The notes beneath the pieces are model-generated. The model was not told the DNA's origin and ran no database searches. It saw only the letters and a program-made list of their open reading frames with translations. From contig JAFWDK010000010.1 of the NCBI GenBank assembly GCA_017513085.1, positions 288,001-352,000 on the forward strand: a DNA stretch of 64,000 bases. The letters run 5' to 3'. A program made the position numbers and the translations under genes. Shown piece after piece: positions 1 to 64,000 of the stretch (position 1 is the stretch's first letter; every line of letters begins with the position of its first letter). The DNA is from Clostridiales bacterium (GTDB taxonomy: Bacteria; Bacillota; Clostridia; Saccharofermentanales; Saccharofermentanaceae).

Positions 1-201
1 TGGGAAGGAGAAGGACCTGAATACGGTGAGGATGTATTCCTTGACATTCGTATGGCACAAAGAGAAGTAGTCGGCCGTATTCCTGATGCATACTTGATCA
101 AGACCGATGACATAGGTCAATTTAACGACTTGCATCCTCAGAACAAGAAAGATGTTGCAGTTCGTTTCTTCGAAACTTATGAGTCATTAAACCAAAAGTG
201 A
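1..201 (+). CDS. 3' end of probable sialate O-acetylesterase (SASA/SGNH-type) protein, truncated by window edge
   Basis: Frame 1 reads ...DIRMAQREVV...DIGQFNDLHPQNKKDVAVRF...* (TGA 199-201); DxHPxNK is the typical SASA catalytic motif. Confidence 0.65.
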   Translation, partial: WEGEGPEYGEDVFLDIRMAQREVVGRIPDAYLIKTDDIGQFNDLHPQNKKDVAVRFFETYESLNQK

Positions 202-202
202 T

Positions 203-1207
203 TCAATTCTCTTTTTTAAACCCGGCTAACGGGTTTTTGGAAACCGCTTCGTGAAGAGTGTCGTCATCCACATGGGTATAGATCTGTGTAGTGGCGACAC
301 TTTGATGTCCAAGTATAGTTTGGAGACTTCGAATGTCAACTTCGCCGTATTTGTACATTAAGGTGGCTGCGGTATGACGAAGCTTATGGACGGAATACAT
401 GGCAGGATCGATTCCTGAAGCAGATAACAGGTTTTTAATGATATTCTGAATCATCTGAGTACTGATCCGTGTACCACGTTTACTCAGAAAAAGCGCTTGT
501 TCGTCCTTGACCTTCATTTGATCCCGAATCGGATAATAGTCGCGTAATGCGACTAGACAGGCATTGTTGAGATAGATCGTGCGTTCTTTGTTGCCTTTGC
601 CTACTACTCGGAGTGTATCATCACGTATATCTGAAAGATTGATCATTTGAAGCTCGGAAAGACGCATGCCGCAATTCAGAAACAGCGTAACGATGCAAAA
701 ATCTCGTTCTGAACTTGGCTTTGACGAATGTTCGGCTGTTTCCAGAAGGTGAACGCTCTGTTCCAGATTCAGGTATTTTGGTAAACGCTTCGGGCGCTTG
801 GGTGTTTCCAATTCGTAGGATGGATCATCTTTGATGATCCTCTTCTTTTGGAACAGATATTTAAAGAAAGACTTTAATGTGGCGACTTTTCTGGCACGTG
901 TGGCGGCAGAAGCTTTGCGTTCGCGGGAAAGAAATATCATAAAGGCGAAAAGATCGTCCTGGGCGATTCGATTCAGGAATTTCTCGTCAACATCGCTGAT
1001 ATCGATATCGTCAAATTGCAGTTTGTCACTGAGTGTGACAAGTCCCCAGTCTTTTTTTAGAAAACGAAAGAAGAGGAGAAGATCGTATTTGTATTCTTTT
1101 ACGGTCAAAGGTGATTTTTCCTGAACAGCCTGCATATATCGCAGGTACTGTTCCAGAATCGGAAAAGTCGCTTGTTCTCCGGATGATTTTCCTTTCGGAC
1201 GCCCCAT
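203..1207 (-). CDS. xerC: Xer-family site-specific tyrosine recombinase (334 aa)
   Basis: N-terminal SAM-like domain (KSPLTVKEYKYDL); full catalytic set R(GMRLSEL) K(GKGNKER) HxxR(HKLRH) H(LGH) Y(TQIYTH); GGAGGA RBS; flanked by housekeeping genes. Confidence 0.85.
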   Translation of the reverse strand: MGRPKGKSSGEQATFPILEQYLRYMQAVQEKSPLTVKEYKYDLLLFFRFLKKDWGLVTLSDKLQFDDIDISDVDEKFLNRIAQDDLFAFMIFLSRERKASAATRARKVATLKSFFKYLFQKKRIIKDDPSYELETPKRPKRLPKYLNLEQSVHLLETAEHSSKPSSERDFCIVTLFLNCGMRLSELQMINLSDIRDDTLRVVGKGNKERTIYLNNACLVALRDYYPIRDQMKVKDEQALFLSKRGTRISTQMIQNIIKNLLSASGIDPAMYSVHKLRHTAATLMYKYGEVDIRSLQTILGHQSVATTQIYTHVDDDTLHEAVSKNPLAGFKKEN

Positions 1208-1364
1208 TGATTCCTCCTATAGCTTTATTAAACTCATAGTATCACATTCACATTGAAAAAATGTTGGAAATATCTTGTATTTCGATTTCCGTTGCGATAT
1301 AATACACCCATCAAAGACAAATGTCCACGGTGCGTGGACACACCAGAGAGGAATCGTGATAAAT

Positions 1365-2450
1365 ATGAGTAAGTTAAAAGTTGGCGTAATCGGCGCAACA
1401 GGATATGTCGGACAGCGTTTCATTTCGCTTTTGGATAATCATCCTTGGTTTGAGTGTGTAGCAGTTGTTGCTTCCCCTCGTTCTGCCGGCAAGCCTTATG
1501 CTGAAGCAGTAGAAGGACGTTGGAAGATCGATAAGGAAATGCCTTCCTATGTTAAGGACATGATCGTTGAGAGCACCGAGAATATTGAAGATGTTTGCAA
1601 GAAGGTTGACTTCGTTTTCTGTGCTGTCGATATGAAGAAAGACGAGATCCGTGCTTTGGAAGAGAAGATCGCTAAGCTCGAGACTCCTGTTATTTCCAAT
1701 AACTCTGCAAACAGATGGACTCCTGATGTTCCGATGATGGTTCCTGAGATCAATTCCGATCATGCTGCTATCATTGAGAAGCAGAGAGAGAGACTTGGCA
1801 CCAAGCGTGGTTTTATTGCTGTTAAACCTAACTGCTCGATCCAGAGCTATGTTCCGGCTTTGACACCACTTCGTTCTTTTGGCATCAAGCAGATCTCTGT
1901 ATGTACTTATCAGGCGATCTCCGGAGCAGGCAAGACTTTCAAGGATTGGCCGGAAATGGTAGGAAACATGATTCCTTATATCGGTGGTGAAGAGGAAAAG
2001 AGTGAACAGGAGCCGTTAAAGGTGTGGGGTCATATCGAAGGTAACGAAATCGTTAAGGCAGATGCGCCTGTGATTTCCGCTCAGTGCTATCGTGTTGCGG
2101 TTCAGGAAGGTCATACTGCAGCTGTTTCGGTTTCTTTTGAGAAGAAACCAACAAAGGAAGAAATGATCGAAGCTTGGAAGAACTTTAAGGGTGTTCCGCA
2201 GGAACTTGATCTTCCACATGCTCCGAAGCAGTTCCTCCAGTATCTGGAAGAGGATAACCGTCCGCAGCCGGCTTTGGATGCTATGTTTGGAGATGGCATG
2301 GGTGTTTCCATCGGCCGCTTAAGAGAAGACTCGATCTTTGATTACAAGTTTACCTGTCTTTCCCACAATACTCTTCGTGGCGCTGCCGGTGGCGCAATGC
2401 TTACTGCAGAACTTCTTTATAAGAAGGGTTATCTTTCTGCCAAGGATTAA
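1365..2450 (+). CDS. asd: Aspartate-semialdehyde dehydrogenase
   Basis: GATGYVG Rossmann motif, PNCS catalytic Cys, QAISGAG, HNTLRGAAG; start placed at MSKLKV after AGAGGA. Confidence 0.95.
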   Translation: MSKLKVGVIGATGYVGQRFISLLDNHPWFECVAVVASPRSAGKPYAEAVEGRWKIDKEMPSYVKDMIVESTENIEDVCKKVDFVFCAVDMKKDEIRALEEKIAKLETPVISNNSANRWTPDVPMMVPEINSDHAAIIEKQRERLGTKRGFIAVKPNCSIQSYVPALTPLRSFGIKQISVCTYQAISGAGKTFKDWPEMVGNMIPYIGGEEEKSEQEPLKVWGHIEGNEIVKADAPVISAQCYRVAVQEGHTAAVSVSFEKKPTKEEMIEAWKNFKGVPQELDLPHAPKQFLQYLEEDNRPQPALDAMFGDGMGVSIGRLREDSIFDYKFTCLSHNTLRGAAGGAMLTAELLYKKGYLSAKD

Positions 2451-2465
2451 TGTTCAACAAAGAGA

Positions 2466-2499
2466 GAGGGACTTGTTCAGGCAAGTCCCTCATTTCTTT
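2466..2499 (+). terminator. Intrinsic terminator after asd
   Basis: GAGGGACTTG-ttcagg-CAAGTCCCTC hairpin followed by ATTTCTTT. Confidence 0.75.
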
Positions 2500-2550
2500 G
2501 CGTAAAGAAGCATTAGCGTAACGGTAAAAAAAAGATTTTCGAAAAAGGTG

Positions 2551-2579
2551 TTGACGTGAGGAAAGATTATCGCTATAAT
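2551..2579 (+). promoter_or_regulatory. Sigma-A promoter of the tRNA pair
   Basis: TTGACG-17 nt-TATAAT with upstream A-tracts. Confidence 0.85.
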
Positions 2580-2620
2580 CTTTCTTGCGCTTTGAGAAAT
2601 GGGTACAAACTCAAACAAGC

Positions 2621-2697
2621 GGGCCTTTAGCTCAGTTGGTTAGAGCAACCGGCTCATAACCGGTCGGTCTTGGGTTCGAGTCCCTGAAGGCCCACCA
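2621..2697 (+). tRNA. tRNA with CAT anticodon, Ile2 (lysidine) type
   Basis: Cloverleaf GGGCCTT/AAGGCCC, anticodon loop CT-CAT-AA, T-loop GTTCGAGTC, encoded CCA; sequence pattern matches Firmicute tRNA-Ile2 better than Met. Confidence 0.9.
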
Positions 2698-2725
2698 ATT
2701 AGAAGCTAACGTCAATTATATATAT

Positions 2726-2810
2726 GGGAGAATTCCCGAGCGGCCAAAGGGGGCAGACTGTAAATCTGTTGTCACCGACTTCGGTGGTTCGAATCCACCT
2801 TCTCCCACCA
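2726..2810 (+). tRNA. tRNA-Tyr (GTA)
   Basis: GGGAGAA/TTCTCCC acceptor stem, CAGACT-GTA-AATCTG, long variable arm, GGTTCGAATCC, CCA. Confidence 0.95.
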
Positions 2811-2812
2811 AG

Positions 2813-2842
2813 AGAGTTGATCTTTGATCAGCTCTCTTTTTA
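2813..2842 (+). terminator. Intrinsic terminator after tRNA-Tyr
   Basis: GAGAGTTGATC-ttt-GATCAGCTCTC followed by TTTTT. Confidence 0.8.
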
Positions 2843-2901
2843 TTTGTTTATTATCTTCATATCTATTATAATTCTTTGTAATACACATTCGGAGGTGCTA
2901 T

Positions 2902-3912
2902 ATGAATATTCTTGTTAGTGGCGGTACTGGTTTTATCGGATCACATACCTGTGTGGAGCTCCTCAATTCCGGTTATGATGTAGTTGTATTCGATAATCTT
3001 TCCAATTCGAAAGAAGATACAATTGATAAGATCTTTACTATTACAGGTAAGCGTCCGAAATTCTATAAGGCCGACATGGTCGTTCCTTCTGAACTGGATC
3101 AGATCTTTGAAGAGAACAGTATTGATGCCGTTATTCATTTTGCCGGGTTGAAAGCAGTAGGTGAAAGTGTCGCTAAGCCTTTGGAGTATTATAAGAACAA
3201 TATTTGCGGAACCCTTAATCTTCTTGAGGCAATGAGAAAACATAACGTGAAGAATTTTGTTTTTTCCTCTTCGGCTACCGTATATGGAACACCTGAATTC
3301 GTTCCAATCACAGAGGAATGCCCTCTTGGTATGACTACCAATCCATATGGAGAAACCAAGAAGATGCTCGAGCGGATTCTTACCGATTTTCAGAAGGCGA
3401 ATCCAGATTGGCATGTGGTCCTGCTTCGTTATTTCAATCCGATCGGATGTCACGAGAGCGGTATCATCGGAGAGGAACCAAATGGTATTCCAAACAATCT
3501 TATGCCTTATATCATGCAGGTCGCTGTCGGAAAACTCCCGTTTTTGCGAGTTTTCGGTAACGATTATAATACACCGGATGGTACGGGTGTTCGCGATTAT
3601 ATCCATGTTGTGGATCTGGCTCGCGGACATGTATCGGTCCTTAAGAAGCTTTCGGATGAAGCCGGAGTGTATGTGTATAATTTAGGAACCGGTATAGGTT
3701 ATAGTGTTTTGGATATCGTTCATGCATTTGAAAAAGTTAACCAAATCACGATTCCGTATCAAATCACAGATAGAAGACCAGGCGATATTGATGTCTCATA
3801 TTCGGATCCCGGAAAGGCTGAAAGAGAACTCGGATGGAAAGCAGAATATGATCTGGACCGTATGTGTCTGGATGCTTTTCGCTTCGCCAGGAATACCATG
3901 ACCTCTAATTGA
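2902..3912 (+). CDS. galE: UDP-glucose 4-epimerase
   Basis: [20 protein letters not shown], YxxxK (YGETK), [16 protein letters not shown]; GGAGG RBS. Confidence 0.95.
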
Positions 3913-3937
3913 CAGTCTTTTTCGAGTGTGCTAATAT
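3909..3937 (+). promoter_or_regulatory. Sigma-A promoter for tRNA-Leu overlapping the galE stop codon
   Basis: TTGACA (3909-3914)-17 nt-TAATAT with extended -10 TG. Confidence 0.7.
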
Positions 3938-3952
3938 ACTTTTCGTCGCAAC

Positions 3953-4037
3953 GGGGTTGTGGCGGAATGGCAGACGCAGCAGACTCAAAATCTGCCGACC
4001 ATAAATCGTATGGGTTCAAGTCCCATCAGCCCCACCA
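3953..4037 (+). tRNA. tRNA-Leu (CAA)
   Basis: GGGGTTG/CAGCCCC acceptor stem, GCAGACT-CAA-AATCTGC, long variable arm, GGTTCAAGTCC, CCA. Confidence 0.95.
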
Positions 4038-4040
4038 ATT

Positions 4041-4099
4041 GCAAAAAAGATCCCCATTTTCTGCTATTTAAGAATCTGGGGATCTATTTTTGCCTTTTT
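4041..4099 (+). terminator. Probable terminator after tRNA-Leu
   Basis: AGATCCCCA...TGGGGATCT stem with following T-runs. Confidence 0.55.
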
Positions 4100-4208
4100 T
4101 GCGAAATATTAGCGAAAATATGAAAAAAAAGTCATTTGCAAGATCTTATATTATGGAATACTATATATTAGCCAATCAAAATAATTTTGAGCAAGGAGAA
4201 GAAGAAGA

Positions 4209-5198
4209 ATGGAAAATCGCTCAGAAATATCCAATGTAGAATTGGAGAAGTGTAAGGATATTATCACTAAGATTACAACTTCTTATTATGAGAAGATGGT
4301 TGGACAGACAAGACTGGGATGGTCATTGCTGATCGCTATTATTTCAAACGGACATATTCTTTTGGAATCTGTTCCGGGTCTTGCTAAGACAACAGCGGCT
4401 AAAACTTTGACTGATGCCGTAAATGGTAAGTTTTCGCGTATCCAGTGCACGCCGGACCTTTTGCCAAGTGATATTATCGGTACGCAGATCTTCAATTACA
4501 CGACCAACACATTTGAAACCAAACTTGGCCCGGTTTATGCTAACTTCGTTCTTTTGGACGAGATCAACCGTTCCAGTGCAAAAACACAGAGTGCTATGCT
4601 CGAAGTCATGCAGGAGCATCAGACGACTATCGGCGGTCTGAACTACGCGATGCCGAAGATTTTTACGGTTATTGCTACACAGAACCCGATCGAGCAGGAA
4701 GGTACTTATCTTTTGTCGGAAGCACAGCTTGACCGTTTCCTGATCAAAGAGAAGATCGATTATCCGACTCAGGATGAAGAGTTTGAGATATTAAACCGTA
4801 TTGAGAAAGATGTTTTCTCCAAGTCGGAATCCGTTGTAGAACTCGAAGATCTTTATTTCCTGCAGCAGATGGCTAAGAAAGTATATCTGGACGATTCCAT
4901 CAAGAGATACATTATCCGTATCGTGAATGCAACCCGTCACCCGGCCGAAGTCATTGGAAAAGAACTTGCCGAGTACATCACACTTGGTTCGAGTACCCGT
5001 GGCTGTATTGCTCTTATGGAAGTATCCAAAGCTGTTGCGCTGATCAACGGTAGAGGCTATGTGACACCGGACGATGTTAAAACACTTATTCATAGTGTTT
5101 TGCGTCATCGTGTATCACTGAACTTTGCCGCTGTTGCAGATGGTGTAACAGAAGAACAGATTATTGATAAGATTGTAGGAGCTATTGCAACACCATGA
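4209..5198 (+). CDS. moxR: MoxR-family AAA+ ATPase
   Basis: HILLESVPGLAKT Walker A variant, RIQCTPDLLPSDI, LLDEINR, ATQNPIEQEGTY, EAQLDRF. Confidence 0.93.
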   Translation: MENRSEISNVELEKCKDIITKITTSYYEKMVGQTRLGWSLLIAIISNGHILLESVPGLAKTTAAKTLTDAVNGKFSRIQCTPDLLPSDIIGTQIFNYTTNTFETKLGPVYANFVLLDEINRSSAKTQSAMLEVMQEHQTTIGGLNYAMPKIFTVIATQNPIEQEGTYLLSEAQLDRFLIKEKIDYPTQDEEFEILNRIEKDVFSKSESVVELEDLYFLQQMAKKVYLDDSIKRYIIRIVNATRHPAEVIGKELAEYITLGSSTRGCIALMEVSKAVALINGRGYVTPDDVKTLIHSVLRHRVSLNFAAVADGVTEEQIIDKIVGAIATP

Positions 5199-6070
5199 TT
5201 CTTGACTATGTTACAAGAATAAAAGCGAATATAGCAATTCATACCAAGATCAAAGCTACCAGCATCCTGGACGGATCCTATAAGTCTGTTTTCATGGGTC
5301 GCAGTTTGAATTTTGAGGATCTTCGTGAGTATATTCCGGGCGACAGCATTCGTGATATCGACTGGAAGGCTTCTTCTCGTAGCCGTTCTTTGCTTGTTAA
5401 GCGATTTGTTGCAGAGAAGAAGCACAATATCCTTATCGTTTTTGATACAGGAGCGAAGATGAATGCTCATACCGACAAGATGGAACTGAAAAAAGATGTG
5501 GCGATTTACTCTGCCGGCACACTTTCTTATCTTGCCTATTCTAATGGCGATTTTGTCGGAGCTTTGTACAATACTGACGGTAAGATTCACTATTATCCGC
5601 TTCGTACACGTCTTTACGATATTGAGAATTTTCTTTCCTCATACGATAAAGATGTTGTGAAATCCCAAAAGTCGGATCTTGATAAGACACTTGAGTATCT
5701 TCTGAAGAATTTCCGCCGTAAGATGGTCGTGTTTGTTGTGACAGATATGGCCGGCATCCGATCAATTTCTGATATAGTATTGAAGAAGCTGATCTGCCAG
5801 CATGATCTTCTGTTTATAAACATCAATGACGCGAACGTAACCGGTGGAAGATCTTTTAAGGTTGAGAATAACAGATACCTTCCTGAGTTTATTACATCTA
5901 GTAAGAAGCTGGCGCAAATGGAGAAGAAGATGAAGGACGAAATTCTTGAGGAGAACAAGAAAAAACTGCTTCATCACGCTATTATCAGTACGGATATTGA
6001 TAGCAAGGAAGATATCACATTGAAAATTACGGAATTACTGGAGAGACACAGATATGCTCAATCCCACTGA
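5195..6070 (+). CDS. DUF58 domain protein (MoxR-associated)
   Basis: GRSLNFEDLREYIPGDSIRDIDWKASSR motif; ATGA overlap with moxR. Confidence 0.9.
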   Translation: MILDYVTRIKANIAIHTKIKATSILDGSYKSVFMGRSLNFEDLREYIPGDSIRDIDWKASSRSRSLLVKRFVAEKKHNILIVFDTGAKMNAHTDKMELKKDVAIYSAGTLSYLAYSNGDFVGALYNTDGKIHYYPLRTRLYDIENFLSSYDKDVVKSQKSDLDKTLEYLLKNFRRKMVVFVVTDMAGIRSISDIVLKKLICQHDLLFININDANVTGGRSFKVENNRYLPEFITSSKKLAQMEKKMKDEILEENKKKLLHHAIISTDIDSKEDITLKITELLERHRYAQSH

Positions 6071-6563
6071 TACTTCACCAATTGATGTTTCTGTTGGTCT
6101 GCAGGACCCGTTTTCTTACATGTTGGCACCGATCATTATTCTTGCCGGCGTGCTGGTTGCAGGAATCATTGCTTTAGTGGTCTTTCATTTTTTGAAAAAC
6201 AGAAAGTCCGTTGTTAAGAAAGTCGCAGAACCGAAACCTGTCGTATTTAAGCCTAAGGATAAGGGTGCTCTTCAGCGAGAGTATCTTGCGAAGATCGCAA
6301 AAGTTCAGGCAGATTACGAATCCGGAGCTATGGATGTCCGTACGGCGCACCAGGAATTATCTGCGATCGTGCGTATGTTTGTACATGAACTGACAGGAAT
6401 CAACGCGCAAAACTTCTCGCTTCTTGAGCTTCGGGCACATAATGTGAATCAGGTCAGTGATCTGATCGAAGAATTCTATGCCCCTGAATTTGCTCTGCGA
6501 ACGGAAAAGGATACGATGAATTCTATTAATGACGCAAGGACGGTAATTAGTACATGGAACTGA
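6054..6563 (+). CDS. Single-pass membrane protein of the Bat-like cluster
   Basis: N-terminal TM helix; ELSAIVRMF helix like Bat-associated hypothetical proteins; overlaps both neighbours. Confidence 0.7.
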   Translation: MLNPTDTSPIDVSVGLQDPFSYMLAPIIILAGVLVAGIIALVVFHFLKNRKSVVKKVAEPKPVVFKPKDKGALQREYLAKIAKVQADYESGAMDVRTAHQELSAIVRMFVHELTGINAQNFSLLELRAHNVNQVSDLIEEFYAPEFALRTEKDTMNSINDARTVISTWN

Positions 6564-7567
6564 AGAATCCGTTTGTAATTTATATAGGCATTCCGATCAT
6601 CGTAGTTCTTGCGTTGATCAGTTATGGTGCCAGTAGAAAGTACAGTAAAGGTAAAAAGGTAGCAAATACCGGCTTCTTTGAGGAAACAAGTGCTTTTAAA
6701 AGAAGAATGCTTGCTTTCAGGATCTACAAAGTGCTTATGGTGGCTTTACTGTTGATCTCTATTATTTCTTGCATGATCATGATGGCAAGACCGAACAAGA
6801 CCAGACAGGAAACCACAGAGATATATAACCGTGACATCTTTCTTTGTCTGGATACTTCCGGTTCCATGTACGAGGTGGACTTGGAAGTCGTTAAGCGGAT
6901 GAAGGAATTGGTAAGCGGACTGCAGGGTGAGCGTTTCGGTATCACGATCTTTAACTGTCAAACCGTTACTCTGGTTCCTCTTACGACAGATTACGAATAT
7001 GTATTAGATGTCCTTGATCAACTTGAAGCGGCTTGTAAGATTGCAATGGGAATGGATGACTGGTCTTTCTTTGCAGATGATGATTACTATTCAAAATATA
7101 TGTATATGATCGATGGAACAACTGCAAATGATGCAAATGGTTCATCTCTGATCGGAGATGGTCTTGCTTCCACTATCTTCCAGTTCCAGGATCTTGAGAC
7201 CGATGATACCAGAACGCGTGTAATTATCTTTTCGACCGATAATCAGCTTTATGGAACTCCGTTTGTTCAACTTCGTGAAGCTTCTGAATTGTGTAAGAAG
7301 TATAAGATCAAAGTCTTTGGCGCTGCGCCAAGCGAGGTGGAGAATTTCAATGAATTCAATGAGTGCATGAAACTTACGGGCGGAGATCTTTTCACTTTGC
7401 GGTCTTCCACTATGGTTGAAGACCTGATTCGGGCAGTTGAGAAGACGGAGACTTCTGTGCTGATAAAGACAGAGGAGTATGTTACGGAATTCCCTGAAAC
7501 ACTTGTTGCGATCGCTACGATTGCTCTTTGTATATATTTTGTGATAAGCAGAAGGATAAAAGCATGA
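6554..7567 (+). CDS. VWA-domain membrane protein (BatA-like)
   Basis: Two N-terminal TMs then MARP, MIDAS DTSGSM, SLIGDGL, IFSTD, C-terminal TM. Confidence 0.85.
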   Translation: MELKNPFVIYIGIPIIVVLALISYGASRKYSKGKKVANTGFFEETSAFKRRMLAFRIYKVLMVALLLISIISCMIMMARPNKTRQETTEIYNRDIFLCLDTSGSMYEVDLEVVKRMKELVSGLQGERFGITIFNCQTVTLVPLTTDYEYVLDVLDQLEAACKIAMGMDDWSFFADDDYYSKYMYMIDGTTANDANGSSLIGDGLASTIFQFQDLETDDTRTRVIIFSTDNQLYGTPFVQLREASELCKKYKIKVFGAAPSEVENFNEFNECMKLTGGDLFTLRSSTMVEDLIRAVEKTETSVLIKTEEYVTEFPETLVAIATIALCIYFVISRRIKA

Positions 7568-8529
7568 AAATTAATCCGATACTACCAATATGGTTAATGA
7601 GCATCCTTTGTGTATTGATGCTTTGTATGAAACGAAAAGGTGTCTGGAATTATATTCGACAGATTCTCATCGTTGTGCTGCTTTTTGCCCTAAACCTTCG
7701 AATCATGGTGTTTTCACACGAAGTCGAAAAAAGAGAATTGGATCTTGATGTCCTTTTTGTTGTGGATAATTCCATGAGTATGCTGGCTGAGGACTTTGAC
7801 GGAGATGGACGAAGGATCGATGCAGTCAGAGATGATTGTCAGTATATTATGGATAAACTTCCGGGAGCGAGGTTTTCCGTGGTGTCATTCGGTAATTATG
7901 CCTATCGTCTGACGCCGTATACTTCTGATATCACAGCGCTGAAAACTGCTCTGTCTTCTTTGGAAGGACAGACACAGTATTATGCAAGTGGTACGTCACT
8001 GAATCAGCCTGTTATCGTGGTTAAAGAGGCATTAGAAAAGAATCGTGAGCGGAATCCGGAAAGAACACAGGTCTTGTTTTACTTTAGCGATGGTGAGATT
8101 ACGGCCAAAGAAAAACTTGAATCATATTCAAGCCTTGCTAAATTGATCGACGGCGGTGCCGTGATCGGCTATGGTACCGAGGAGGGTGGACGCATGAAAG
8201 TTCACAGCTATGAAGGTGACCATGGAGAACCGTTCTACATGATGACCCGTGATAAAAAGACCGGAAAGATGGTTGAAGCTATCTCTCATCTTGATGAGAG
8301 CAATTTGAAACAGATCGCTAAGGATCTTGATGTGGATTATTATCTCTCAGAGAATTCTGCTTCGATCAGAGAGCTTTTGCTGGATGTTACTGACTACCTT
8401 GAAAATCTTTCAAGTGAAGGCTTGACCGGCACGGAAGGCTATTCCGAAACATATTTCTGGTTTGCTATTCCACTGGTTGCTCTTCTTGCTTATGACCTTA
8501 TATATTATAAGAGGAGGTTGAGAGGATGA
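7564..8529 (+). CDS. VWA-domain membrane protein (BatB-like)
   Basis: MIDAS DNSMSMLAED, GTSL, FSDGE, IGYGTEEGG, C-terminal TM; ATGA overlap. Confidence 0.85.
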   Translation: MKINPILPIWLMSILCVLMLCMKRKGVWNYIRQILIVVLLFALNLRIMVFSHEVEKRELDLDVLFVVDNSMSMLAEDFDGDGRRIDAVRDDCQYIMDKLPGARFSVVSFGNYAYRLTPYTSDITALKTALSSLEGQTQYYASGTSLNQPVIVVKEALEKNRERNPERTQVLFYFSDGEITAKEKLESYSSLAKLIDGGAVIGYGTEEGGRMKVHSYEGDHGEPFYMMTRDKKTGKMVEAISHLDESNLKQIAKDLDVDYYLSENSASIRELLLDVTDYLENLSSEGLTGTEGYSETYFWFAIPLVALLAYDLIYYKRRLRG

Positions 8530-9266
8530 AAAAGAAGATCATCATTGTCGCATTTACTCTTGTTGGACTTATACTTAGTAAATTTGCATTTACTTTTGTG
8601 TACAATGAATGGGTTATTTCCAAATACGAAGAAAAAGATTATTCAGAAAACTTCAGTCTTTTGGAGATGCTTAACATTACTGAACCATATATAGTTTTTT
8701 ATAACAATGGAAATGTACAGTATCAGTTGAAGAATTATGAAGAAGCAATCAGGTATTACGAAGAGGCATTGGAGAAAGATCCACCGGAAGGAAAAGAGTG
8801 CCCGGTACGCATAAATCTTGCTCTTGCTAAACTTGGTCTTCTTGGGAACGATTGTTTCTCGAGAGAGAATATCGATGACACGATTGAGCTTTTAAAAGAG
8901 TGTCTGGAGATCCTTTCCGAGGAAGAGTGTGCAACAGATGACGGTGATGGTCATGATAACCGTGCGCAGAGACTCTATGATGAGATCAAAGAACTCCTGG
9001 AGCAGGCACAGCAGGAAAAGCAGAAGCAGGAGGAATCTTCTGAATCTTCTGATTCTTCTGAATCATCTGAATCATCTGAATCTTCGAGCGATGGTGATGG
9101 AGAGACCACGCAGGAAACAGGTTCTGGTGATGGCGGCCGTCAAAGTCTACTGGAAAGCCAGCTTCAAAGCCAGATGGAGAGTGCTGCAAGAGTTCGTGAG
9201 ACGCAAAGACGCCAGAATGAGTCGAATGAATGGAACTGGTATTATGATGAAGAACCTGTTTGGTAA
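8526..9266 (+). CDS. TPR-containing exported protein (BatC-like)
   Basis: N-terminal signal/anchor, TPR YNNGNVQYQLKNYEEAIRYYEEAL, Q/S/E low-complexity tail, ends in PVW like BatC proteins. Confidence 0.8.
   Translation: MKKKIIIVAFTLVGLILSKFAFTFVYNEWVISKYEEKDYSENFSLLEMLNITEPYIVFYNNGNVQYQLKNYEEAIRYYEEALEKDPPEGKECPVRINLALAKLGLLGNDCFSRENIDDTIELLKECLEILSEEECATDDGDGHDNRAQRLYDEIKELLEQAQQEKQKQEESSESSDSSESSESSESSSDGDGETTQETGSGDGGRQSLLESQLQSQMESAARVRETQRRQNESNEWNWYYDEEPVW
9033..9086 (+). repeat. 6 x 9-bp tandem repeat GA(A/T)TC(T/A)TC(T/G) encoding ESS/DSS
   Basis: gaatcttct gaatcttct gattcttct gaatcatct gaatcatct gaatcttcg. Confidence 0.9.
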
Positions 9267-9273
9267 TTTTGTG

Positions 9274-9449
9274 TTGCGTTTTAACTGATATTGGATTATT
9301 ATCTTTACAGCGTATCCTTTAATCTATTCCAGGAGAGAATAGAAAGGTCGTCTGATAACGATAATCTACCTCCGCTTTGCGGAAGCATATTTTGATATAA
9401 GACCGACTTTTTAAGGGTACTTACGTACAATTACGGAGTCGGTTTTTTG
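9274..9449 (+). promoter_or_regulatory. pyr promoter and PyrR-dependent attenuator leader
   Basis: TTGCGT-17-TATTAT; PyrR-type binding hairpin CCTTTAA-TCTATTC-CAGGAGA-GAATAGA-AAGG (9316-9347); terminator AAGACCGACT...AGTCGGTTTTTT (9399-9448); AAAGGTCGTCT can pair with AGACCGACTTT as antiterminator. Confidence 0.75.
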
Positions 9450-9479
9450 TACTCCGAAAAGCAGGAAGGAGTGGTATTT

Positions 9480-10031
9480 TTGAAGGATTTTCATGAAAAA
9501 ACTCTGATCATGGATGAACAAGCTATTCATCGTGCTTTGATCCGAATTGCGCATGAGATCATTGAGAAGAACAAAGGCCTTGAGAACGTCGTCCTGATCG
9601 GTATTCAGAGAAGAGGAGTTCCTATGGCTGACCGGATCGCCAAAGTCTTGGAAGAGGTTGAAGGAACGAAACCGGATGTTGGTATACTGGACATCACTTT
9701 TTATAGAGATGATTTGTCTACACTGGCTGCGCATCCTGTGGTAAACGGCACTGCTATTCATTTCAATATTAATGACAAGAAAATCGTCTTGATCGATGAT
9801 GTTCTTTATACCGGAAGAACGGTTAGAGCAGCGATCGAGGCGATTTTTGATATGGGGAGACCTGCCTGCATACAGTTGGCGACTCTTGTGGATCGTGGAC
9901 ACAGACAGTTGCCGATCAGATCTGATTATGTGGGTAAGAATGTACCAACATCGAACACCGAATTGATATCTGTTCAGTTCTCTGAAATAGATGGATGTGA
10001 TAAGGTAGTTCTTTGTGAAGAGGTGAAATAA
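9480..10031 (+). CDS. pyrR: Pyrimidine regulatory protein / uracil phosphoribosyltransferase PyrR
   Basis: [43 protein letters not shown]; TTG start after AGGAG. Confidence 0.95.
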
Positions 10032-10960
10032 TGGGATTACAAAGTAAGGATTTATTAGGGTTAAAACAGTTGACCGCAGACGAGATCATGGAGATTTTGG
10101 ATACGGCCAAGATGATGAAAATGGTGTTGACTTCCGGAAATAAGAAAACATCACATCTTCAGGGAAAGTCGGTAGTAACTCTCTTTTATGAGAACAGCAC
10201 GAGAACACGTCTTTCTTTCGAATTGGCATCAAAATATATGGGTTCGGCAAGCGCAAACATCTCCACGTCCGGCAGCTCTGTTAACAAAGGCGAATCTTTG
10301 CTGGATACAGCAAGAACGATCGATATGATGGCAACAGACATCATCATCATGCGTCACAGTCAGTCAGGCGCTCCGCATTATCTTGCCCCAAGAGTCAAGG
10401 CTTCGATCGTTAATGCCGGTGATGGTATGAATGAACATCCGACACAGGCTCTTCTGGATATGTTTACACTCTATGAAAAATATGGTCATCTCGATGGCCT
10501 GAAAGTAGCGATTTGCGGTGATTTGTATCACAGCCGTGTAGTAAGAAGCAATGTGATCGGTCTTACCAAACTCGGTTCAACAGTGTCCGTAGCCGGCCCG
10601 CGTACTATGGTTCCTATCGGACTTGAAAAGATGGGCTGCACGGTTTGCCGTTCGGTCTCTGAAGCGGTTAGAGACGCCGATGCAGTAATGGGACTTCGGG
10701 TACAGCTGGAAAGACAACAGAAGTCGCTTTTCCCGTCTGTAGCGGAATACGCAAGATTTTATTCAATTTCCGAGGATGTGCTTAAACTTGCTAAACCGGA
10801 TGCTTATCTGCTTCATCCGGGTCCTTGTAATCATGGAGTGGAACTTCCGACCAGTGTGTATGATTGTCCACAATCTGTTATCAATGAACAAGTTACGAAC
10901 GGTGTTGCCGTCCGTATGGCTGTACTGTACTTATTAATGGCAAGGAGAAATCAGGAATGA
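10031..10960 (+). CDS. pyrB: Aspartate carbamoyltransferase catalytic subunit
   Basis: FYENSTRTR, NAGDG.EHPTQALLD, HPGP. Confidence 0.96.
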   Translation: MGLQSKDLLGLKQLTADEIMEILDTAKMMKMVLTSGNKKTSHLQGKSVVTLFYENSTRTRLSFELASKYMGSASANISTSGSSVNKGESLLDTARTIDMMATDIIIMRHSQSGAPHYLAPRVKASIVNAGDGMNEHPTQALLDMFTLYEKYGHLDGLKVAICGDLYHSRVVRSNVIGLTKLGSTVSVAGPRTMVPIGLEKMGCTVCRSVSEAVRDADAVMGLRVQLERQQKSLFPSVAEYARFYSISEDVLKLAKPDAYLLHPGPCNHGVELPTSVYDCPQSVINEQVTNGVAVRMAVLYLLMARRNQE

Positions 10961-12216
10961 AGAGGATTGAGATTCAAAATGCGACGCACTTCTCCACAAA
11001 TGAGAAGATAACACTTTATATTGAAAATGGTGTTTTTGTAGATGCTCTTTCGGAGAAGGCAGATGAGGTGATAGATGCGGAAGGCCTGACAGTCATGCCT
11101 GGCCTTGTGGATATGCATTGCCATTTGCGTGAACCCGGATTTGAGTATCGCGAAGATATTAAGACCGGAACCTTGAGCGCAGCTAAGGGCGGTTTTTCCA
11201 GTGTTTGCTGTATGCCGAACACTAAACCGGTCTGTGATAATGCGGCTGTTGTTGAGGGTATCCTTCGCAAAGCTGAATTAGTAGGATCAGCGAATGTTTT
11301 CCCGATCGGCGCTGCCAGTAAGGGCCTGGAAGGAAAAGAAATCGCGGAAATGGGCCTGATGAAGGAAGCTGGAATCGTTGCGGTTTCTGACGATGGAAAA
11401 CCGATTGCTACGGCTAATCTTTTGAAAAAAGTACTTGAATATGCTTCCGACTTTGATCTGCCGGTCCTCAACCATTGTGAAGACCTTACTATAGGTGAGG
11501 GCGCAATGAATGATGGTGCGGTGGCTACTTCGCTCGGCTTACGCGGAATCCCGGCTATTGCTGAAGAAATTATGATTTCAAGAGATATACTGACTGCTGA
11601 GTATCTTGATATGCCGATACACATCTGTCATGTCAGTACGGCACGTGGAATCGACTTGATCCGCCAAGCGAAGAAAAGAGGCGTAAAGGTGACATGTGAA
11701 ACATGTCCGCATTACTTCTCATTAACTGAAGATAAGTGTGTTAACTACGACTCCAACTTTAAGATGAATCCTCCGCTTAGAACAGAAGCGGATAGAAAAG
11801 CTGTTATCGAAGGCTTAAAGGATGGGACGATCGATTGCATCGTTACTGATCATGCTCCTCACCATGTGGATGAGAAGGATATCGAGTTTTCTCTGGCTAA
11901 CAACGGTATTATAGGTTTTGAAACTGCTTTTGCCGTAGGTTATACATATCTTGTTAAGCCTGGATATCTTACGCTGACAGAAATGGTAGAAAAAATGACA
12001 ATCAATCCGTCAAAGATTTTACGGCTCGGTCGTGGTACACTGGATAGAGGCGTTCCGGCAGATCTGACTCTGGTCGATCTGAAGCAGGAGTTTGTATATA
12101 CGAAGGAAGAGATCCTGAGTAAATCAACAAATTCACCATATATCGGTGAATCTTTGCAGGGACGTGTTAAAGTGACGATCACGGGAGGAAAGATTACATA
12201 TGATGAACTTCGCTGA
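10957..12216 (+). CDS. pyrC: Dihydroorotase (type I)
   Basis: DMHCHLREPG, CMPNT, KMNPPLR, TDHAPH. Confidence 0.95.
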   Translation: MKRIEIQNATHFSTNEKITLYIENGVFVDALSEKADEVIDAEGLTVMPGLVDMHCHLREPGFEYREDIKTGTLSAAKGGFSSVCCMPNTKPVCDNAAVVEGILRKAELVGSANVFPIGAASKGLEGKEIAEMGLMKEAGIVAVSDDGKPIATANLLKKVLEYASDFDLPVLNHCEDLTIGEGAMNDGAVATSLGLRGIPAIAEEIMISRDILTAEYLDMPIHICHVSTARGIDLIRQAKKRGVKVTCETCPHYFSLTEDKCVNYDSNFKMNPPLRTEADRKAVIEGLKDGTIDCIVTDHAPHHVDEKDIEFSLANNGIIGFETAFAVGYTYLVKPGYLTLTEMVEKMTINPSKILRLGRGTLDRGVPADLTLVDLKQEFVYTKEEILSKSTNSPYIGESLQGRVKVTITGGKITYDELR

Positions 12217-13183
12217 CAGACTTTTAAAGAAGATCGAAGAGTGCAACAATCCTACGGTTATGGGTTTGGATCCGAAATTGGACTATCTTCCGGCATCCAT
12301 GCTTGACGAAAAAAGAAAGACAGCCGGCGAAGATGCTCAAGCTGTTACCGCTGAGGCACTTTGGGAATACAACCGTCTTCTGATCGATGCGGTATATGAT
12401 GTTATTCCGGCTATCAAACCACAGTTTGCTTACTATGAAATGTATGGTTTGCAGGGACTTGGCGCATTAAAGAAGACAATCGATTATGCACACGAAAAAG
12501 GAATGATCGTTATTGGCGACGCGAAGAGAAATGATATCGGAACGACAGCGACAGCTTATGCGAATGCGATCATCGGAGAAACCCGGATCATCGATGGCTC
12601 CTCCGCATGCATGTTTGATTGCGACTGTATCACAGTTAACGGATATTTGGGAATCGACGGAATCAAACCTTTCATGGATGTTGCCAAAGAAAAAGGCAAG
12701 GGACTTTATGTTCTTGTTCGTACATCCAATCCTTCGGCCGGTGATCTTCAGGATCTGAAACTTGAAGATGGCCGACAAGTATTTGAAGCAATGGCGGAAA
12801 ACGTTGAAAAATGGGGTCAGGAATTGATCGGAGAATCCGGCTTCAGTTCTGTTGGCGCAGTAGTTGGCGCAACATGGCCGGAACAAGCAGTGAAAGCAAG
12901 ACAGATCATGCCACATGCTTTGATTCTAATCCCGGGATATGGTGCGCAAGGTGGATCCGGAAAAGATGCCGTTGCCTCTTTTGTTAATGGAAAAGGCGGT
13001 ATCGTTAATGCTTCCCGTTCACTTATGTGCGCATGGAAAAAACGTGAAGATATTGAACCTATGGCTCTTACAGACATTAAGGGACCTTCCGGCGAAACAC
13101 TGCTCGGATTCCAGAAAGCAACCAGAGAAGAAGCACTTCGTATGCGTGATGATTTGAATAGTGCCCTTCAAGAGAAAGCTTAA
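12203..13183 (+). CDS. pyrF: Orotidine-5'-phosphate decarboxylase
   Basis: GLDP, KPQFAYYE, DAKRNDIGTT, PGYGAQGG, VNASRS. Confidence 0.95.
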   Translation: MNFADRLLKKIEECNNPTVMGLDPKLDYLPASMLDEKRKTAGEDAQAVTAEALWEYNRLLIDAVYDVIPAIKPQFAYYEMYGLQGLGALKKTIDYAHEKGMIVIGDAKRNDIGTTATAYANAIIGETRIIDGSSACMFDCDCITVNGYLGIDGIKPFMDVAKEKGKGLYVLVRTSNPSAGDLQDLKLEDGRQVFEAMAENVEKWGQELIGESGFSSVGAVVGATWPEQAVKARQIMPHALILIPGYGAQGGSGKDAVASFVNGKGGIVNASRSLMCAWKKREDIEPMALTDIKGPSGETLLGFQKATREEALRMRDDLNSALQEKA

Positions 13184-13195
13184 TGAGGAGTTTTT

Positions 13196-13978
13196 ATGAA
13201 GTCGGAATATAATGTTCAACTTGTAAACAAAAGAGTCTTGGGCGATACATGCGCTGTATTGACTTTTTCTTGCCCGGAGATCGCCGCAGAGGGGCGTCCG
13301 GGTCAGTTTATCAATCTGTCCTGCTCAAAATTTTTGAAAAGACCTTTCGGAATTATGTGTACAGATAAGGTTTCCGGAACTTTTTCAATCGGAGTTCGTA
13401 AAGTCGGCAAAGGCACAGAACAGATTTTGACTGCCAATGAAGGAGATCAATTTACTGTACTCGGCCCGCTTGGAAACGGTTTTGATTTTGACGGTGTCGG
13501 TAAACTCATCTTAGTTGGTGGCGGCACCGGTATTTTCCCGATATTCTTTGCTGCGGAATATGCGTCAGAACTCGGTATTCCGGTCACAGTCGTAAACGGA
13601 TACCGTTCCAAGGCAGATGCTTTTCTATACGAAGACTTTTCAAAGATCACCGAGAATTTCATGGTGACCACGGACAGTGGAGATCTTGGAATCAAGGGCA
13701 ATGTCATGGCTTGCTTGAGCGAACTCGACAAAGCAATAACAGATGGCGCTACCTGTTTTGTAGTCGGACCGGGAATAATGATGCAGAAAGTATCCGAATG
13801 GGCTATGGCAAATGGACTTTCCTGCTATGTTTCATTGGAGCAGCGGATGGCATGCGGAATCGGTGCTTGCCTGGTATGTGTTTGCAAGATCAAAGCCGAA
13901 CAGGAAGGAAAAGAATTTGTACACAAGAGATGCTGCAAAGATGGTCCGGTTTTCCGTGCTGAGGAGGTGATCTGGTGA
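13196..13978 (+). CDS. pyrK: Dihydroorotate dehydrogenase electron transfer subunit
   Basis: PGQF, RPF, GPLGNGF, GGGTG, MACGIGACLVC...C 2Fe-2S motif. Confidence 0.93.
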   Translation: MKSEYNVQLVNKRVLGDTCAVLTFSCPEIAAEGRPGQFINLSCSKFLKRPFGIMCTDKVSGTFSIGVRKVGKGTEQILTANEGDQFTVLGPLGNGFDFDGVGKLILVGGGTGIFPIFFAAEYASELGIPVTVVNGYRSKADAFLYEDFSKITENFMVTTDSGDLGIKGNVMACLSELDKAITDGATCFVVGPGIMMQKVSEWAMANGLSCYVSLEQRMACGIGACLVCVCKIKAEQEGKEFVHKRCCKDGPVFRAEEVIW

Positions 13979-14892
13979 GTATTGCCGTAAAAGTAGGTGA
14001 AGTAAAACTCAAGAATCCGATTATACTTGCATCCGGTACTTGCGGATTTGGCAGAGAACTGGCTGAGTATATGGATCTTGGCAAATTAGGGGCTCTGTCT
14101 TCAAAAGGATTAACACTTCTGCCAAGAGATGGAAACAAGAGTGTCCGTGTTGCGGAGACTCCTTCCGGTATGCTGAATTGTGTAGGATTGCAGAATCCCG
14201 GCGTCGATGCTTTTCTTGAGACGGAATTAGATTATATGGTTCAGACCGGCGCGGGTGTTGTAGTCAATGTGGCAGGGCATTCTGATGAAGATTATCTGGC
14301 CATGGTAGAAAAACTTGATCCTTATAAAGAAAAGATCGATGCTTTTGAATTGAATTTCTCCTGCCCGAATGTAAAAGAAGGATGTATGGTTATCGGTTCT
14401 TCCCCTAAGGCGATCCAGTCACTCGTTTCCCGCTTAAGAAAGCTGACTGATCTCCCGTTGTGGGTAAAGCTGACTCCGAATGTCACATCTGTTTCCGAGA
14501 CTGCCAAAGGCGCGGAAGCGGGTGGTGCAGATGCCATCGTAGCCATAAATACCATGCTGGGAATGGCTATTGATATAAAAACCAGAAGACCTATCCTTCA
14601 TAACAATACGGGAGGACTTTCCGGACCTTGCGTCAAGCCGGTAGCTATCCGTATGGTACATGAGATCTATGACGCCGTGAAGATCCCGGTTGTCGGATGC
14701 GGTGGTATTTCCACCTACGAAGATGTCCTTGAATTCATGATCGCCGGCGCATCGGCAGTTGAACTCGGCACAATTTCTCTTGTACATCCGACACGTCCGG
14801 TTGAGATCGTAAATGACTTGGAACAATACGTAAAACAGAATAATATCGAAGGTTTAGCTTCCTTGACAGGAACGCTGGAAATGTGGAGGTAA
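13975..14892 (+). CDS. pyrD: Dihydroorotate dehydrogenase class 1B catalytic subunit
   Basis: NPIILASGT, ELNFSCPNV, VKLTPNV, INT, GGLSGP. Confidence 0.95.
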   Translation: MSIAVKVGEVKLKNPIILASGTCGFGRELAEYMDLGKLGALSSKGLTLLPRDGNKSVRVAETPSGMLNCVGLQNPGVDAFLETELDYMVQTGAGVVVNVAGHSDEDYLAMVEKLDPYKEKIDAFELNFSCPNVKEGCMVIGSSPKAIQSLVSRLRKLTDLPLWVKLTPNVTSVSETAKGAEAGGADAIVAINTMLGMAIDIKTRRPILHNNTGGLSGPCVKPVAIRMVHEIYDAVKIPVVGCGGISTYEDVLEFMIAGASAVELGTISLVHPTRPVEIVNDLEQYVKQNNIEGLASLTGTLEMWR

Positions 14893-14898
14893 GATAAC

Positions 14899-15762
14899 AT
14901 GACAACAATTCAAGATTATTTATTTGCAACAAACGCAGTACGAGTAAGCGATCCGGAAAAATCGTTCTGGTATGCTTCCGGTACGCTTGGTCCTTTTTAT
15001 GTAAATACGCATTTCCTGATCGAATCAGAGGAAAAAGCAAATGAACTTCTTTCAAAGATCGAAGACGCAGCTGCCGGCGATCGTACGGATTTTCTGAGTG
15101 CTATTTTCCCGTTCATCAAAAACCAGTATGAAAGATCGGAATCCTACAAGATGGTGATCGATCAGATCGTTTCTAAGGCAAAAGAACTGGAGTTTGATTA
15201 CATCTCCGGTGGAGAACGCCGTGATTTCTTTTTCAGCGTGATGCCTGCATTCATCTTAGGAAAACCGCATGTAAGTATTTTTAAAGATGGTGAAACATAT
15301 TACTCTTCATCTGTGGAAGCCAAAGCGGTCAAAGTTGGAAAAGGAGACCTTTCCGGTAAAAAAGCACTTCATATTGCAGATTTGATCACTGAAGCTTCCA
15401 GTTATACTAATGCATGGATCCCTTCTATCCGAAATCTCGGATCAGAGATCACGGACACCATTGCCGTCATCAACCGTCTTCAGGGGGGAGAAGAGAATCT
15501 TAGAAAAGAAGGCGTGAACATGTACACCTTCGCAAATATTGAATTCTCGCTCTTTAAAGATGCTGCGGAGAAGGGGATCCTCACCGACGCCCAGAAAGAT
15601 ATGGTGGCCCGTTTTATGAAGGATCCGATCGAGTATATGAAAGAGTTTTTGTTAGCGCATCCTTCTTTCATCGACGACCAGATCGCTCTCGGCGGCAAAC
15701 CGAAGCAGCGCGCTGAAATGGCTATTTCCCGTGGATATGTACCGGGAAGAAGTGAAGTATGA
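14899..15762 (+). CDS. pyrE: Orotate phosphoribosyltransferase, long clostridial type
   Basis: FWYASGTLGPFYVN, PRT-like HIADLITEASS, NRLQGG; position in pyr operon. Confidence 0.8.
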   Translation: MTTIQDYLFATNAVRVSDPEKSFWYASGTLGPFYVNTHFLIESEEKANELLSKIEDAAAGDRTDFLSAIFPFIKNQYERSESYKMVIDQIVSKAKELEFDYISGGERRDFFFSVMPAFILGKPHVSIFKDGETYYSSSVEAKAVKVGKGDLSGKKALHIADLITEASSYTNAWIPSIRNLGSEITDTIAVINRLQGGEENLRKEGVNMYTFANIEFSLFKDAAEKGILTDAQKDMVARFMKDPIEYMKEFLLAHPSFIDDQIALGGKPKQRAEMAISRGYVPGRSEV

Positions 15763-16319
15763 CGCCCGGCGAAAGGATCACATCAAAACTGAAGATCCCG
15801 TATTCGTTGCAATACGGAAAACGAAGAAGACTAAAGATCACGCTCGATATTCACGGGCGTGTTCTTGCCTTCGCGCCCTTACGTCTGACGATCCGGGAAA
15901 TCGAAAGCTTTATAGAGGAGCATGCAGACTGGATCGAAAAGAACAGAAAAAAGCTTTTGTCCGACATTGTGCTGTCTTCTGATGACAGTATAGAGAAAAA
16001 GAAACGAAAAGCAGACGAACTAAAGCTTTGGGCCGGTTCTTTTCTTGAAAAATACGAGGGAAGACGTCCGAAAAGAATTACGATCCGCGAAATGAGCAGC
16101 AGGTGGGGATCGTGCTCTTCGTCAGGTAATATATCGCTGAATCTTTATCTGTATGAAGTGGACGAGTCTCTCCGCGAATATGTCCTGATACATGAATTGT
16201 CTCATCTTTATCAGATGAACCATTCGCCGTTGTTTTGGAATAAAGTATCCGAGATTTGTCCGGATTACCGTGAGAGACGGAAAGCGCTCCGCAAATATCG
16301 TCTGCCCGGAAAAAGATAA
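15759..16319 (+). CDS. YgjP/DUF45-family Zn metallo-hydrolase
   Basis: MSSRWGSCSS, YVLIHELSHL..NHS..FW; ATGA overlap with pyrE. Confidence 0.85.
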   Translation: MTPGERITSKLKIPYSLQYGKRRRLKITLDIHGRVLAFAPLRLTIREIESFIEEHADWIEKNRKKLLSDIVLSSDDSIEKKKRKADELKLWAGSFLEKYEGRRPKRITIREMSSRWGSCSSSGNISLNLYLYEVDESLREYVLIHELSHLYQMNHSPLFWNKVSEICPDYRERRKALRKYRLPGKR

Positions 16320-16396
16320 ATCCTGTAAAATGTGTTGTATTTATTGTTTTTTGGTATACTAGAAATTGATCTAATATCGACGATGAGGGCATAAAT

Positions 16397-18100
16397 ATGA
16401 AAAACATTCCACTTTATGAAGTCCGACACATTGAAGATCTGCGCGATATGCTGAAGCAGAGCGTTGAGTTATACGGTGATCAGCCGCTTTTCTATTATAA
16501 AAAAGTGAAGGGTGGCGACTACGAATACTATACGTTTAAAGAGTATAACCGTTCTGTTCAGGCGATGGGTACAGGTCTTTCGCACCTTTGTGGTTTAGGC
16601 TCGCGTATCGCGATTCTTGCTGAGACCAGATATGAATGGTATGTAAGTTATTTGGCAACTACGAACGGTACCGGCATTGTGGTTCCTTTGGACAAAGAAC
16701 TTCCTCCGGACGAGGTAGCCAGCTGTTTGAACCGTGCAGAGGTCAGCTGCATTATCTATTCTTCCTCAAAACAGAATGTTCTTGATCAGATCAAAGATCA
16801 GATCCCGAATGTAAAGTATTTTATCTGCATGGATAAGACCGATAAGGACGGCGTGCAGTACTTTTACGATGTATTGAATAAAGGTCAGGAACTCCTTGAT
16901 TCCGGAGACCGTCTGTTCCTGGATGCACCGATCGATCGGGAAGCTATGACCGTGCTGCTTTTCACTAGTGGTACTACGGATCGTTCCAAGGCGGTTATGC
17001 TGTGCCAGAAGAATATCTGCAAAAACCTTGAAGGTATGTGCTCCATGCTTTATATCGATCAGAATGATATGTTCCTGTCAGTCCTTCCTTTGCACCATAC
17101 TTATGAATGCACTTGTGGTTTTCTGTGTCAGGTTTATCGTGGCTCACATATTGCGATCTGCGAAGGTCTTCGCTATATCGTGCCGAATATGCAGCAATCC
17201 AAAGTATCCATCATACTGGTTGTACCGCTCATGCTTGAAAAATTTCATAAAAGCATCATGTCCAAGGCGAAAGCAACTAAGAAAATGGCCCGTAAATTTG
17301 AGTTTGGGCGTAAACTCTGCCGTTTCCTTCTGTTCTTTGGTATCGACAAGCGTAAGAAGATCTTCAAACAGGTCCATGAGACATTCGGTGGTAATCTTCG
17401 AATGATCATCAGCGGCGGTGCTGCCATCGATCCTCAGATCATGCAGGACATGCAGGATATGGGTTTTGGCTGTGTACAAGGTTATGGACTTACCGAGTGT
17501 GCACCGATCCTTGCCTTAAACCGTGACTGTGATTTCAATAACCGTGCGGCAGGTCTTCCGCTTCCGGATGTTGATGTACAAGTTATTGATAAAGATGAGA
17601 ATGGTATTGGCGAGTTTATCGCGAAGGGCGACAATGTCATGCTTGGCTACTACAAGGATGAGGAAGCTACCAAGGCCGCTTTAGATGAAAACGGTTACTA
17701 CCATACCGGCGATCTGGGATATATTGATAAAGACGGATTCTGTATCATTACCGGTCGAAAGAAGAATGTCATTATCGCCAAGAACGGTAAAAATGTATTC
17801 CCGGAAGAAATCGAAACTATGCTTTGTATGTCTGAATATGTTGAAGAGTGCCTGGTTTCCGGTGATGAAGAGAATGATGATGTTATTATCACCGCGACGA
17901 TCTTCCCGTGTATGGAAGAAGTCAAGAAACTTCTCGGTGAGAATCCGGATGATGATGCGATACAGAGTCTTTTGGAGGATGAAGTTTCTAAGGTTAATAA
18001 GAATCTGGTCAACTATAAACATATCAAGCGCGTGATCCTTAGAGAGACCGAGTTTGATAAAACAACAAGCAAGAAGATCAGAAGACAATATAAGAAGTAA
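16397..18100 (+). CDS. Long-chain acyl-CoA synthetase (AMP-binding)
   Basis: FTSGTT, GYGLTE, YHTGDLG, ITGRKKNVI...GKNVFPEEIE. Confidence 0.9.
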   Translation: MKNIPLYEVRHIEDLRDMLKQSVELYGDQPLFYYKKVKGGDYEYYTFKEYNRSVQAMGTGLSHLCGLGSRIAILAETRYEWYVSYLATTNGTGIVVPLDKELPPDEVASCLNRAEVSCIIYSSSKQNVLDQIKDQIPNVKYFICMDKTDKDGVQYFYDVLNKGQELLDSGDRLFLDAPIDREAMTVLLFTSGTTDRSKAVMLCQKNICKNLEGMCSMLYIDQNDMFLSVLPLHHTYECTCGFLCQVYRGSHIAICEGLRYIVPNMQQSKVSIILVVPLMLEKFHKSIMSKAKATKKMARKFEFGRKLCRFLLFFGIDKRKKIFKQVHETFGGNLRMIISGGAAIDPQIMQDMQDMGFGCVQGYGLTECAPILALNRDCDFNNRAAGLPLPDVDVQVIDKDENGIGEFIAKGDNVMLGYYKDEEATKAALDENGYYHTGDLGYIDKDGFCIITGRKKNVIIAKNGKNVFPEEIETMLCMSEYVEECLVSGDEENDDVIITATIFPCMEEVKKLLGENPDDDAIQSLLEDEVSKVNKNLVNYKHIKRVILRETEFDKTTSKKIRRQYKK

Positions 18101-18115
18101 TAAGGAGGCATCTGA

Positions 18116-19501
18116 ATGTTATCCACCGCAAGTATGGAGCGAATCCTCGCCGCGGCGCTTTCCCACGGCGGAGATTTCTCGGAAATCTATATCGAGCGGA
18201 CAAAATTATCGTCAGTGTCGTTGTTGAACGGCGTAGTAGAGAATACCGGTTCAAGTATTGATTGCGGAATCGGTATTCGCATTTTGGAAGGCGATAAATG
18301 TGTCTACGTGTATTCTAACGATATATACAATGAAGAAAAACTGATCCAAATGGCAAAGAATGCTTCGGCTTCATTGAAGGAAGTGCCTGGAGGAAGAACG
18401 GTTTACCTTAAACCTGTGATCGAATATAAGTCGCAGCCTTGCATTATTTCGCCATCTTCCGTTGCGAAGTCTGATAAAGTATATAAGCTTCGTAAGGCCG
18501 GTGAAACCGCCAAGAACTACTCATCTATGATTTCCCAGACTTCTGCAGCCTGCTCGGATGCGGAAAAGGAAATCTGGATCGCTAATTCGGAAGGCCTTTC
18601 CGTTTCGGATACCCGTTGCCGTACCAGACTCATCATTCAGGCTATCGCCAGTGACGGAAACGACAAACAAACCGGTTATTTCGGCCCTGGAAGTGGAGAA
18701 GGTTTCGAATTCGTCGAGAAATATGATCTTGATGAAAAGGCAAGAGAAGCCGCTCGTATCGCTTCGACGATGATATCCGCCAAACCTTGTCCATCCGGAA
18801 AGATGCCTGTTGTCATCGGCAATGCTTTTGGAGGAGTAATCTTCCACGAAGCCTGTGGACATGCATTGGAAGCTACTGCTGTCGGCATACGTGCGTCCTA
18901 TTTTACCGATAAAAAAGGACTTGCTATTGCCAGCCCGATAGTTACTGCGTATGACGATGCCAAGATCAACAAAGAATGGGGTAGTTACGATGTCGATGAT
19001 GAAGGAACACCTTCCACGACGAATCTTCTTATCAAGGACGGTATTTTGAACAGTTATCTTGTAGATCGTATCGGCAGCCGGAGAATGGGTGAACCTTCTA
19101 CAGGATGTGCAAGAAGACAGAATTACTCCTATGCGCCGACATCCCGTATGTCTAATACATTCATAGCTGCAGGAAAGAGTACGAAAGACGAGATCATTTC
19201 TGACACAGAATACGGGCTTTATGCATGCAACATGGGTGGCGGTTCTGTCGATACATCAACGGGAGAGTTCAATTTTGCCGTGAATGAAGCGTATATTATT
19301 CGTAATGGTAAGATTTGCGAGCCGGTTAAGGGAGCCACTCTGATTGGAAAAGGCAATGAAGTTCTTATGAACATCGATAAAGTGGGAGACGATCTGGCTT
19401 TGTCCCAGGGTATTTGTGGCTCCAGTAGTGGAAACATACCTGTGGATGTCGGACAGCCTACTATCCGCGTTTCAGAGATCACTGTCGGTGGACAGGCATA
19501 A
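18116..19501 (+). CDS. tldD: TldD metalloprotease subunit
   Basis: FHEACGHALE, DDEG, RMSNT, C-terminal CG...PV..GQPT. Confidence 0.9.
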   Translation: MLSTASMERILAAALSHGGDFSEIYIERTKLSSVSLLNGVVENTGSSIDCGIGIRILEGDKCVYVYSNDIYNEEKLIQMAKNASASLKEVPGGRTVYLKPVIEYKSQPCIISPSSVAKSDKVYKLRKAGETAKNYSSMISQTSAACSDAEKEIWIANSEGLSVSDTRCRTRLIIQAIASDGNDKQTGYFGPGSGEGFEFVEKYDLDEKAREAARIASTMISAKPCPSGKMPVVIGNAFGGVIFHEACGHALEATAVGIRASYFTDKKGLAIASPIVTAYDDAKINKEWGSYDVDDEGTPSTTNLLIKDGILNSYLVDRIGSRRMGEPSTGCARRQNYSYAPTSRMSNTFIAAGKSTKDEIISDTEYGLYACNMGGGSVDTSTGEFNFAVNEAYIIRNGKICEPVKGATLIGKGNEVLMNIDKVGDDLALSQGICGSSSGNIPVDVGQPTIRVSEITVGGQA

Positions 19502-19513
19502 GAAGGGAAGAAT

Positions 19514-20872
19514 ATGGAAACAAGAATTCGTTCGTTAATAGATCAGCTTTTAAAGCAAGCAGCCGAAGAAGGCTTTTTGGAGTCTGAAGTATTTTTTGAG
19601 TCTGATGTTTCTACTTCTGTTCAGGCTCTGGAAGGGAAGATCGTCCAATATGAGAGTTCTGATGCTTCCGGACTTTCATTCCGTGGCCTTTTCAATGGCC
19701 AGATGGGTTATGCCTATACTGAGGATATCTCGGAAGATATGATCCCGTTTCTGCTTTCTCAGGCTAAAGATAATTGCCGGATCCTCGAAGTCAAAGAAAA
19801 AGTTACAGTGTATGAGGGAGAAAAGGAGTATCCTGAGTGTGAATTCTTCAACGAAGATCTTATTAAGATCGGGTACAATGAGCTGGCTGACACGGCGCTT
19901 CAACTGGAAAAGAAAACGTTGGCGTATGATTCTCGAATAGAATCTGTCGATGATTGCTATGTGGTGTATTCAAGCGGAGAACTTCTGATCACCAATTCCA
20001 AGGGAATGGTCTGTGAAAGTAAAGAAAACGGCATTTCTGTATATATTGGATGCCGTGCCCGTGATGGCGAAGATGTGCAAACAGCAGGAAAAAGCTGGTC
20101 TTTCACATCTTATGATCAACTGAACATGGACGAATGCGCGATGACAGTCGGTAAAAAAGTAATCGAAAAACTTGGCGCACACTCGGTTCCATCGGTCAAA
20201 ACTTCGATCGTATTAGACAGATTTGCCGCAAGAAGCCTGCTTGGCGCATTTGCGGGTGCTTTTTCCGCAGAAGCCATGCAAAAAGGACTTTCCCGTCTTG
20301 CCGGCCGTGTCGGAGAAAAGATCGCGAATACCAACATTACGCTGATCGATGAAGGTATGATCGGTGATTCTCCACTGTGTATTCCTTTTGACTCGGAAGG
20401 CGTTTCGGCTAAGCGTACTGTTCTGATCGATAAAGGCGTATTTGTCTCGGCACTGCATAACCGGAAAACTGCTTTGGTAGAGGGGACTGTGAGTACAGGT
20501 AATGGATTCCGTGGCGGAGCCAAGGGGTCTCTTGGTATTTCTCCTACGAATCTCCATTTTGAAAAAGGTACTCTTTCATTTGAGGCGCTTCTGGAAAAGA
20601 TGAAGGATGGAATTCTGATCACGGCTCTTCACGGCTTGCATGCCGGTGTAAACGGCATTTCCGGTGATTTTTCTCTTATGACGGAGGGATTCCTTGTAAA
20701 AGATGGAAAAATCACTGAGCCGGTCAATCAGATCACTGTAGCAGATAATTTCTTTGATGTGCTTCTTAAGATTGAAGATCTTGCAGATGATGTGGATTAT
20801 TATGCTTTTGACGGATCCCACATTCAGTCTCCAAGCTTATTGATTCCGAACGTTTCGGTCGCTGGTGAATGA
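19514..20872 (+). CDS. pmbA: TldE/PmbA subunit
   Basis: PFDSEG, STGN, SGDFS; no HExxxH; follows tldD. Confidence 0.88.
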   Translation: METRIRSLIDQLLKQAAEEGFLESEVFFESDVSTSVQALEGKIVQYESSDASGLSFRGLFNGQMGYAYTEDISEDMIPFLLSQAKDNCRILEVKEKVTVYEGEKEYPECEFFNEDLIKIGYNELADTALQLEKKTLAYDSRIESVDDCYVVYSSGELLITNSKGMVCESKENGISVYIGCRARDGEDVQTAGKSWSFTSYDQLNMDECAMTVGKKVIEKLGAHSVPSVKTSIVLDRFAARSLLGAFAGAFSAEAMQKGLSRLAGRVGEKIANTNITLIDEGMIGDSPLCIPFDSEGVSAKRTVLIDKGVFVSALHNRKTALVEGTVSTGNGFRGGAKGSLGISPTNLHFEKGTLSFEALLEKMKDGILITALHGLHAGVNGISGDFSLMTEGFLVKDGKITEPVNQITVADNFFDVLLKIEDLADDVDYYAFDGSHIQSPSLLIPNVSVAGE

Positions 20873-20874
20873 TC

Positions 20875-22311
20875 TTATAACACAGTCGGATTTCGATGGT
20901 TTTTGCGTAGTTTTCTTTTCCTGGTCATTTTGATGAAAAGGCTTATTGCGAATACCGTTAAGAAAAGAAGAAGAAGTCCTACAAATGAAACAATGATCAT
21001 GTTTACGATACTAAAGGTTGAAGCATCTTTAGTATCTTTTTTTGTATCTTCTTTAACCGTGCTGTTTACGATTTGGATAGAAATGTAGCCGATGCGGTAT
21101 CTGGTTTCATTGCTGAATACCCGGTCAACCGGAACGACGACTGTCTGCTCACTTAATTGAGGTGAGATCGTGACTTTCGAAAGATCTACGACAGTACTGT
21201 ATCCGCTATCTGTAAGGGATAAAGGTACGGAGTAGTATTTCAGGCTGGTGATATTGATGGAATCGATCCGTAGATCCGTGCCTTCAAGTGCGCTCTGGAT
21301 CTGTGAGATGGTTGTCTTTTCAGGATCGGCAAACTCGGAATCTTCAATTTTGGTCGTGGTATATTTACTGAAACAGTATTCGAGAAGTTCCATCATTTCG
21401 CTGTATCTCTTCTCCGCGTCAGATGCACGCATCATAACACCGACCAGTCGTTTTCCTTCTTTCTCTGCTCCGGCAATGATAGTATATCCTAAGCCTTCCG
21501 TATAACCTGTTTTTCCGCCGATATAGTACTCATATGCAAGCTGCGGGGAAGAGATATATCTGTTTCCGTTATTTAAAATGCGCTTGTCGTTGTACTTATT
21601 TGTTGGCTCCATTGTGTAGGATAGACTTGTTGCAATGCTGATATATGTCGGATGATTCAGTGCTTCTTTAAGGATTAAAGCGAGATCATGGCATGTCGAA
21701 TAATGGTCATAATCAGATTTTCCATAAGGGTTGGAAAAGTGAGTATGGGTACAGCCGAGCTCCATCGCGCGCTTGTTCATTAAATCTACGAATGATTTTT
21801 CGGACCCGGCCATTTCAATGGCCAGCGCCATGCAGGCGTCGTTTGCGGATTTTAAAATGCAGGAATAAAGACACTCTTCTACTGTAACGATCTCGCCCTC
21901 CTCAAATCCAATACGTACAAAATCTCTCGGAATCGTTTCGTACATGCTCGGTTTGAATGTGATCTTATCCGATAACTGCAGGTTTTCCAAAGCAAGAAGA
22001 ACAGTCATGATCTGCGTGATGCTGGCCGGTTCCATCTGGCTTTCATAATCTTTACCGATCAGCATGGTGTCCGAAAGAGCGTCATAGACGAGATATCCGT
22101 TTGCATTCGGCTCGATAAGCCCTGACGGTGAAGGGTCCAGAAGACCTTCTACAGGATTCCCGGGTTGGTCGGTTGATTCTTGACGGACATCCTCAGTATT
22201 CTTGCTTTCGTCTGCAAAAAGAAGTTTGAAAGGAAAGAATGAACATAGGAAAACGACGGCTAGAAAACCGGCGATCATCTCTAACGTACGCGAGTGCTTC
22301 TTCCTGTTCAT
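20875..22311 (-). CDS. D-alanyl-D-alanine carboxypeptidase-like protein (peptidase S11), SxxK altered to SITQ
   Basis: Signal peptide, PASITQ, SANDA, HFSNPYG, GGKTGYT, C-terminal TM plus basic tail; start placed after GGAG RBS. Confidence 0.85.
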   Translation of the reverse strand: MNRKKHSRTLEMIAGFLAVVFLCSFFPFKLLFADESKNTEDVRQESTDQPGNPVEGLLDPSPSGLIEPNANGYLVYDALSDTMLIGKDYESQMEPASITQIMTVLLALENLQLSDKITFKPSMYETIPRDFVRIGFEEGEIVTVEECLYSCILKSANDACMALAIEMAGSEKSFVDLMNKRAMELGCTHTHFSNPYGKSDYDHYSTCHDLALILKEALNHPTYISIATSLSYTMEPTNKYNDKRILNNGNRYISSPQLAYEYYIGGKTGYTEGLGYTIIAGAEKEGKRLVGVMMRASDAEKRYSEMMELLEYCFSKYTTTKIEDSEFADPEKTTISQIQSALEGTDLRIDSINITSLKYYSVPLSLTDSGYSTVVDLSKVTISPQLSEQTVVVPVDRVFSNETRYRIGYISIQIVNSTVKEDTKKDTKDASTFSIVNMIIVSFVGLLLLFLTVFAISLFIKMTRKRKLRKNHRNPTVL

Positions 22312-22438
22312 CTTCATGCTCCACCTGTATTTTTTTCGATTCGATCGATTTTTTTCATTCACAAACCCCGTTAATTCATGTATCATTAAAGGGTCAAAAA
22401 CAACGAAATAAATCGAAGTAGAAATCGAGGTAATTTAC

Positions 22439-23932
22439 GTGTCAACAGTTATTGTATCGCAAGATGAATTATTGCGCCATAATTCTGTACTTACGTACCT
22501 GAAAAATGAGATCTCTGCCCGCGCGCAAGAGAAGGGCAGGAGCCTTACATATTTTATCCGTACCTATGGATGCCAATTAAATGAAGCTGATAGTGAAAAA
22601 CTGGCCGGAGTATTCCAAGAAATCGGTCTTGTTGAGGCGCAAGAGCACGAAGCGCCGGATTTTCTTCTCCTGAATACATGTACGATCCGTGAGAATGCAG
22701 ATGTACGACTGTTTGGTAATTTAGGTATGTATAAGACCTGGAAGATCCAGAATCCTGAAATGTTTATCGCAGTTTGCGGATGTATGATGAAGCAGCAGGA
22801 AAACGTCGATAAGATCAAGAAAAGTTTTCCTTTTGTCGATGCCTGCTTCGGACCGGCAGATATCCATTTATTTCCGTCTATTCTTGAGAAGAAACTCAAT
22901 CAGAGAAAACGTGTTTTCTCCATTTCTGAAGAAGATTATCTTGTTGAGGACAACTGTATTCCGGTAAAGCGCAAGCGTAAATTCCGTGCTTTGGTACCGA
23001 TCATGTACGGATGTAATAATTTCTGCACATATTGTGTTGTTCCGTTTACTCGGGGAAGAGAACGTTCCCGTGAATCAGGAATGATCTTGAAACAACTGTC
23101 TGAACTTGCAGCTTCCGGTTATCATGAAGTGATGCTCCTTGGACAGAATGTCAACTCTTATGGAAAAGACCGTGATGACGAGATTTCTTTTGCGGAGCTG
23201 TTGGAAAAAGCAGCTCAGATCGAGGGCTTTTCACGTATACGTTTTATGACTTCTCATCCGAAAGATATTTCTGATGATGTGATAATGACTATGCAGAAAT
23301 ATCCGAATATTGAACGTCATCTCCATCTGCCCATGCAATCAGGAAGTGACCGAATATTAAAAAACATGAACCGGCATTATGATCAGGCACAGTTCTTGCG
23401 CACCGCGTTAAAGTTCCGTGAATGCCTTCCGGATGCAACATTGTCTACCGATATTATTGTCGGATTCCCCGGTGAAACCGAAGAAGACTTTCAGCAGACT
23501 TTGGAAGTTGTGAAGAAATGTAAGTTTGATAGTGCTTTTACCTTCCAGTATTCAAAAAGACCGGGCACCAAGGCCGCCGTCATGCCGGATCAGGTGCCTC
23601 AGGATGTTGTCACTGAGCGGTTCGGCAGGCTCTTGGAACTGCAGAATGAATTGACTTTTGAGTCTAACCGTTCGGTTGTCGGTACGACCGAAGAAATTCT
23701 GATCGAGGGTAGAAGTGCCACTGCTTTTAATATCCTTACGGGACGTACACGTTCGAATCGTCTTGTGAATTTTACTATTCCGGCTGGCGTGACTTATCAG
23801 GGAAAAACCATCGATACATCTGATCCGTCTTTTCAAGCAGATCAATTCGAAGGCGTACTGGCGATGGTCAGATTGACCGGCGCGCGTCCGTTTTCGGTAG
23901 AAGGGGAATTGGAGAGTTTTATTGATGGATAA
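22439..23932 (+). CDS. miaB: tRNA-2-methylthio-N6-dimethylallyladenosine synthase
   Basis: TYGCQLN, NTCTIRE, GCNNFCTYCVVP radical-SAM motif, TRAM domain. Confidence 0.95.
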   Translation: MSTVIVSQDELLRHNSVLTYLKNEISARAQEKGRSLTYFIRTYGCQLNEADSEKLAGVFQEIGLVEAQEHEAPDFLLLNTCTIRENADVRLFGNLGMYKTWKIQNPEMFIAVCGCMMKQQENVDKIKKSFPFVDACFGPADIHLFPSILEKKLNQRKRVFSISEEDYLVEDNCIPVKRKRKFRALVPIMYGCNNFCTYCVVPFTRGRERSRESGMILKQLSELAASGYHEVMLLGQNVNSYGKDRDDEISFAELLEKAAQIEGFSRIRFMTSHPKDISDDVIMTMQKYPNIERHLHLPMQSGSDRILKNMNRHYDQAQFLRTALKFRECLPDATLSTDIIVGFPGETEEDFQQTLEVVKKCKFDSAFTFQYSKRPGTKAAVMPDQVPQDVVTERFGRLLELQNELTFESNRSVVGTTEEILIEGRSATAFNILTGRTRSNRLVNFTIPAGVTYQGKTIDTSDPSFQADQFEGVLAMVRLTGARPFSVEGELESFIDG

Positions 23933-26627
23933 CGATGAACTTTTAACCTATAGCTCCGTAAATGCTGCTGATCTTTCACCAATGATGCGTCAGTATTTTG
24001 AGATGAAGCATCTGGCGAAGGATGCTATTCTGATGTTCCGTCTCGGCGATTTCTATGAGATGTTTTTTGACGATGCCATCATGGTTTCCCGTTTGTTGGA
24101 ACTGACGCTGACTTCCCGTGATTGTGGACTTGAGAAGCGTGCTCCGATGTGTGGTGTCCCTCATCATTCTGCTTCTTCGTATATGCAAAGACTTGTTACG
24201 CAAGGGTATAAAGTTGCTATCTGTGAGCAGATGGAGGATCCGGCGTTGGCTAAGGGCCTTGTTAAGCGTTCCATTACTCGGGTTTTGACTCCAGGTACGG
24301 TAACCGATACAAGTGGCTTGGATGATAAGAAGAACAATTATCTGGTAAGTATCTATAAGGTGGGCATGCAGTATGGTGTTGCTTCAGCAGATATTACGAC
24401 CGGTATCATCGAAGCGACGCAACTTATTAACGGAAATACTTCATCACATCTTGTGAATCTTCTTTCCAAGTATCGTGCTTCGGAATTGATCTATAATGAG
24501 GATTTTGTAAAAGATCCGCTCTTTTCCTATATTCAGGATAATCTCGTAGCTTCCGTAACACTTCGCCCGAATGAGGATTTCCGTAGCGGCCTTTCGGATC
24601 GTGTATTGCCGGAAAAATATAAAAAGACTTCTTCGCCATCTTCAAAAAAGAAGGCCAGTTCTTTTGCCGATGAAGCGAAAAACATGCTTTTGATTTCAGC
24701 TATCGATGCGATTCTGGCTTATCTGGATGAGACACAGCAGTCGTGTGTTACGCATTTTTCCGAAGCCAGGATCTTCGAGATCTCGGAAACGATGGAACTG
24801 GATGTTTCGACAAGAACTAACCTGGAAATTACTTCCACAATACGCTCCAAGTCCAAGAAAGGCAGCCTGTTATGGGCCATCGACCTTACCGAGACTTCCA
24901 TGGGGGGGCGTATGCTTCGCCAATTCGTCGAAGAACCTTTGATCGATATCGATCAGATTCGCGAGAGATTGGATGCTGTAGAACAGGCGAAAGAAAACTT
25001 CATGGCACGACAGGAACTGCGTGAAGCTTTACAGGGTGTTTATGACATAGAAAGACTGGCCAGCCGTATTTCGCTTTCTTCTGTAAATGCGAGAGATCTT
25101 CTTTGCCTGCGCAATACTTTATCCAAACTTCCGTATTTGCGGCAGTGTGCCGCTTGCTTCAATAAGGGTATCCTGGCCAAAGCGCATGATGATCTGGAAG
25201 ATCTATCTGACATATATGAACTTCTGGATAGTTCTTTGGCAGAAGATCCGCCGATTTCCATCAAAGAAGGCGGCATCATTAAAGATGGATATAACGAAGA
25301 GGCGGATAAGTTGCGTCATGCTTCGAAAGATGGTAAGTCGATCATACTTGAGATGGAAGCCAAGGAAAGAGAAGCTACCGGTATTAAAAACCTTAAAATC
25401 AGCTATAACAAGGTATTCGGTTATTATATCGAAGTTTCCAAAGGAAATGTGTCGTTGGTTCCGGATCATTATATCCGTAAGCAGACGCTTACGACCGGCG
25501 AACGCTATATCACGGAAGAAATGAAAAAAATCGAGGAATCGATCGTCGGCGCGACGGCAAAACTCATTAACCTTGAGTATGAATTATTCTGCGATATACG
25601 TGAGAAGATTGCATCTCAGGTTCACAGGCTGTTCAAAGTGGCCTCTTCATTATCTATGCTTGATGTCATCATGTCTTTAGGCGAGCTGGCAGAGCGGAAT
25701 AATTACTGCAGACCTCTGATCGATGATTCTACGGTTCTGGAAATTGAAGAAGGCCGTCATCCTGTCGTTGAAAAAATGTTGAAAGAAGGGGAGTTTGTAC
25801 CGAACGGGATCCATATGGATCAGGAAAGCAAACGGATCATGATCCTGACCGGCCCGAATATGGCCGGTAAATCCACCTTTATGCGTCAGACGGCACTGAT
25901 CGTTTTGATGGCTCAGATAGGAAGTTTTGTACCTGCTACATCCGCGCATATAGGTATTGTCGATCGTATTTTCACCAGGATCGGTGCATCCGATGATATC
26001 TCACTGGGTCAATCCACTTTTATGGTCGAGATGAATGAGGTTTCAACGATCCTTCGTAACGGAACCTACCGAAGCCTGCTATTACTCGACGAAGTCGGCC
26101 GTGGAACAAGCACTTATGACGGACTTGCCATAGCTTGGGCAATTATCGAGTTTATTGCTAATCGTTCCATTATGTTTGCCAGAACTATATTCGCCACACA
26201 CTATCACGAATTGAATCAGCTTGAGAAGACGATCGAGGGCGTATACAATTCGCATGTTGAAGTGGAAGAAAAGGATAAAGAAGTACATTTCCTTCATAAG
26301 ATTTCAGATGGTGGTACTTCTGACAGTTATGGTATTGAGGTTGCACGTTTGGCAGGTGTTCCTGTTGACGTGGTCGACCGTGCCAATATTATTCTTTCCG
26401 AATTGGAAAACATGAAGAAGATGTCGCTCACATATACGTCCGGCGCAGAAGGGTTCGAAGCACCCTTATCCGGACAGCTTCCGATATTTGCACCTAAGGG
26501 GACAACTTCCAACGGAAGTGACAGTTTGCGAAGTGAACTGGTCAATCTGGACATTTCCACGATCACACCATTGGAAGCGATTAATATTCTCTATTCTTTG
26601 ATTGAAAAAGCGAAAGGAGATAAGTAA
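23925..26627 (+). CDS. mutS: DNA mismatch repair protein MutS
   Basis: PMMRQY, GDFYEMF, TGPNMAGKST, STFMVEM, DEVGRGT, SYGIEVA. Confidence 0.97.
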   Translation: MDNDELLTYSSVNAADLSPMMRQYFEMKHLAKDAILMFRLGDFYEMFFDDAIMVSRLLELTLTSRDCGLEKRAPMCGVPHHSASSYMQRLVTQGYKVAICEQMEDPALAKGLVKRSITRVLTPGTVTDTSGLDDKKNNYLVSIYKVGMQYGVASADITTGIIEATQLINGNTSSHLVNLLSKYRASELIYNEDFVKDPLFSYIQDNLVASVTLRPNEDFRSGLSDRVLPEKYKKTSSPSSKKKASSFADEAKNMLLISAIDAILAYLDETQQSCVTHFSEARIFEISETMELDVSTRTNLEITSTIRSKSKKGSLLWAIDLTETSMGGRMLRQFVEEPLIDIDQIRERLDAVEQAKENFMARQELREALQGVYDIERLASRISLSSVNARDLLCLRNTLSKLPYLRQCAACFNKGILAKAHDDLEDLSDIYELLDSSLAEDPPISIKEGGIIKDGYNEEADKLRHASKDGKSIILEMEAKEREATGIKNLKISYNKVFGYYIEVSKGNVSLVPDHYIRKQTLTTGERYITEEMKKIEESIVGATAKLINLEYELFCDIREKIASQVHRLFKVASSLSMLDVIMSLGELAERNNYCRPLIDDSTVLEIEEGRHPVVEKMLKEGEFVPNGIHMDQESKRIMILTGPNMAGKSTFMRQTALIVLMAQIGSFVPATSAHIGIVDRIFTRIGASDDISLGQSTFMVEMNEVSTILRNGTYRSLLLLDEVGRGTSTYDGLAIAWAIIEFIANRSIMFARTIFATHYHELNQLEKTIEGVYNSHVEVEEKDKEVHFLHKISDGGTSDSYGIEVARLAGVPVDVVDRANIILSELENMKKMSLTYTSGAEGFEAPLSGQLPIFAPKGTTSNGSDSLRSELVNLDISTITPLEAINILYSLIEKAKGDK

Positions 26628-26629
26628 AA

Positions 26630-28603
26630 ATGTCCAGAATTCATGTTCTTGATGCGGCAACCGCCAATGCGATCGCTGCCGGTGAAGTTATTGAACGCCC
26701 GATGTCTATAGTAAAAGAACTGATGGAAAACTCAATTGATGCCGGGGCCACGCAGATCACAGTTGAGATCAAAGATGGCGGCATCACTTTTATCCGTGTC
26801 CGGGATAACGGTTGCGGAATGGATGAAGAAGATGCAAAGAATGCATTCATTTGTCATGCCACCAGTAAGATCACGTCTCTGGACGAACTTTTCTCTCTTC
26901 ATTCTATGGGATTCCGTGGTGAGGCGCTTGCTAGTATATCTGCCGCTGCCAAAGTTACACTTACTACAAAAGAACCGCTTGCCGAACGTGGAACATGCAT
27001 CCGTTATGAAGGTGGTCAGTTTATTTCCTGTACGCCTGTGGGCGCTTCCTCCGGCACCACCGTCGAAGTATCCGATCTGTTCTATAATCTCCCGGCGCGT
27101 TTTAAGTTCTTAAAGAAAGACCAGACCGAAGCCAACTATATTCAGGTACTTGTAGAGCGCTTTATTCTTTGTCACACAGACATTTCTTTTAAGTTTATCA
27201 AGAATGGAAAGACGATCCTGAACAGTCCGGGAAACTGCGACCCTGCATCCGCTCTTTATACTGTATATGGAAAAGAAATCGTGAATAATTGCCGTCCAAT
27301 CGATTGTACGATCGACGGAATCACGGTAAAAGGATTTGCCGGACTTCCACATATCTCCCGAGCATCCCGTTCGGAACAGATCATTTTCGTAAATCAGCGT
27401 CTGATCCGCTCAAAAACAATTTCTGCGGCTATCGATGCTGCTTACACTAATATGCTGATGAAAGGAAAATATGCTTTTGTGATCCTGGATATCCTGATGC
27501 CGTCTTCAGATCTGGATGTCAATGTTCATCCGCAAAAAGCTGAAGTTCGATTCTCCAATGAATCTGTGATCTATCGTGCTGTGTATCATGCCATTATGAA
27601 CACACTTGCGCAAGAATCCATGAGCGTCGATTATTCTTTTTCTAAAGAAGACAAAGCGGAAAAAAACCAGGTAGAAGAGAAGAAAGAAGCAGTACATGAG
27701 GCGATTAAACCGGAACCGGTCAGGGATCCGGGATTCGTTGCGCCACTTCCGCAAACACCCCCTAAGGCTGTATCTTCATCCGCATCTTCATATCCGCCCA
27801 AGGATTTTACATCTTCAATCGGATACAAAAATGCATACTTTACCGAGAGCACTTTACAAGAGACTCCATCTTCCTATTCTGTGTCTTCAACTGACATTCC
27901 GAATCTGGTATCACCGGTTGAGAACGATAAACAAGAACCATCATTATCGGAACCGGAAAAAGAATTCACACAGCCTGAACTTCCGGCTTCTGCTTTCACG
28001 TCAAAAGAGGAAAGCCTTTCGGAATTGTTATCTTCCCGAGTGATCGGTACTTTGTTTGATACATATATACTTATGGAATCTCCGGACAAGCAGCTTCTCA
28101 TGATCGATCAGCATGCCGCACATGAAAAAATACTTTATGAGAAACTTGTTGATAAAGAGCAAAAGAAAGAAGTTGTTTCCCAGCCATTGCTTGCTCCTGT
28201 CATTATATCAATGTCCCGTTCCGATATTTCATTTATTGAAGAAAACATGGAACAGTTGACCGGCATAGGCTTTGAAATCTCTTCGCTGGGAGATAATGAT
28301 CTGGCAATCCGGTCCATTCCTGCTCAGATCGAACCTGAATCGGTTAGGGAATCCTTCATTGCTATGGTCGATGAGTGGATGCATGCAAGTAAGACTCAGA
28401 AAGATGCATTGATATTGTCTTTGGCGACCAGTGCTTGTAAAGCTGCAGTGAAAGGTCATGACAAACTACATGATATTGAGATACAAGGTTTGATCGAACA
28501 GCTTTCTAAGCTCCGTGATCCTTATCATTGTCCTCACGGAAGACCGATACTGATCCGTCTATCTCAGAACGAAATTGAAAAAGAGTTCAAACGTATAGTG
28601 TAA
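26630..28603 (+). CDS. mutL: DNA mismatch repair endonuclease MutL
   Basis: IAAGEVIERP, GFRGEAL, DQHAAHE, CK, CPHGRP. Confidence 0.97.
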   Translation: MSRIHVLDAATANAIAAGEVIERPMSIVKELMENSIDAGATQITVEIKDGGITFIRVRDNGCGMDEEDAKNAFICHATSKITSLDELFSLHSMGFRGEALASISAAAKVTLTTKEPLAERGTCIRYEGGQFISCTPVGASSGTTVEVSDLFYNLPARFKFLKKDQTEANYIQVLVERFILCHTDISFKFIKNGKTILNSPGNCDPASALYTVYGKEIVNNCRPIDCTIDGITVKGFAGLPHISRASRSEQIIFVNQRLIRSKTISAAIDAAYTNMLMKGKYAFVILDILMPSSDLDVNVHPQKAEVRFSNESVIYRAVYHAIMNTLAQESMSVDYSFSKEDKAEKNQVEEKKEAVHEAIKPEPVRDPGFVAPLPQTPPKAVSSSASSYPPKDFTSSIGYKNAYFTESTLQETPSSYSVSSTDIPNLVSPVENDKQEPSLSEPEKEFTQPELPASAFTSKEESLSELLSSRVIGTLFDTYILMESPDKQLLMIDQHAAHEKILYEKLVDKEQKKEVVSQPLLAPVIISMSRSDISFIEENMEQLTGIGFEISSLGDNDLAIRSIPAQIEPESVRESFIAMVDEWMHASKTQKDALILSLATSACKAAVKGHDKLHDIEIQGLIEQLSKLRDPYHCPHGRPILIRLSQNEIEKEFKRIV

Positions 28604-28611
28604 GGTTGAAT

Positions 28612-29556
28612 ATGGAAGAGAATGCACAACAGTTGTTTGCTTTGACAGGGTATAGAAGCATACCGGTTATTTGTGGTCCGACAGCAAGCGCAAAAACTTC
28701 ATTGGCGATCCGCGTTGCCCGTGAACTGGACGGACAGATATGCTGTTGTGATTCGATGCAGATCTATAAACATCTCTCGATCGGAACTGCGAAACCGACT
28801 AGAGAAGAGTGTGCTCTGGTACCTCACCATTTGATTGATCTTGTTGAACCGGATACTTCATTTCATGTTGCTTCGTATTTAGATGCTGCTTACACTAAAA
28901 TCGAAGAATTACTTGACTCACATATTCTTCCTGTTTTTTGCGGAGGAACCGGACAGTATGTTTCCGCTCTGCAAAAAGGGATCTCTTTCGATGAGGCACC
29001 GGTAGATCATGAGTTGGAAGAGAAGTATTGGGAAAAATACAGAAAAGATGGAATTGATGACATCTTTGAGAAGCTTCGCGTTATCGATCCCAAAGCAGCA
29101 GAGAAGATACATCCTAATAACACGAAGCGAGTTATTCATACTCTTGCACTTTGTGAGTCATTAGGAAAGACTACTGAGGAGATTCATAAAGATTCAAATA
29201 AGGAAGGTCCACGGTATCCATTTACTCTCTTTTGCATAGATTGGCCGAGAGATGAATTGTATCAAAGAATCAATTTACGTGTGGATCAAATGATGAACGA
29301 TGGTCTTCTTGAGGAAGCCAAATGGCTCTATGATCAAAAGTATGAAAAGAATGTCACGGCACTCCAGGCAATCGGGTATAAGGAGTTTTTTCCATATTTC
29401 GATAACCGTTGCACCTTGGAAGAATCAATTTCATTATTGAAGCAGCATACTCGTAATTATGCTAAGAGACAATTGACCTGGTTTCGCCATTTGGATGGGA
29501 TTCATTGGATTTCTTTTGAGCATATCAAAGATTACTCTGTAAAATCTTTCCTATAA
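28612..29556 (+). CDS. miaA: tRNA dimethylallyltransferase
   Basis: GPTASAKT, DSMQIY, IGTAKP, GGTG, TRNYAKRQLTWF. Confidence 0.95.
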   Translation: MEENAQQLFALTGYRSIPVICGPTASAKTSLAIRVARELDGQICCCDSMQIYKHLSIGTAKPTREECALVPHHLIDLVEPDTSFHVASYLDAAYTKIEELLDSHILPVFCGGTGQYVSALQKGISFDEAPVDHELEEKYWEKYRKDGIDDIFEKLRVIDPKAAEKIHPNNTKRVIHTLALCESLGKTTEEIHKDSNKEGPRYPFTLFCIDWPRDELYQRINLRVDQMMNDGLLEEAKWLYDQKYEKNVTALQAIGYKEFFPYFDNRCTLEESISLLKQHTRNYAKRQLTWFRHLDGIHWISFEHIKDYSVKSFL

Positions 29557-29659
29557 TGCCGGAATATACTTTTGAAGTATAAAATAGTGCTTATATTATC
29601 AAGATTAATTTTCATATCCGTGTTATTATTTCCTCACAAGAAGTTTAAAGGAGGAAATA

Positions 29660-30040
29660 ATGATGAAAACAGTCCTAAAGAACACTCACATTCCAAGCCG
29701 TAATGTGGCGAGAAAACCGCATACGAATAATGGGCACAATGCCATAAAAGTTCGTGATCCCGGAACTCGCACACCCATCCACGTTCACGAGATCTTTCTC
29801 AACAGTTGTCGTAAAGATTACACAAGCGTAGAAGTCGTAACCAAGTCAGGTGAGATCATCGATGGAATCATAGACTGTTATGATAAAGACACGATCGTGC
29901 TTCATAACGACATGGCACAATTATTGATCTACAAGCACTCTATCAATTACATTTCTCCCCGAAACGGAAAAAAACTCATCATTCCTGAAGGAGAGATGAG
30001 TCAAATTCCAGATGATGAAGCGTTAATGATTGAAGATTGA
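29660..30040 (+). CDS. hfq: Divergent Hfq/Sm-fold RNA chaperone with N-terminal extension
   Basis: FLN..RK helix, Sm1 G..I..YD, Sm2 IYKHSI...P; canonical position after miaA; AAAGGAGG RBS. Confidence 0.75.
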   Translation: MMKTVLKNTHIPSRNVARKPHTNNGHNAIKVRDPGTRTPIHVHEIFLNSCRKDYTSVEVVTKSGEIIDGIIDCYDKDTIVLHNDMAQLLIYKHSINYISPRNGKKLIIPEGEMSQIPDDEALMIED

Positions 30041-30043
30041 TCT

Positions 30044-30688
30044 TCAGTTGACCTTCGAGCGGAAAACTCCATCGACTACCCCAAGAATGCGACAGTCGTC
30101 ATCTTCGAACGGAATAGGGGAGTAGGCAGGATTTTCAGGAAGAAGCAAAGCGTGACCGCCCTTGTAAGATAATCTCTTTACTGTAGCTTCATTGCCAATC
30201 AGCGCTACAATGATCTGATTCATATTGGCCATGTTATCGCGTCGTACGATCACATAATCTCCATCCATAATGTGAGCATTGATCATACTGTCGCCACGAA
30301 CTTTCAACATAAAATATTCGGAATTTCCGAAATATTCAGACGGAAAGGACATATAACTGTCAATATTCTCCTCAGCAAGGATGGGCACTCCGGCTGTAAC
30401 AGTACCGACCAAAGGAATCTTGGTCGTTGTCATAGCCAGGGAAGTCTTCTTAGCAGGTTCCTTGATCTGGATTGCGCGACGCTTCCCGGGTGTGTACTCA
30501 ATCTTATCCATCTCCACAAGTCGATGAAGATGGGCATGGACTGTGGAGGTGGATTTGATACCCACACCTTGGCATATCTCACGAACAGAAGGCGGATATC
30601 CTTCCTTCTTAACATAAGACACGATAAAGGAATAGATGATTTCCAAAGTTTCACTCAGATTGCTCTTCGTAAATCTGTAAACGCTCAT
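30044..30688 (-). CDS. lexA: SOS repressor LexA
   Basis: GYPPSVREI..STSTVHAHL HTH, VTAG cleavage site, GDSM Ser, TVKR Lys. Confidence 0.96.
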   Translation of the reverse strand: MSVYRFTKSNLSETLEIIYSFIVSYVKKEGYPPSVREICQGVGIKSTSTVHAHLHRLVEMDKIEYTPGKRRAIQIKEPAKKTSLAMTTTKIPLVGTVTAGVPILAEENIDSYMSFPSEYFGNSEYFMLKVRGDSMINAHIMDGDYVIVRRDNMANMNQIIVALIGNEATVKRLSYKGGHALLLPENPAYSPIPFEDDDCRILGVVDGVFRSKVN

Positions 30689-30714
30689 AAATCAACCTCC
30701 ATACGTTTTTATTA

Positions 30715-30754
30715 ATCTTAACATTCCATAGAACAGTTGTCAAACGATTGTTCG
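30715..30754. promoter_or_regulatory. lexA promoter with two overlapping SOS (LexA) boxes
   Basis: Minus strand TTGACA (30743-30738)-17-TAAGAT (30720-30715); CAAAC-GATT-GTTCG (30741-30754) is 1 mismatch from CGAAC-N4-GTTCG; weaker GAAC-AGTT-GTCA (30731-30742). Confidence 0.75.
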
Positions 30755-30776
30755 TATTTCGGGAGAGGAGAAGTAT

Positions 30777-30893
30777 ATGAAGAAAAACGGATCGGATACG
30801 CTCACATTACGAGTACTGATCGGATGTCTTGGTGTGATGCTGGTTTTAATCATACTCACTATGCTTGAATATGTGCGATTGATGTGCATTTGA
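30777..30893 (+). CDS. 38-aa single-TM small protein divergent from lexA (below ORF-track cutoff)
   Basis: Strong RBS GGGAGAGGAG; MKKNGSDTLTLRVLIGCLGVMLVLIILTMLEYVRLMCI*. Confidence 0.6.
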   Translation: MKKNGSDTLTLRVLIGCLGVMLVLIILTMLEYVRLMCI

Positions 30894-30948
30894 TGCAAGA
30901 GTTTTTTCGTTGTGCTATAATTTTGTGTGAATTAAAGGAAAAAGCAAA

Positions 30949-31518
30949 ATGAGCGATAACGAGAATAATATAGAATTAGAAGAAATAAACCAGGAAGATT
31001 TTGAGCAGGAGCCGGCGGATGAGAAAACCAGAAACGACTCCTGGTGGGAACGTGCATTATTTGCAGTTCTTGGTTTTTTTGCATTTCTGGGAAGAACTAC
31101 ATGGAATTTCTTTAAAACTTTACCGAGCCGTATTTCAGCAAAGATAAAAGAAAAAATTGCCCAGAAAAAGAGGATGCCTAAGCGTAAATCTATTCATAAA
31201 GTCTATGTACTGGTTGGATATACGACCAAAGAATACGTTAATCGGAAATATCGTAAAGAACGTATTTTATTGATCGTTCGAAGGATCTTGGTAGCATGTA
31301 TCATTTTGATCATTCTGGTTATGGCATATCGTTGGATCATGCCACAGTTGGATACTGACGAATATAAACAGATGATCGGAATCAATGATATCAATGATCT
31401 GACTAAGAGTGATCCTTTTGCCAAAGAATCTACAACAGCAGCTGTGCAATTAGATTCACAAGCAGTTACACCAATTCCATCTGCCACGTCAGAAACAATC
31501 GATAGTAGTAATTCTTGA
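30949..31518 (+). CDS. Hypothetical membrane protein
   Basis: AAAGGA RBS, upstream TGCTATAAT; acidic N-terminus, hydrophobic segment, basic region, TM, S/T-rich tail. Confidence 0.75.
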   Translation: MSDNENNIELEEINQEDFEQEPADEKTRNDSWWERALFAVLGFFAFLGRTTWNFFKTLPSRISAKIKEKIAQKKRMPKRKSIHKVYVLVGYTTKEYVNRKYRKERILLIVRRILVACIILIILVMAYRWIMPQLDTDEYKQMIGINDINDLTKSDPFAKESTTAAVQLDSQAVTPIPSATSETIDSSNS

Positions 31519-31526
31519 ATATAAGA

Positions 31527-31560
31527 AGGGGCCTTGAAAAGAAAAGGCCCCTGATTTTTT
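31527..31560 (+). terminator. Intrinsic terminator
   Basis: AGGGGCCTT-gaaaagaa-AAGGCCCCT followed by GATTTTTT. Confidence 0.8.
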
Positions 31561-31567
31561 ATAGATG

Positions 31568-31599
31568 CAATTAAACAAAATCACAGTTTTGTTTAATTG
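31568..31599. other. Candidate dif (chromosome dimer resolution) site: 13-bp perfect inverted repeat with 6-bp spacer
   Basis: CAATTAAACAAAA-TCACAG-TTTTGTTTAATTG, intergenic, at the gene-orientation switch; the repeat is certain, the dif role is inferred. Confidence 0.65.
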
Positions 31600-31623
31600 G
31601 GAAGAGGTTTTATAATATAGAAG

Positions 31624-31684
31624 AAACTCTTTCCGAAATATGTTCCAAGCTTACTGAAAGCTTTGTTTTCCGGAAAGAGTTTTT
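31624..31684. terminator. Long hairpin, probable (bidirectional) terminator for leuA
   Basis: AAACTCTTTCCG...CGGAAAGAGTTT stem with inner AAGCTT/AAGCTT pairing; T-rich tails on both strands. Confidence 0.6.
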
Positions 31685-31744
31685 GTAAACAAAATCGATG
31701 ACCGCTCAGGAGCGTTTTATTTTCTTTCAGATGATGAATCGTAC

Positions 31745-33397
31745 TTAACGGATCATTCTATTTAATGCGCATACGACAGCTCGCAGTGATGATTTGGTTA
31801 CAGAACTTGAAATTCCTGCTCCAAGATGCAACTCTTTATTATCGTCTTCAAGTTGTACATATGTTATAGCCGCAGAATCTGATCCGCTCTTAATGGCGTG
31901 CTCATTATACATCTTGATGGATATTTTAATGTTCAAGTTCTTTTCAAGACCATTACAGAATGCATCCAATAAACCAATACCATCTCCGTTGATCGTGATG
32001 ATCTCATCAGACTTTTTCAGATTCACAGTTACGTGAGCTTTTTTATCGCCAAGCGAATCTTCACGATAACCAATCATATGATATGGTGTCATGACATTTA
32101 CATAAACTTCATCAAACAGTTCAAATAGTTCTTGCGGCATCAGATCGCTGTGACGGTTTTCAGATTCTGCAGTAACGATCTGCATGAAGTCTTTCTGGAA
32201 AGCTTTCGGCAGATGCAATCCAAAATTGCGTTCCATGATATAGGCCAGGCCGTTTTTGCCGGATTGACTGTTGATACGGATGATCGGATCATAATTGCGC
32301 CCAACGTCCGCAGGATCGATCGGTAAATATGGCACATACCATGTATTTTTTCTTTTGACATTTTCCATGCCTTTCTGGATCGCATTCTGGTGTGTGCCTG
32401 AAAACGCCGTAAATACAAGCCTTCCAGCCCATGGCTGTCTGTCACTTATCCGCATTCCGGTACAGGCTTCATACATGTCGATCACATCATCCATATCGGA
32501 GAAATCCAGTTCGGGATCCACGCCTTGCATGAACATATTCATCGCTAATGTCACTATATCCGCATTTCCCGTACGTTCGCCGTTTCCGAAAAGCGTGCCT
32601 TCCACGCGATCTGCACCAGCCATTAATGCCAGCTCAGATGATGCAACTCCTGTTCCACGGTCATTGTGTGTGTGCACGGAAACAATGATAGAATCCCTGT
32701 AACGCGTATGTGTGACAAAATACTCGATCATGTCTGCAAAAACGTTCGGTGAAGTCATTTGAACAGTTTCAGGCAAATTAATGATCACCTTTTTATCCGG
32801 CGTCGGTTTCCATACGTCTAATACGGCATCACAGATCTCCACGGCAAAATCCGGCTCCGTTTCGGAGAAATTCTCAGGTGAATACTCCAGAAACCATTCT
32901 GTGTTGCTCTCATCCTGATCGATCTCCGCCTGGATCATCTGTGCGCCTTTCACGGCCAGTTCCTTGCATTGTTCTTTAGTGAAACCGAAAACGACTTCGC
33001 GTTGTAACTGAGACGTTGCATTATACAGATGAACAATGGCTTTATCGGCGCCTTTAACGGAATCAAAGGTCTTATGGATCACATCTTCACGTGCCATTGT
33101 CAGAACCTGGATCGTAACATCACGAGGAATCAATCCGTTGTCGATCAGATAACGCGTGAATTCATATTCGGTATCAGAAGCTGCAGGATATCCGACTTCA
33201 ATATGCTTAAACCCGATCTTTACAAGAAAATCAAAAAACTGGATCTTCTGATTCAGATCCATCGGCACTTCCAAAGCCTGATTTCCATCGCGTAGATCTA
33301 CACTGCACCAAATAGGAGCCTTAGTGATCATACGATTGGGCCACTGGCGGTTTGCAAGCTGGATCTTAGGCGGCATGGTGTATTTATTATGCTGCAT
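31745..33397 (-). CDS. leuA: 2-isopropylmalate synthase (yeast/Mycobacterium-type)
   Basis: APIWCSVDLRDGNQAL, EYSPE, HTHNDRG, GNGERTGN, RINSQSGK; start MQHNKY after GAGGAGG. Confidence 0.95.
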   Translation of the reverse strand: MQHNKYTMPPKIQLANRQWPNRMITKAPIWCSVDLRDGNQALEVPMDLNQKIQFFDFLVKIGFKHIEVGYPAASDTEYEFTRYLIDNGLIPRDVTIQVLTMAREDVIHKTFDSVKGADKAIVHLYNATSQLQREVVFGFTKEQCKELAVKGAQMIQAEIDQDESNTEWFLEYSPENFSETEPDFAVEICDAVLDVWKPTPDKKVIINLPETVQMTSPNVFADMIEYFVTHTRYRDSIIVSVHTHNDRGTGVASSELALMAGADRVEGTLFGNGERTGNADIVTLAMNMFMQGVDPELDFSDMDDVIDMYEACTGMRISDRQPWAGRLVFTAFSGTHQNAIQKGMENVKRKNTWYVPYLPIDPADVGRNYDPIIRINSQSGKNGLAYIMERNFGLHLPKAFQKDFMQIVTAESENRHSDLMPQELFELFDEVYVNVMTPYHMIGYREDSLGDKKAHVTVNLKKSDEIITINGDGIGLLDAFCNGLEKNLNIKISIKMYNEHAIKSGSDSAAITYVQLEDDNKELHLGAGISSSVTKSSLRAVVCALNRMIR

Positions 33398-33423
33398 CTT
33401 CTCTTCCCTCCTCTTATAAAAAA

Positions 33424-33700
33424 TCAAACAAAAAAGCTTTCGTCTCCAATAAGAGACGAAAGCCTGAACTTCCGCGGTACCACTCTTCTTCATCCCTTCA
33501 TCGGGATGCACTCATCGGATACGAGAAAACCTGATATCCTGCTCTTCGATAACGGTAAGCCTCCGTCTTCATCTACTTGGATTTCAATGAAGCCACTCCG
33601 AGGCGAGTTCGAAACTGCGTTTTCATCTGCTTGCACCATCCGCAGACTCTCTGAAGAAATTGCCGGTTTCTACTAGTCCTCTTCAACGTGTTGTTCTTAA
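33424..33700 (-). ncRNA. T-box riboswitch with Leu (CUC) specifier
   Basis: Stem I motifs AGTAG...AGAGAG...GGTGCAA...GAA-CTC (specifier at 33607-33605); T-box AAGAGTGGTACCGCG (33487-33473); terminator GGCTTTCGTCTC-TTATTG-GAGACGAAAGC-TTTTTT. Confidence 0.92.
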
Positions 33701-33828
33701 CTAACTTAACACAAATCAATTCTTTTGACAATAAGCGGGGATATCGTAATCCGTTCAAAATTCACAATATAGTCAGATTTATAATAGAATGAAAGACATG
33801 GAATAAACAATAAAAAGGCTAAAGAATG

Positions 33829-33871
33829 AACCGCCTCCCTGGAGCCTAAGACTTCAAGGAGGCGGCTTTTT
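33829..33871 (-). terminator. Terminator downstream of aroF
   Basis: GCCGCCTCCTTGAAG...CTCCAGGGAGGCGGT hairpin. Confidence 0.65.
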
Positions 33872-33891
33872 CTTCATCACGATGATATGTT

Positions 33892-34917
33892 TTAGACCGA
33901 CTTCGGATACTCGCGCTTAACGATAGTTGCCATCTCGCGCACTCTCTGTGCCAATTCTGCATACGCTTCCGGTGTCAGTTGCTGAGCAGCATCGGAAAGA
34001 GCATGTTTCGGATCCGGATGGACTTCGATAATAAGACCATCAGCTCCGGCAGCAATAGCAGCAAGTGCCAGTGGCTGCACATATTGGGCCTTTCCTGCTG
34101 CATGGCTCGGATCCACGATGATTGGAAGATGGGTCTTACCTTTTAATACAGGAACAGCGCTGATATCCAGAGTTGATCTGGTAGCTGTTTCAAATGTTCG
34201 GATACCACGTTCGCACATCATGATGTGGTAGTTGCCTTCACTCATGATATATTCTGCGCTTCCCAACCATTCATCGATCGTCTCAGCAATACCACGCTTC
34301 AGCATGACCGGAATACCGGACTTACCAACCGCGGACAGAAGACGGAAATTCTGAGCATTTCTGGCACCGATCTGGATAATATCCAGATAATTCGAAGCAT
34401 ATTCGATATCGTTCTCAGACGTGATCTCGGAAATAACCAGGAGTCCATAACGATCAGCTACACGACGCAGGATCTTTAATCCTTCTTTTTCCAGACCCTG
34501 AAATGCATATGGAGAAGTTCTCGGCTTATACGCGCCACCACGGAGGACTTTCACACCGCAGGCGACCATCTTCGAAGCAACGGCTTCAACCTGTTCTTCG
34601 CTTTCCACAGCGCAAGGACCTGCCATCATGACCAGTTCTTTTCCACCGATCGTAACATCTTTAACATTAAAAGATGTACCTTCCGGACGGAACTGACGGC
34701 TGGCCAGTTTGTAAGATTCCATGATCGGAACGATCTTTTCTACGCCGGAGAGAACTTCCAGTGAGCCGGGCGTCAAACGGGATTTGTCACCAATGACACC
34801 GATGATCTTACGTTCTGCACCATCTGAAACGTGAGCACGTAACTCGTTTTTTTCCAAAACGTCAATGATCTCATTTACCTGAGCTTCACTGGCACCTGGT
34901 TTTACTACAATAATCAT
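33892..34917 (-). CDS. aroF: 3-deoxy-7-phosphoheptulonate (DAHP) synthase, type I-beta with N-terminal ACT-like domain
   Basis: AGPCAVES, RGGAYKPRTSPY, IGARN, CERGIRTFE, DPSH. Confidence 0.95.
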   Translation of the reverse strand: MIIVVKPGASEAQVNEIIDVLEKNELRAHVSDGAERKIIGVIGDKSRLTPGSLEVLSGVEKIVPIMESYKLASRQFRPEGTSFNVKDVTIGGKELVMMAGPCAVESEEQVEAVASKMVACGVKVLRGGAYKPRTSPYAFQGLEKEGLKILRRVADRYGLLVISEITSENDIEYASNYLDIIQIGARNAQNFRLLSAVGKSGIPVMLKRGIAETIDEWLGSAEYIMSEGNYHIMMCERGIRTFETATRSTLDISAVPVLKGKTHLPIIVDPSHAAGKAQYVQPLALAAIAAGADGLIIEVHPDPKHALSDAAQQLTPEAYAELAQRVREMATIVKREYPKSV

Positions 34918-34983
34918 ACTTTACCTTCTTTCTTGTGACGCTCCATGCGCCACACCTACCATACTACGAATCAGCATTATATC

Positions 34984-36441
34984 TTATTTTATGTTTTCAA
35001 TAAAGCATTTATAGGCAAGATACGTAAAATATAGATCAATTTTACTGATCACTTCATATGGAGCATGCATGGAAAGTACCGGAACACCACAGTCAATGAC
35101 CTCCATTCCGAGCTTAGCCAGGTACGCAGAAATCGTTCCGCCACCGCCGGCATCAACTTTACCGAGTTCTCCGGTCTGCCACGGAATATCATTTTCGGCA
35201 AAGACTCGAAGAATGGAAGCAAAGAATTCGCTATTGGCATCACTTGCACCGGATTTACCTCTGGCCCCTGTGTATTTTTCCATCTTGACGCCCTTGGAAA
35301 GATAAGCTGTATTTCTCTTATCGGAAACATTGGCATACTTAGGATCGAAAGCATTGGAAACGTCCGTGGAAAGCATCTTAGTATTTGCGATGCACTTTCT
35401 GTAGCCGAGTTCATCGTATCCGCCGTTAATCTTTGCGAAAAGCTCTACAAGGAAATTCTCGTAAAGACGGGATTGTGCGCCGGAGTTTCCATATGATCCG
35501 ATCTCTTCTTTATCGGAAAGCATGCAAACACAAGTACGTGCCGGTGCTTCCTGTGCCATAACAGCCATTAATGCAGGATAAGCACAAACTTTATCGTCGT
35601 GACCATAGGCAGCGATCAAAGCTCGGTCAAAACCAACATCACGAGCCTTCATAGCCGGAACGATCTCTATTTCAGCAGAAACGAAATCCTTCTCATCAAT
35701 GCTGTATTCCGTGTTAAGAAGTTTCAGGATCGCATACTTGCAGGCATTGGAAGAGTCATCTCCGGAAAGTTTGCTTCCGCCGATCAAAACGTTCAGGTCT
35801 TCACCTTTGATGAAATCAGTGGCTTTCTGGCTCATCTGTTCTCCACCGAGATGAGGGAGAAGATCGGTGATGTAGAAGATCGGATCTTCGTCCTTTTCTC
35901 CGATGCAAAGAGTAAGCTTCTTGCCGTTTTTCAGCATTACAACACCATGGATAGCCAACGGAATCGTCGTCCACTGATACTTCTTAATGCCACCATAATA
36001 ATGTGTCTTGAAGAAACAGAGCTCATCCTCTTCATAAATCGGATTAGGCTTGAGATCAAGTCTTGGAGAGTCGATGTGCGCGCCAAGAATGTTAAAACCC
36101 TTTACAGCAGATTCTTTACCGACAACGGCAAACATCAAGCCTTTACCCTTGATCGAGGAATAAACCTTATCACCAACTTTAAGGGAATCCTTGCTTTCAA
36201 TATCAGCATAACCTGCGTCAGTCAAAGCCGCGATAGCATTATTCACGAACTCACGCTCGGTTTTCGAAATATCCAGAAATGCCATGTATTCTTCAGCAAA
36301 CGCCATAGTATGCTCGATATCATCAGCAGATCTGGATTCCCAAAGGTTCGGATACTCAGCAAAAAGTTCCTTTTTCTCTTTCTTAGAAACCTTGGGTTTC
36401 TTCTCTTTGAGTTCTTTTACTGTTTTCTTTTCTTTAGCCAT
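34984..36441 (-). CDS. M18-family aminopeptidase
   Basis: KTERE, AHIDSPRLDLK, HYYGGIKKYQW, DDK, EEIGS, MHAPYE. Confidence 0.92.
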   Translation of the reverse strand: MAKEKKTVKELKEKKPKVSKKEKKELFAEYPNLWESRSADDIEHTMAFAEEYMAFLDISKTEREFVNNAIAALTDAGYADIESKDSLKVGDKVYSSIKGKGLMFAVVGKESAVKGFNILGAHIDSPRLDLKPNPIYEEDELCFFKTHYYGGIKKYQWTTIPLAIHGVVMLKNGKKLTLCIGEKDEDPIFYITDLLPHLGGEQMSQKATDFIKGEDLNVLIGGSKLSGDDSSNACKYAILKLLNTEYSIDEKDFVSAEIEIVPAMKARDVGFDRALIAAYGHDDKVCAYPALMAVMAQEAPARTCVCMLSDKEEIGSYGNSGAQSRLYENFLVELFAKINGGYDELGYRKCIANTKMLSTDVSNAFDPKYANVSDKRNTAYLSKGVKMEKYTGARGKSGASDANSEFFASILRVFAENDIPWQTGELGKVDAGGGGTISAYLAKLGMEVIDCGVPVLSMHAPYEVISKIDLYFTYLAYKCFIENIK

Positions 36442-36543
36442 ATATTTCACTCCTTATATCAAGAAACTAAACAAAAACTTCCCATATATGATACCATAAT
36501 ATAGAATTAAATGAGACTAACTAGAAGGACTTTTTGCCTATTT

Positions 36544-37362
36544 ATGTATACGGATAATCACAATCATACCAAGCATTTCAGTTCTGATGCCAGAATGTCG
36601 GCACAGGAACTTATCGATACATGCAGATCCTTGAAAATGAACGGAGTTGCTGTGACGGAGCACTATGAAGGAGATTACCCACATGATATCGGTGTTCCGC
36701 AAATCTTTGACATTTCTTCGTTTTTTGCGGAGAGCAGTTCATGGCTGGAATATGCCGGCGATTTTCATCTATACCGTGGAATCGAACTCGGATATCAGAA
36801 GCATCTTTGTAGTTTTTACGATGACATGATCGCAAAGTATCCTTTTGATTCCGTTATACTTTCGAATCACTTATATCGTGGCAAAGATCCATACTTTTTC
36901 CGTGATTGTTATGATGAAGATATGATTACTGTCTACACACGTTATATTGAAGAAATGGCAGATATGGTGGAAGGCTGTAAAAACTTTGATATTGTCGGTC
37001 ATTTCGATTATATCAACCGTTATGCCCCCTACCCGGCTCCTCAGATCAAATATGATCAATGCCCGGAAAGCTTTGACCGTTTCCTTTCTTCGATCGTTGC
37101 TAAAGGAAAATCACTGGAGATCAATACCCGCTCTGTCGATAAGATGCGACGGAAAGGAATCGATGATTGTATGCCGGATCCGACGATCCTCAAGCGATAT
37201 TATGATTTAGGCGGCAGATGGATCAGCCTTGGTTCCGATTCGCATGATAAAGACACTTTGTGCATACATTTTAAAGAAGTTGCCGAGTACTTACATTCTT
37301 TCGGATTTACTGAGAATTCCTATTACGTGAAACGACAGAGATTCGGAGAACCTTTAGTATAA
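36544..37362 (+). CDS. PHP-family phosphatase (histidinol-phosphatase HisJ-like)
   Basis: DNHNHT, TEH, GIELG, GHFDY, EINT, LGSDSH. Confidence 0.85.
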   Translation: MYTDNHNHTKHFSSDARMSAQELIDTCRSLKMNGVAVTEHYEGDYPHDIGVPQIFDISSFFAESSSWLEYAGDFHLYRGIELGYQKHLCSFYDDMIAKYPFDSVILSNHLYRGKDPYFFRDCYDEDMITVYTRYIEEMADMVEGCKNFDIVGHFDYINRYAPYPAPQIKYDQCPESFDRFLSSIVAKGKSLEINTRSVDKMRRKGIDDCMPDPTILKRYYDLGGRWISLGSDSHDKDTLCIHFKEVAEYLHSFGFTENSYYVKRQRFGEPLV

Positions 37363-38475
37363 GTAGGAAGTATACGGAATGAAGCCGTTTTGACCTAGTT
37401 TATCGATAACACAACCATCTACGAGAGTTTCTCCTGACATGTCTCTCAGATATCCCGGCTGCCCGTCTTCTAATCTCGGGTAGAACTCGTGATGAAGCCT
37501 ATAACCTTTTTCGCACCGACAAAGTGACAGCCTTCTGGGGTAACTCTGGATTCCGCGGAATCCCTCCCTTTCCGTTTCAATCTTCATAGACGCGGACGAG
37601 TTTCCGAGCCACGCCATTAAAATGGTTTTGTCCACATTGGAAAAGATAGAGCCGGCATAAAAATCCGGTCCGTAATCCACAAGAAGCACTTCTTGTTGCT
37701 CACGATCTGCCTGAAAAGCACTTCCGTCAAATGTTCCTACGAAATACTGCATCAAACGGTTGTGCGGCAGCGTTTCTTCCGGCAGTTTGGAATACTCTTC
37801 TTCAGGAATATCCATGCTCATCATGAGCACATACTTCTCTTTTATATCAGTATCATCGGATACGCTGCAAGAAAACATGCATGGGCACTCGATCATGCCG
37901 TGAAGTGCGTATTCCGGGAGTATGAAAGCACCTGTTTTCACCCACATAAGAAGATCGAGGGAATGATAAAAGACGATTTCCTTCTCTGTCGTAAAACATA
38001 AAGAATAACCGCCAAGAATCTTATTGGTAAAAACGTGCGGATCCCTGGCCGGTGTATGTTCTTGGCCGGGAATGATCGGATTGGACGGATGCTTTTGAAA
38101 ATGAATCCCGTCCGTACTATAAGCCAAACACTGCATCTCCCTTGAGTTTTCCATATTGTGGGAAGTGTAAAAAGCCAGAAGCGGCGGATTATCTTTGGTC
38201 CCGAGGCCGGAAAGATTCTCATGATCAACAATGCAGCTTCCAGAAAAGATATCTCCTTGCTCGTCAGGATAAAGAGCTATTTCCTGTTCTTGCCAATTTA
38301 TAAGATCTGTTGATATAGCATGACCCCAGTGCATAGAATCCCATGTCAGGCCATGCGGGTTATACTGAAAGAAAAGATGATACCGGTTCTGATAAAAGAC
38401 CAATCCGTTCGGATCATTCATCCAACCATATGTCGGTGTGAAGTGATACTTGGGTCGTAATGTCTTCTCTTCCAT
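37354..38475 (-). CDS. Glycoside hydrolase family 32 (beta-fructosidase/levanase-like)
   Basis: WMNDPNG, WGHA, FSGS, RDP, ECP, DYGPDFYA. Confidence 0.9.
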   Translation of the reverse strand: MEEKTLRPKYHFTPTYGWMNDPNGLVFYQNRYHLFFQYNPHGLTWDSMHWGHAISTDLINWQEQEIALYPDEQGDIFSGSCIVDHENLSGLGTKDNPPLLAFYTSHNMENSREMQCLAYSTDGIHFQKHPSNPIIPGQEHTPARDPHVFTNKILGGYSLCFTTEKEIVFYHSLDLLMWVKTGAFILPEYALHGMIECPCMFSCSVSDDTDIKEKYVLMMSMDIPEEEYSKLPEETLPHNRLMQYFVGTFDGSAFQADREQQEVLLVDYGPDFYAGSIFSNVDKTILMAWLGNSSASMKIETEREGFRGIQSYPRRLSLCRCEKGYRLHHEFYPRLEDGQPGYLRDMSGETLVDGCVIDKLGQNGFIPYTSYLY

Positions 38476-38488
38476 TAGAAATCTCCTC

Positions 38489-39625
38489 TTAATGATTCAG
38501 AATTTTGCATAAAGCAGCTACGAAATGGTCAATTTCCTCTTCCGTGTTATCAACGCCAATGCTGACTCGAATAGAACTCTTGGCGTCCTTTTCCGAAAGC
38601 CCGATCGATGTAAGTACATGTGAGGTTCCGGCGTCTTTTGAAGAGCAGGCAGCACCACCTGAGCATGCAAACCCTTCGTAGTTAAGAAGTAACAAAAGTT
38701 TTTCTCCGTCAACTCCTGGAAAAGTTAAGTTTACGATGCCCGGCAGCACCCGGGTTTCGTGTCCGTTTAAAATGACATTTGCAGATACCTTCCTCACCTT
38801 CTCTAAAAGAAGATCCCTAAGAAACCGGATACGCTTTTCCGTTGCTTCAATTTCAGAAACTGCAAGATCCAGTGCTTCAGCCATGCCATAGATAGCAGGA
38901 AGGTTTTCCGTTCCGGCACGTGAAGAACGTTCCTGGGCGCCGCCATAAATATACGGCAAGAGTTTTACGCCCTTACGGACATAAAGACCGCCGACACCTT
39001 TAGGTCCATAGAATTTATGCGCAGAAAAAGACATCAGGTCGACGCCGAGTTCGGAAACATTGACCGGAATCGTGCCGACCGCCTGAACTGCATCCGTATG
39101 AAAAAGAACTCCGTATTCGTGCGTGATCTCAGCGAGTTCCCGAATCGGTTCAAGCGTGCCGATTTCATTATTGCCTAACATGATCGATACTAAGGAAGTA
39201 TCCTTCGTCAGTGCTTTTTCCAACGAATCGGGAGAAACCAGACCATATCGATCGACAGGAAGATAGGAAACTTTATATCCTTCTTTTTCGAGCTGACGGC
39301 AAGAATTCAATACCGCGGGATGCTCAATCGCGGAGGTGATAATATGTCGTTTATCTGAACACGAAGCGGAGGCACTTCTCACCGCCCAGTTATCGGATTC
39401 TGTCCCGCCGGAAGTAAAAAACAACTCATCCGGAGAGCATCCGAGGCAGGCAGCGATTCTCTCGCGAGAATCTTCCAAGAGTCTTTTCGCACGCTGCCCT
39501 TCACGATGTATTGACGAAGGATTGCCATACTCTTCACATAAAACAAGACGCATGGCATCGAACACTTCGGGGCGGACTCTCGTCGTTGCCGCATTGTCCA
39601 GATACACACGCGTCTCATCTGACAT
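38489..39625 (-). CDS. iscS: Cysteine desulfurase (IscS/NifS-type)
   Basis: YLDNAATT, GNPSS, TSGGTE, EHPAV, SAHKFYGPKG, GAACSS. Confidence 0.9.
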   Translation of the reverse strand: MSDETRVYLDNAATTRVRPEVFDAMRLVLCEEYGNPSSIHREGQRAKRLLEDSRERIAACLGCSPDELFFTSGGTESDNWAVRSASASCSDKRHIITSAIEHPAVLNSCRQLEKEGYKVSYLPVDRYGLVSPDSLEKALTKDTSLVSIMLGNNEIGTLEPIRELAEITHEYGVLFHTDAVQAVGTIPVNVSELGVDLMSFSAHKFYGPKGVGGLYVRKGVKLLPYIYGGAQERSSRAGTENLPAIYGMAEALDLAVSEIEATEKRIRFLRDLLLEKVRKVSANVILNGHETRVLPGIVNLTFPGVDGEKLLLLLNYEGFACSGGAACSSKDAGTSHVLTSIGLSEKDAKSSIRVSIGVDNTEEEIDHFVAALCKILNH

Positions 39626-39681
39626 ATTATTACCTCGTGAACATTAAAGTAACGGTGTAAACCATCACTTAAATGTTACCA

Positions 39682-42600
39682 TTACTCGGTACGAAGTGCT
39701 ACTACCGGATCCTTCTTTGCTGCAGACCTGGACGGGATGATGCCGGCAATCAAAGTCAAGAGAATACTGATGGTGATCAGAATCAAAGCTGTAAGGATCG
39801 GCAGGACAGCAGTCAGATTATTGATACCTGTCAAAGAATGCACGATATAGTTGATCGGGATCAAAAGAATGTATGTGATAAGTACGCCCAGAAGACCGGA
39901 GGTGAATCCTATGATCACGGTCTCCGCATTAAACATACTGGATACATTCTTCTTCGAAGCACCAAGTGAACGAAGGATACCAATCTCTTTGGTACGTTCC
40001 TGAACGGAGATCAGTGTTATGACACCGATCATGATCGAGGAAACGATCAAAGATACTGCTACAAAAGCAATCAATACATATGTGATCGCGTTGATGATAG
40101 TGGTTACGGAAGACATCAGAATGCCAACATAGTCCGTGTACTTAAGCTTCTGGAGCTCCGGTACTGAATTATTGTATTCTTCGATGCAATCCACGATCGT
40201 ATCTTTATTCTCAAATGTGGCCGCATAAAGGCTGATACCGGCCGGCTGATCCAGATCCAGGCTGCCCAGGCGGATAAGATTATAGTCGTATGTAAAAGGA
40301 GAGAATTCGATCACTGTATCGTAGAAACCGGCACAGTAAGCATCATCGAAACCTTCTAAGGCATGAACCAGAGCCGCAGACAACTCTTTCGGAGTCTTCG
40401 AGCTGAGTTCTTTTTCCATATTCGCACTGTACTCAGCAAGATACTGTTCGCGAATTCCGGTTGCAAATGCTTCTTTCATATCCGCGTCGCTCATCTGGGC
40501 GATATAGCCATTGACAGTATCTGCATCCATACCCATTTCCTTGGTCATCTTCTCGATCATCATAGCTTCCATGGTGGCACGATCCATCTTGCTTAATGTC
40601 GTTTCTACATACTCTGTGATCATACTTTCAGACGGGATACTCATTACTTTAACGTAGATATCAGCCTTGCCTTGATCATCCAGGTCGTTTACATAGTTAC
40701 GGAAATAAGAAGCTTTGTCTGCTTCTGTCAAAGCAACCGTCTCATCTTTGAAACGAAGACCGGACGTAACATCAAACTTCGGACTTGCAAGCTGGGCCTT
40801 AATTGCATCAGAATCTTTGCTTGCGTTGATGATATATTCAGTCAGCATATGTGTATAACCAATCGTACCGTGATGGCTTGTGGATACAGCATCTTCGTTC
40901 GGGCGAACGATTCCTACGACCTTCAATTTCAGAGCATTATCGTAAAGATAATTCAGACCCTGTTCAGTAGTACGAAGATCAGTATAAAGACCGGTCGTGG
41001 CATCATAACTCCAGCAAGCAGAAGGTAATACGGAGCGGAACTCTAGATTGCAGATTTCTTCATAAGACCAGTGATGATCGGTATATTGCATAGTCTGCTT
41101 ATTCAAAGCAGCATTCATCATGTCTTTGATTTCCTGTTCGGTCTTCAAACCCAAGGCGTAAAGCGTATAGTCGTCAAGTTCATTGTTTTCATCAAGGAAG
41201 AGCAGGATCTCATCGTAGTTTTCCGGCCAACGTCCGTATACTACATCGTACTGTTTATGTGTCACCTGATTGGTGGAAGAACCATCTGATCCTGGAAGCA
41301 ATTCGCTCCAAAGAGACATCTGTGAACCCATGATCTGCGCTGTCTGGCTGTTCTGGGAAGTATTGCCCATATCAAAATTGAACATCGTCGAGGAAAACTG
41401 GGAGAACAGAGCACTCATTAGTTCTGTTGTATCAGAATGAATGATCTTTCCTTCCACATTCTTGGTGAAGATCTGAAGATTAAGATTATACGCATACTGG
41501 ACTCCGGAGAGCGCCTGTCCCATCTTGCTATCCGGATTGCTCTTCTGTTCTTCAATATACTTTTTGAACGAAGAAAGGTCATTCTCCTGCGTCTCCACAG
41601 CAATCAACGAATTGACCAGATCATAAAGCTTATATCTCTGATACACGGCATCTTTTTCATGATTTAGTTCAGCAGTATCATTGCCTACAAAAGTATTTAA
41701 AAGAGTGCTTAAATCAACGGTTTGTGCTTGGATCTGCAATGGATAAGCAGATATCGTATCTTCTTGAACTTCATTGATAAAGTTGTGTGTGCCCTGGGAT
41801 ACAGAATAGATCAATGCGATACCGATAATACCGATCGATCCTGCAAAAGAGGTCAGGATCGTTCTTCCTTTTTTGGTAAAAAGGTTTTTCAAAGAAAGTC
41901 CGAAGGAGGTAACAAAAGACATGGAAGGCTTCTTTTCGGACTTGGCTGCTTCTTTTTTCGCCTTCTTGTCCATCTTAGCCATATCCGCTGCAATCTTATC
42001 AGCCTTCTTCTGCTCTTCTTCCGTGAAAGGAGCCGTGTCACCTGTAATCTTACCGTCAAGCATTCTTACGATACGCGTAGAATACTTCTCCGCAAGTTCC
42101 GGGTTATGTGTGACCATGATGACAAGCTTGTCCTTGGACAGTTCTTTGAGAATATCCATTACCTGCACACTTGTTTCCGTATCAAGAGCACCTGTCGGCT
42201 CATCGGCAAGAATAATATCCGGATCATTTACAATAGCACGGGCAATCGCAACACGTTGCATCTGACCACCGCTCATTTCAGCAGGTTTTTTCTTGAGCTG
42301 ATCTCCCAGGCCGACTTTCTTAAGTGCTTCCGTAGCCTTTTGTTTACGCTCTTTTTTACTTACACCGGACAAGGAAAGCGCTAATTCCACATTTGAAAGA
42401 ACATTCTGATGCGGAATCAGATTATAGCTCTGAAACACGAATCCGATGGAATGGTTTCTATATGAATCCCAATCACGATCTTTATACTCTTTGGTAGATT
42501 TACCGTTAATGATCAAATCACCGGATGTATACTGATCAAGACCACCGATAATATTCAGCATGGTCGTTTTACCACATCCGGATTGTCCTAAGATCGAGAC

Positions 42601-42699
42601 AAACTCGTTATCACGAAATCCGAGATTAATTCCTTTCAAAGCCTCAACCGGATTTCCACCGGCCGGATAGATCTTTACAATGTCTTTTAATTCAAGCAT
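39682..42699 (-). CDS. MacB-like ABC transporter, fused ATPase and FtsX permease
   Basis: GQSGCGKTT, MSGGQMQR, ADEPTGALD, large extracytoplasmic domain, SVQERTKEIGILRSLGA, DPVVALRTE. Confidence 0.93.
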   Translation of the reverse strand: MLELKDIVKIYPAGGNPVEALKGINLGFRDNEFVSILGQSGCGKTTMLNIIGGLDQYTSGDLIINGKSTKEYKDRDWDSYRNHSIGFVFQSYNLIPHQNVLSNVELALSLSGVSKKERKQKATEALKKVGLGDQLKKKPAEMSGGQMQRVAIARAIVNDPDIILADEPTGALDTETSVQVMDILKELSKDKLVIMVTHNPELAEKYSTRIVRMLDGKITGDTAPFTEEEQKKADKIAADMAKMDKKAKKEAAKSEKKPSMSFVTSFGLSLKNLFTKKGRTILTSFAGSIGIIGIALIYSVSQGTHNFINEVQEDTISAYPLQIQAQTVDLSTLLNTFVGNDTAELNHEKDAVYQRYKLYDLVNSLIAVETQENDLSSFKKYIEEQKSNPDSKMGQALSGVQYAYNLNLQIFTKNVEGKIIHSDTTELMSALFSQFSSTMFNFDMGNTSQNSQTAQIMGSQMSLWSELLPGSDGSSTNQVTHKQYDVVYGRWPENYDEILLFLDENNELDDYTLYALGLKTEQEIKDMMNAALNKQTMQYTDHHWSYEEICNLEFRSVLPSACWSYDATTGLYTDLRTTEQGLNYLYDNALKLKVVGIVRPNEDAVSTSHHGTIGYTHMLTEYIINASKDSDAIKAQLASPKFDVTSGLRFKDETVALTEADKASYFRNYVNDLDDQGKADIYVKVMSIPSESMITEYVETTLSKMDRATMEAMMIEKMTKEMGMDADTVNGYIAQMSDADMKEAFATGIREQYLAEYSANMEKELSSKTPKELSAALVHALEGFDDAYCAGFYDTVIEFSPFTYDYNLIRLGSLDLDQPAGISLYAATFENKDTIVDCIEEYNNSVPELQKLKYTDYVGILMSSVTTIINAITYVLIAFVAVSLIVSSIMIGVITLISVQERTKEIGILRSLGASKKNVSSMFNAETVIIGFTSGLLGVLITYILLIPINYIVHSLTGINNLTAVLPILTALILITISILLTLIAGIIPSRSAAKKDPVVALRTE

Positions 42700-42736
42700 A
42701 TACTGTCTCCTGTCCTTCTTCTATATCGATATAGCC

Positions 42737-43195
42737 TTAGTTGTCATGTTTTTTGTTACAATCCTGTTGTTTCTCGACGGCGTCCACTACATCACGGATC
42801 TCGCGGCATGATTTGATAAAATCCTTTATTCTGTCAACTCCGAAATGCTCAACGATCGCGCCACCATAAAGCAGAATTTCTTTCTGCTTCTCGTAAAAAG
42901 CCTCTTTGCCCTGTTCAGTGATAGATACCAGAACACGCCGACCATCTTCGGGATCATTCTTTTTAGTGATCAATCCCTTATCCGACATCTTCTTCAAAAG
43001 CACTGCTACGCGAGCTGTGCTGACATTCATGTATTCACTGATCTCACCGGCAGATACTTCGTGTCCGGAACACATAAGAAATCCCAGCACATTGCCGATC
43101 CCCATCGACTGGATATCGATCTGCTGCACAAAAGACAACGGCTTTATACTGTTAAATTCTTTAAGTAAAGCGAGAACTTCCTGATCGGAAACCAT
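42737..43195 (-). CDS. MarR-family transcriptional regulator
   Basis: wHTH AGEISEYMNVSTARVAVLLKKM, DPEDGRR...ITEQG; GGAGG RBS. Confidence 0.9.
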   Translation of the reverse strand: MVSDQEVLALLKEFNSIKPLSFVQQIDIQSMGIGNVLGFLMCSGHEVSAGEISEYMNVSTARVAVLLKKMSDKGLITKKNDPEDGRRVLVSITEQGKEAFYEKQKEILLYGGAIVEHFGVDRIKDFIKSCREIRDVVDAVEKQQDCNKKHDN

Positions 43196-43211
43196 ACATC
43201 CTCCTAGATTG

Positions 43212-43254
43212 CTAACTGGGTTAGATTATATGATTTCATTATATTGAGTGTCAA
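43212..43254 (-). promoter_or_regulatory. marR promoter with putative palindromic operator
   Basis: TTGACA (43254-43249)-18-TATAAT (43230-43225); CTAAC-TGG-GTTAG palindrome (43212-43224) immediately downstream. Confidence 0.6.
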
Positions 43255-43333
43255 TTGTCAAATACACAAAATTATAAATACGTTTCGTGAATTATTTGTT
43301 ACTTCTAGTCATGAAAAAATAGGATGGAAACCG

Positions 43334-44683
43334 TTAACTCCTTGATTTATCGGCATCTTCGCCATTTTCACGATTGGATGATCTGTTTTTCAGATGATCC
43401 ATCCAATTACGGATCTGCTTCTCATAGCCTAAAGATCCTGGTTCATAATAAGTCGTTCCAACCATCTCATCCGGCAGGAACTGCATCTCTACATAATGTT
43501 CAGGGAAATCATGTGCATACTTATAGCCGACAGAATAACCCATATCCAGCATTCCTTTAGCCGGAGCATTCCGAAGATGCATCGGAACCTCGCCCGTACG
43601 CTTATTGGCAACATCAGCCAAAGCTTTATCAATAGCCATATATGCACTGTTTGACTTAGGACTGGTTGCAACGGTCACGACAGCCTCGGCAAGCAGAATT
43701 CTTGCTTCCGGCATGCCAACAGCCATTACTCCTTGATAAGCGGCCATAGCAACAAGTATTGCATTAGGATTCGCCATACCCACATCTTCAGAGGAGCAAA
43801 TCAAGATACGGCGAGCTAAAAACTCGATATCTTCACCACTATGAAGAGCTCTGGCCAAGTAAAAAATCGCTGCGTCAGGATCACTGCCACGCATAGACTT
43901 GATCATAGCACTGATATTATCATAATGGCTTTCCCCATCTGTATCAAAAGCAAGAGAACGCTTCTGCATGCAATCCTGCATGATTTCCTCATTAATGGTG
44001 ATCGTCCCCTTCTCATCAGGCGGCGTCGTGATATATGCCAGTTCTAAAGAACGTAAAGCAATACGGGCATCACCATTACAAAGGTCAGCAATGTAAGCCA
44101 GCGTCCGATCAGAAATTTCGATCGGTTCATTACCCAGGCCTCGCTCTTTATCCTGTAAAGCCTGTTTAAGAATGGCGATGATGTTTTCATCCGTCAAAGG
44201 TTTCAACGAAAGTACGGTCGATCTTGAGATCAGCGCTTTATTCACCTCAAAGAAAGGATTTTCTGTTGTAGCACCAATAAGGATCACTGTACCGTCTTCT
44301 ACATGAGGCAGCAACGCATCCTGTTGCATCTTATTGAATCTATGGATCTCATCAACAAAAAGCACTACTCTTCCGTTGGGTGTAAAAATCGGATTCTTAG
44401 CATCTTCCACGATCCTTTTGATATCTGAAACACCTGCTGTAACAGCATTGATCCTCTCGAATTTCGCAGAAGTCGTATGAGCAATCAATCTGGCTAATGC
44501 TGTTTTTCCGGTTCCCGGAGGGCCAAAAAGGATGATCGAAGACAGTCTGTCTGCCTCGATCATCCTTCTTAACATCTTTCCTTCGCCAAGGATATGTTCC
44601 TGGCCGATATATTCAGACAAAGAACGTGGCGCCATGCGAAAAGCTAAAGGTTCTCTCTTCTTATACTCTTCGCTAACGCTCAT
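43334..44683 (-). CDS. rarA: Replication-associated recombination protein A
   Basis: PLAFRMAP, GPPGTGKT, DEIHRFNK, GATTENP, KSMRGSDPDAA, SEDVG. Confidence 0.95.
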   Translation of the reverse strand: MSVSEEYKKREPLAFRMAPRSLSEYIGQEHILGEGKMLRRMIEADRLSSIILFGPPGTGKTALARLIAHTTSAKFERINAVTAGVSDIKRIVEDAKNPIFTPNGRVVLFVDEIHRFNKMQQDALLPHVEDGTVILIGATTENPFFEVNKALISRSTVLSLKPLTDENIIAILKQALQDKERGLGNEPIEISDRTLAYIADLCNGDARIALRSLELAYITTPPDEKGTITINEEIMQDCMQKRSLAFDTDGESHYDNISAMIKSMRGSDPDAAIFYLARALHSGEDIEFLARRILICSSEDVGMANPNAILVAMAAYQGVMAVGMPEARILLAEAVVTVATSPKSNSAYMAIDKALADVANKRTGEVPMHLRNAPAKGMLDMGYSVGYKYAHDFPEHYVEMQFLPDEMVGTTYYEPGSLGYEKQIRNWMDHLKNRSSNRENGEDADKSRS

Positions 44684-44708
44684 GTCTTATCTCCCGTCCG
44701 AAATAGGA

Positions 44709-45953
44709 TCAATACTTCATGTCCGGATAAAGCGGATACTTGGAAGTAAGCTGAGCAACAGCAGCTTTGATTTCTTCCTTAGATTCATCAAAGGAGAAAA
44801 TGGATTTAGCGATGCAATCAGCGATAATATCCATATCTTCTTCTTTCATACCACGAGCGGAAACTGCTGCAGTACCAACACGAACACCACTTGTGACGAA
44901 CGGCTTCTCAGGATCGAAAGGAATTGTATTCTTATTTGCTGTGATGTTCACATCGTCAAGACGAAGCTGCAATTCCTTACCTGTTACACCAGTTCCACGA
45001 AGGTCGATCAGCATCAGGTGATTCTCGGTGCCGCCGGAAACAAGATTAACGTTTCTCTTCAACAGGCCATCTGCCAAAGCTGCAGCGTTCTTAACGATCT
45101 GTCCCTGATAGGTACGGAACTCATCGCTGAGCGCTTCTTTAAAAGCAACTGCCTTTGCTGCGATGATGTGCATCAAAGGTCCACCCTGCTGACCCGGGAA
45201 TACAGCAGAATCGATTTTCTTAGCATATTCCTCTTTACACATGATAATACCACCACGTGGTCCGCGGAGTGTCTTATGCGTAGTAGTAGTAACAAAATCA
45301 GCATACGGAACCGGATTTGGATGCAGCCCTGCAGCAACAAGACCAGCAATGTGAGCCATATCCACAAAGAGATATGCACCAACAGCATCCGCGATTTCAC
45401 GGAACTTCTTGAAATCGATGATTCTAGGATATGCGGAAGCACCGGCAACAATTACCTTCGGCTTTACAGCTTTAGCCTGTTCCATGATCTTATCGTAATT
45501 TAATGTCTGAGTTTCAGGATCGACCTGATAAAACTCGGAATGATATGTACGACCGGAAACATTCAACTTCATACCATGTGTAAGGTGACCGCCGTGAGAA
45601 AGATCCATACCAAGGATCGTATCGCCCGGTTCAAGAATGGCAAAGTATACAGCTGTATTTGCCTGTGCACCGGAATGCGGCTGAACATTAACATGCTCTG
45701 CGCCAAAAAGCTTCTTTGCTCTTTCAATAGCCAGAGATTCTACGATATCCACATATTCGCATCCGCCGTAATATCTCTTTCCCGGATAACCTTCAGCGTA
45801 CTTGTTAGTCAACGGAGAACCTGCAGCTTCAAGAACTGCCTCTGTGACAAAGTTCTCAGAAGCAATCAACTCGATCTTATTGCGCTGACGCTCCACCTCT
45901 TGTGTTATTGCCTGAAAAACCTCAGGATCTTCAGCTTTAATATGCTCAAACAT
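44709..45953 (-). CDS. glyA: Serine hydroxymethyltransferase
   Basis: [34 protein letters not shown]. Confidence 0.97.
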
Positions 45954-46062
45954 GGGATACCTCCAACATATGTATACAAATTACTATAATATGATAATCA
46001 AAATATCGGATTCAGTAAAGCCATTTCAAAAGAGAAAGTATACAAATTAATGAAATAAAAAG

Positions 46063-46116
46063 CAAAAAAATCCGCCTACTTGCAATCATCCATCAGGAAG
46101 AAACAAGTAGGCGGAT
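46063..46116 (-). terminator. Terminator after the LRR surface protein gene
   Basis: ATCCGCCTACTTG...CAAGTAGGCGGAT stem followed on the minus strand by TTTTTT. Confidence 0.8.
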
Positions 46117-46141
46117 AGAAATCAAATTAAGAATTCAGATA

Positions 46142-49100
46142 TCAGATCGTTCCCTGATCAATACCATACTTCTTACAGATGTTCGTGAACTCAGGTGTCT
46201 GAGAGAATGCCTTAAGCACTTCATAACGGCTTGTACCACTCTTCAACAAACCAACCCAATATTTGAATCCGGAAGCTTCAGGATCACGATCCATGAATGT
46301 CTTATAGAGTCTCGTTACATACTCTTCATCAGATGTACCGAGGTTCTTAAACTCTGTGGAATCGAAGAACTGCTTAGCAGCGGAAGAACCTGTCTGCTCA
46401 AGATTTGTCAGAGCGAGAGACCAGTACTTCAATCCGCCTGCTTCAGGATCTCTGCCGAGGCAGCAAGTATAAAGTCTGGTTGCAAAGTTTGTCGCATTCT
46501 TAGAAGCGATCTCGGACTTAGCATTCGGAGCACCGGACTTAACACCGTAACCTGCGCAGATATTACACCACTCAGTAGAATCGATGAAGTTCAAGATAAC
46601 GTCAAGACGTGTAGCTGTCTTATTCTGCAGTCTGCCGATCCAGTATCTCTTTCCGCCAGCCTCAGAAGGACGGCCGAAGAATGTCTGGTACAAAGTTTCA
46701 ACAAATGCATCATCAGAAAGACCACGGTTCTGGAACTCAGGAGTATCAACAAGGAATCCTCTTGCGCAATCCGCACCAGTCTTATTACCATTAGTTACTT
46801 CACGAACCCAGTATGCCTTACCGTTCGGATCAGACTGACGGTTGAGAGCTACTGTGTAGAGACGCTCAACGAAGTCAGCGATTGTTCCATCAGCCGGAAT
46901 AGGTGTAACCTTACCCGGAGCAGGTGTAACTGTAACAGTCGGCTTAGCTGTAATTGTTGGAGCATTACCATATGCTTCAGAACCCTTACAACCGGCAAAT
47001 GCCTGCGAACCAACAGATGCAGCTGCCGGATAGAGGACGTATGCATTGCTGCAGTTCATGAAAGCCTGAGCACCGATAGAAAGAACAGACTTTGGAACAA
47101 CTACATCCTGGATATAGATGTTACCCTTGAATGCGCCATTGCCAATAGCAATTACCTTCTTACCTTCAAGAGATTCAGGAATATTCACAGTTTTGCTGTA
47201 ACCGTAGAATTTTACGATTTCAACAGCATTTGCAACAGCTTCGGAATCTTTGATATTGTAGACGGTCTGGCATCCTTCAAATGCATTGTCAGCAATACTT
47301 GTTGTAGAGGCAATTCTTACTGTAAGAAGATTGATGCAATCCTGGAAAGCACCATTGCCGATAGACTTAACAGAACTCGGAACATGAACGGATCTTACAT
47401 TCTTGCTACGGTAAGTCTCATCATCGATCTTAACTACAGGCATATTAAAGATCTTCTCAGGAACATCAACTTCAGTATATGTTCCAAGATAAGAAATGAT
47501 AGTTACCTGATTGTTGTTTACTTTTACGCGATGCAAAGATCTGTTGCCTTCAAAAGCTTCAGAACTGATTGCTAAAAGACTGTCAGGAAGCTCTACAGCA
47601 ATAAGATTGCAGGAAGAGAAACAGCCTCTGCCAAGAGCAGTAACAGAACTTGGGATCTTAACATACTGCAGATTCTCACAGCCACCGAAGCAACCATCCG
47701 GAATCTGAGTAATAGTATCAGGAATAATAACATATTCCAAAGCTTTACATACACGGAAGGCATTTCTTCCTAATGTATCAAAACCTGTCGGGAAATCAAG
47801 ATTTTCAAGACTTACGCACTTTTCGAATGCTGCCTGGCCAACGGCAGTAACTTTATTCAGGTTAAGGCTCTTCAACAAAGAGCACTCTGCGAAACATCTA
47901 TCCGGAATAGCTGTAACACCGGAAGGAAAGCTTACGCTCTTAATCTCTTTACAACCGGAAAAAGCTTCGTCGCCAAGAAGTTCAAGGTTCTTGCTCAGGC
48001 TCAGAACACCATTCTGATGACAAAGAGCTGCGCAACCATAGAAAGCCTGCTTACGGATCGCTGTGATCTGGTTGCCCATTGTGACGGACTCGAGAGAGAT
48101 ACAATTATAGAAGCACTGAGCCGGAATAATAGTAACTTCTTCAGGAATAGCAATACTCTTGATTGAAGCACAACCGTAGAATGTTTCTTCGTAAATCTCA
48201 TCAATTCCATCCGGAATCGAGAAAGCCTTCAAAGCTGTACAATTCTTGAAAGCACCCTTACCGATCTTCTCAAGGCACTCAGGAGCAATAATGGATGTTG
48301 CACGAGAGCAAGCCGAGAAAGCATAGTCACCGATAACAGTAACAGTATCAGGGAGCTTACCACCACTGATGACAAGTTTTGCACACAGTGCGAAAGCGTA
48401 GTTACCGATCTTATCCAGTGCATTCTCATTAGTAGAAGAGAAATACAAAGTCTGGATGTTCTTACAACCATAGAATGTATATTCACCAATCGTAGGAACG
48501 TCAGGGATCAGGAACTCAGTGAATGATTCACAACCATAGAAAGCGGAAGGTCCGATACTAACTACTTTCTTTAAGATGTTATTCTTTTTGGATGCGATAT
48601 CAGAAAGCAGTTTACAATTCTTGAAGCAAGAATCACCAATACCAGTAAGAGAGTTTGCATCAATTGAAAGAGTTGTAAGTGTTTCGCAGTTGAGGAAGCA
48701 CTCTTTATCAAATGTACGCAAAGACTTTGTTTTTACAGTAAAAGTAGTCAATTCTTTACATTCAGCAAAAGCATTCTTGTAAATAATGAAAAGCTTCTCG
48801 CAAGTGGACGGAATAGTGAAAGTCTTAAGTTTTGTAGCACGGAATGCCTGAGCACCGATGCCCTCAAGTATACTTCCCTCGCTCAGTGTAACAGAAGAAA
48901 GCTGAGAACACTCATTAAACGCGTCATCGCCGATAGCAAATACATCATTCGGAATTTTAACGCTTGTAAGAGCCGAACAACTCTTGAAAGCACCACTATC
49001 AATAACTTCCAGTCCGGATGGGAATCTTACGCTTTCAAGCAAAATATTGTTTTCGAAAGCTGCTCTGTCAATCTGTGTAACAGAATCCGGAAGAGAAATC

Positions 49101-49786
49101 GATGTCAATCGTCTACAGTTCTTGCAGAAACCATCAGGAATAACATTGAAAGATTCTGAATATTTCGGGAATCTGATTTCCTGCAAAGAGATACAGTTAG
49201 CAAAGGCTTGAGTTCCTTCAACAGGATCAGATTGTCCAACTCTATGAAGCGGACGGCCGGTATCAGGATTGGTAGCCAAAACAGTCTCAAGATCTGTATT
49301 ACTCAGGTCAACGATTTTCAACAGTTCACAGCTCTTAAATGCTTCAGCGCCGATAGTTTTCAATGTTGACGGGAAAGAAACAGTTGTAAGACCTTTACAC
49401 TCATAAAAAGCACCGTTCGAAATGAAACGAACGCCTTCAGGAATAGCAACTTCAGTAATTGGAGCGCCATAACATGCAGAAGGCGCAATACCGCTGATCG
49501 TTACAACCTCACCGGTTTGAGTTACGGTATATTCCTTCGGAATACCTAACCTATCAGAATTATAATGACCACTGGAGTAGCCATAGAACTGATACTCACC
49601 ATTTGCATAAAGAAGTTTATAATCTTCTTCTTCATTAGTGAGAGAGTTGACACCTGTAGCAAGAACGATTTCGCCACTAACAGCGGAAACTTTCTTTGCG
49701 GCAGATAACAGAGAGAAACCGACCGTTCCGACAAGAACAGCCGATACAACTAAGGTCGATGCCCTTAGTAATTTCTTTGCGAACAT
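46142..49786 (-). CDS. BspA-type leucine-rich-repeat surface protein with C-terminal DUF4214-like repeats
   Basis: Signal peptide; >25 repeats like IxxxAFxxCxxLxxVxIP; PT linker; three (F)VxRLYxxxLxRxP/SExxGxxYW units. Confidence 0.9.
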   Translation of the reverse strand: MFAKKLLRASTLVVSAVLVGTVGFSLLSAAKKVSAVSGEIVLATGVNSLTNEEEDYKLLYANGEYQFYGYSSGHYNSDRLGIPKEYTVTQTGEVVTISGIAPSACYGAPITEVAIPEGVRFISNGAFYECKGLTTVSFPSTLKTIGAEAFKSCELLKIVDLSNTDLETVLATNPDTGRPLHRVGQSDPVEGTQAFANCISLQEIRFPKYSESFNVIPDGFCKNCRRLTSISLPDSVTQIDRAAFENNILLESVRFPSGLEVIDSGAFKSCSALTSVKIPNDVFAIGDDAFNECSQLSSVTLSEGSILEGIGAQAFRATKLKTFTIPSTCEKLFIIYKNAFAECKELTTFTVKTKSLRTFDKECFLNCETLTTLSIDANSLTGIGDSCFKNCKLLSDIASKKNNILKKVVSIGPSAFYGCESFTEFLIPDVPTIGEYTFYGCKNIQTLYFSSTNENALDKIGNYAFALCAKLVISGGKLPDTVTVIGDYAFSACSRATSIIAPECLEKIGKGAFKNCTALKAFSIPDGIDEIYEETFYGCASIKSIAIPEEVTIIPAQCFYNCISLESVTMGNQITAIRKQAFYGCAALCHQNGVLSLSKNLELLGDEAFSGCKEIKSVSFPSGVTAIPDRCFAECSLLKSLNLNKVTAVGQAAFEKCVSLENLDFPTGFDTLGRNAFRVCKALEYVIIPDTITQIPDGCFGGCENLQYVKIPSSVTALGRGCFSSCNLIAVELPDSLLAISSEAFEGNRSLHRVKVNNNQVTIISYLGTYTEVDVPEKIFNMPVVKIDDETYRSKNVRSVHVPSSVKSIGNGAFQDCINLLTVRIASTTSIADNAFEGCQTVYNIKDSEAVANAVEIVKFYGYSKTVNIPESLEGKKVIAIGNGAFKGNIYIQDVVVPKSVLSIGAQAFMNCSNAYVLYPAAASVGSQAFAGCKGSEAYGNAPTITAKPTVTVTPAPGKVTPIPADGTIADFVERLYTVALNRQSDPNGKAYWVREVTNGNKTGADCARGFLVDTPEFQNRGLSDDAFVETLYQTFFGRPSEAGGKRYWIGRLQNKTATRLDVILNFIDSTEWCNICAGYGVKSGAPNAKSEIASKNATNFATRLYTCCLGRDPEAGGLKYWSLALTNLEQTGSSAAKQFFDSTEFKNLGTSDEEYVTRLYKTFMDRDPEASGFKYWVGLLKSGTSRYEVLKAFSQTPEFTNICKKYGIDQGTI

Positions 49787-49840
49787 AAGTTAACCTCCTT
49801 CACATGCCAATAATATCGCAACCTATAAAAATTTGTTAAT

Positions 49841-49870
49841 ATTGTAGCACTTATATATACAGGACGTCAA
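49841..49870 (-). promoter_or_regulatory. Sigma-A promoter of the LRR gene
   Basis: TTGACG-18-TACAAT with extended TG. Confidence 0.55.
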
Positions 49871-49980
49871 ACTATTTATTTGCAAGAAATGCCCATATTT
49901 TAGTAATTTGAGTATTATTAAAACCGTTTTAACTTTAGTCGATCAACGAATACTTTATAGCTTAATCCTCAATATGAAAC

Positions 49981-51204
49981 TCACACCTTTGATACACGTT
50001 CGATTTTATATGTCTCGATACCTTCAACGCCTCTTCTGACCAACTCAGGAATATCAAGTTTCTCTTCCGCTTCAACGATATGCTTCTTCTGAGGATGAGT
50101 CTTAGGATGTTTGGCCACGAAAACCGTACAACAGTCCTCATAAGGCAATATAGATGTCTCAAAAGCACCGATCCGTCGGGAAATATTACAGGTTTCTTCT
50201 TTATCGAGTCCGATCAGCGGTCTGAATACCGGCATCGTCTTAACCACCTCGTTCGTGATCTGGATCGCTTCGATCGTCTGGCTAGCAACCTGACCAAGAG
50301 ATTCACCGGTGATCAGACACTTACATCCTTGCTTATTTGCAAGTTCTTCCGCTATTTCGAACATGATCCGTCGCATCGTGATCGTCAGCATATCCTGCGG
50401 ACTGTTTTTATACAGTTCCAATTGAATATCCGTAAAATTGCAAACATGAAGAAGGATCGTTCCGGAATACTGGGAAACGATACGAGCAAGGTCCTTAACC
50501 TTTTCCAGCGCACGTTCACTTGTATACGGATAAGAATGGAAATAGATCGCCTCCAGCTGCATACCGCGTGAAGCCATCATATAGCCGGCAACAGGACTGT
50601 CTATACCGCCGGAAAGAAGCAGCATTCCCTTCCCTGCAGTGCCGACAGGAAGACCGCGATGTCCTTCCAGTTTCTCACTATATACAAAACGGTCTTCTCT
50701 CACTTCAACATAGATCGTAAAGTCAGGTTCATGCACATCAACGGTCAGCTCGGGATGCGCAATTAAAACAGCTTCCCCGACATCGCAGCAGATCTCCGGC
50801 GAAGCAAGCGGAAAACGCTTATCTCCACGTTTTGACTCGACCTTGAATGTCTTATAGTCATGTTCGGAAAGGATCTCGTCGGTCAATTTAACCGCGTGTT
50901 CTTTGATGGATTCCATATCTCCGCTGAATTTCCATACCAGGCTGGCCGATACAAGACCGAAAACCTGAGTTACGGCACGAAGAACATTGGATGCAGTTTC
51001 CTTATCCTCAAGAAGATCCGGATTACTATCCTTCGGTTCGATCCAGATACGGGACTGGCTTTGTACGATCGAAAAAGCACCATACTCTTTAAGTCTCCAT
51101 CTGAGATTATCGATCAGTTGTCTTTCAAACTTTCCTCGATTTAAACCTTTAAGAGCAATTTCACCCATTCTGGCCAAAATGATCGTACGATAGGTCTTAG
51201 TCAT
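49981..51204 (-). CDS. thiI: tRNA 4-thiouridine synthase ThiI
   Basis: GEIALKGLNR, THUMP domain, LLSGGIDSPVA, TGESLGQVASQT, EDCC. Confidence 0.95.
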   Translation of the reverse strand: MTKTYRTIILARMGEIALKGLNRGKFERQLIDNLRWRLKEYGAFSIVQSQSRIWIEPKDSNPDLLEDKETASNVLRAVTQVFGLVSASLVWKFSGDMESIKEHAVKLTDEILSEHDYKTFKVESKRGDKRFPLASPEICCDVGEAVLIAHPELTVDVHEPDFTIYVEVREDRFVYSEKLEGHRGLPVGTAGKGMLLLSGGIDSPVAGYMMASRGMQLEAIYFHSYPYTSERALEKVKDLARIVSQYSGTILLHVCNFTDIQLELYKNSPQDMLTITMRRIMFEIAEELANKQGCKCLITGESLGQVASQTIEAIQITNEVVKTMPVFRPLIGLDKEETCNISRRIGAFETSILPYEDCCTVFVAKHPKTHPQKKHIVEAEEKLDIPELVRRGVEGIETYKIERVSKV

Positions 51205-51266
51205 TTTCTTATCTCCTTGATATGTGATCAATTATCAGTCTGATTCATGTTTTATCCGAAAAGCGC

Positions 51267-52406
51267 TCAGACCTTGTACTTTTCGTAAATCTCCTTGATT
51301 GCATCTATGGTCATTTTCAACTCTTCTGCCGTTGTAAACCTTGAAAAACTGAAACGGACAGCATTTGCGGCGATTTCTCTTCTGATTCCCATTTCGGTCA
51401 ACACATAGCTTACCTTCTTCGATTTCGAAGAACAAGCGGAAACCGTCGAAACAAAGATATCCTTTTCTTCCAAGCAATGCAACATCGTCTCGGACTGAAA
51501 AGACGGAAAGGCAACATTTAAGACATAAGGCAAAGATCCTTCCGGAGACAGGATCTGTATCCCTAGATCCTGAAGCTGACTGGCAAAATCATCACGGATC
51601 ATCTGCATTTTTGAAAGATTATCATCAATGCTCTCCGTTGCTTTTTCCAAAGCTAATGCAAAAGCACTTGCCAGATATGCGCTCTGCGTCCCGGAACGCA
51701 TACCTCGCTGCTGTCCTCCTCCAAGTATCAGTGGAGCAACGCGGACACCGGATTTAATGTACAGTAATCCGAATCCTTTTAACGCATGGATCTTATGCCC
51801 CGAAAAAGACGCCATATCCACACCCATGCGTGAGAGCGCAATAGGCAGTTTTCCTAAAGACTGCACACAATCCAAATGTATCTTGGTATTGCGGTTCTTT
51901 TTGTTTCGAATCTCAATGATCTCAGCAAGCGGCAGGATCGCGCCGGTCTCGTTGTTCACATGGGTAAATGTCAAAAGAGCAGTATTCTCATTAATTTCCC
52001 GGGAGAGTCTGTTAAGATCAGGCTTTCCGGAAGCATCGACAGGAATATAACATATCTCGTATCCCTCTTTGGCAAGTTTTTCCAAAGATTCGAGAGATGC
52101 TTTATGCTCTGTCTTCGTGGAAATGATCTTCTTCCCGGCTCTCGGATTCTGATGAACATATCCCAAAATGGAAGTATTTACCGACTCCGAACCGCACGAA
52201 GTAAAATAGATCTCCTCTTTCTTACAAGATAGAATACGCGAGATATTCTCGGAACTCTCATTCAGATCTTTTTCGGCCAGCACACCAAGACGATGAAGAG
52301 ATCCCGGGTTTCCGAAAGTCTCTTCCCCGCTTAAAGATTCATAAACCAAACGAGCCACTTCAGGAAGTGGCTTCGTGGTTGCACTATTATCTAAATAAAT
52401 GCTCAT
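51267..52406 (-). CDS. Cysteine desulfurase paired with ThiI (NifZ-like)
   Basis: YLDNSATT, GNPGSLH, VNNETG, SGHKIHA, SACSS; upstream of thiI. Confidence 0.88.
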   Translation of the reverse strand: MSIYLDNSATTKPLPEVARLVYESLSGEETFGNPGSLHRLGVLAEKDLNESSENISRILSCKKEEIYFTSCGSESVNTSILGYVHQNPRAGKKIISTKTEHKASLESLEKLAKEGYEICYIPVDASGKPDLNRLSREINENTALLTFTHVNNETGAILPLAEIIEIRNKKNRNTKIHLDCVQSLGKLPIALSRMGVDMASFSGHKIHALKGFGLLYIKSGVRVAPLILGGGQQRGMRSGTQSAYLASAFALALEKATESIDDNLSKMQMIRDDFASQLQDLGIQILSPEGSLPYVLNVAFPSFQSETMLHCLEEKDIFVSTVSACSSKSKKVSYVLTEMGIRREIAANAVRFSFSRFTTAEELKMTIDAIKEIYEKYKV

Positions 52407-52456
52407 ATTTTCTTTCCGTTTCAAAAGCACTATCCGTGCATCGTATTTTTCCGAAC

Positions 52457-53890
52457 TTATACTGTAAGTTCCGGTTCATCGATATCCAACTCGGATGCAT
52501 AAAGCTTCAGGACCGGTTCCACATCGTTTTTAAGGAAAGATGTGACCTGCTCCGGGCAACGACCGATATAGAGCTTCGGATCAAGAAGCGTATCAAGGGA
52601 ATCCTTATCAAGACCAAATGCAGGATCCTCAGCGATACGTGACAGAAGATCATTCGGCTTACCCTCTTCTTTTACAACCTTACCGGCTGCCATAGAGTGT
52701 ACGCGGATCTTCTCATGCAGATCCTGACGATCACCGCCACGCTTTACAGCCTCCATCATGATATTCTCGGTTGCCATAAAAGGAAGCTCATCCATAATGT
52801 GCTTATGGATCATCTTCGGATAAACGACAAGGCCGAAAACAACATTCTGATAAATACTCAGGATCGCATCAACTGCTAGGAAAGCTTCCGGAACACTGAT
52901 ACGCTTGTTTGCCGAGTCATCAAGAGTTCTCTCGAACCACTGTTCAGAAGCTGTCATAGCCGGATTCAAAGCATTCGCGATCACGTAACGGGACAAGGAG
53001 CAGATACGCTCGGAGCGCATCGGGTTACGCTTGTAAGCCATAGCGGAAGAACCGATCTGTGTTTTCTCGAAAGGCTCCTCGATTTCCTTAAGGTGCTGCA
53101 GCAGACGGATGTCGTTGCTGAACTTATGTGCAGAAGTTGCAATGCCGGAAAGTGTATTCAATACCTTGGCATCCAGTTTTCTGGTATAGGTCTGACCGCT
53201 GACGGAGATGGAAGCTTCAAAGCCCATCTTCTCAGCAATCATCTTGTCCAGTTTTTCAACCTTATCATGATCGCCCTGGAAAAGATCCAGGAAACTGGCC
53301 TGTGTACCTGTTGTACCCTTACAGCCCAATGGTTTCAGACAAGACAAAGTATAATCGAGTTCGTCCAGGTCAATAAGAAGATCCTGAAGCCACAAAGTTG
53401 CACGCTTGCCTACGGTTACAAGCTGGGCAGGCTGAAAATGCGTAAAACCAAGCGTCGGCATAGCTTTATACTCATCTGCGAACTTGGCAAGTTTCTCGAT
53501 CACGACAAGAAGTCTCTTTCTCGTCAAAATCAATGCCTCACGCATAAGAAGAATATCGGTATTATCTCCAACATAACAGGAAGTTGCACCAAGATGGATG
53601 ATACCTTTGGCTTTCGGGCACTGCTCACCATACGCATGTACATGCGCCATAACGTCATGGCGGACAAGTTTTTCTTCTCTGGCCGCTACATCATAATTGA
53701 TATCATCCTTGCTGGCTTCAAGCTCGGCAATCTGTTCATCCGTGATGTTCAAACCAAGTTCTTTTTCACAAGAAGCAAGATAGATCCAGAGCTGTCTCCA
53801 TGTTTTGAACTTGTGATCAGGCGAAAAGATCGCCTTCATTTCCTTACTGGAATAACGGGAATTCAGTGGACTCTCGTAGATATCTTTCAT
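52457..53890 (-). CDS. purB: Adenylosuccinate lyase
   Basis: RHDVMAH, HLGATS, GFTHFQPAQ, GSSAMAYKRNP. Confidence 0.96.
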   Translation of the reverse strand: MKDIYESPLNSRYSSKEMKAIFSPDHKFKTWRQLWIYLASCEKELGLNITDEQIAELEASKDDINYDVAAREEKLVRHDVMAHVHAYGEQCPKAKGIIHLGATSCYVGDNTDILLMREALILTRKRLLVVIEKLAKFADEYKAMPTLGFTHFQPAQLVTVGKRATLWLQDLLIDLDELDYTLSCLKPLGCKGTTGTQASFLDLFQGDHDKVEKLDKMIAEKMGFEASISVSGQTYTRKLDAKVLNTLSGIATSAHKFSNDIRLLQHLKEIEEPFEKTQIGSSAMAYKRNPMRSERICSLSRYVIANALNPAMTASEQWFERTLDDSANKRISVPEAFLAVDAILSIYQNVVFGLVVYPKMIHKHIMDELPFMATENIMMEAVKRGGDRQDLHEKIRVHSMAAGKVVKEEGKPNDLLSRIAEDPAFGLDKDSLDTLLDPKLYIGRCPEQVTSFLKNDVEPVLKLYASELDIDEPELTV

Positions 53891-53894
53891 GACA

Positions 53895-55184
53895 TTACTC
53901 CTCCAAAAGTTTTCTTACAGCAGATAGTTTAGCACAAACCGACAAAACTGTAACGGCTACTTCAATATCTTTGACATTCGGGAAACTCGGAGCAATACGG
54001 ATATTGCTGTCTTGAGGATCGTTACCGTAGGGGTAGGTCGCACCTGCAGGTGTCAGAGCTACGCCACACTCTTTTGCCAGACGTACCGTCTCCTTTGCTG
54101 TTCCATTGAGAACAAAGAGAGAAACGAAATAACCGCCGAGAGGATTATTCCAGTGGGCGACACCCGATCCTTCGAACTCATCCTTCAGGATCTTCAGAAC
54201 CATTTCAAACTTCGGACGGAGGAGTTCCGCCTGCTTGGACATGATCTTCTTGACCGCCTCAAGGTTCGGTACATATTTAGCGTGCATGAGCTGGATGATC
54301 TTGTTCGGTCCGATGGACTGCACACCAAGATACTTTCTTGCACGAGTGGTGTTCTCATCGTTTGCCGCCATGCAGGCAATACCGGCACCGGCAAAGGTAA
54401 TCTTACTTGTAGAAGCGAACTCGTATACGCGGTTCGGATTACCGGCCTCACGGGCAAGCTTCAGGATATCCGGCAGAGTTCCCTGCTTATTAACATCATC
54501 ATAGAGGTGATGAACAACATATGCGTTATCCCACATAATACGGAAATCCGGAGCCGCGGTCTTCATGGAAACCAGACGCTTGCAAACTTCTTCAGAATAA
54601 ATGTATCCATCCGGATTGCTGTAGAGCGGCATCGCCCACATACCCAGGATCGACGGATCTTCAGAAACCAGCTTTTCCACCATGTCCATATCCGGACCGT
54701 CTTCATTGAGCGGAACAGCGATCAGTTCAAAACCCAAAGTCTGTGTAACAAGGAAATGACGGTCATAACCCGGAACCGGGCAGATCCACTTACGGTTCGG
54801 GATCTGGGACCACGGCTTTTCCGACTCGATCTCACCAAAGATCAAGGAACGGGAAAGTGTATCATACATCAGCTGCAGGCTGGAGTTATTACCAACTGTA
54901 ACGAGGGACGGATCCACACCCAGGATCTCACCAAAAAGATTTCTGGACTCCTTCAGGCCGAACGGCACACCGTAGTTACGGCAGTCCGAACCATCTTCTG
55001 CCTTCAAATTATTTGCATCAAGAAGTCCGGGCATTTCATTTGCAATGCTCAACTGATCCGGGCTCGGCTTACCACGCGTCATATCCAAAGCCAGATTACG
55101 GGATTTCAGATCGTTGTAACGGATCTCCAAAATCTTGAGTGTTTCCTGTAGTTCCGCCTTGCTCAGTTCAAGATAAGTCTTCAT
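53895..55184 (-). CDS. Class I PLP aminotransferase (actinobacterial aspartate aminotransferase-like)
   Basis: LDMTRGKP, DCRNYG, PGYDRHF, YSNPDG, WDNAY, STSKITF, IRIAPS. Confidence 0.88.
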   Translation of the reverse strand: MKTYLELSKAELQETLKILEIRYNDLKSRNLALDMTRGKPSPDQLSIANEMPGLLDANNLKAEDGSDCRNYGVPFGLKESRNLFGEILGVDPSLVTVGNNSSLQLMYDTLSRSLIFGEIESEKPWSQIPNRKWICPVPGYDRHFLVTQTLGFELIAVPLNEDGPDMDMVEKLVSEDPSILGMWAMPLYSNPDGYIYSEEVCKRLVSMKTAAPDFRIMWDNAYVVHHLYDDVNKQGTLPDILKLAREAGNPNRVYEFASTSKITFAGAGIACMAANDENTTRARKYLGVQSIGPNKIIQLMHAKYVPNLEAVKKIMSKQAELLRPKFEMVLKILKDEFEGSGVAHWNNPLGGYFVSLFVLNGTAKETVRLAKECGVALTPAGATYPYGNDPQDSNIRIAPSFPNVKDIEVAVTVLSVCAKLSAVRKLLEE

Positions 55185-55449
55185 TGACATCACCCTCCAG
55201 TTGATTTGTTGTTTTTCTTCGTCCAAAGCACTCAAAAAGCAACTTTGTTTGTGTCCACTTGCATTTTCTATCCTAATTATGGAAATTAAACCTTTCCTAT
55301 TATGGTATAACTGAAAGATTTTGACAAGCAACTTGCAGATGTTTTACACGATTTCGATAAAATGTCCAAAAGAAGTGCTTTTACCTGGCGCTTCGAGGGC
55401 AAATTGGCAATACCAATGACGGAAATGATAATCGGAAACTGCAAAAATG

Positions 55450-56811
55450 CTATGGATTGCAGATCCTGCAAGGCGTATACCCATCATCGATCAGTTCCTG
55501 ACGGTCTCCCTTGAAATACATCTTGTTCGACTCTTTCATCTTCCGAACCGCTTCACAATTCGGATAATGGAATTTGTGGGAGTTCGTGTTGCAGACGTAA
55601 TCGCAATCATGATCCGTCCCCGGATCCGGGTTATCGATAACAGGTCCGAGGAAAACGTCGCCATCGGTTTCGGTTTCCGTTTCCACCGTGATCTTCTCCC
55701 CGTCACTATACACAAGAATGTCTCCATGCATATCCGTACGGAACAATTCCACATTTCTTTCTTTCAAAAGATCCAGTACGGACTGTTTGGGAAACCCGTA
55801 TGCGTTATCCCAACCGCAGGAAATGATGGCAAATGATGGGGCCACCGCATCGAGAAAAGCCTCAGTAGTCGAGTACTCACTTCCGTGATGACCGACCTTT
55901 AAGAGCGTACTCTCAAGTTTTTGATCAGAATTCAAGAGAGTATACTCTTCGTCATACTCGGCATCCCCGGTGAAAAGAAACGATGTCTTACCATATTCGA
56001 GACGTATCACGATCGAATTATTGTTTGTCGACTCCAGTTCTTCTATCGGAGCAAGCACAGTAAGTTTCGCGCCGCCAAGAGAAAGCTCCGTTCCGGCTTC
56101 GGGAATCTCCAGCTCTACCTTTTGTTTGTTGAGATATTTCTGGAAACTCGAGAACGGACGGCTGTCATACTCGTCCACCGAGCAAAAAGCACGTTCTACA
56201 GTCGCTATATTCAGCGCCGCGGCAAGTCCTCCGATGTGATCGTCATCCGGATGCGTGGCCACGATGTATTTCAAATGTGTGATATCAAGTTTTTTCAAAT
56301 AGGAATAAATCAGTTCCGACTTGTCCGATGCGCCGCCATCGATCAGCATGGCCTCCCCGTCACAGATGATCAAGGAAGCATCGCCCTGATCTACATCAAT
56401 AAAATGAATGACCAGTTCTTTTTCAGCAGGATCATCAGGCACAGATGGTTCAGCCGTTTCCGAAGTTTTGGAAGGTGCTTTCGTTAATTCTGACGACGAT
56501 TCTTCAGTTACTTCCGAAGTCGTCGTTTCTTCCGCCGTACTCTCCGACGAAGTTGTTTCTTCCGTTGTAGATTCCGTCATGCTCTCCGACGTCGTCGTTT
56601 CTTCTATCGTGGATTCCGTTGTGGTCTCTGACGTAGTCGTTACTTCCGTCGCGGACTCCGTTGCACTCTCTGTTGTCGTTTCTACGGTCGTTGTTTGCTC
56701 TGTTGTGGCCTCCTCTTTTGTTGTCGGATTTGAGCATCCGAAAGCCAATCCCATTGACAAAGCAATAAGGACAGCAAGTATGGTTTTCGATTTTCGGATC
56801 CATTTCATCAT
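55450..56811 (-). CDS. Lipoprotein with ComEC/Rec2-like metallo-beta-lactamase domain and C-terminal Ada-type Zn domain
   Basis: Lipobox AFGC; T/E/S linker; DVDQGD, THPDDDHIGG, FTGDAE, KVGHHGS, RTD..G; KFH.PNC...GYTPCRICNP. Confidence 0.88.
   Translation of the reverse strand: MMKWIRKSKTILAVLIALSMGLAFGCSNPTTKEEATTEQTTTVETTTESATESATEVTTTSETTTESTIEETTTSESMTESTTEETTSSESTAEETTTSEVTEESSSELTKAPSKTSETAEPSVPDDPAEKELVIHFIDVDQGDASLIICDGEAMLIDGGASDKSELIYSYLKKLDITHLKYIVATHPDDDHIGGLAAALNIATVERAFCSVDEYDSRPFSSFQKYLNKQKVELEIPEAGTELSLGGAKLTVLAPIEELESTNNNSIVIRLEYGKTSFLFTGDAEYDEEYTLLNSDQKLESTLLKVGHHGSEYSTTEAFLDAVAPSFAIISCGWDNAYGFPKQSVLDLLKERNVELFRTDMHGDILVYSDGEKITVETETETDGDVFLGPVIDNPDPGTDHDCDYVCNTNSHKFHYPNCEAVRKMKESNKMYFKGDRQELIDDGYTPCRICNP
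56461..56722 (-). repeat. Degenerate Thr/Glu/Ser-rich linker repeats (EETTT/SSES)
   Basis: Translation ...TTESTIEETTTSESMTESTTEETTSSESTAEETTTSEVTEESSSE... Confidence 0.7.
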
Positions 56812-56826
56812 GTCATTTCATCCATC

Positions 56827-57189
56827 TCAAAAGAACGGCGTAAACTGCACATCCAGAATATTACCCTGCGCATCGTGGAGCACACCGGCCACATAGAACG
56901 AAACCACATCCCAAGAGATGTGATTCTCTTTACAATAGTATACCGCAGTCTTCATGACTTTGTTCTGCTTTGAAGCCGTCACTGCTTCCTCGGGTGTACC
57001 GAAACGCATCTCTTTGTACCGCGACTTCATCTCGATCACCAGGATCTTTCCCTTGTATTCACAGATAATATCGAGCTCTCCGACACGCGGTACGGAATAA
57101 TTACGCGCAAGGATCTTCGCGCCACGTTTTTCAAGATACGCCGCGACATACTCCTCCGAAGCCTTCCCGATGTTCTGGTTTCTGGTCAT
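56827..57189 (-). CDS. yraN: YraN/UPF0102 nuclease-family protein
   Basis: GKASEE..A.YL, LARNY, GELDII, IEMKSR, PEEAVT. Confidence 0.85.
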   Translation of the reverse strand: MTRNQNIGKASEEYVAAYLEKRGAKILARNYSVPRVGELDIICEYKGKILVIEMKSRYKEMRFGTPEEAVTASKQNKVMKTAVYYCKENHISWDVVSFYVAGVLHDAQGNILDVQFTPFF

Positions 57190-57197
57190 ACAGAACC

Positions 57198-57827
57198 TCA
57201 ATGCATTTTCTTCAGGAAAGACATCCTATGGATCGGCGAAATACCCAGTTCATGGATCGCCGCATAATGCGCCGCGGTTCCATACCCCTTATGCTGGGCA
57301 AACCCGTATCCCGGGAATTCTTTATCGTACTCCTCCATGATCCGGTCACGCGTCACTTTAGCCAGGATCGAAGCCGCGGCGATCGAATTAGACTTCGCAT
57401 CTCCCTTAATGATCGGCTTTACGGGAATCCCCGTACCGGTAAGATTCACCGCATCGATCAGAAGCACATCCGGTTTCAGGGCAAGTCCCGCAACGCAGGC
57501 ACGCATTGCCTTCTTCGTCGCTTCCAGGATATTGATCTCATCGATTTCTTTCGGTTCCACTCTTATGACGCAAAAGCACTTGGCCTTCTCTTTTATCTCA
57601 TCAAAAAGAACATCGCGTTTCTTAGGGGAGAGTTTCTTCGAATCATCCAGACCATAGATCGGTTTCTCCGGATCCAGAATACAGGCCGCAGCCACGACCG
57701 GTCCCGCAAGCGGACCTCTTCCCGCCTCATCAATACCACAGCAGACAGGCATACCTTCAGAAGCGGATTCTTTCTCATATGCAGACATTTCTTCAAACTT
57801 CAGTTTGAGTTTTTCTTCTCTGGTCAT
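57198..57827 (-). CDS. rnhB: Ribonuclease HII
   Basis: GIDEAGRGPLAGPV, DDSKKL, KGD, AASILAKV.RD, HKGYGT. Confidence 0.96.
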   Translation of the reverse strand: MTREEKLKLKFEEMSAYEKESASEGMPVCCGIDEAGRGPLAGPVVAAACILDPEKPIYGLDDSKKLSPKKRDVLFDEIKEKAKCFCVIRVEPKEIDEINILEATKKAMRACVAGLALKPDVLLIDAVNLTGTGIPVKPIIKGDAKSNSIAAASILAKVTRDRIMEEYDKEFPGYGFAQHKGYGTAAHYAAIHELGISPIHRMSFLKKMH

Positions 57828-57829
57828 AG

Positions 57830-58720
57830 TTACTCCTTGTCGGGCTGATTCGGGGTTTCGAGTGTGATCCTGGCAATACGGATGTTACGCAGATCATCAA
57901 GGAACAGTTTCGCGAACCGCTCATCATTGATGCGTCCGCCGGAAAGAATGCACCCCATCTTTCTTGCCGCCTCTTCAAATCTTTCATAATCGTCTTCGAT
58001 ATAGTCTTCGGAACCTAGCGGAGCCAATTTGTATCGCGTATAGAATTCCTGGGGATAGAGCTTCTCGATAAGCTTCATACCTGAAAACGCCACATCTACC
58101 ACATCGACCACTTCCACCTTTACGGCTCCGGTCAGCGTCAGAACAAGCTGATTTCTCGGAGTTCCAAGCCTTGGCCAAAGCACTCCCGGCATATCCATCA
58201 GTTCCAACTGCCCGTCGGATCTCGCCCATTTAAAATCGCGCGTTACGCCAGGCATATCCCCTGTAACTGCAATCTTTCTATTGCAAAGCCCGTTGATCAA
58301 AGTAGATTTACCGGAATTCGGCACACCGACCACCATGGCACGGACAGGCCGACCGATACGTCCTTTGGCCTCTGCTTTAGAAAGCACATCTTTACAGGCG
58401 TCCACAGCCATACTTCTTAATTTGTCCAGGCCTTTCTTATGCGATGCATCAATAGCAATCGCAGAGATGCCCTGGGAACGGTAGTAATCGAGCCACTCGT
58501 CCGTTTTTCTCTCGTCCGCCAGATCAGCTTTGTTCAGTACGACGATCCTGGGTTTCTTTGCAACCAGCGAATCCAGATCAGGATTGCGGCTGGAAATCGG
58601 GATCCTGGCATCTACCGTCTCAAAAACGATGTCAACGAACTTCAATTTGTCCGAAACCTCGTTCAGTGCTTTTCGCATATGACCTGGAAACCAGTTGATA
58701 TTACCTTTTGTATCGCTCAT
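57830..58720 (-). CDS. rbgA: Ribosome biogenesis GTPase RbgA/YlqF
   Basis: INWFPGHM, DARIP.SSRNP, NKADL, GVPNSGKSTLIN, PGVT, DMPG. Confidence 0.95.
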   Translation of the reverse strand: MSDTKGNINWFPGHMRKALNEVSDKLKFVDIVFETVDARIPISSRNPDLDSLVAKKPRIVVLNKADLADERKTDEWLDYYRSQGISAIAIDASHKKGLDKLRSMAVDACKDVLSKAEAKGRIGRPVRAMVVGVPNSGKSTLINGLCNRKIAVTGDMPGVTRDFKWARSDGQLELMDMPGVLWPRLGTPRNQLVLTLTGAVKVEVVDVVDVAFSGMKLIEKLYPQEFYTRYKLAPLGSEDYIEDDYERFEEAARKMGCILSGGRINDERFAKLFLDDLRNIRIARITLETPNQPDKE

Positions 58721-59038
58721 AATTCATCCTTCAGATCGTTCCTCGATCTATCACTATAGACTGTTCCCGCCTGATACCAAATCTCATAATTTTCAGCAAA
58801 AACACTTTCACATTTCCAGGAAAGGTTAACGCCATTTCCTTCAACATTGGAAACACCCTTTACCTCCTGCCATTTCCCAAGTGATTCAAAACACACATAA
58901 ATTATTATACCATTCCTGTTTTTCTATGATTCACATGTAAAAAAGAATTATTACATATCCGTCATGTGACGATTCATAAACCAATCTTACGCAAACAAAG
59001 CTATACAATGGAGTCATCAACACCAAGGAGTAAAACAA

Positions 59039-60733
59039 ATGAAAAAACAAATCCTGTCCATACTTCTCGCTATCGCGATCCTTTCCTCTGCTGCATGCAG
59101 CAACAGCAAAGATCAGACTTCCGCAGCTTCATCCATCGTATCCTCAGAGATCTCCAAGGTCGAAACAACTTCTGCACAGAAGCCTGAAACAAGTGAAGCC
59201 CCAAAGGAAACCAATGCTTCTACCGAAACTTCGGAAACCGCATCTTCCGGTCCGGTTCTCACGCCGCTTTCAAATCAGACACAACGAGAAAAGAATCAAT
59301 ACGACCTGCACGTTACGCTCGATGACACGAATAAAACACTAAAAGTCGACCAGAAGCTGAAATATGTCAATAACACCGATGCCAATCTAGATGAGATCTA
59401 CTTTAACGTCATCCCCGCCGCGTTTTCCAAGAATGGCGGAAAAGTTTCCTTTGACTCGGTTCAGGCCAATGGAAAAGCACTGTCTATGGACAATGTTCAG
59501 GAGACAGTATATAAGATCAAACTTGACACTCCGCTCAAAAAAGGCGACACACTGGATCTGGATATGCAGTATACACTGACCATTCCCGGCATCGCGAACC
59601 GCTACGGCTATGTGAAAGAATGCTATAACCTTGGAAATTTCATCGCGACACCGGCGCTTTTCGAAAACGGAAACTGGCTCGTTCAGCCCTATATTGATAT
59701 CGGAGATGCCTTCTATACTGAAATTGCTGATTACAAGGTCAAGATCGACGTCCCGGAAGGATATACCGTATGTGCGAGCGGAACATTGAAAGACGGAGTA
59801 TATGAAGCAAGCGACATGCGTGACTTTGCCTTCAGTGCCGCAAAAGATCTAAAAGAACTAACCGAAAAGCATGAAGATTGCACGATCCATGTTTATTACA
59901 GTGAAGCATGCCAATACCAGGCCGAAACAGTCATGAAATCTGCCAAGGAGTCTTTGGAACTGTTTAACAAGACACTTGGCAAGTATCCTTATGAATCGCT
60001 TAGCCTGCTTCTTTGCAGCGTAGCCGATGACATCGGAGGAATGGAATATCCCGGAATGATCCTTTTACAGACACATAATCACCAGGACATCTTGTACAAA
60101 TATGTTAACGGACTTCTTTCTGACGACGAAATCATTAATGAAATTGAAAAAGGCAAACTCGAATTGGGCCTTCCGGAAGGACTGGATGGCGAGCCACTAA
60201 AGGGCGATGAATTAAAAAAAGAGATACTCACAACAACAAGCGAACTGAACATCACTACCGCGCATGAGATCGCACATCAGTGGTTCTACGGAATCGTCGG
60301 AAATGATGAGATCCGTCACGCCTGGCTCGATGAAGGATTCGCCCGCTTCTTCGACCACTATTATGCGGAAAAATGCCTGACTGAGCTTGATTCCGAAAGA
60401 TTTGGAATCGGACAACTGATTGGCGCGAACCAGTTTTTCACCGATCAATACAACGGTAAGACCGGCGGAGATATGTACGCGGATCTGAATAAGTCCTTAT
60501 ATGATTACCGCACCCAGCCACTGGATTACTGGGATATCTACGAGAAAGGCGCCGCTTTACTTTCCAAATTCTACTATGATCTCGGAGAAGATGCTTTCGT
60601 CAGAACCATAAAGGAATACGTACAGACCTTTGCCTTCTCCGAAGTCGATCCGGAAGAATTCAAGGATTTCTGGTCAAAGAAAGGCAACTTCGAAGAAGTA
60701 TTCAAGATCTACTTTCAAAAATCAGCCAATTAA
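59039..60733 (+). CDS. M1-family zinc metallopeptidase lipoprotein
   Basis: Lipobox SAAC; GGMEYP; HEIAHQWFYG.VGND...WLDEG; YEKGA. Confidence 0.9.
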   Translation: MKKQILSILLAIAILSSAACSNSKDQTSAASSIVSSEISKVETTSAQKPETSEAPKETNASTETSETASSGPVLTPLSNQTQREKNQYDLHVTLDDTNKTLKVDQKLKYVNNTDANLDEIYFNVIPAAFSKNGGKVSFDSVQANGKALSMDNVQETVYKIKLDTPLKKGDTLDLDMQYTLTIPGIANRYGYVKECYNLGNFIATPALFENGNWLVQPYIDIGDAFYTEIADYKVKIDVPEGYTVCASGTLKDGVYEASDMRDFAFSAAKDLKELTEKHEDCTIHVYYSEACQYQAETVMKSAKESLELFNKTLGKYPYESLSLLLCSVADDIGGMEYPGMILLQTHNHQDILYKYVNGLLSDDEIINEIEKGKLELGLPEGLDGEPLKGDELKKEILTTTSELNITTAHEIAHQWFYGIVGNDEIRHAWLDEGFARFFDHYYAEKCLTELDSERFGIGQLIGANQFFTDQYNGKTGGDMYADLNKSLYDYRTQPLDYWDIYEKGAALLSKFYYDLGEDAFVRTIKEYVQTFAFSEVDPEEFKDFWSKKGNFEEVFKIYFQKSAN

Positions 60734-60764
60734 CAAACAACACTTCCAGTTTCATACATCACTT

Positions 60765-60806
60765 AGGAAGCTGCCACTGCTGAACTCTCGGCGTGGCAGT
60801 TTTCCT
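60765..60806 (+). terminator. Hairpin after the M1 peptidase gene
   Basis: AGGAAGCTGCCAC...GTGGCAGTTTTCCT. Confidence 0.55.
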
Positions 60807-60814
60807 GCGAAATA

Positions 60815-60845
60815 AAAAAGAGACTGCCATAATGACAGTCTCTTT
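60815..60845 (-). terminator. rplS terminator
   Basis: AAAGAGACTG-ccataatga-CAGTCTCTTT stem; T-run follows on the minus strand. Confidence 0.75.
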
Positions 60846-60870
60846 CATTTGTATCGATAAGTGATTCGAA

Positions 60871-61224
60871 TTACTTCTTAGAAGAAAGCTTCTCAGTAAT
60901 TCTTGCTGCCTTACCAACGCGTCCACGCAGATAATACAGCTTCGCTCTTCTTACACGGCCCTTACGGACGATCTCAATCTTATCAATGTTAGGAGAATGA
61001 ACGGGTAAAACACGCTCAACGCCTACGCCATAGGAGAGACGGCGAATTGTCATGGTCTCAGAAAGACCGCCGCCCTTACGTGCAATCACATAGCCTTCAA
61101 ATACCTGGATACGTTCTCTGGAACCTTCCTTGATCTTCAGATGAGCCTTAACCAGATCACCAACTTCGACCTCGGAATAGCTATTACGCAGGTTATCCTG
61201 CTCGACTGCTTTAACTAAATCCAT
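60871..61224 (-). CDS. rplS: 50S ribosomal protein L19
   Basis: [32 protein letters not shown]; start MDLVK after GAGGAGG. Confidence 0.97.
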
Positions 61225-61247
61225 ATTCTTTTCCTCCTCTTCTGATA

Positions 61248-61323
61248 GATGTTCATGCCGGATCTTGCAGCGGACCATCACTTTTAGCCGTTAAATGATA
61301 ACATAACGATTTTGTAGATGCAA
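61248..61323 (-). promoter_or_regulatory. rplS promoter and L19 leader
   Basis: TTGCAT-17-TATCAT (61323-61295); hairpin GATGGTCCGCTGC...GCATGAACATC (61279-61248) matches the Firmicute L19_leader pattern GAUGUUCCGCUG...GAACAUC. Confidence 0.75.
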
Positions 61324-61390
61324 GTGTTTTCTGCGTTTTTCAGTACTTTCTTTTTCAAAAGCACCATATGCCAGTGCTTCAAGATGCTAT

Positions 61391-62035
61391 TCAGTCGTTT
61401 TTCTTTACAAAATACGCATATCCGACTTCGTACGGATGATCAAAAAGCATAGAGTTCTTATGCTTTCGTAATGTGAAGATAACCATTAAATCCCCACTTC
61501 CGCCAACAACACCTATGATTCCGAATGTAACAAGAAAAATAACATTTAACAAGATACCCAAAATTATCGGTAATATACCGATAATCAGTGTCGGAGCGAT
61601 TGAACCCCAGAAATAAGGAACAACTTTGAGAGGTTCCCGACAATGACAATATGGAGTTACATTTTTCGGGTTGAACCCGAAATCGATGCTTTCCCATTTC
61701 TTTTTACAATAAAAATGCCAGAAGAAACCGTGTATAAATTCATGAACAAATATCGACGCGGCAAATACAGCCATAAATATGAGCATTCCCGAAATCCCTG
61801 GCAACCCGAATAGGTGATCTGCATTGAAGGCGGAATCACCATGTATCAGCACGAAAAAGAAAAAAGAAACAGAACCAACAAAAAGCATTACTGCTAATCC
61901 GAAGATGTTGGCACCCAGCACACTGATCTTTTCAAGTCTGGCTTCGTACCCTTTCTTATCCATTTCTTCCACAAGATCCGAATATTCTTTCTTTTTTCTT
62001 TCACGGATCTTCTCGTTTTCAATTTCAATTCTCAT
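61391..62035 (-). CDS. DUF3267-type membrane zincin metalloprotease
   Basis: Multiple TMs, VHEFIHG, PYCHC.EPL, GGSGDL, DHP..VG. Confidence 0.8.
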   Translation of the reverse strand: MRIEIENEKIRERKKKEYSDLVEEMDKKGYEARLEKISVLGANIFGLAVMLFVGSVSFFFFVLIHGDSAFNADHLFGLPGISGMLIFMAVFAASIFVHEFIHGFFWHFYCKKKWESIDFGFNPKNVTPYCHCREPLKVVPYFWGSIAPTLIIGILPIILGILLNVIFLVTFGIIGVVGGSGDLMVIFTLRKHKNSMLFDHPYEVGYAYFVKKND

Positions 62036-62795
62036 TTTTATGAATACTATTCCGTTCTTGAGTTTCTTTGTCTATTTCAAGGAGTTTTTTCCAGTCTTCT
62101 GCCGAAACATCCAGCTTTACTAGCATATCCGGTCGTTTCTTCCAGGTATCGTAAAGGCCATGAAGTCTCTTCCACTCTTTGATCTTCGCATGGTTACCGG
62201 AAAGCATGACTTCCGGGACTTCTTGATCATGCCAGATATTCGGCTTCGTATATTGAGGCGCTTCAAGATATCCCTGCATATGGGATTCTTCTTCATAAGC
62301 TTCAGAATTAGGAAGTACTCCCGGAATCATTCTTGAAATACAATCGATCACCACGCAGGCAGCCACTTCTCCACCAGTCAAAACATAATCGCCGATGGAA
62401 ATCTCTTCATCCACGATTTCATCAAGAACACGCTGATCGATGCCTTCGTAATGCCCACAGAGAAACACAAGATGATCAAACGAAGCAAGTTCTCTTGCCT
62501 TGGACTGAGTAAGGACTTGTCCCTTCGGACTCATAAAGATACAATGTGGTTTCTTCTCGCTATCTCTGTTATACAATGACGAAAAAGCCTGATAAACAGG
62601 CTCGCACTGCATAAGCATACCGGTTCCGCCGCCGAACAAGGTATCGTCAACCTTTCCGTAACGGTTTCCGGCAAAATCACGAATGTCGATACATTCAACA
62701 GAAAGAACGCCTTTTTCCATGGCACGACCAAGTATGCTTTCAGACAGAAAGTTCTTCACTTGATTCGGAAATAGAGTCAATACAGAATATCTCAT
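62025..62795 (-). CDS. trmD: tRNA (guanine37-N1)-methyltransferase
   Basis: VLTLFP, VDDTLFGGG.GM, CGHYEGIDQR, SIGDYVLTGGE, SGNH. Confidence 0.97.
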   Translation of the reverse strand: MRYSVLTLFPNQVKNFLSESILGRAMEKGVLSVECIDIRDFAGNRYGKVDDTLFGGGTGMLMQCEPVYQAFSSLYNRDSEKKPHCIFMSPKGQVLTQSKARELASFDHLVFLCGHYEGIDQRVLDEIVDEEISIGDYVLTGGEVAACVVIDCISRMIPGVLPNSEAYEEESHMQGYLEAPQYTKPNIWHDQEVPEVMLSGNHAKIKEWKRLHGLYDTWKKRPDMLVKLDVSAEDWKKLLEIDKETQERNSIHKNEN

Positions 62796-62803
62796 ATCCT
62801 GCC

Positions 62804-63328
62804 TCACTCGTAAATCTCATAAAGTCCATCCGGCAAAGTGACATGCATTTTGCCGCCTTCAAGATCCACTTCCGTTACGATGGAGTTCAAATACGGGATA
62901 AGAAGTTCATTCTTTCCTTTCCGCTCGCAAAGGATAATATCACTGGCGCCCGAATTGATCACATCCTTGATTTTCCCAAGTTCACCACGCACACTGTCAA
63001 CGACGACAAGACCGATCAGATCCGCGATGAAATATCTTCCTTTCGGAAGTTTAACGGCATCTTCACGTTTAACGGCAATATACATACCTGAAAGTTTGGC
63101 GGCTTCGTCTCTGTCATCAAGTCCTTCAAACTTCAGCAGCGTCCTGCTTGGATCCACTCTTCGGCCAACGACCTTCTTCGTATCTTTAAGATTCTCCTTG
63201 GTATCTAAGAGCATACATTGTTTTAATGAAGAAAAACGACGTACATTATCCGTGAGAGGAGAAATCTTCACCTCTCCACGAACTCCATGTACGCCGGTTA
63301 TCTTACCTATGATCAGATAGTCTTTCAT
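62804..63328 (-). CDS. rimM: 16S rRNA processing protein RimM
   Basis: GKI.GVHGVRGEVK, YFIADLIG, GASD, LIPY. Confidence 0.95.
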   Translation of the reverse strand: MKDYLIIGKITGVHGVRGEVKISPLTDNVRRFSSLKQCMLLDTKENLKDTKKVVGRRVDPSRTLLKFEGLDDRDEAAKLSGMYIAVKREDAVKLPKGRYFIADLIGLVVVDSVRGELGKIKDVINSGASDIILCERKGKNELLIPYLNSIVTEVDLEGGKMHVTLPDGLYEIYE

Positions 63329-63552
63329 CCGATGATATCAACGATGACACGCTTGCCTTCACGAAGATACTTAGCCTTCATGATGGAACGGATCGCCTGA
63401 GCACGACGACCACCCTTACCGATAACTTTACCCATATCTTCCGGGTTTACGGTAAGCTCGAGGACAACAGAGTTTCCTCTTTCAGACTTCTTTACGACAA
63501 CATCCTCAGGATGATTGACCAGAGATTTGGCCATTGTAGTTAATAATTCCAT
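63325..63552 (-). CDS. khpA: KH-domain RNA-binding protein KhpA (YlqC)
   Basis: LVNHPEDV, DMGKVIGKGGR.A.AIR; conserved position between rpsP and rimM. Confidence 0.93.
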   Translation of the reverse strand: MELLTTMAKSLVNHPEDVVVKKSERGNSVVLELTVNPEDMGKVIGKGGRRAQAIRSIMKAKYLREGKRVIVDIIG

Positions 63553-63623
63553 TTTTCAAAATGCAGCATGAAAATAGAAGTAGGTGTGCTGCTTGCCTCC
63601 TGTTTGAATTGGAAGTAATGGGA

Positions 63624-63872
63624 TTACTTCTCGATAGCACCTGTCTTCTTCAAAAGAGCACGAACTGTATCTGTCGGCTGTGCGCCGTTAGCGATCCACT
63701 TCTTAGCAGCTTCATTGTCGATATTGATCTCAGCCGGCTCAACGAGCGGATTGTATGTACCGATCTCCTCGATGAAACGACCATCACGCGGATAACGACC
63801 ATCTGCTACAACTACACGATAGAAAGGAGCCTTCTTAGCACCCATTCTTCTCAAACGAATCTTTACTGCCAT
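63624..63872 (-). CDS. rpsP: 30S ribosomal protein S16
   Basis: [37 protein letters not shown]. Confidence 0.98.
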
Positions 63873-63974
63873 TTTTCTTTCCTCCTAGCAATAATACAAT
63901 TATGTTTTTTCTATATATTCTCGCGTCAGTTTTCCTTTCGAAAAGCACTTTCTTGGGAAGTGCGCGTGAACATC

Positions 63975-64000
63975 TTATTTAAACGGAGAATTCTTTCCTC
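63975..64000 (-). CDS. Probable 3' tip of the upstream gene (by synteny possibly ffh), truncated by window edge
   Basis: Minus strand ...GKNSPFK*; ffh commonly precedes rpsP and often ends in a PF-like tail; too short to confirm. Confidence 0.3.

Follow-up and report, generated by a model that had tools for sequence, protein, structure and literature searches.

A symmetric dif-like site and a candidate single Xer recombinase at the apparent replication terminus of a Saccharofermentanaceae genome

What is a perfect, A+T-rich palindrome doing in the gap between two convergent genes of a clostridial chromosome, right where the GC skew changes sign? It could be a dif, the site at which a recombinase resolves chromosome dimers. 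It could also be an operator, the target of some other terminus protein, or a structure that works as RNA. The palindrome lies in the window, by which we mean the whole stretch of 64,000 nucleotides analyzed here, and the draft genome of the window comprises 3.06 Mb in 36 contigs and is 99.4% complete. Positions given without a contig are those of the window.

The palindrome and the replication terminus

The site and its immediate neighbors are as follows.

31570-31597, no strand: proposed dif core of 28 bp, with the arm ATTAAACAAAA at 31570-31580, the spacer TCACAG at 31581-31586 and the arm TTTTGTTTAAT at 31587-31597
31568-31599, no strand: the 32-mer of the preliminary description, which is the palindrome extended by CA/TG; congeneric species keep the outer two bases less (0.73-0.95)
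31527-31562, plus strand: intrinsic terminator of the gene 30949-31518 (plus strand), with a 9-bp stem, 6 G-C pairs and a T-run, -18.3 kcal/mol
31624-31682, minus strand: terminator-like hairpin 3′ of the leuA-like gene 31745-33511 (minus strand), with 15-nt arms, 93% complementary, -23.5 kcal/mol

Read directly from the sequence, positions 31568-31599 are CAATTAAACAAAA-TCACAG-TTTTGTTTAATTG, as the preliminary description gave them, and its perfect 13-bp inverted repeat with an asymmetric 6-bp spacer is confirmed there: the arms are 13 nt long, 100% complementary, and have 6 nt between them. The window holds one copy of the 32-mer even when up to 3 mismatches are allowed (none of 100 shuffles produced a match), and the proposed check that it be single-copy came out positive across all 36 contigs, with the one occurrence at C5:319568. 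Perfect palindromes with the 11-6-11 layout number 58 in the genome, for the most part G+C-rich; the 28-bp core has 5 G or C in 28 positions, versus about 0.47 for the genome. What is beyond chance is the position of the site and its conservation, not the geometry of the palindrome.

When compared with generic dif criteria (Carnoy & Roten 2009; Kono 2011), positions 31570-31597 show every feature that we looked for, namely paired inverted arms of ~11 bp, a 6-bp center, one copy, an intergenic location and low G+C. The same criteria define dif sites in Proteobacteria and in Legionella (PMC2731167 and PMC9765430), and this lends the dif reading additional support. A canonical XerC/XerD dif somewhere else would have spoken against the site. 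We searched for canonical cores using a pattern modeled on the dif that Kono 2011 quotes, and found 10 genome-wide matches to ATAA-N6-TTATGT and 5 to the looser ATAA-N6-TTATG..AA, none of them at the terminus; the closest is a loose-pattern match 18 kb off. The genome has neither an XerC/XerD pair nor a canonical dif-like terminus site.

The location between two convergent terminators, also part of the preliminary description, is borne out. The plus-strand terminator has its stem at 31527-31552, followed by the T-run, and the gene on the other side carries HMGL-like and LeuA_dimer domains, for which reason we call it leuA-like. In the window and in 21 aligned congeners alike, the site sits behind two terminators and between convergent genes. 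A terminator scan did not call the palindrome itself, and a T-run is absent on both of its strands. No transcript needs the site, since each of the two neighboring genes ends at a stronger terminator of its own and the palindrome is not followed by a T-run.

The GC skew agrees with the terminus that had been proposed from the window alone, and it does turn over near the site. The cumulative skew of contig C5 has its maximum at 320,000, less than 500 bp from the site at 319,568, and the skew within the window flips near 32 kb. There are only two skew switches in the genome, the one at the site (C5:320 kb) and another at C10:159 kb, which is where dnaA lies (C10 158823-160121). In all 10 relatives with long contigs, the 20 kb left of the site have positive skew and the 20 kb right of it negative skew, and relative to the site the cumulative maximum is displaced by -1.5 to +10.5 kb. 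Three large chromosomes from other Clostridia have their single copy at a distance from dnaA of 51.3%, 50.5% and 51.2% of the chromosome. Over 105 loci for which both flanks reach 1 kb or more, the signs are terminus-like at 65, origin-like at 4 and without change at 36, a count made on short flanks in which about 10 species are entered twice. The expectation that related Clostridia would have an AAAA-N6-TTTT palindrome at their own skew inflection was correct: the same palindrome is present at theirs.

Conservation of the site and its arms

Among congeneric species, 22 of 23 have the core at one place per genome. Its 22 specified bases are exact in 21 of these congeners and carry 2 mismatches in the other one, and the spacer TCACAG is kept in 19 of the 22. 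In the congener alignment the 32-mer has an identity to the majority base of 0.98, versus 0.41-0.45 in the flanks. A single place in 22 of 23 congeners and such an island amid variable flanks mean that it is the sequence which is conserved, and not the pairing alone. The exception is G018 (88% complete), where the recombinase described below is present and no site is found at up to 2 mismatches.

Outside the genus the spacer reads TAAAAA, TAAAGA or TTATTA. For a sister genus of the same family, a relaxed pattern matched 6 of 25 genomes with noise-like matches, so the sites of that genus were not located. Among 14 genomes of other families, one (G024) has a variant site, CATAAACAAAA-TTATTA-TTTTGTTTATG, 1.4 kb upstream of xer, and the remaining 13 have no convincing variant within 1.5 kb upstream of that gene; an order-wide scan later placed many of those other-family sites elsewhere. 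The 28-mer pattern occurs in other phyla too. Its context in Dehalococcoidia is different, with one origin-like skew, and thus the pattern by itself is no proof of function.

How do the arms change when they change? One arm position is degenerate, and in our collection scan it is mirrored between the two arms at 111 of 120 distinct sites (80 A..T and 31 G..C, with 9 mixed), a tally in which kinship is not corrected for. For the order-wide scan, a hand count gives about 30 mirrored pairs among the 64 two-mismatch places listed, versus a chance expectation of 27/1377 (2%); the pairs seen are TAGAC/GTCTA, TGAAC/GTTCA, TCAAC/GTTGA and TATAC/GTATA. This mirror-image change suggests that the same protein reads both arms.

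The recombinase and the known Xer systems

The protein proposed to do so is encoded near the start of the window.

203-1207, minus strand: Xer-type tyrosine recombinase, 334 aa, proposed partner of the site; the only Xer-type gene of the genome, 30.4 kb from the site

The preliminary description took this gene for the lone Xer-type gene and the obvious candidate, and both points stand. It is the one Xer-type member among the four tyrosine recombinases of the genome. Of the others, one is an invertase-like protein linked to Type I R-M, whose gene lies beside an hsdS-like ORF, and two are integrases of the phage type that carry arm-binding or SAM_3 domains. The residues R182, K204/K207, H274, R277, H301 and Y310 are invariant across 35 sequences, and the active site is intact. 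The protein scores 226 bits with the XerC model (cut-off 335), 203 with XerD (330), 197 with the XerA model NF040815 (220) and 136 with the XerS model NF003462 (267). Its best solved relatives are XerD (1e-33) and XerA (5e-33), with XerH weaker (1e-16). In these Clostridia such genes are now labeled simply "XerC" or "XerD".

Gene and site are linked in two ways. In congeners they are 30-70 kb apart on the same contig, in 14 of 14 compared pairs. In other species an orthologue adjoins the site at 56 of 119 loci, starting at most 300 bp off and reading away from it, with 43-59% identity to the protein of the window. As for the claim of a single recombinase, it holds for the order of the window, where an orthologue is present in 38 of 40 relatives, with exactly one match in 37 of these 38 (E ≤ 1e-20), and it may not extend to every lineage sharing the site. 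In one Oscillospiraceae chromosome the site is perfectly symmetric, yet a second paralogue (44% identity) lies near the origin, and there symmetric arms are no proof of a single recombinase.

To which Xer system is this one related? Like the XerC/XerD-dif of E. coli (CodV/RipX in B. subtilis), the site has 28 bp arranged as 11+6+11, is single-copy, intergenic and low in G+C, and lies at the skew switch; the protein is a short two-domain Xer with XerD as its best solved relative, accompanied by an FtsK with a gamma domain. XerCD differs in using two paralogues, whereas here there is one recombinase, below both the XerC and the XerD equivalog cut-offs, and in having a conserved XerD arm with a variable XerC arm, whereas the arms here are identical. 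The reported agreement between the inner arm and the E. coli XerD arm, 9 positions out of 11, stands with the latter as printed in Carnoy & Roten 2009 (PMC2731167), TTATGTTAAAT.

The XerS-difSL system of streptococci and lactococci also has a single recombinase and belongs to Firmicutes. Its arms likewise end in AAAA and begin with TTTT, and many of our relatives have the site directly upstream of the recombinase gene as one module, as described for XerS (PMC1914069). On the other hand, difSL has 31 bp and unequal, imperfect arms according to the same source, compared with 28 symmetric bp here; XerS has 356 aa, compared with 334 aa and a score of 136 bits versus 267 here, and in the genus of the window the gene lies 30-70 kb from the site.

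XerH-difH, from Helicobacter and Campylobacter, shares the single recombinase, the 6-bp spacer, the inner AAAA/TTTT and a site that is often near the gene. The minus-strand spacer CTGTGA differs at 1 of 6 positions from CTGTAA of C. jejuni (PMC2731167). The difH consensus printed in that source is TGAAAAC---A-TTTTCAAA, with unequal arms (11 and 10 bp) of the form TGAAAA/TTTTCA; here the form is ACAAAA/TTTTGT. XerH is longer (354-362 aa) and a weaker relative (1e-16), and the spacers in other Clostridia are unrelated to difH.

The archaeal XerA-dif resembles our system in its single short Xer and its 28-bp site, and a solved XerA ranks second among the structural relatives; yet our protein is bacterial, its 197 bits are below 220, and XerA is reported to be FtsK-independent, whereas an FtsK gamma domain is present here. 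XerL-dif of Legionellales, compared by description only (PMC9765430), has a single recombinase, arms that are long uninterrupted inverted repeats, which the source calls unusual among dif sites, and a gene that can be distant from the site. The source describes XerL as escaping detection by homology to XerC, XerD, XerS or XerH, while the protein here is plainly Xer-like.

Our system thus falls outside classical XerCD/dif, XerS/difSL, XerH/difH and archaeal XerA/dif. The preliminary description saw a special closeness to difSL and difH, and this has to be given up: the protein is nearer to XerD and XerA than to XerH and XerS, and the spacers outside the genus differ. Of the two cores it gave, AAAA-CTGCAC-TTTT for the H. 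pylori difH is correct per PMC2731167, and AAAA-CTGTAA-TTTT, which it assigned to difSL, is printed there as the C. jejuni difH core.

In the available parts of the open literature (including PMC3025954, PMC5357621, PMC9765430, PMC5241119, PMC1914069, PMC8138268, PMC3384302 and PMC2731167), we found no published single-Xer or palindromic dif in Clostridia; the supplementary predictions of Kono 2011 for 97 Firmicutes may already include the sequence. Most likely, this is a variant of the well-known Xer/dif system for which we found no description in these Clostridia.

A probable dif, its competitors and its flank

We think it quite probable that the site is the chromosomal dif, and that the single recombinase encoded at 203-1207 resolves chromosome dimers there, at the terminus. 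The observations that this is based on are position, single copy, conservation, mirrored arms, one intact Xer gene, and linkage between the gene and the site. The course of the reaction is what we infer. One recombinase monomer would bind each of the identical 11-bp arms, and two sites on a chromosome dimer would synapse, bringing together a homotetramer. Cuts at the borders between arm and spacer would allow the strands to be exchanged across the 6 bp. The asymmetric spacer would fix how the paired sites align, and because it sets that alignment, direct repeats on a dimer would resolve to two monomers. To judge from XerCD, XerS and XerH, licensing at the septum would probably fall to the one FtsK/SpoIIIE of the genome (C5:367 kb), which has the gamma domain (PF09397, 90.9 bits). 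A complex prediction for Xer residues 135-334 with the FtsK gamma domain gave a score of 0.00 in two runs made without controls, which speaks neither for nor against an interaction.

A dif served by two recombinases, or by this one with a second, unrecognized partner, would fit the Oscillospiraceae chromosome, where the same symmetric site coexists with two paralogues of the family, and would also fit the asymmetry of flank and spacer. For the window we find this unlikely, given that its other three recombinases are the R-M-linked invertase-like protein and the two phage-type integrases, that matching genomes nearly always contain exactly one such gene (37 of 38, from 40 searched), and that the two identical arms vary together as mirror images.

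Could the palindrome instead serve as an operator, whether for a dimeric transcription factor or for the autoregulation of xer, or as a promoter element of xer, with its terminus position simply following that of xer? Operators are typically invariant palindromes, the site is within 300 bp upstream of xer at 56 of 119 loci, and Acetivibrionales-type loci have an extended -10-like TGTGGTATAAT about 12 nt past the right arm. But in the window and 21 congeners the site stands between convergent genes without a target gene and 30-70 kb from xer, where it is nonetheless invariant and coincides with the skew switch; and it is single-copy, whereas regulons usually contain several operators. Taken as a replacement for a dif, an operator has a distinctly low probability. 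A double role where xer adjoins the site is compatible with a dif and may exist.

A site exactly at the skew switch would also suit some terminus protein distinct from Xer, for instance one that forms a replication-fork barrier or organizes the terminus. Known fork traps and organizers use several, often polar, sites, whereas this one is single and symmetric, and its tight linkage and frequent adjacency to an Xer-type gene point to the recombinase; we consider such a protein very improbable. Finally, a structural RNA hairpin or a bidirectional terminator between convergent genes has next to no plausibility, and we rejected it on the folding, terminator-scan and Rfam results, since the palindrome does fold as RNA (-12.5 kcal/mol on the plus and -10.5 kcal/mol on the minus strand, z ~ -6) but is A+T-rich and bare of a T-run beside stronger terminators, has arms that keep their sequence from genus to genus and vary solely as mirror images, lies upstream, not downstream, of a gene in more than 50 species, and stays below threshold for all Rfam families.

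If the dif assignment is true, a large and mostly uncultured group of Clostridia from gut, rumen and digesters acquires a defined dif and a recombinase to go with it. The site would be a one-line terminus marker, of use in orienting draft assemblies and estimating growth rates, and its 28 bp plus one protein would make a native two-part tool with which markers could be excised from these organisms by recombination. XerS and XerH are described as depending on unequal arms. A naturally perfect palindrome whose spacer and flank are asymmetric would be a clean system for asking how a single recombinase orders strand exchange under FtsK licensing.

One further feature is a purine-rich sequence on one side of the palindrome.

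31598-31619, plus strand: purine-rich flank adjoining the right arm, TGGGAAGAGG...; genus consensus TGAGAAGARG, then AAAAACAGAA; no ORF start
31561-31569, no strand: short left flank; genus consensus ATATGCA, conservation 0.64-0.95

In congeners the conservation of the right flank is 0.73-1.0 over about 10 bases and weaker up to about 20. The purine-rich flank is coupled to the orientation of the spacer at 85 of 98 distinct sites. A ribosome-binding site of xer was considered and rejected as the general case: xer is on the purine-rich side at 30 of 56 loci and on the opposite side at 26, and the genus of the window keeps the flank with no gene after it.

The flank resembles the strand-polar words that FtsK reads, in only 2 of the 4 genomes tested. 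In G000 its heptamers rank 10 and 12 of 16062 in leading-strand bias, and in one Oscillospiraceae chromosome the flank word AGGGGAG is top-ranked, with 82 leading versus 3 lagging occurrences. The flank word ranks 127 of 14022 for strand polarity in G041 and 62 of 15079 in G024, where it is present on both sides of the site. Purine-rich words are leading-strand-biased anyway in these genomes, which is why we treat a KOPS-like role as a hypothesis. A wider proposal, possible in our view and on balance doubtful, is that much of Clostridia (the order of the window and its neighbors, in records labeled Oscillospiraceae, Acetivibrionales and Saccharofermentans) might combine one XerC/D/A-like recombinase with a perfectly symmetric dif. 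The functional asymmetry, which other Xer systems build into unequal arms, would then reside in the spacer and in a fixed, outward-reading copy of each lineage's own strand-polar, KOPS/SRS-like word beside one arm, which would position or divert the FtsK gamma domain and so decide the first-acting pair of monomers.

A scan of viral contigs for the site returned 8 stretches, and no integrative element was found among them, so we dropped the idea of phages using the site. One of the viral contigs (5.7 kb) is a fragment of a longer contig, with 100% identity over its full length, and another stretch has an xer orthologue beside the site. One relative has an island bounded by dif-like sites; if the assignment of the site as dif is true, dif-bounded elements such as this island would become readable as Xer-dependent modules in Clostridia.

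The terminus and the proposed dif site

We consider it likely, from sequence comparison, that the symmetric site is the dif of a single-recombinase Xer system. This is what the preliminary description proposed, and it is supported by a terminus position, by conservation, by a single Xer, and by arms that vary in mirror image. The inverted repeat and its place between two convergent terminators are as first described.

Features at the proposed dif
31527-31552 plus T-run, + strand: intrinsic terminator of a + strand gene, left of the site
31568-31599: proposed dif 32-mer CAATTAAACAAAA-TCACAG-TTTTGTTTAATTG, a 13-nt perfect inverted repeat with a 6-nt spacer
31598-31607 (wider stretch 31598-31619): flank TGGGAAGAGG, abutting the right arm
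31624-31682, - strand: long hairpin after a leuA-like gene, right of the site

The 32-mer is indeed single-copy: it occurs once in the window, even at up to 3 mismatches, and once in the whole genome (36 contigs, 3,059,185 bp). It is surrounded by housekeeping genes, on the left mutL, miaA, hfq, lexA, and a 189-aa ORF, and on the right a leuA-like gene and the genes for DAHP synthase and an M18 peptidase, with no prophage or integrase among them. Perfect 11-6-11 palindromes number 58 in this genome, mostly G+C-rich and terminator-like, so the palindrome alone is not beyond chance, and what is distinctive is its position and conservation.

The GC skew was predicted to turn over near the site, and it does. 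It changes sign in only two contigs of the window genome, C5 and C10. The cumulative maximum of C5 is at 320 kb and the site at C5:319,568, while the minimum of C10 is at 159 kb and dnaA at C10:158823-160121; therefore, the site marks the terminus. In all 10 relatives with long contigs, the skew is positive in the 20 kb to the left of the site and negative in the 20 kb to the right, and the cumulative maximum falls -1.5 to +10.5 kb from the site. Among 105 loci flanked by 1 kb or more in both directions (about 10 species, reached two ways, are counted twice), the pattern is that of a terminus in 65 and of an origin in 4, with no sign change in 36; left skew exceeds right skew in 87%. In three large chromosomes, one of them a 2.03-Mb contig assumed to be circular, the site is single-copy and lies at 51.3%, 50.5%, and 51.2% of the length from dnaA.

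Conservation and mirror-image arms

Related Clostridia do share the palindrome at their skew switch, as anticipated. A 28-mer pattern with fixed arms and a free spacer, tolerating 2 mismatches at most, matches exactly once in 22 of 23 congeneric species, and 21 of these 22 matches are exact at every specified base; the genome with no match at that threshold is 88% complete. The spacer is TCACAG in 19 of the 22 and a single-base variant in 3. In a site-anchored alignment of 22 sequences (the window and 21 congeners, omitting one whose site is at a contig start), identity to the majority base is 0.98 in the 32-mer vs. 0.41-0.45 in the flanks. As a separate observation, the stretch at 31699-31730 downstream of the leuA-like gene (ATGACCGCTCAGGAGCG and then a T-rich run) reappears in several congeners though the intergenic DNA around it has diverged.

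With one genome per species scanned, ATTARACAAAA-N6-TTTTGTYTAAT matched at least 119 stretches. Among the matches listed, most are labeled Oscillospiraceae, Clostridia or Clostridiales, Acetivibrionales, Ruminococcus, Saccharofermentans or Mageeibacillus, and some are Pyrinomonadaceae, Dehalococcoidia, Melainabacteria or Flexilinea. Extracted loci with the 28-mer pattern from Dehalococcoidia, Pyrinomonadaceae, and a Melainabacteria record are L048, L052, L076, L078, L093, L109, L126; L031, L036, L055, L070, L075. The Dehalococcoidia 28-mers have a different context, with a CTT...AAG flank, one locus with origin-like skew, and an adjoining 390-394-aa ORF that, judging from its N-terminus, we take to be Fic-like. 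One metagenome-assembled genome (L045, L096) has its main site and xer on one contig, and on another contig two extra 28-mers 900 bp apart with differing spacers (L045 711-738, 1617-1644).

If one protein reads both arms, changes in them should be mirrored. At the arm position kept degenerate in the collection scan, a mirrored pair is seen in 111 of 120 distinct sites (80 A..T, 31 G..C), the other 9 being mixed (Fisher's exact test, p = 3e-19, relatedness ignored), which fits the argument that identical arms suit one recombinase. A second scan used a shorter core, allowed at most 2 mismatches, and covered 121 genomes of the order, of which 58 matched. By hand count, about 30 of the 64 two-mismatch places listed are mirrored complementary pairs (TAGAC/GTCTA, TGAAC/GTTCA, TCAAC/GTTGA, TATAC/GTATA), to be compared with 27 of 1377 possible two-mismatch combinations; the non-mirrored matches occur at about the rate of a reversed-pattern control. 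A hairpin would also keep the arms paired, but it would not hold at least 9 other positions invariant across families.

The recombinase and known Xer systems

The window genome encodes four tyrosine recombinases, and the proposed partner is the only Xer-like one, as its description as a lone Xer-type gene implied. Two are phage-type integrases; the others are

203-1207, - strand: Xer-like recombinase, 334 aa
L002, an extracted locus (G000:C9:8490-11394): 267-aa tyrosine recombinase adjoining a long hsdS-like ORF with repeated target-recognition halves

From its ORF sequence, we take L002 to be a phase-variable Type I restriction-modification locus. The 203-1207 protein scores under the cut-off of every curated equivalog:

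XerC: 226 bits, cut-off 335
XerD: 203 bits, cut-off 330
XerA: 197 bits, cut-off 220
XerS: 136 bits, cut-off 267

Its closest solved relatives are E. coli XerD (1e-33) and archaeal XerA (5e-33), with XerH weaker (1e-16), and its homologues are named "tyrosine recombinase XerC" or "XerD" in public records. The catalytic R182, K204/K207, H274, R277, H301, and Y310 are invariant in 35 family members, down to 44% identity. At E<=1e-20, 38 of 40 relatives in the order have an orthologue, 37 of them exactly one match; the two without are 89% and 79% complete.

A second Xer paralogue (L233, G040:C1:472606-477505, ORF 1983-2915) occurs in one Oscillospiraceae chromosome whose site is perfectly symmetric; it is 310 aa long, 44% identical to the site-adjacent one, and 21 kb from dnaA beside IS/transposase fragments. 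We therefore regard the single-recombinase claim as secure within the window's order, and not for every lineage that bears the site. G025, a relative in the order, has three near-identical weak paralogues (G025:C1:342351-360982; 28-29% identity to the window protein) spaced about 9 kb apart, which suggests a tandemly repeated element.

Gene and site are 30.4 kb apart in the window, 30-70 kb apart in 14 of 14 pairs compared among congeners with both on one contig, and 6-9 kb apart in two genomes of another family. Of the 119 collection loci listed, 56 have a full-length orthologue (43-59% identity) that begins no more than 300 bp from the site and is oriented away from it, like the modules of adjoining gene and site described for XerS/difSL and XerH/difH (PMC9765430, PMC1914069). 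Another 5 have the orthologue elsewhere in the locus, 33 lack one although both flanks extend for 1.3 kb or more, and in 25 the flank is too short to judge. Acetivibrionales-type loci (L038, L040, L066, L082, L094, L149) have an extended -10-like TGTGGTATAAT about 12 nt past the right arm, before xer, so the site may overlap the xer promoter.

The site has all the sequence-level features by which a dif is recognized (PMC2731167). Unlike classical XerCD, it has neither two recombinases nor unequal arms; the 31-bp site and protein model of XerS are absent, as are the consensus arms and protein type of XerH, and the XerA score falls slightly short. Before XerL, the only bacterial single-recombinase systems named in the available portion of a 2022 Legionellales paper are XerS and XerH (PMC9765430). 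Full-text literature searches gave no account of a single-Xer symmetric dif in Clostridia, in line with the suggestion of an undescribed variant, though for some Clostridia the sequence may already stand in the supplement to Kono 2011.

Most parsimoniously, one Xer would serve the dif as a homotetramer, with directionality coming from the asymmetric spacer; in 98 distinct sites whose spacer is purine-biased, that spacer is never palindromic. The genome has one FtsK/SpoIIIE gene, 47.5 kb from the site, whose product carries a gamma domain, and by analogy with XerCD, XerS, and XerH we infer that FtsK would control the reaction.

The purine-rich flank and a bounded island

Conservation around the site is uneven, with a purine-rich flank abutting one arm only. 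Its consensus is TGAGAAGARG then AAAAACAGAA in the window's genus, and T-T-R-GGGGAGG in Oscillospiraceae. The side of the flank goes with the orientation of the spacer in 85 of the 98 sites (10 opposite, 3 ties; 61 vs. 3 where G counts differ by at least 3). No such coupling is seen with the side of xer (30 vs. 26 in the 56 xer-adjacent loci).

In sequence the flank is similar to the strand-polar words by which FtsK/SpoIIIE is guided, which PMC3384302 gives as GGGNAGGG for E. coli, GAGAAGGG for B. subtilis, and GAAGAAG for L. lactis. By leading-strand bias in the window genome, GAGAAGA and GAAGAAG rank 1 and 2, and the window flank words 10 and 12, of 16062 heptamers. In an Oscillospiraceae chromosome, over 800 kb surrounding the terminus, AGGGGAG (82 leading, 3 lagging) ranks first among heptamers, and it is the family flank consensus. 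In two further chromosomes the flank words are strand-biased at ranks 127 and 62 only, and in one of these the word is present on both sides of the site; flank words thus match the most strand-polar words in 2 of 4 genomes tested. In every case the flank word reads away from the site, and therefore opposes the polarity of its own replichore. The flank could be a gamma-domain word, or it could be an outer-arm extension giving functional asymmetry, as the outer arm does in difH.

G025 also has an island of 10.8 kb that is low in G+C (36%, with about 52% on either side) and bounded by two dif-like hybrid sites in direct orientation, TAAACATAA-N6-TTTTGTCTA, at G025:C2:714296 and 725151 (locus L237, G025:C2:712296-727174). 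The right arm of these sites equals the arm of the genome's own dif; their spacers are different. The island encodes a LacI-type regulator, a sugar ABC transporter, and isomerases/dehydrogenases, and no integrase; it may be an Xer-dependent module or an IMEX-like insertion.
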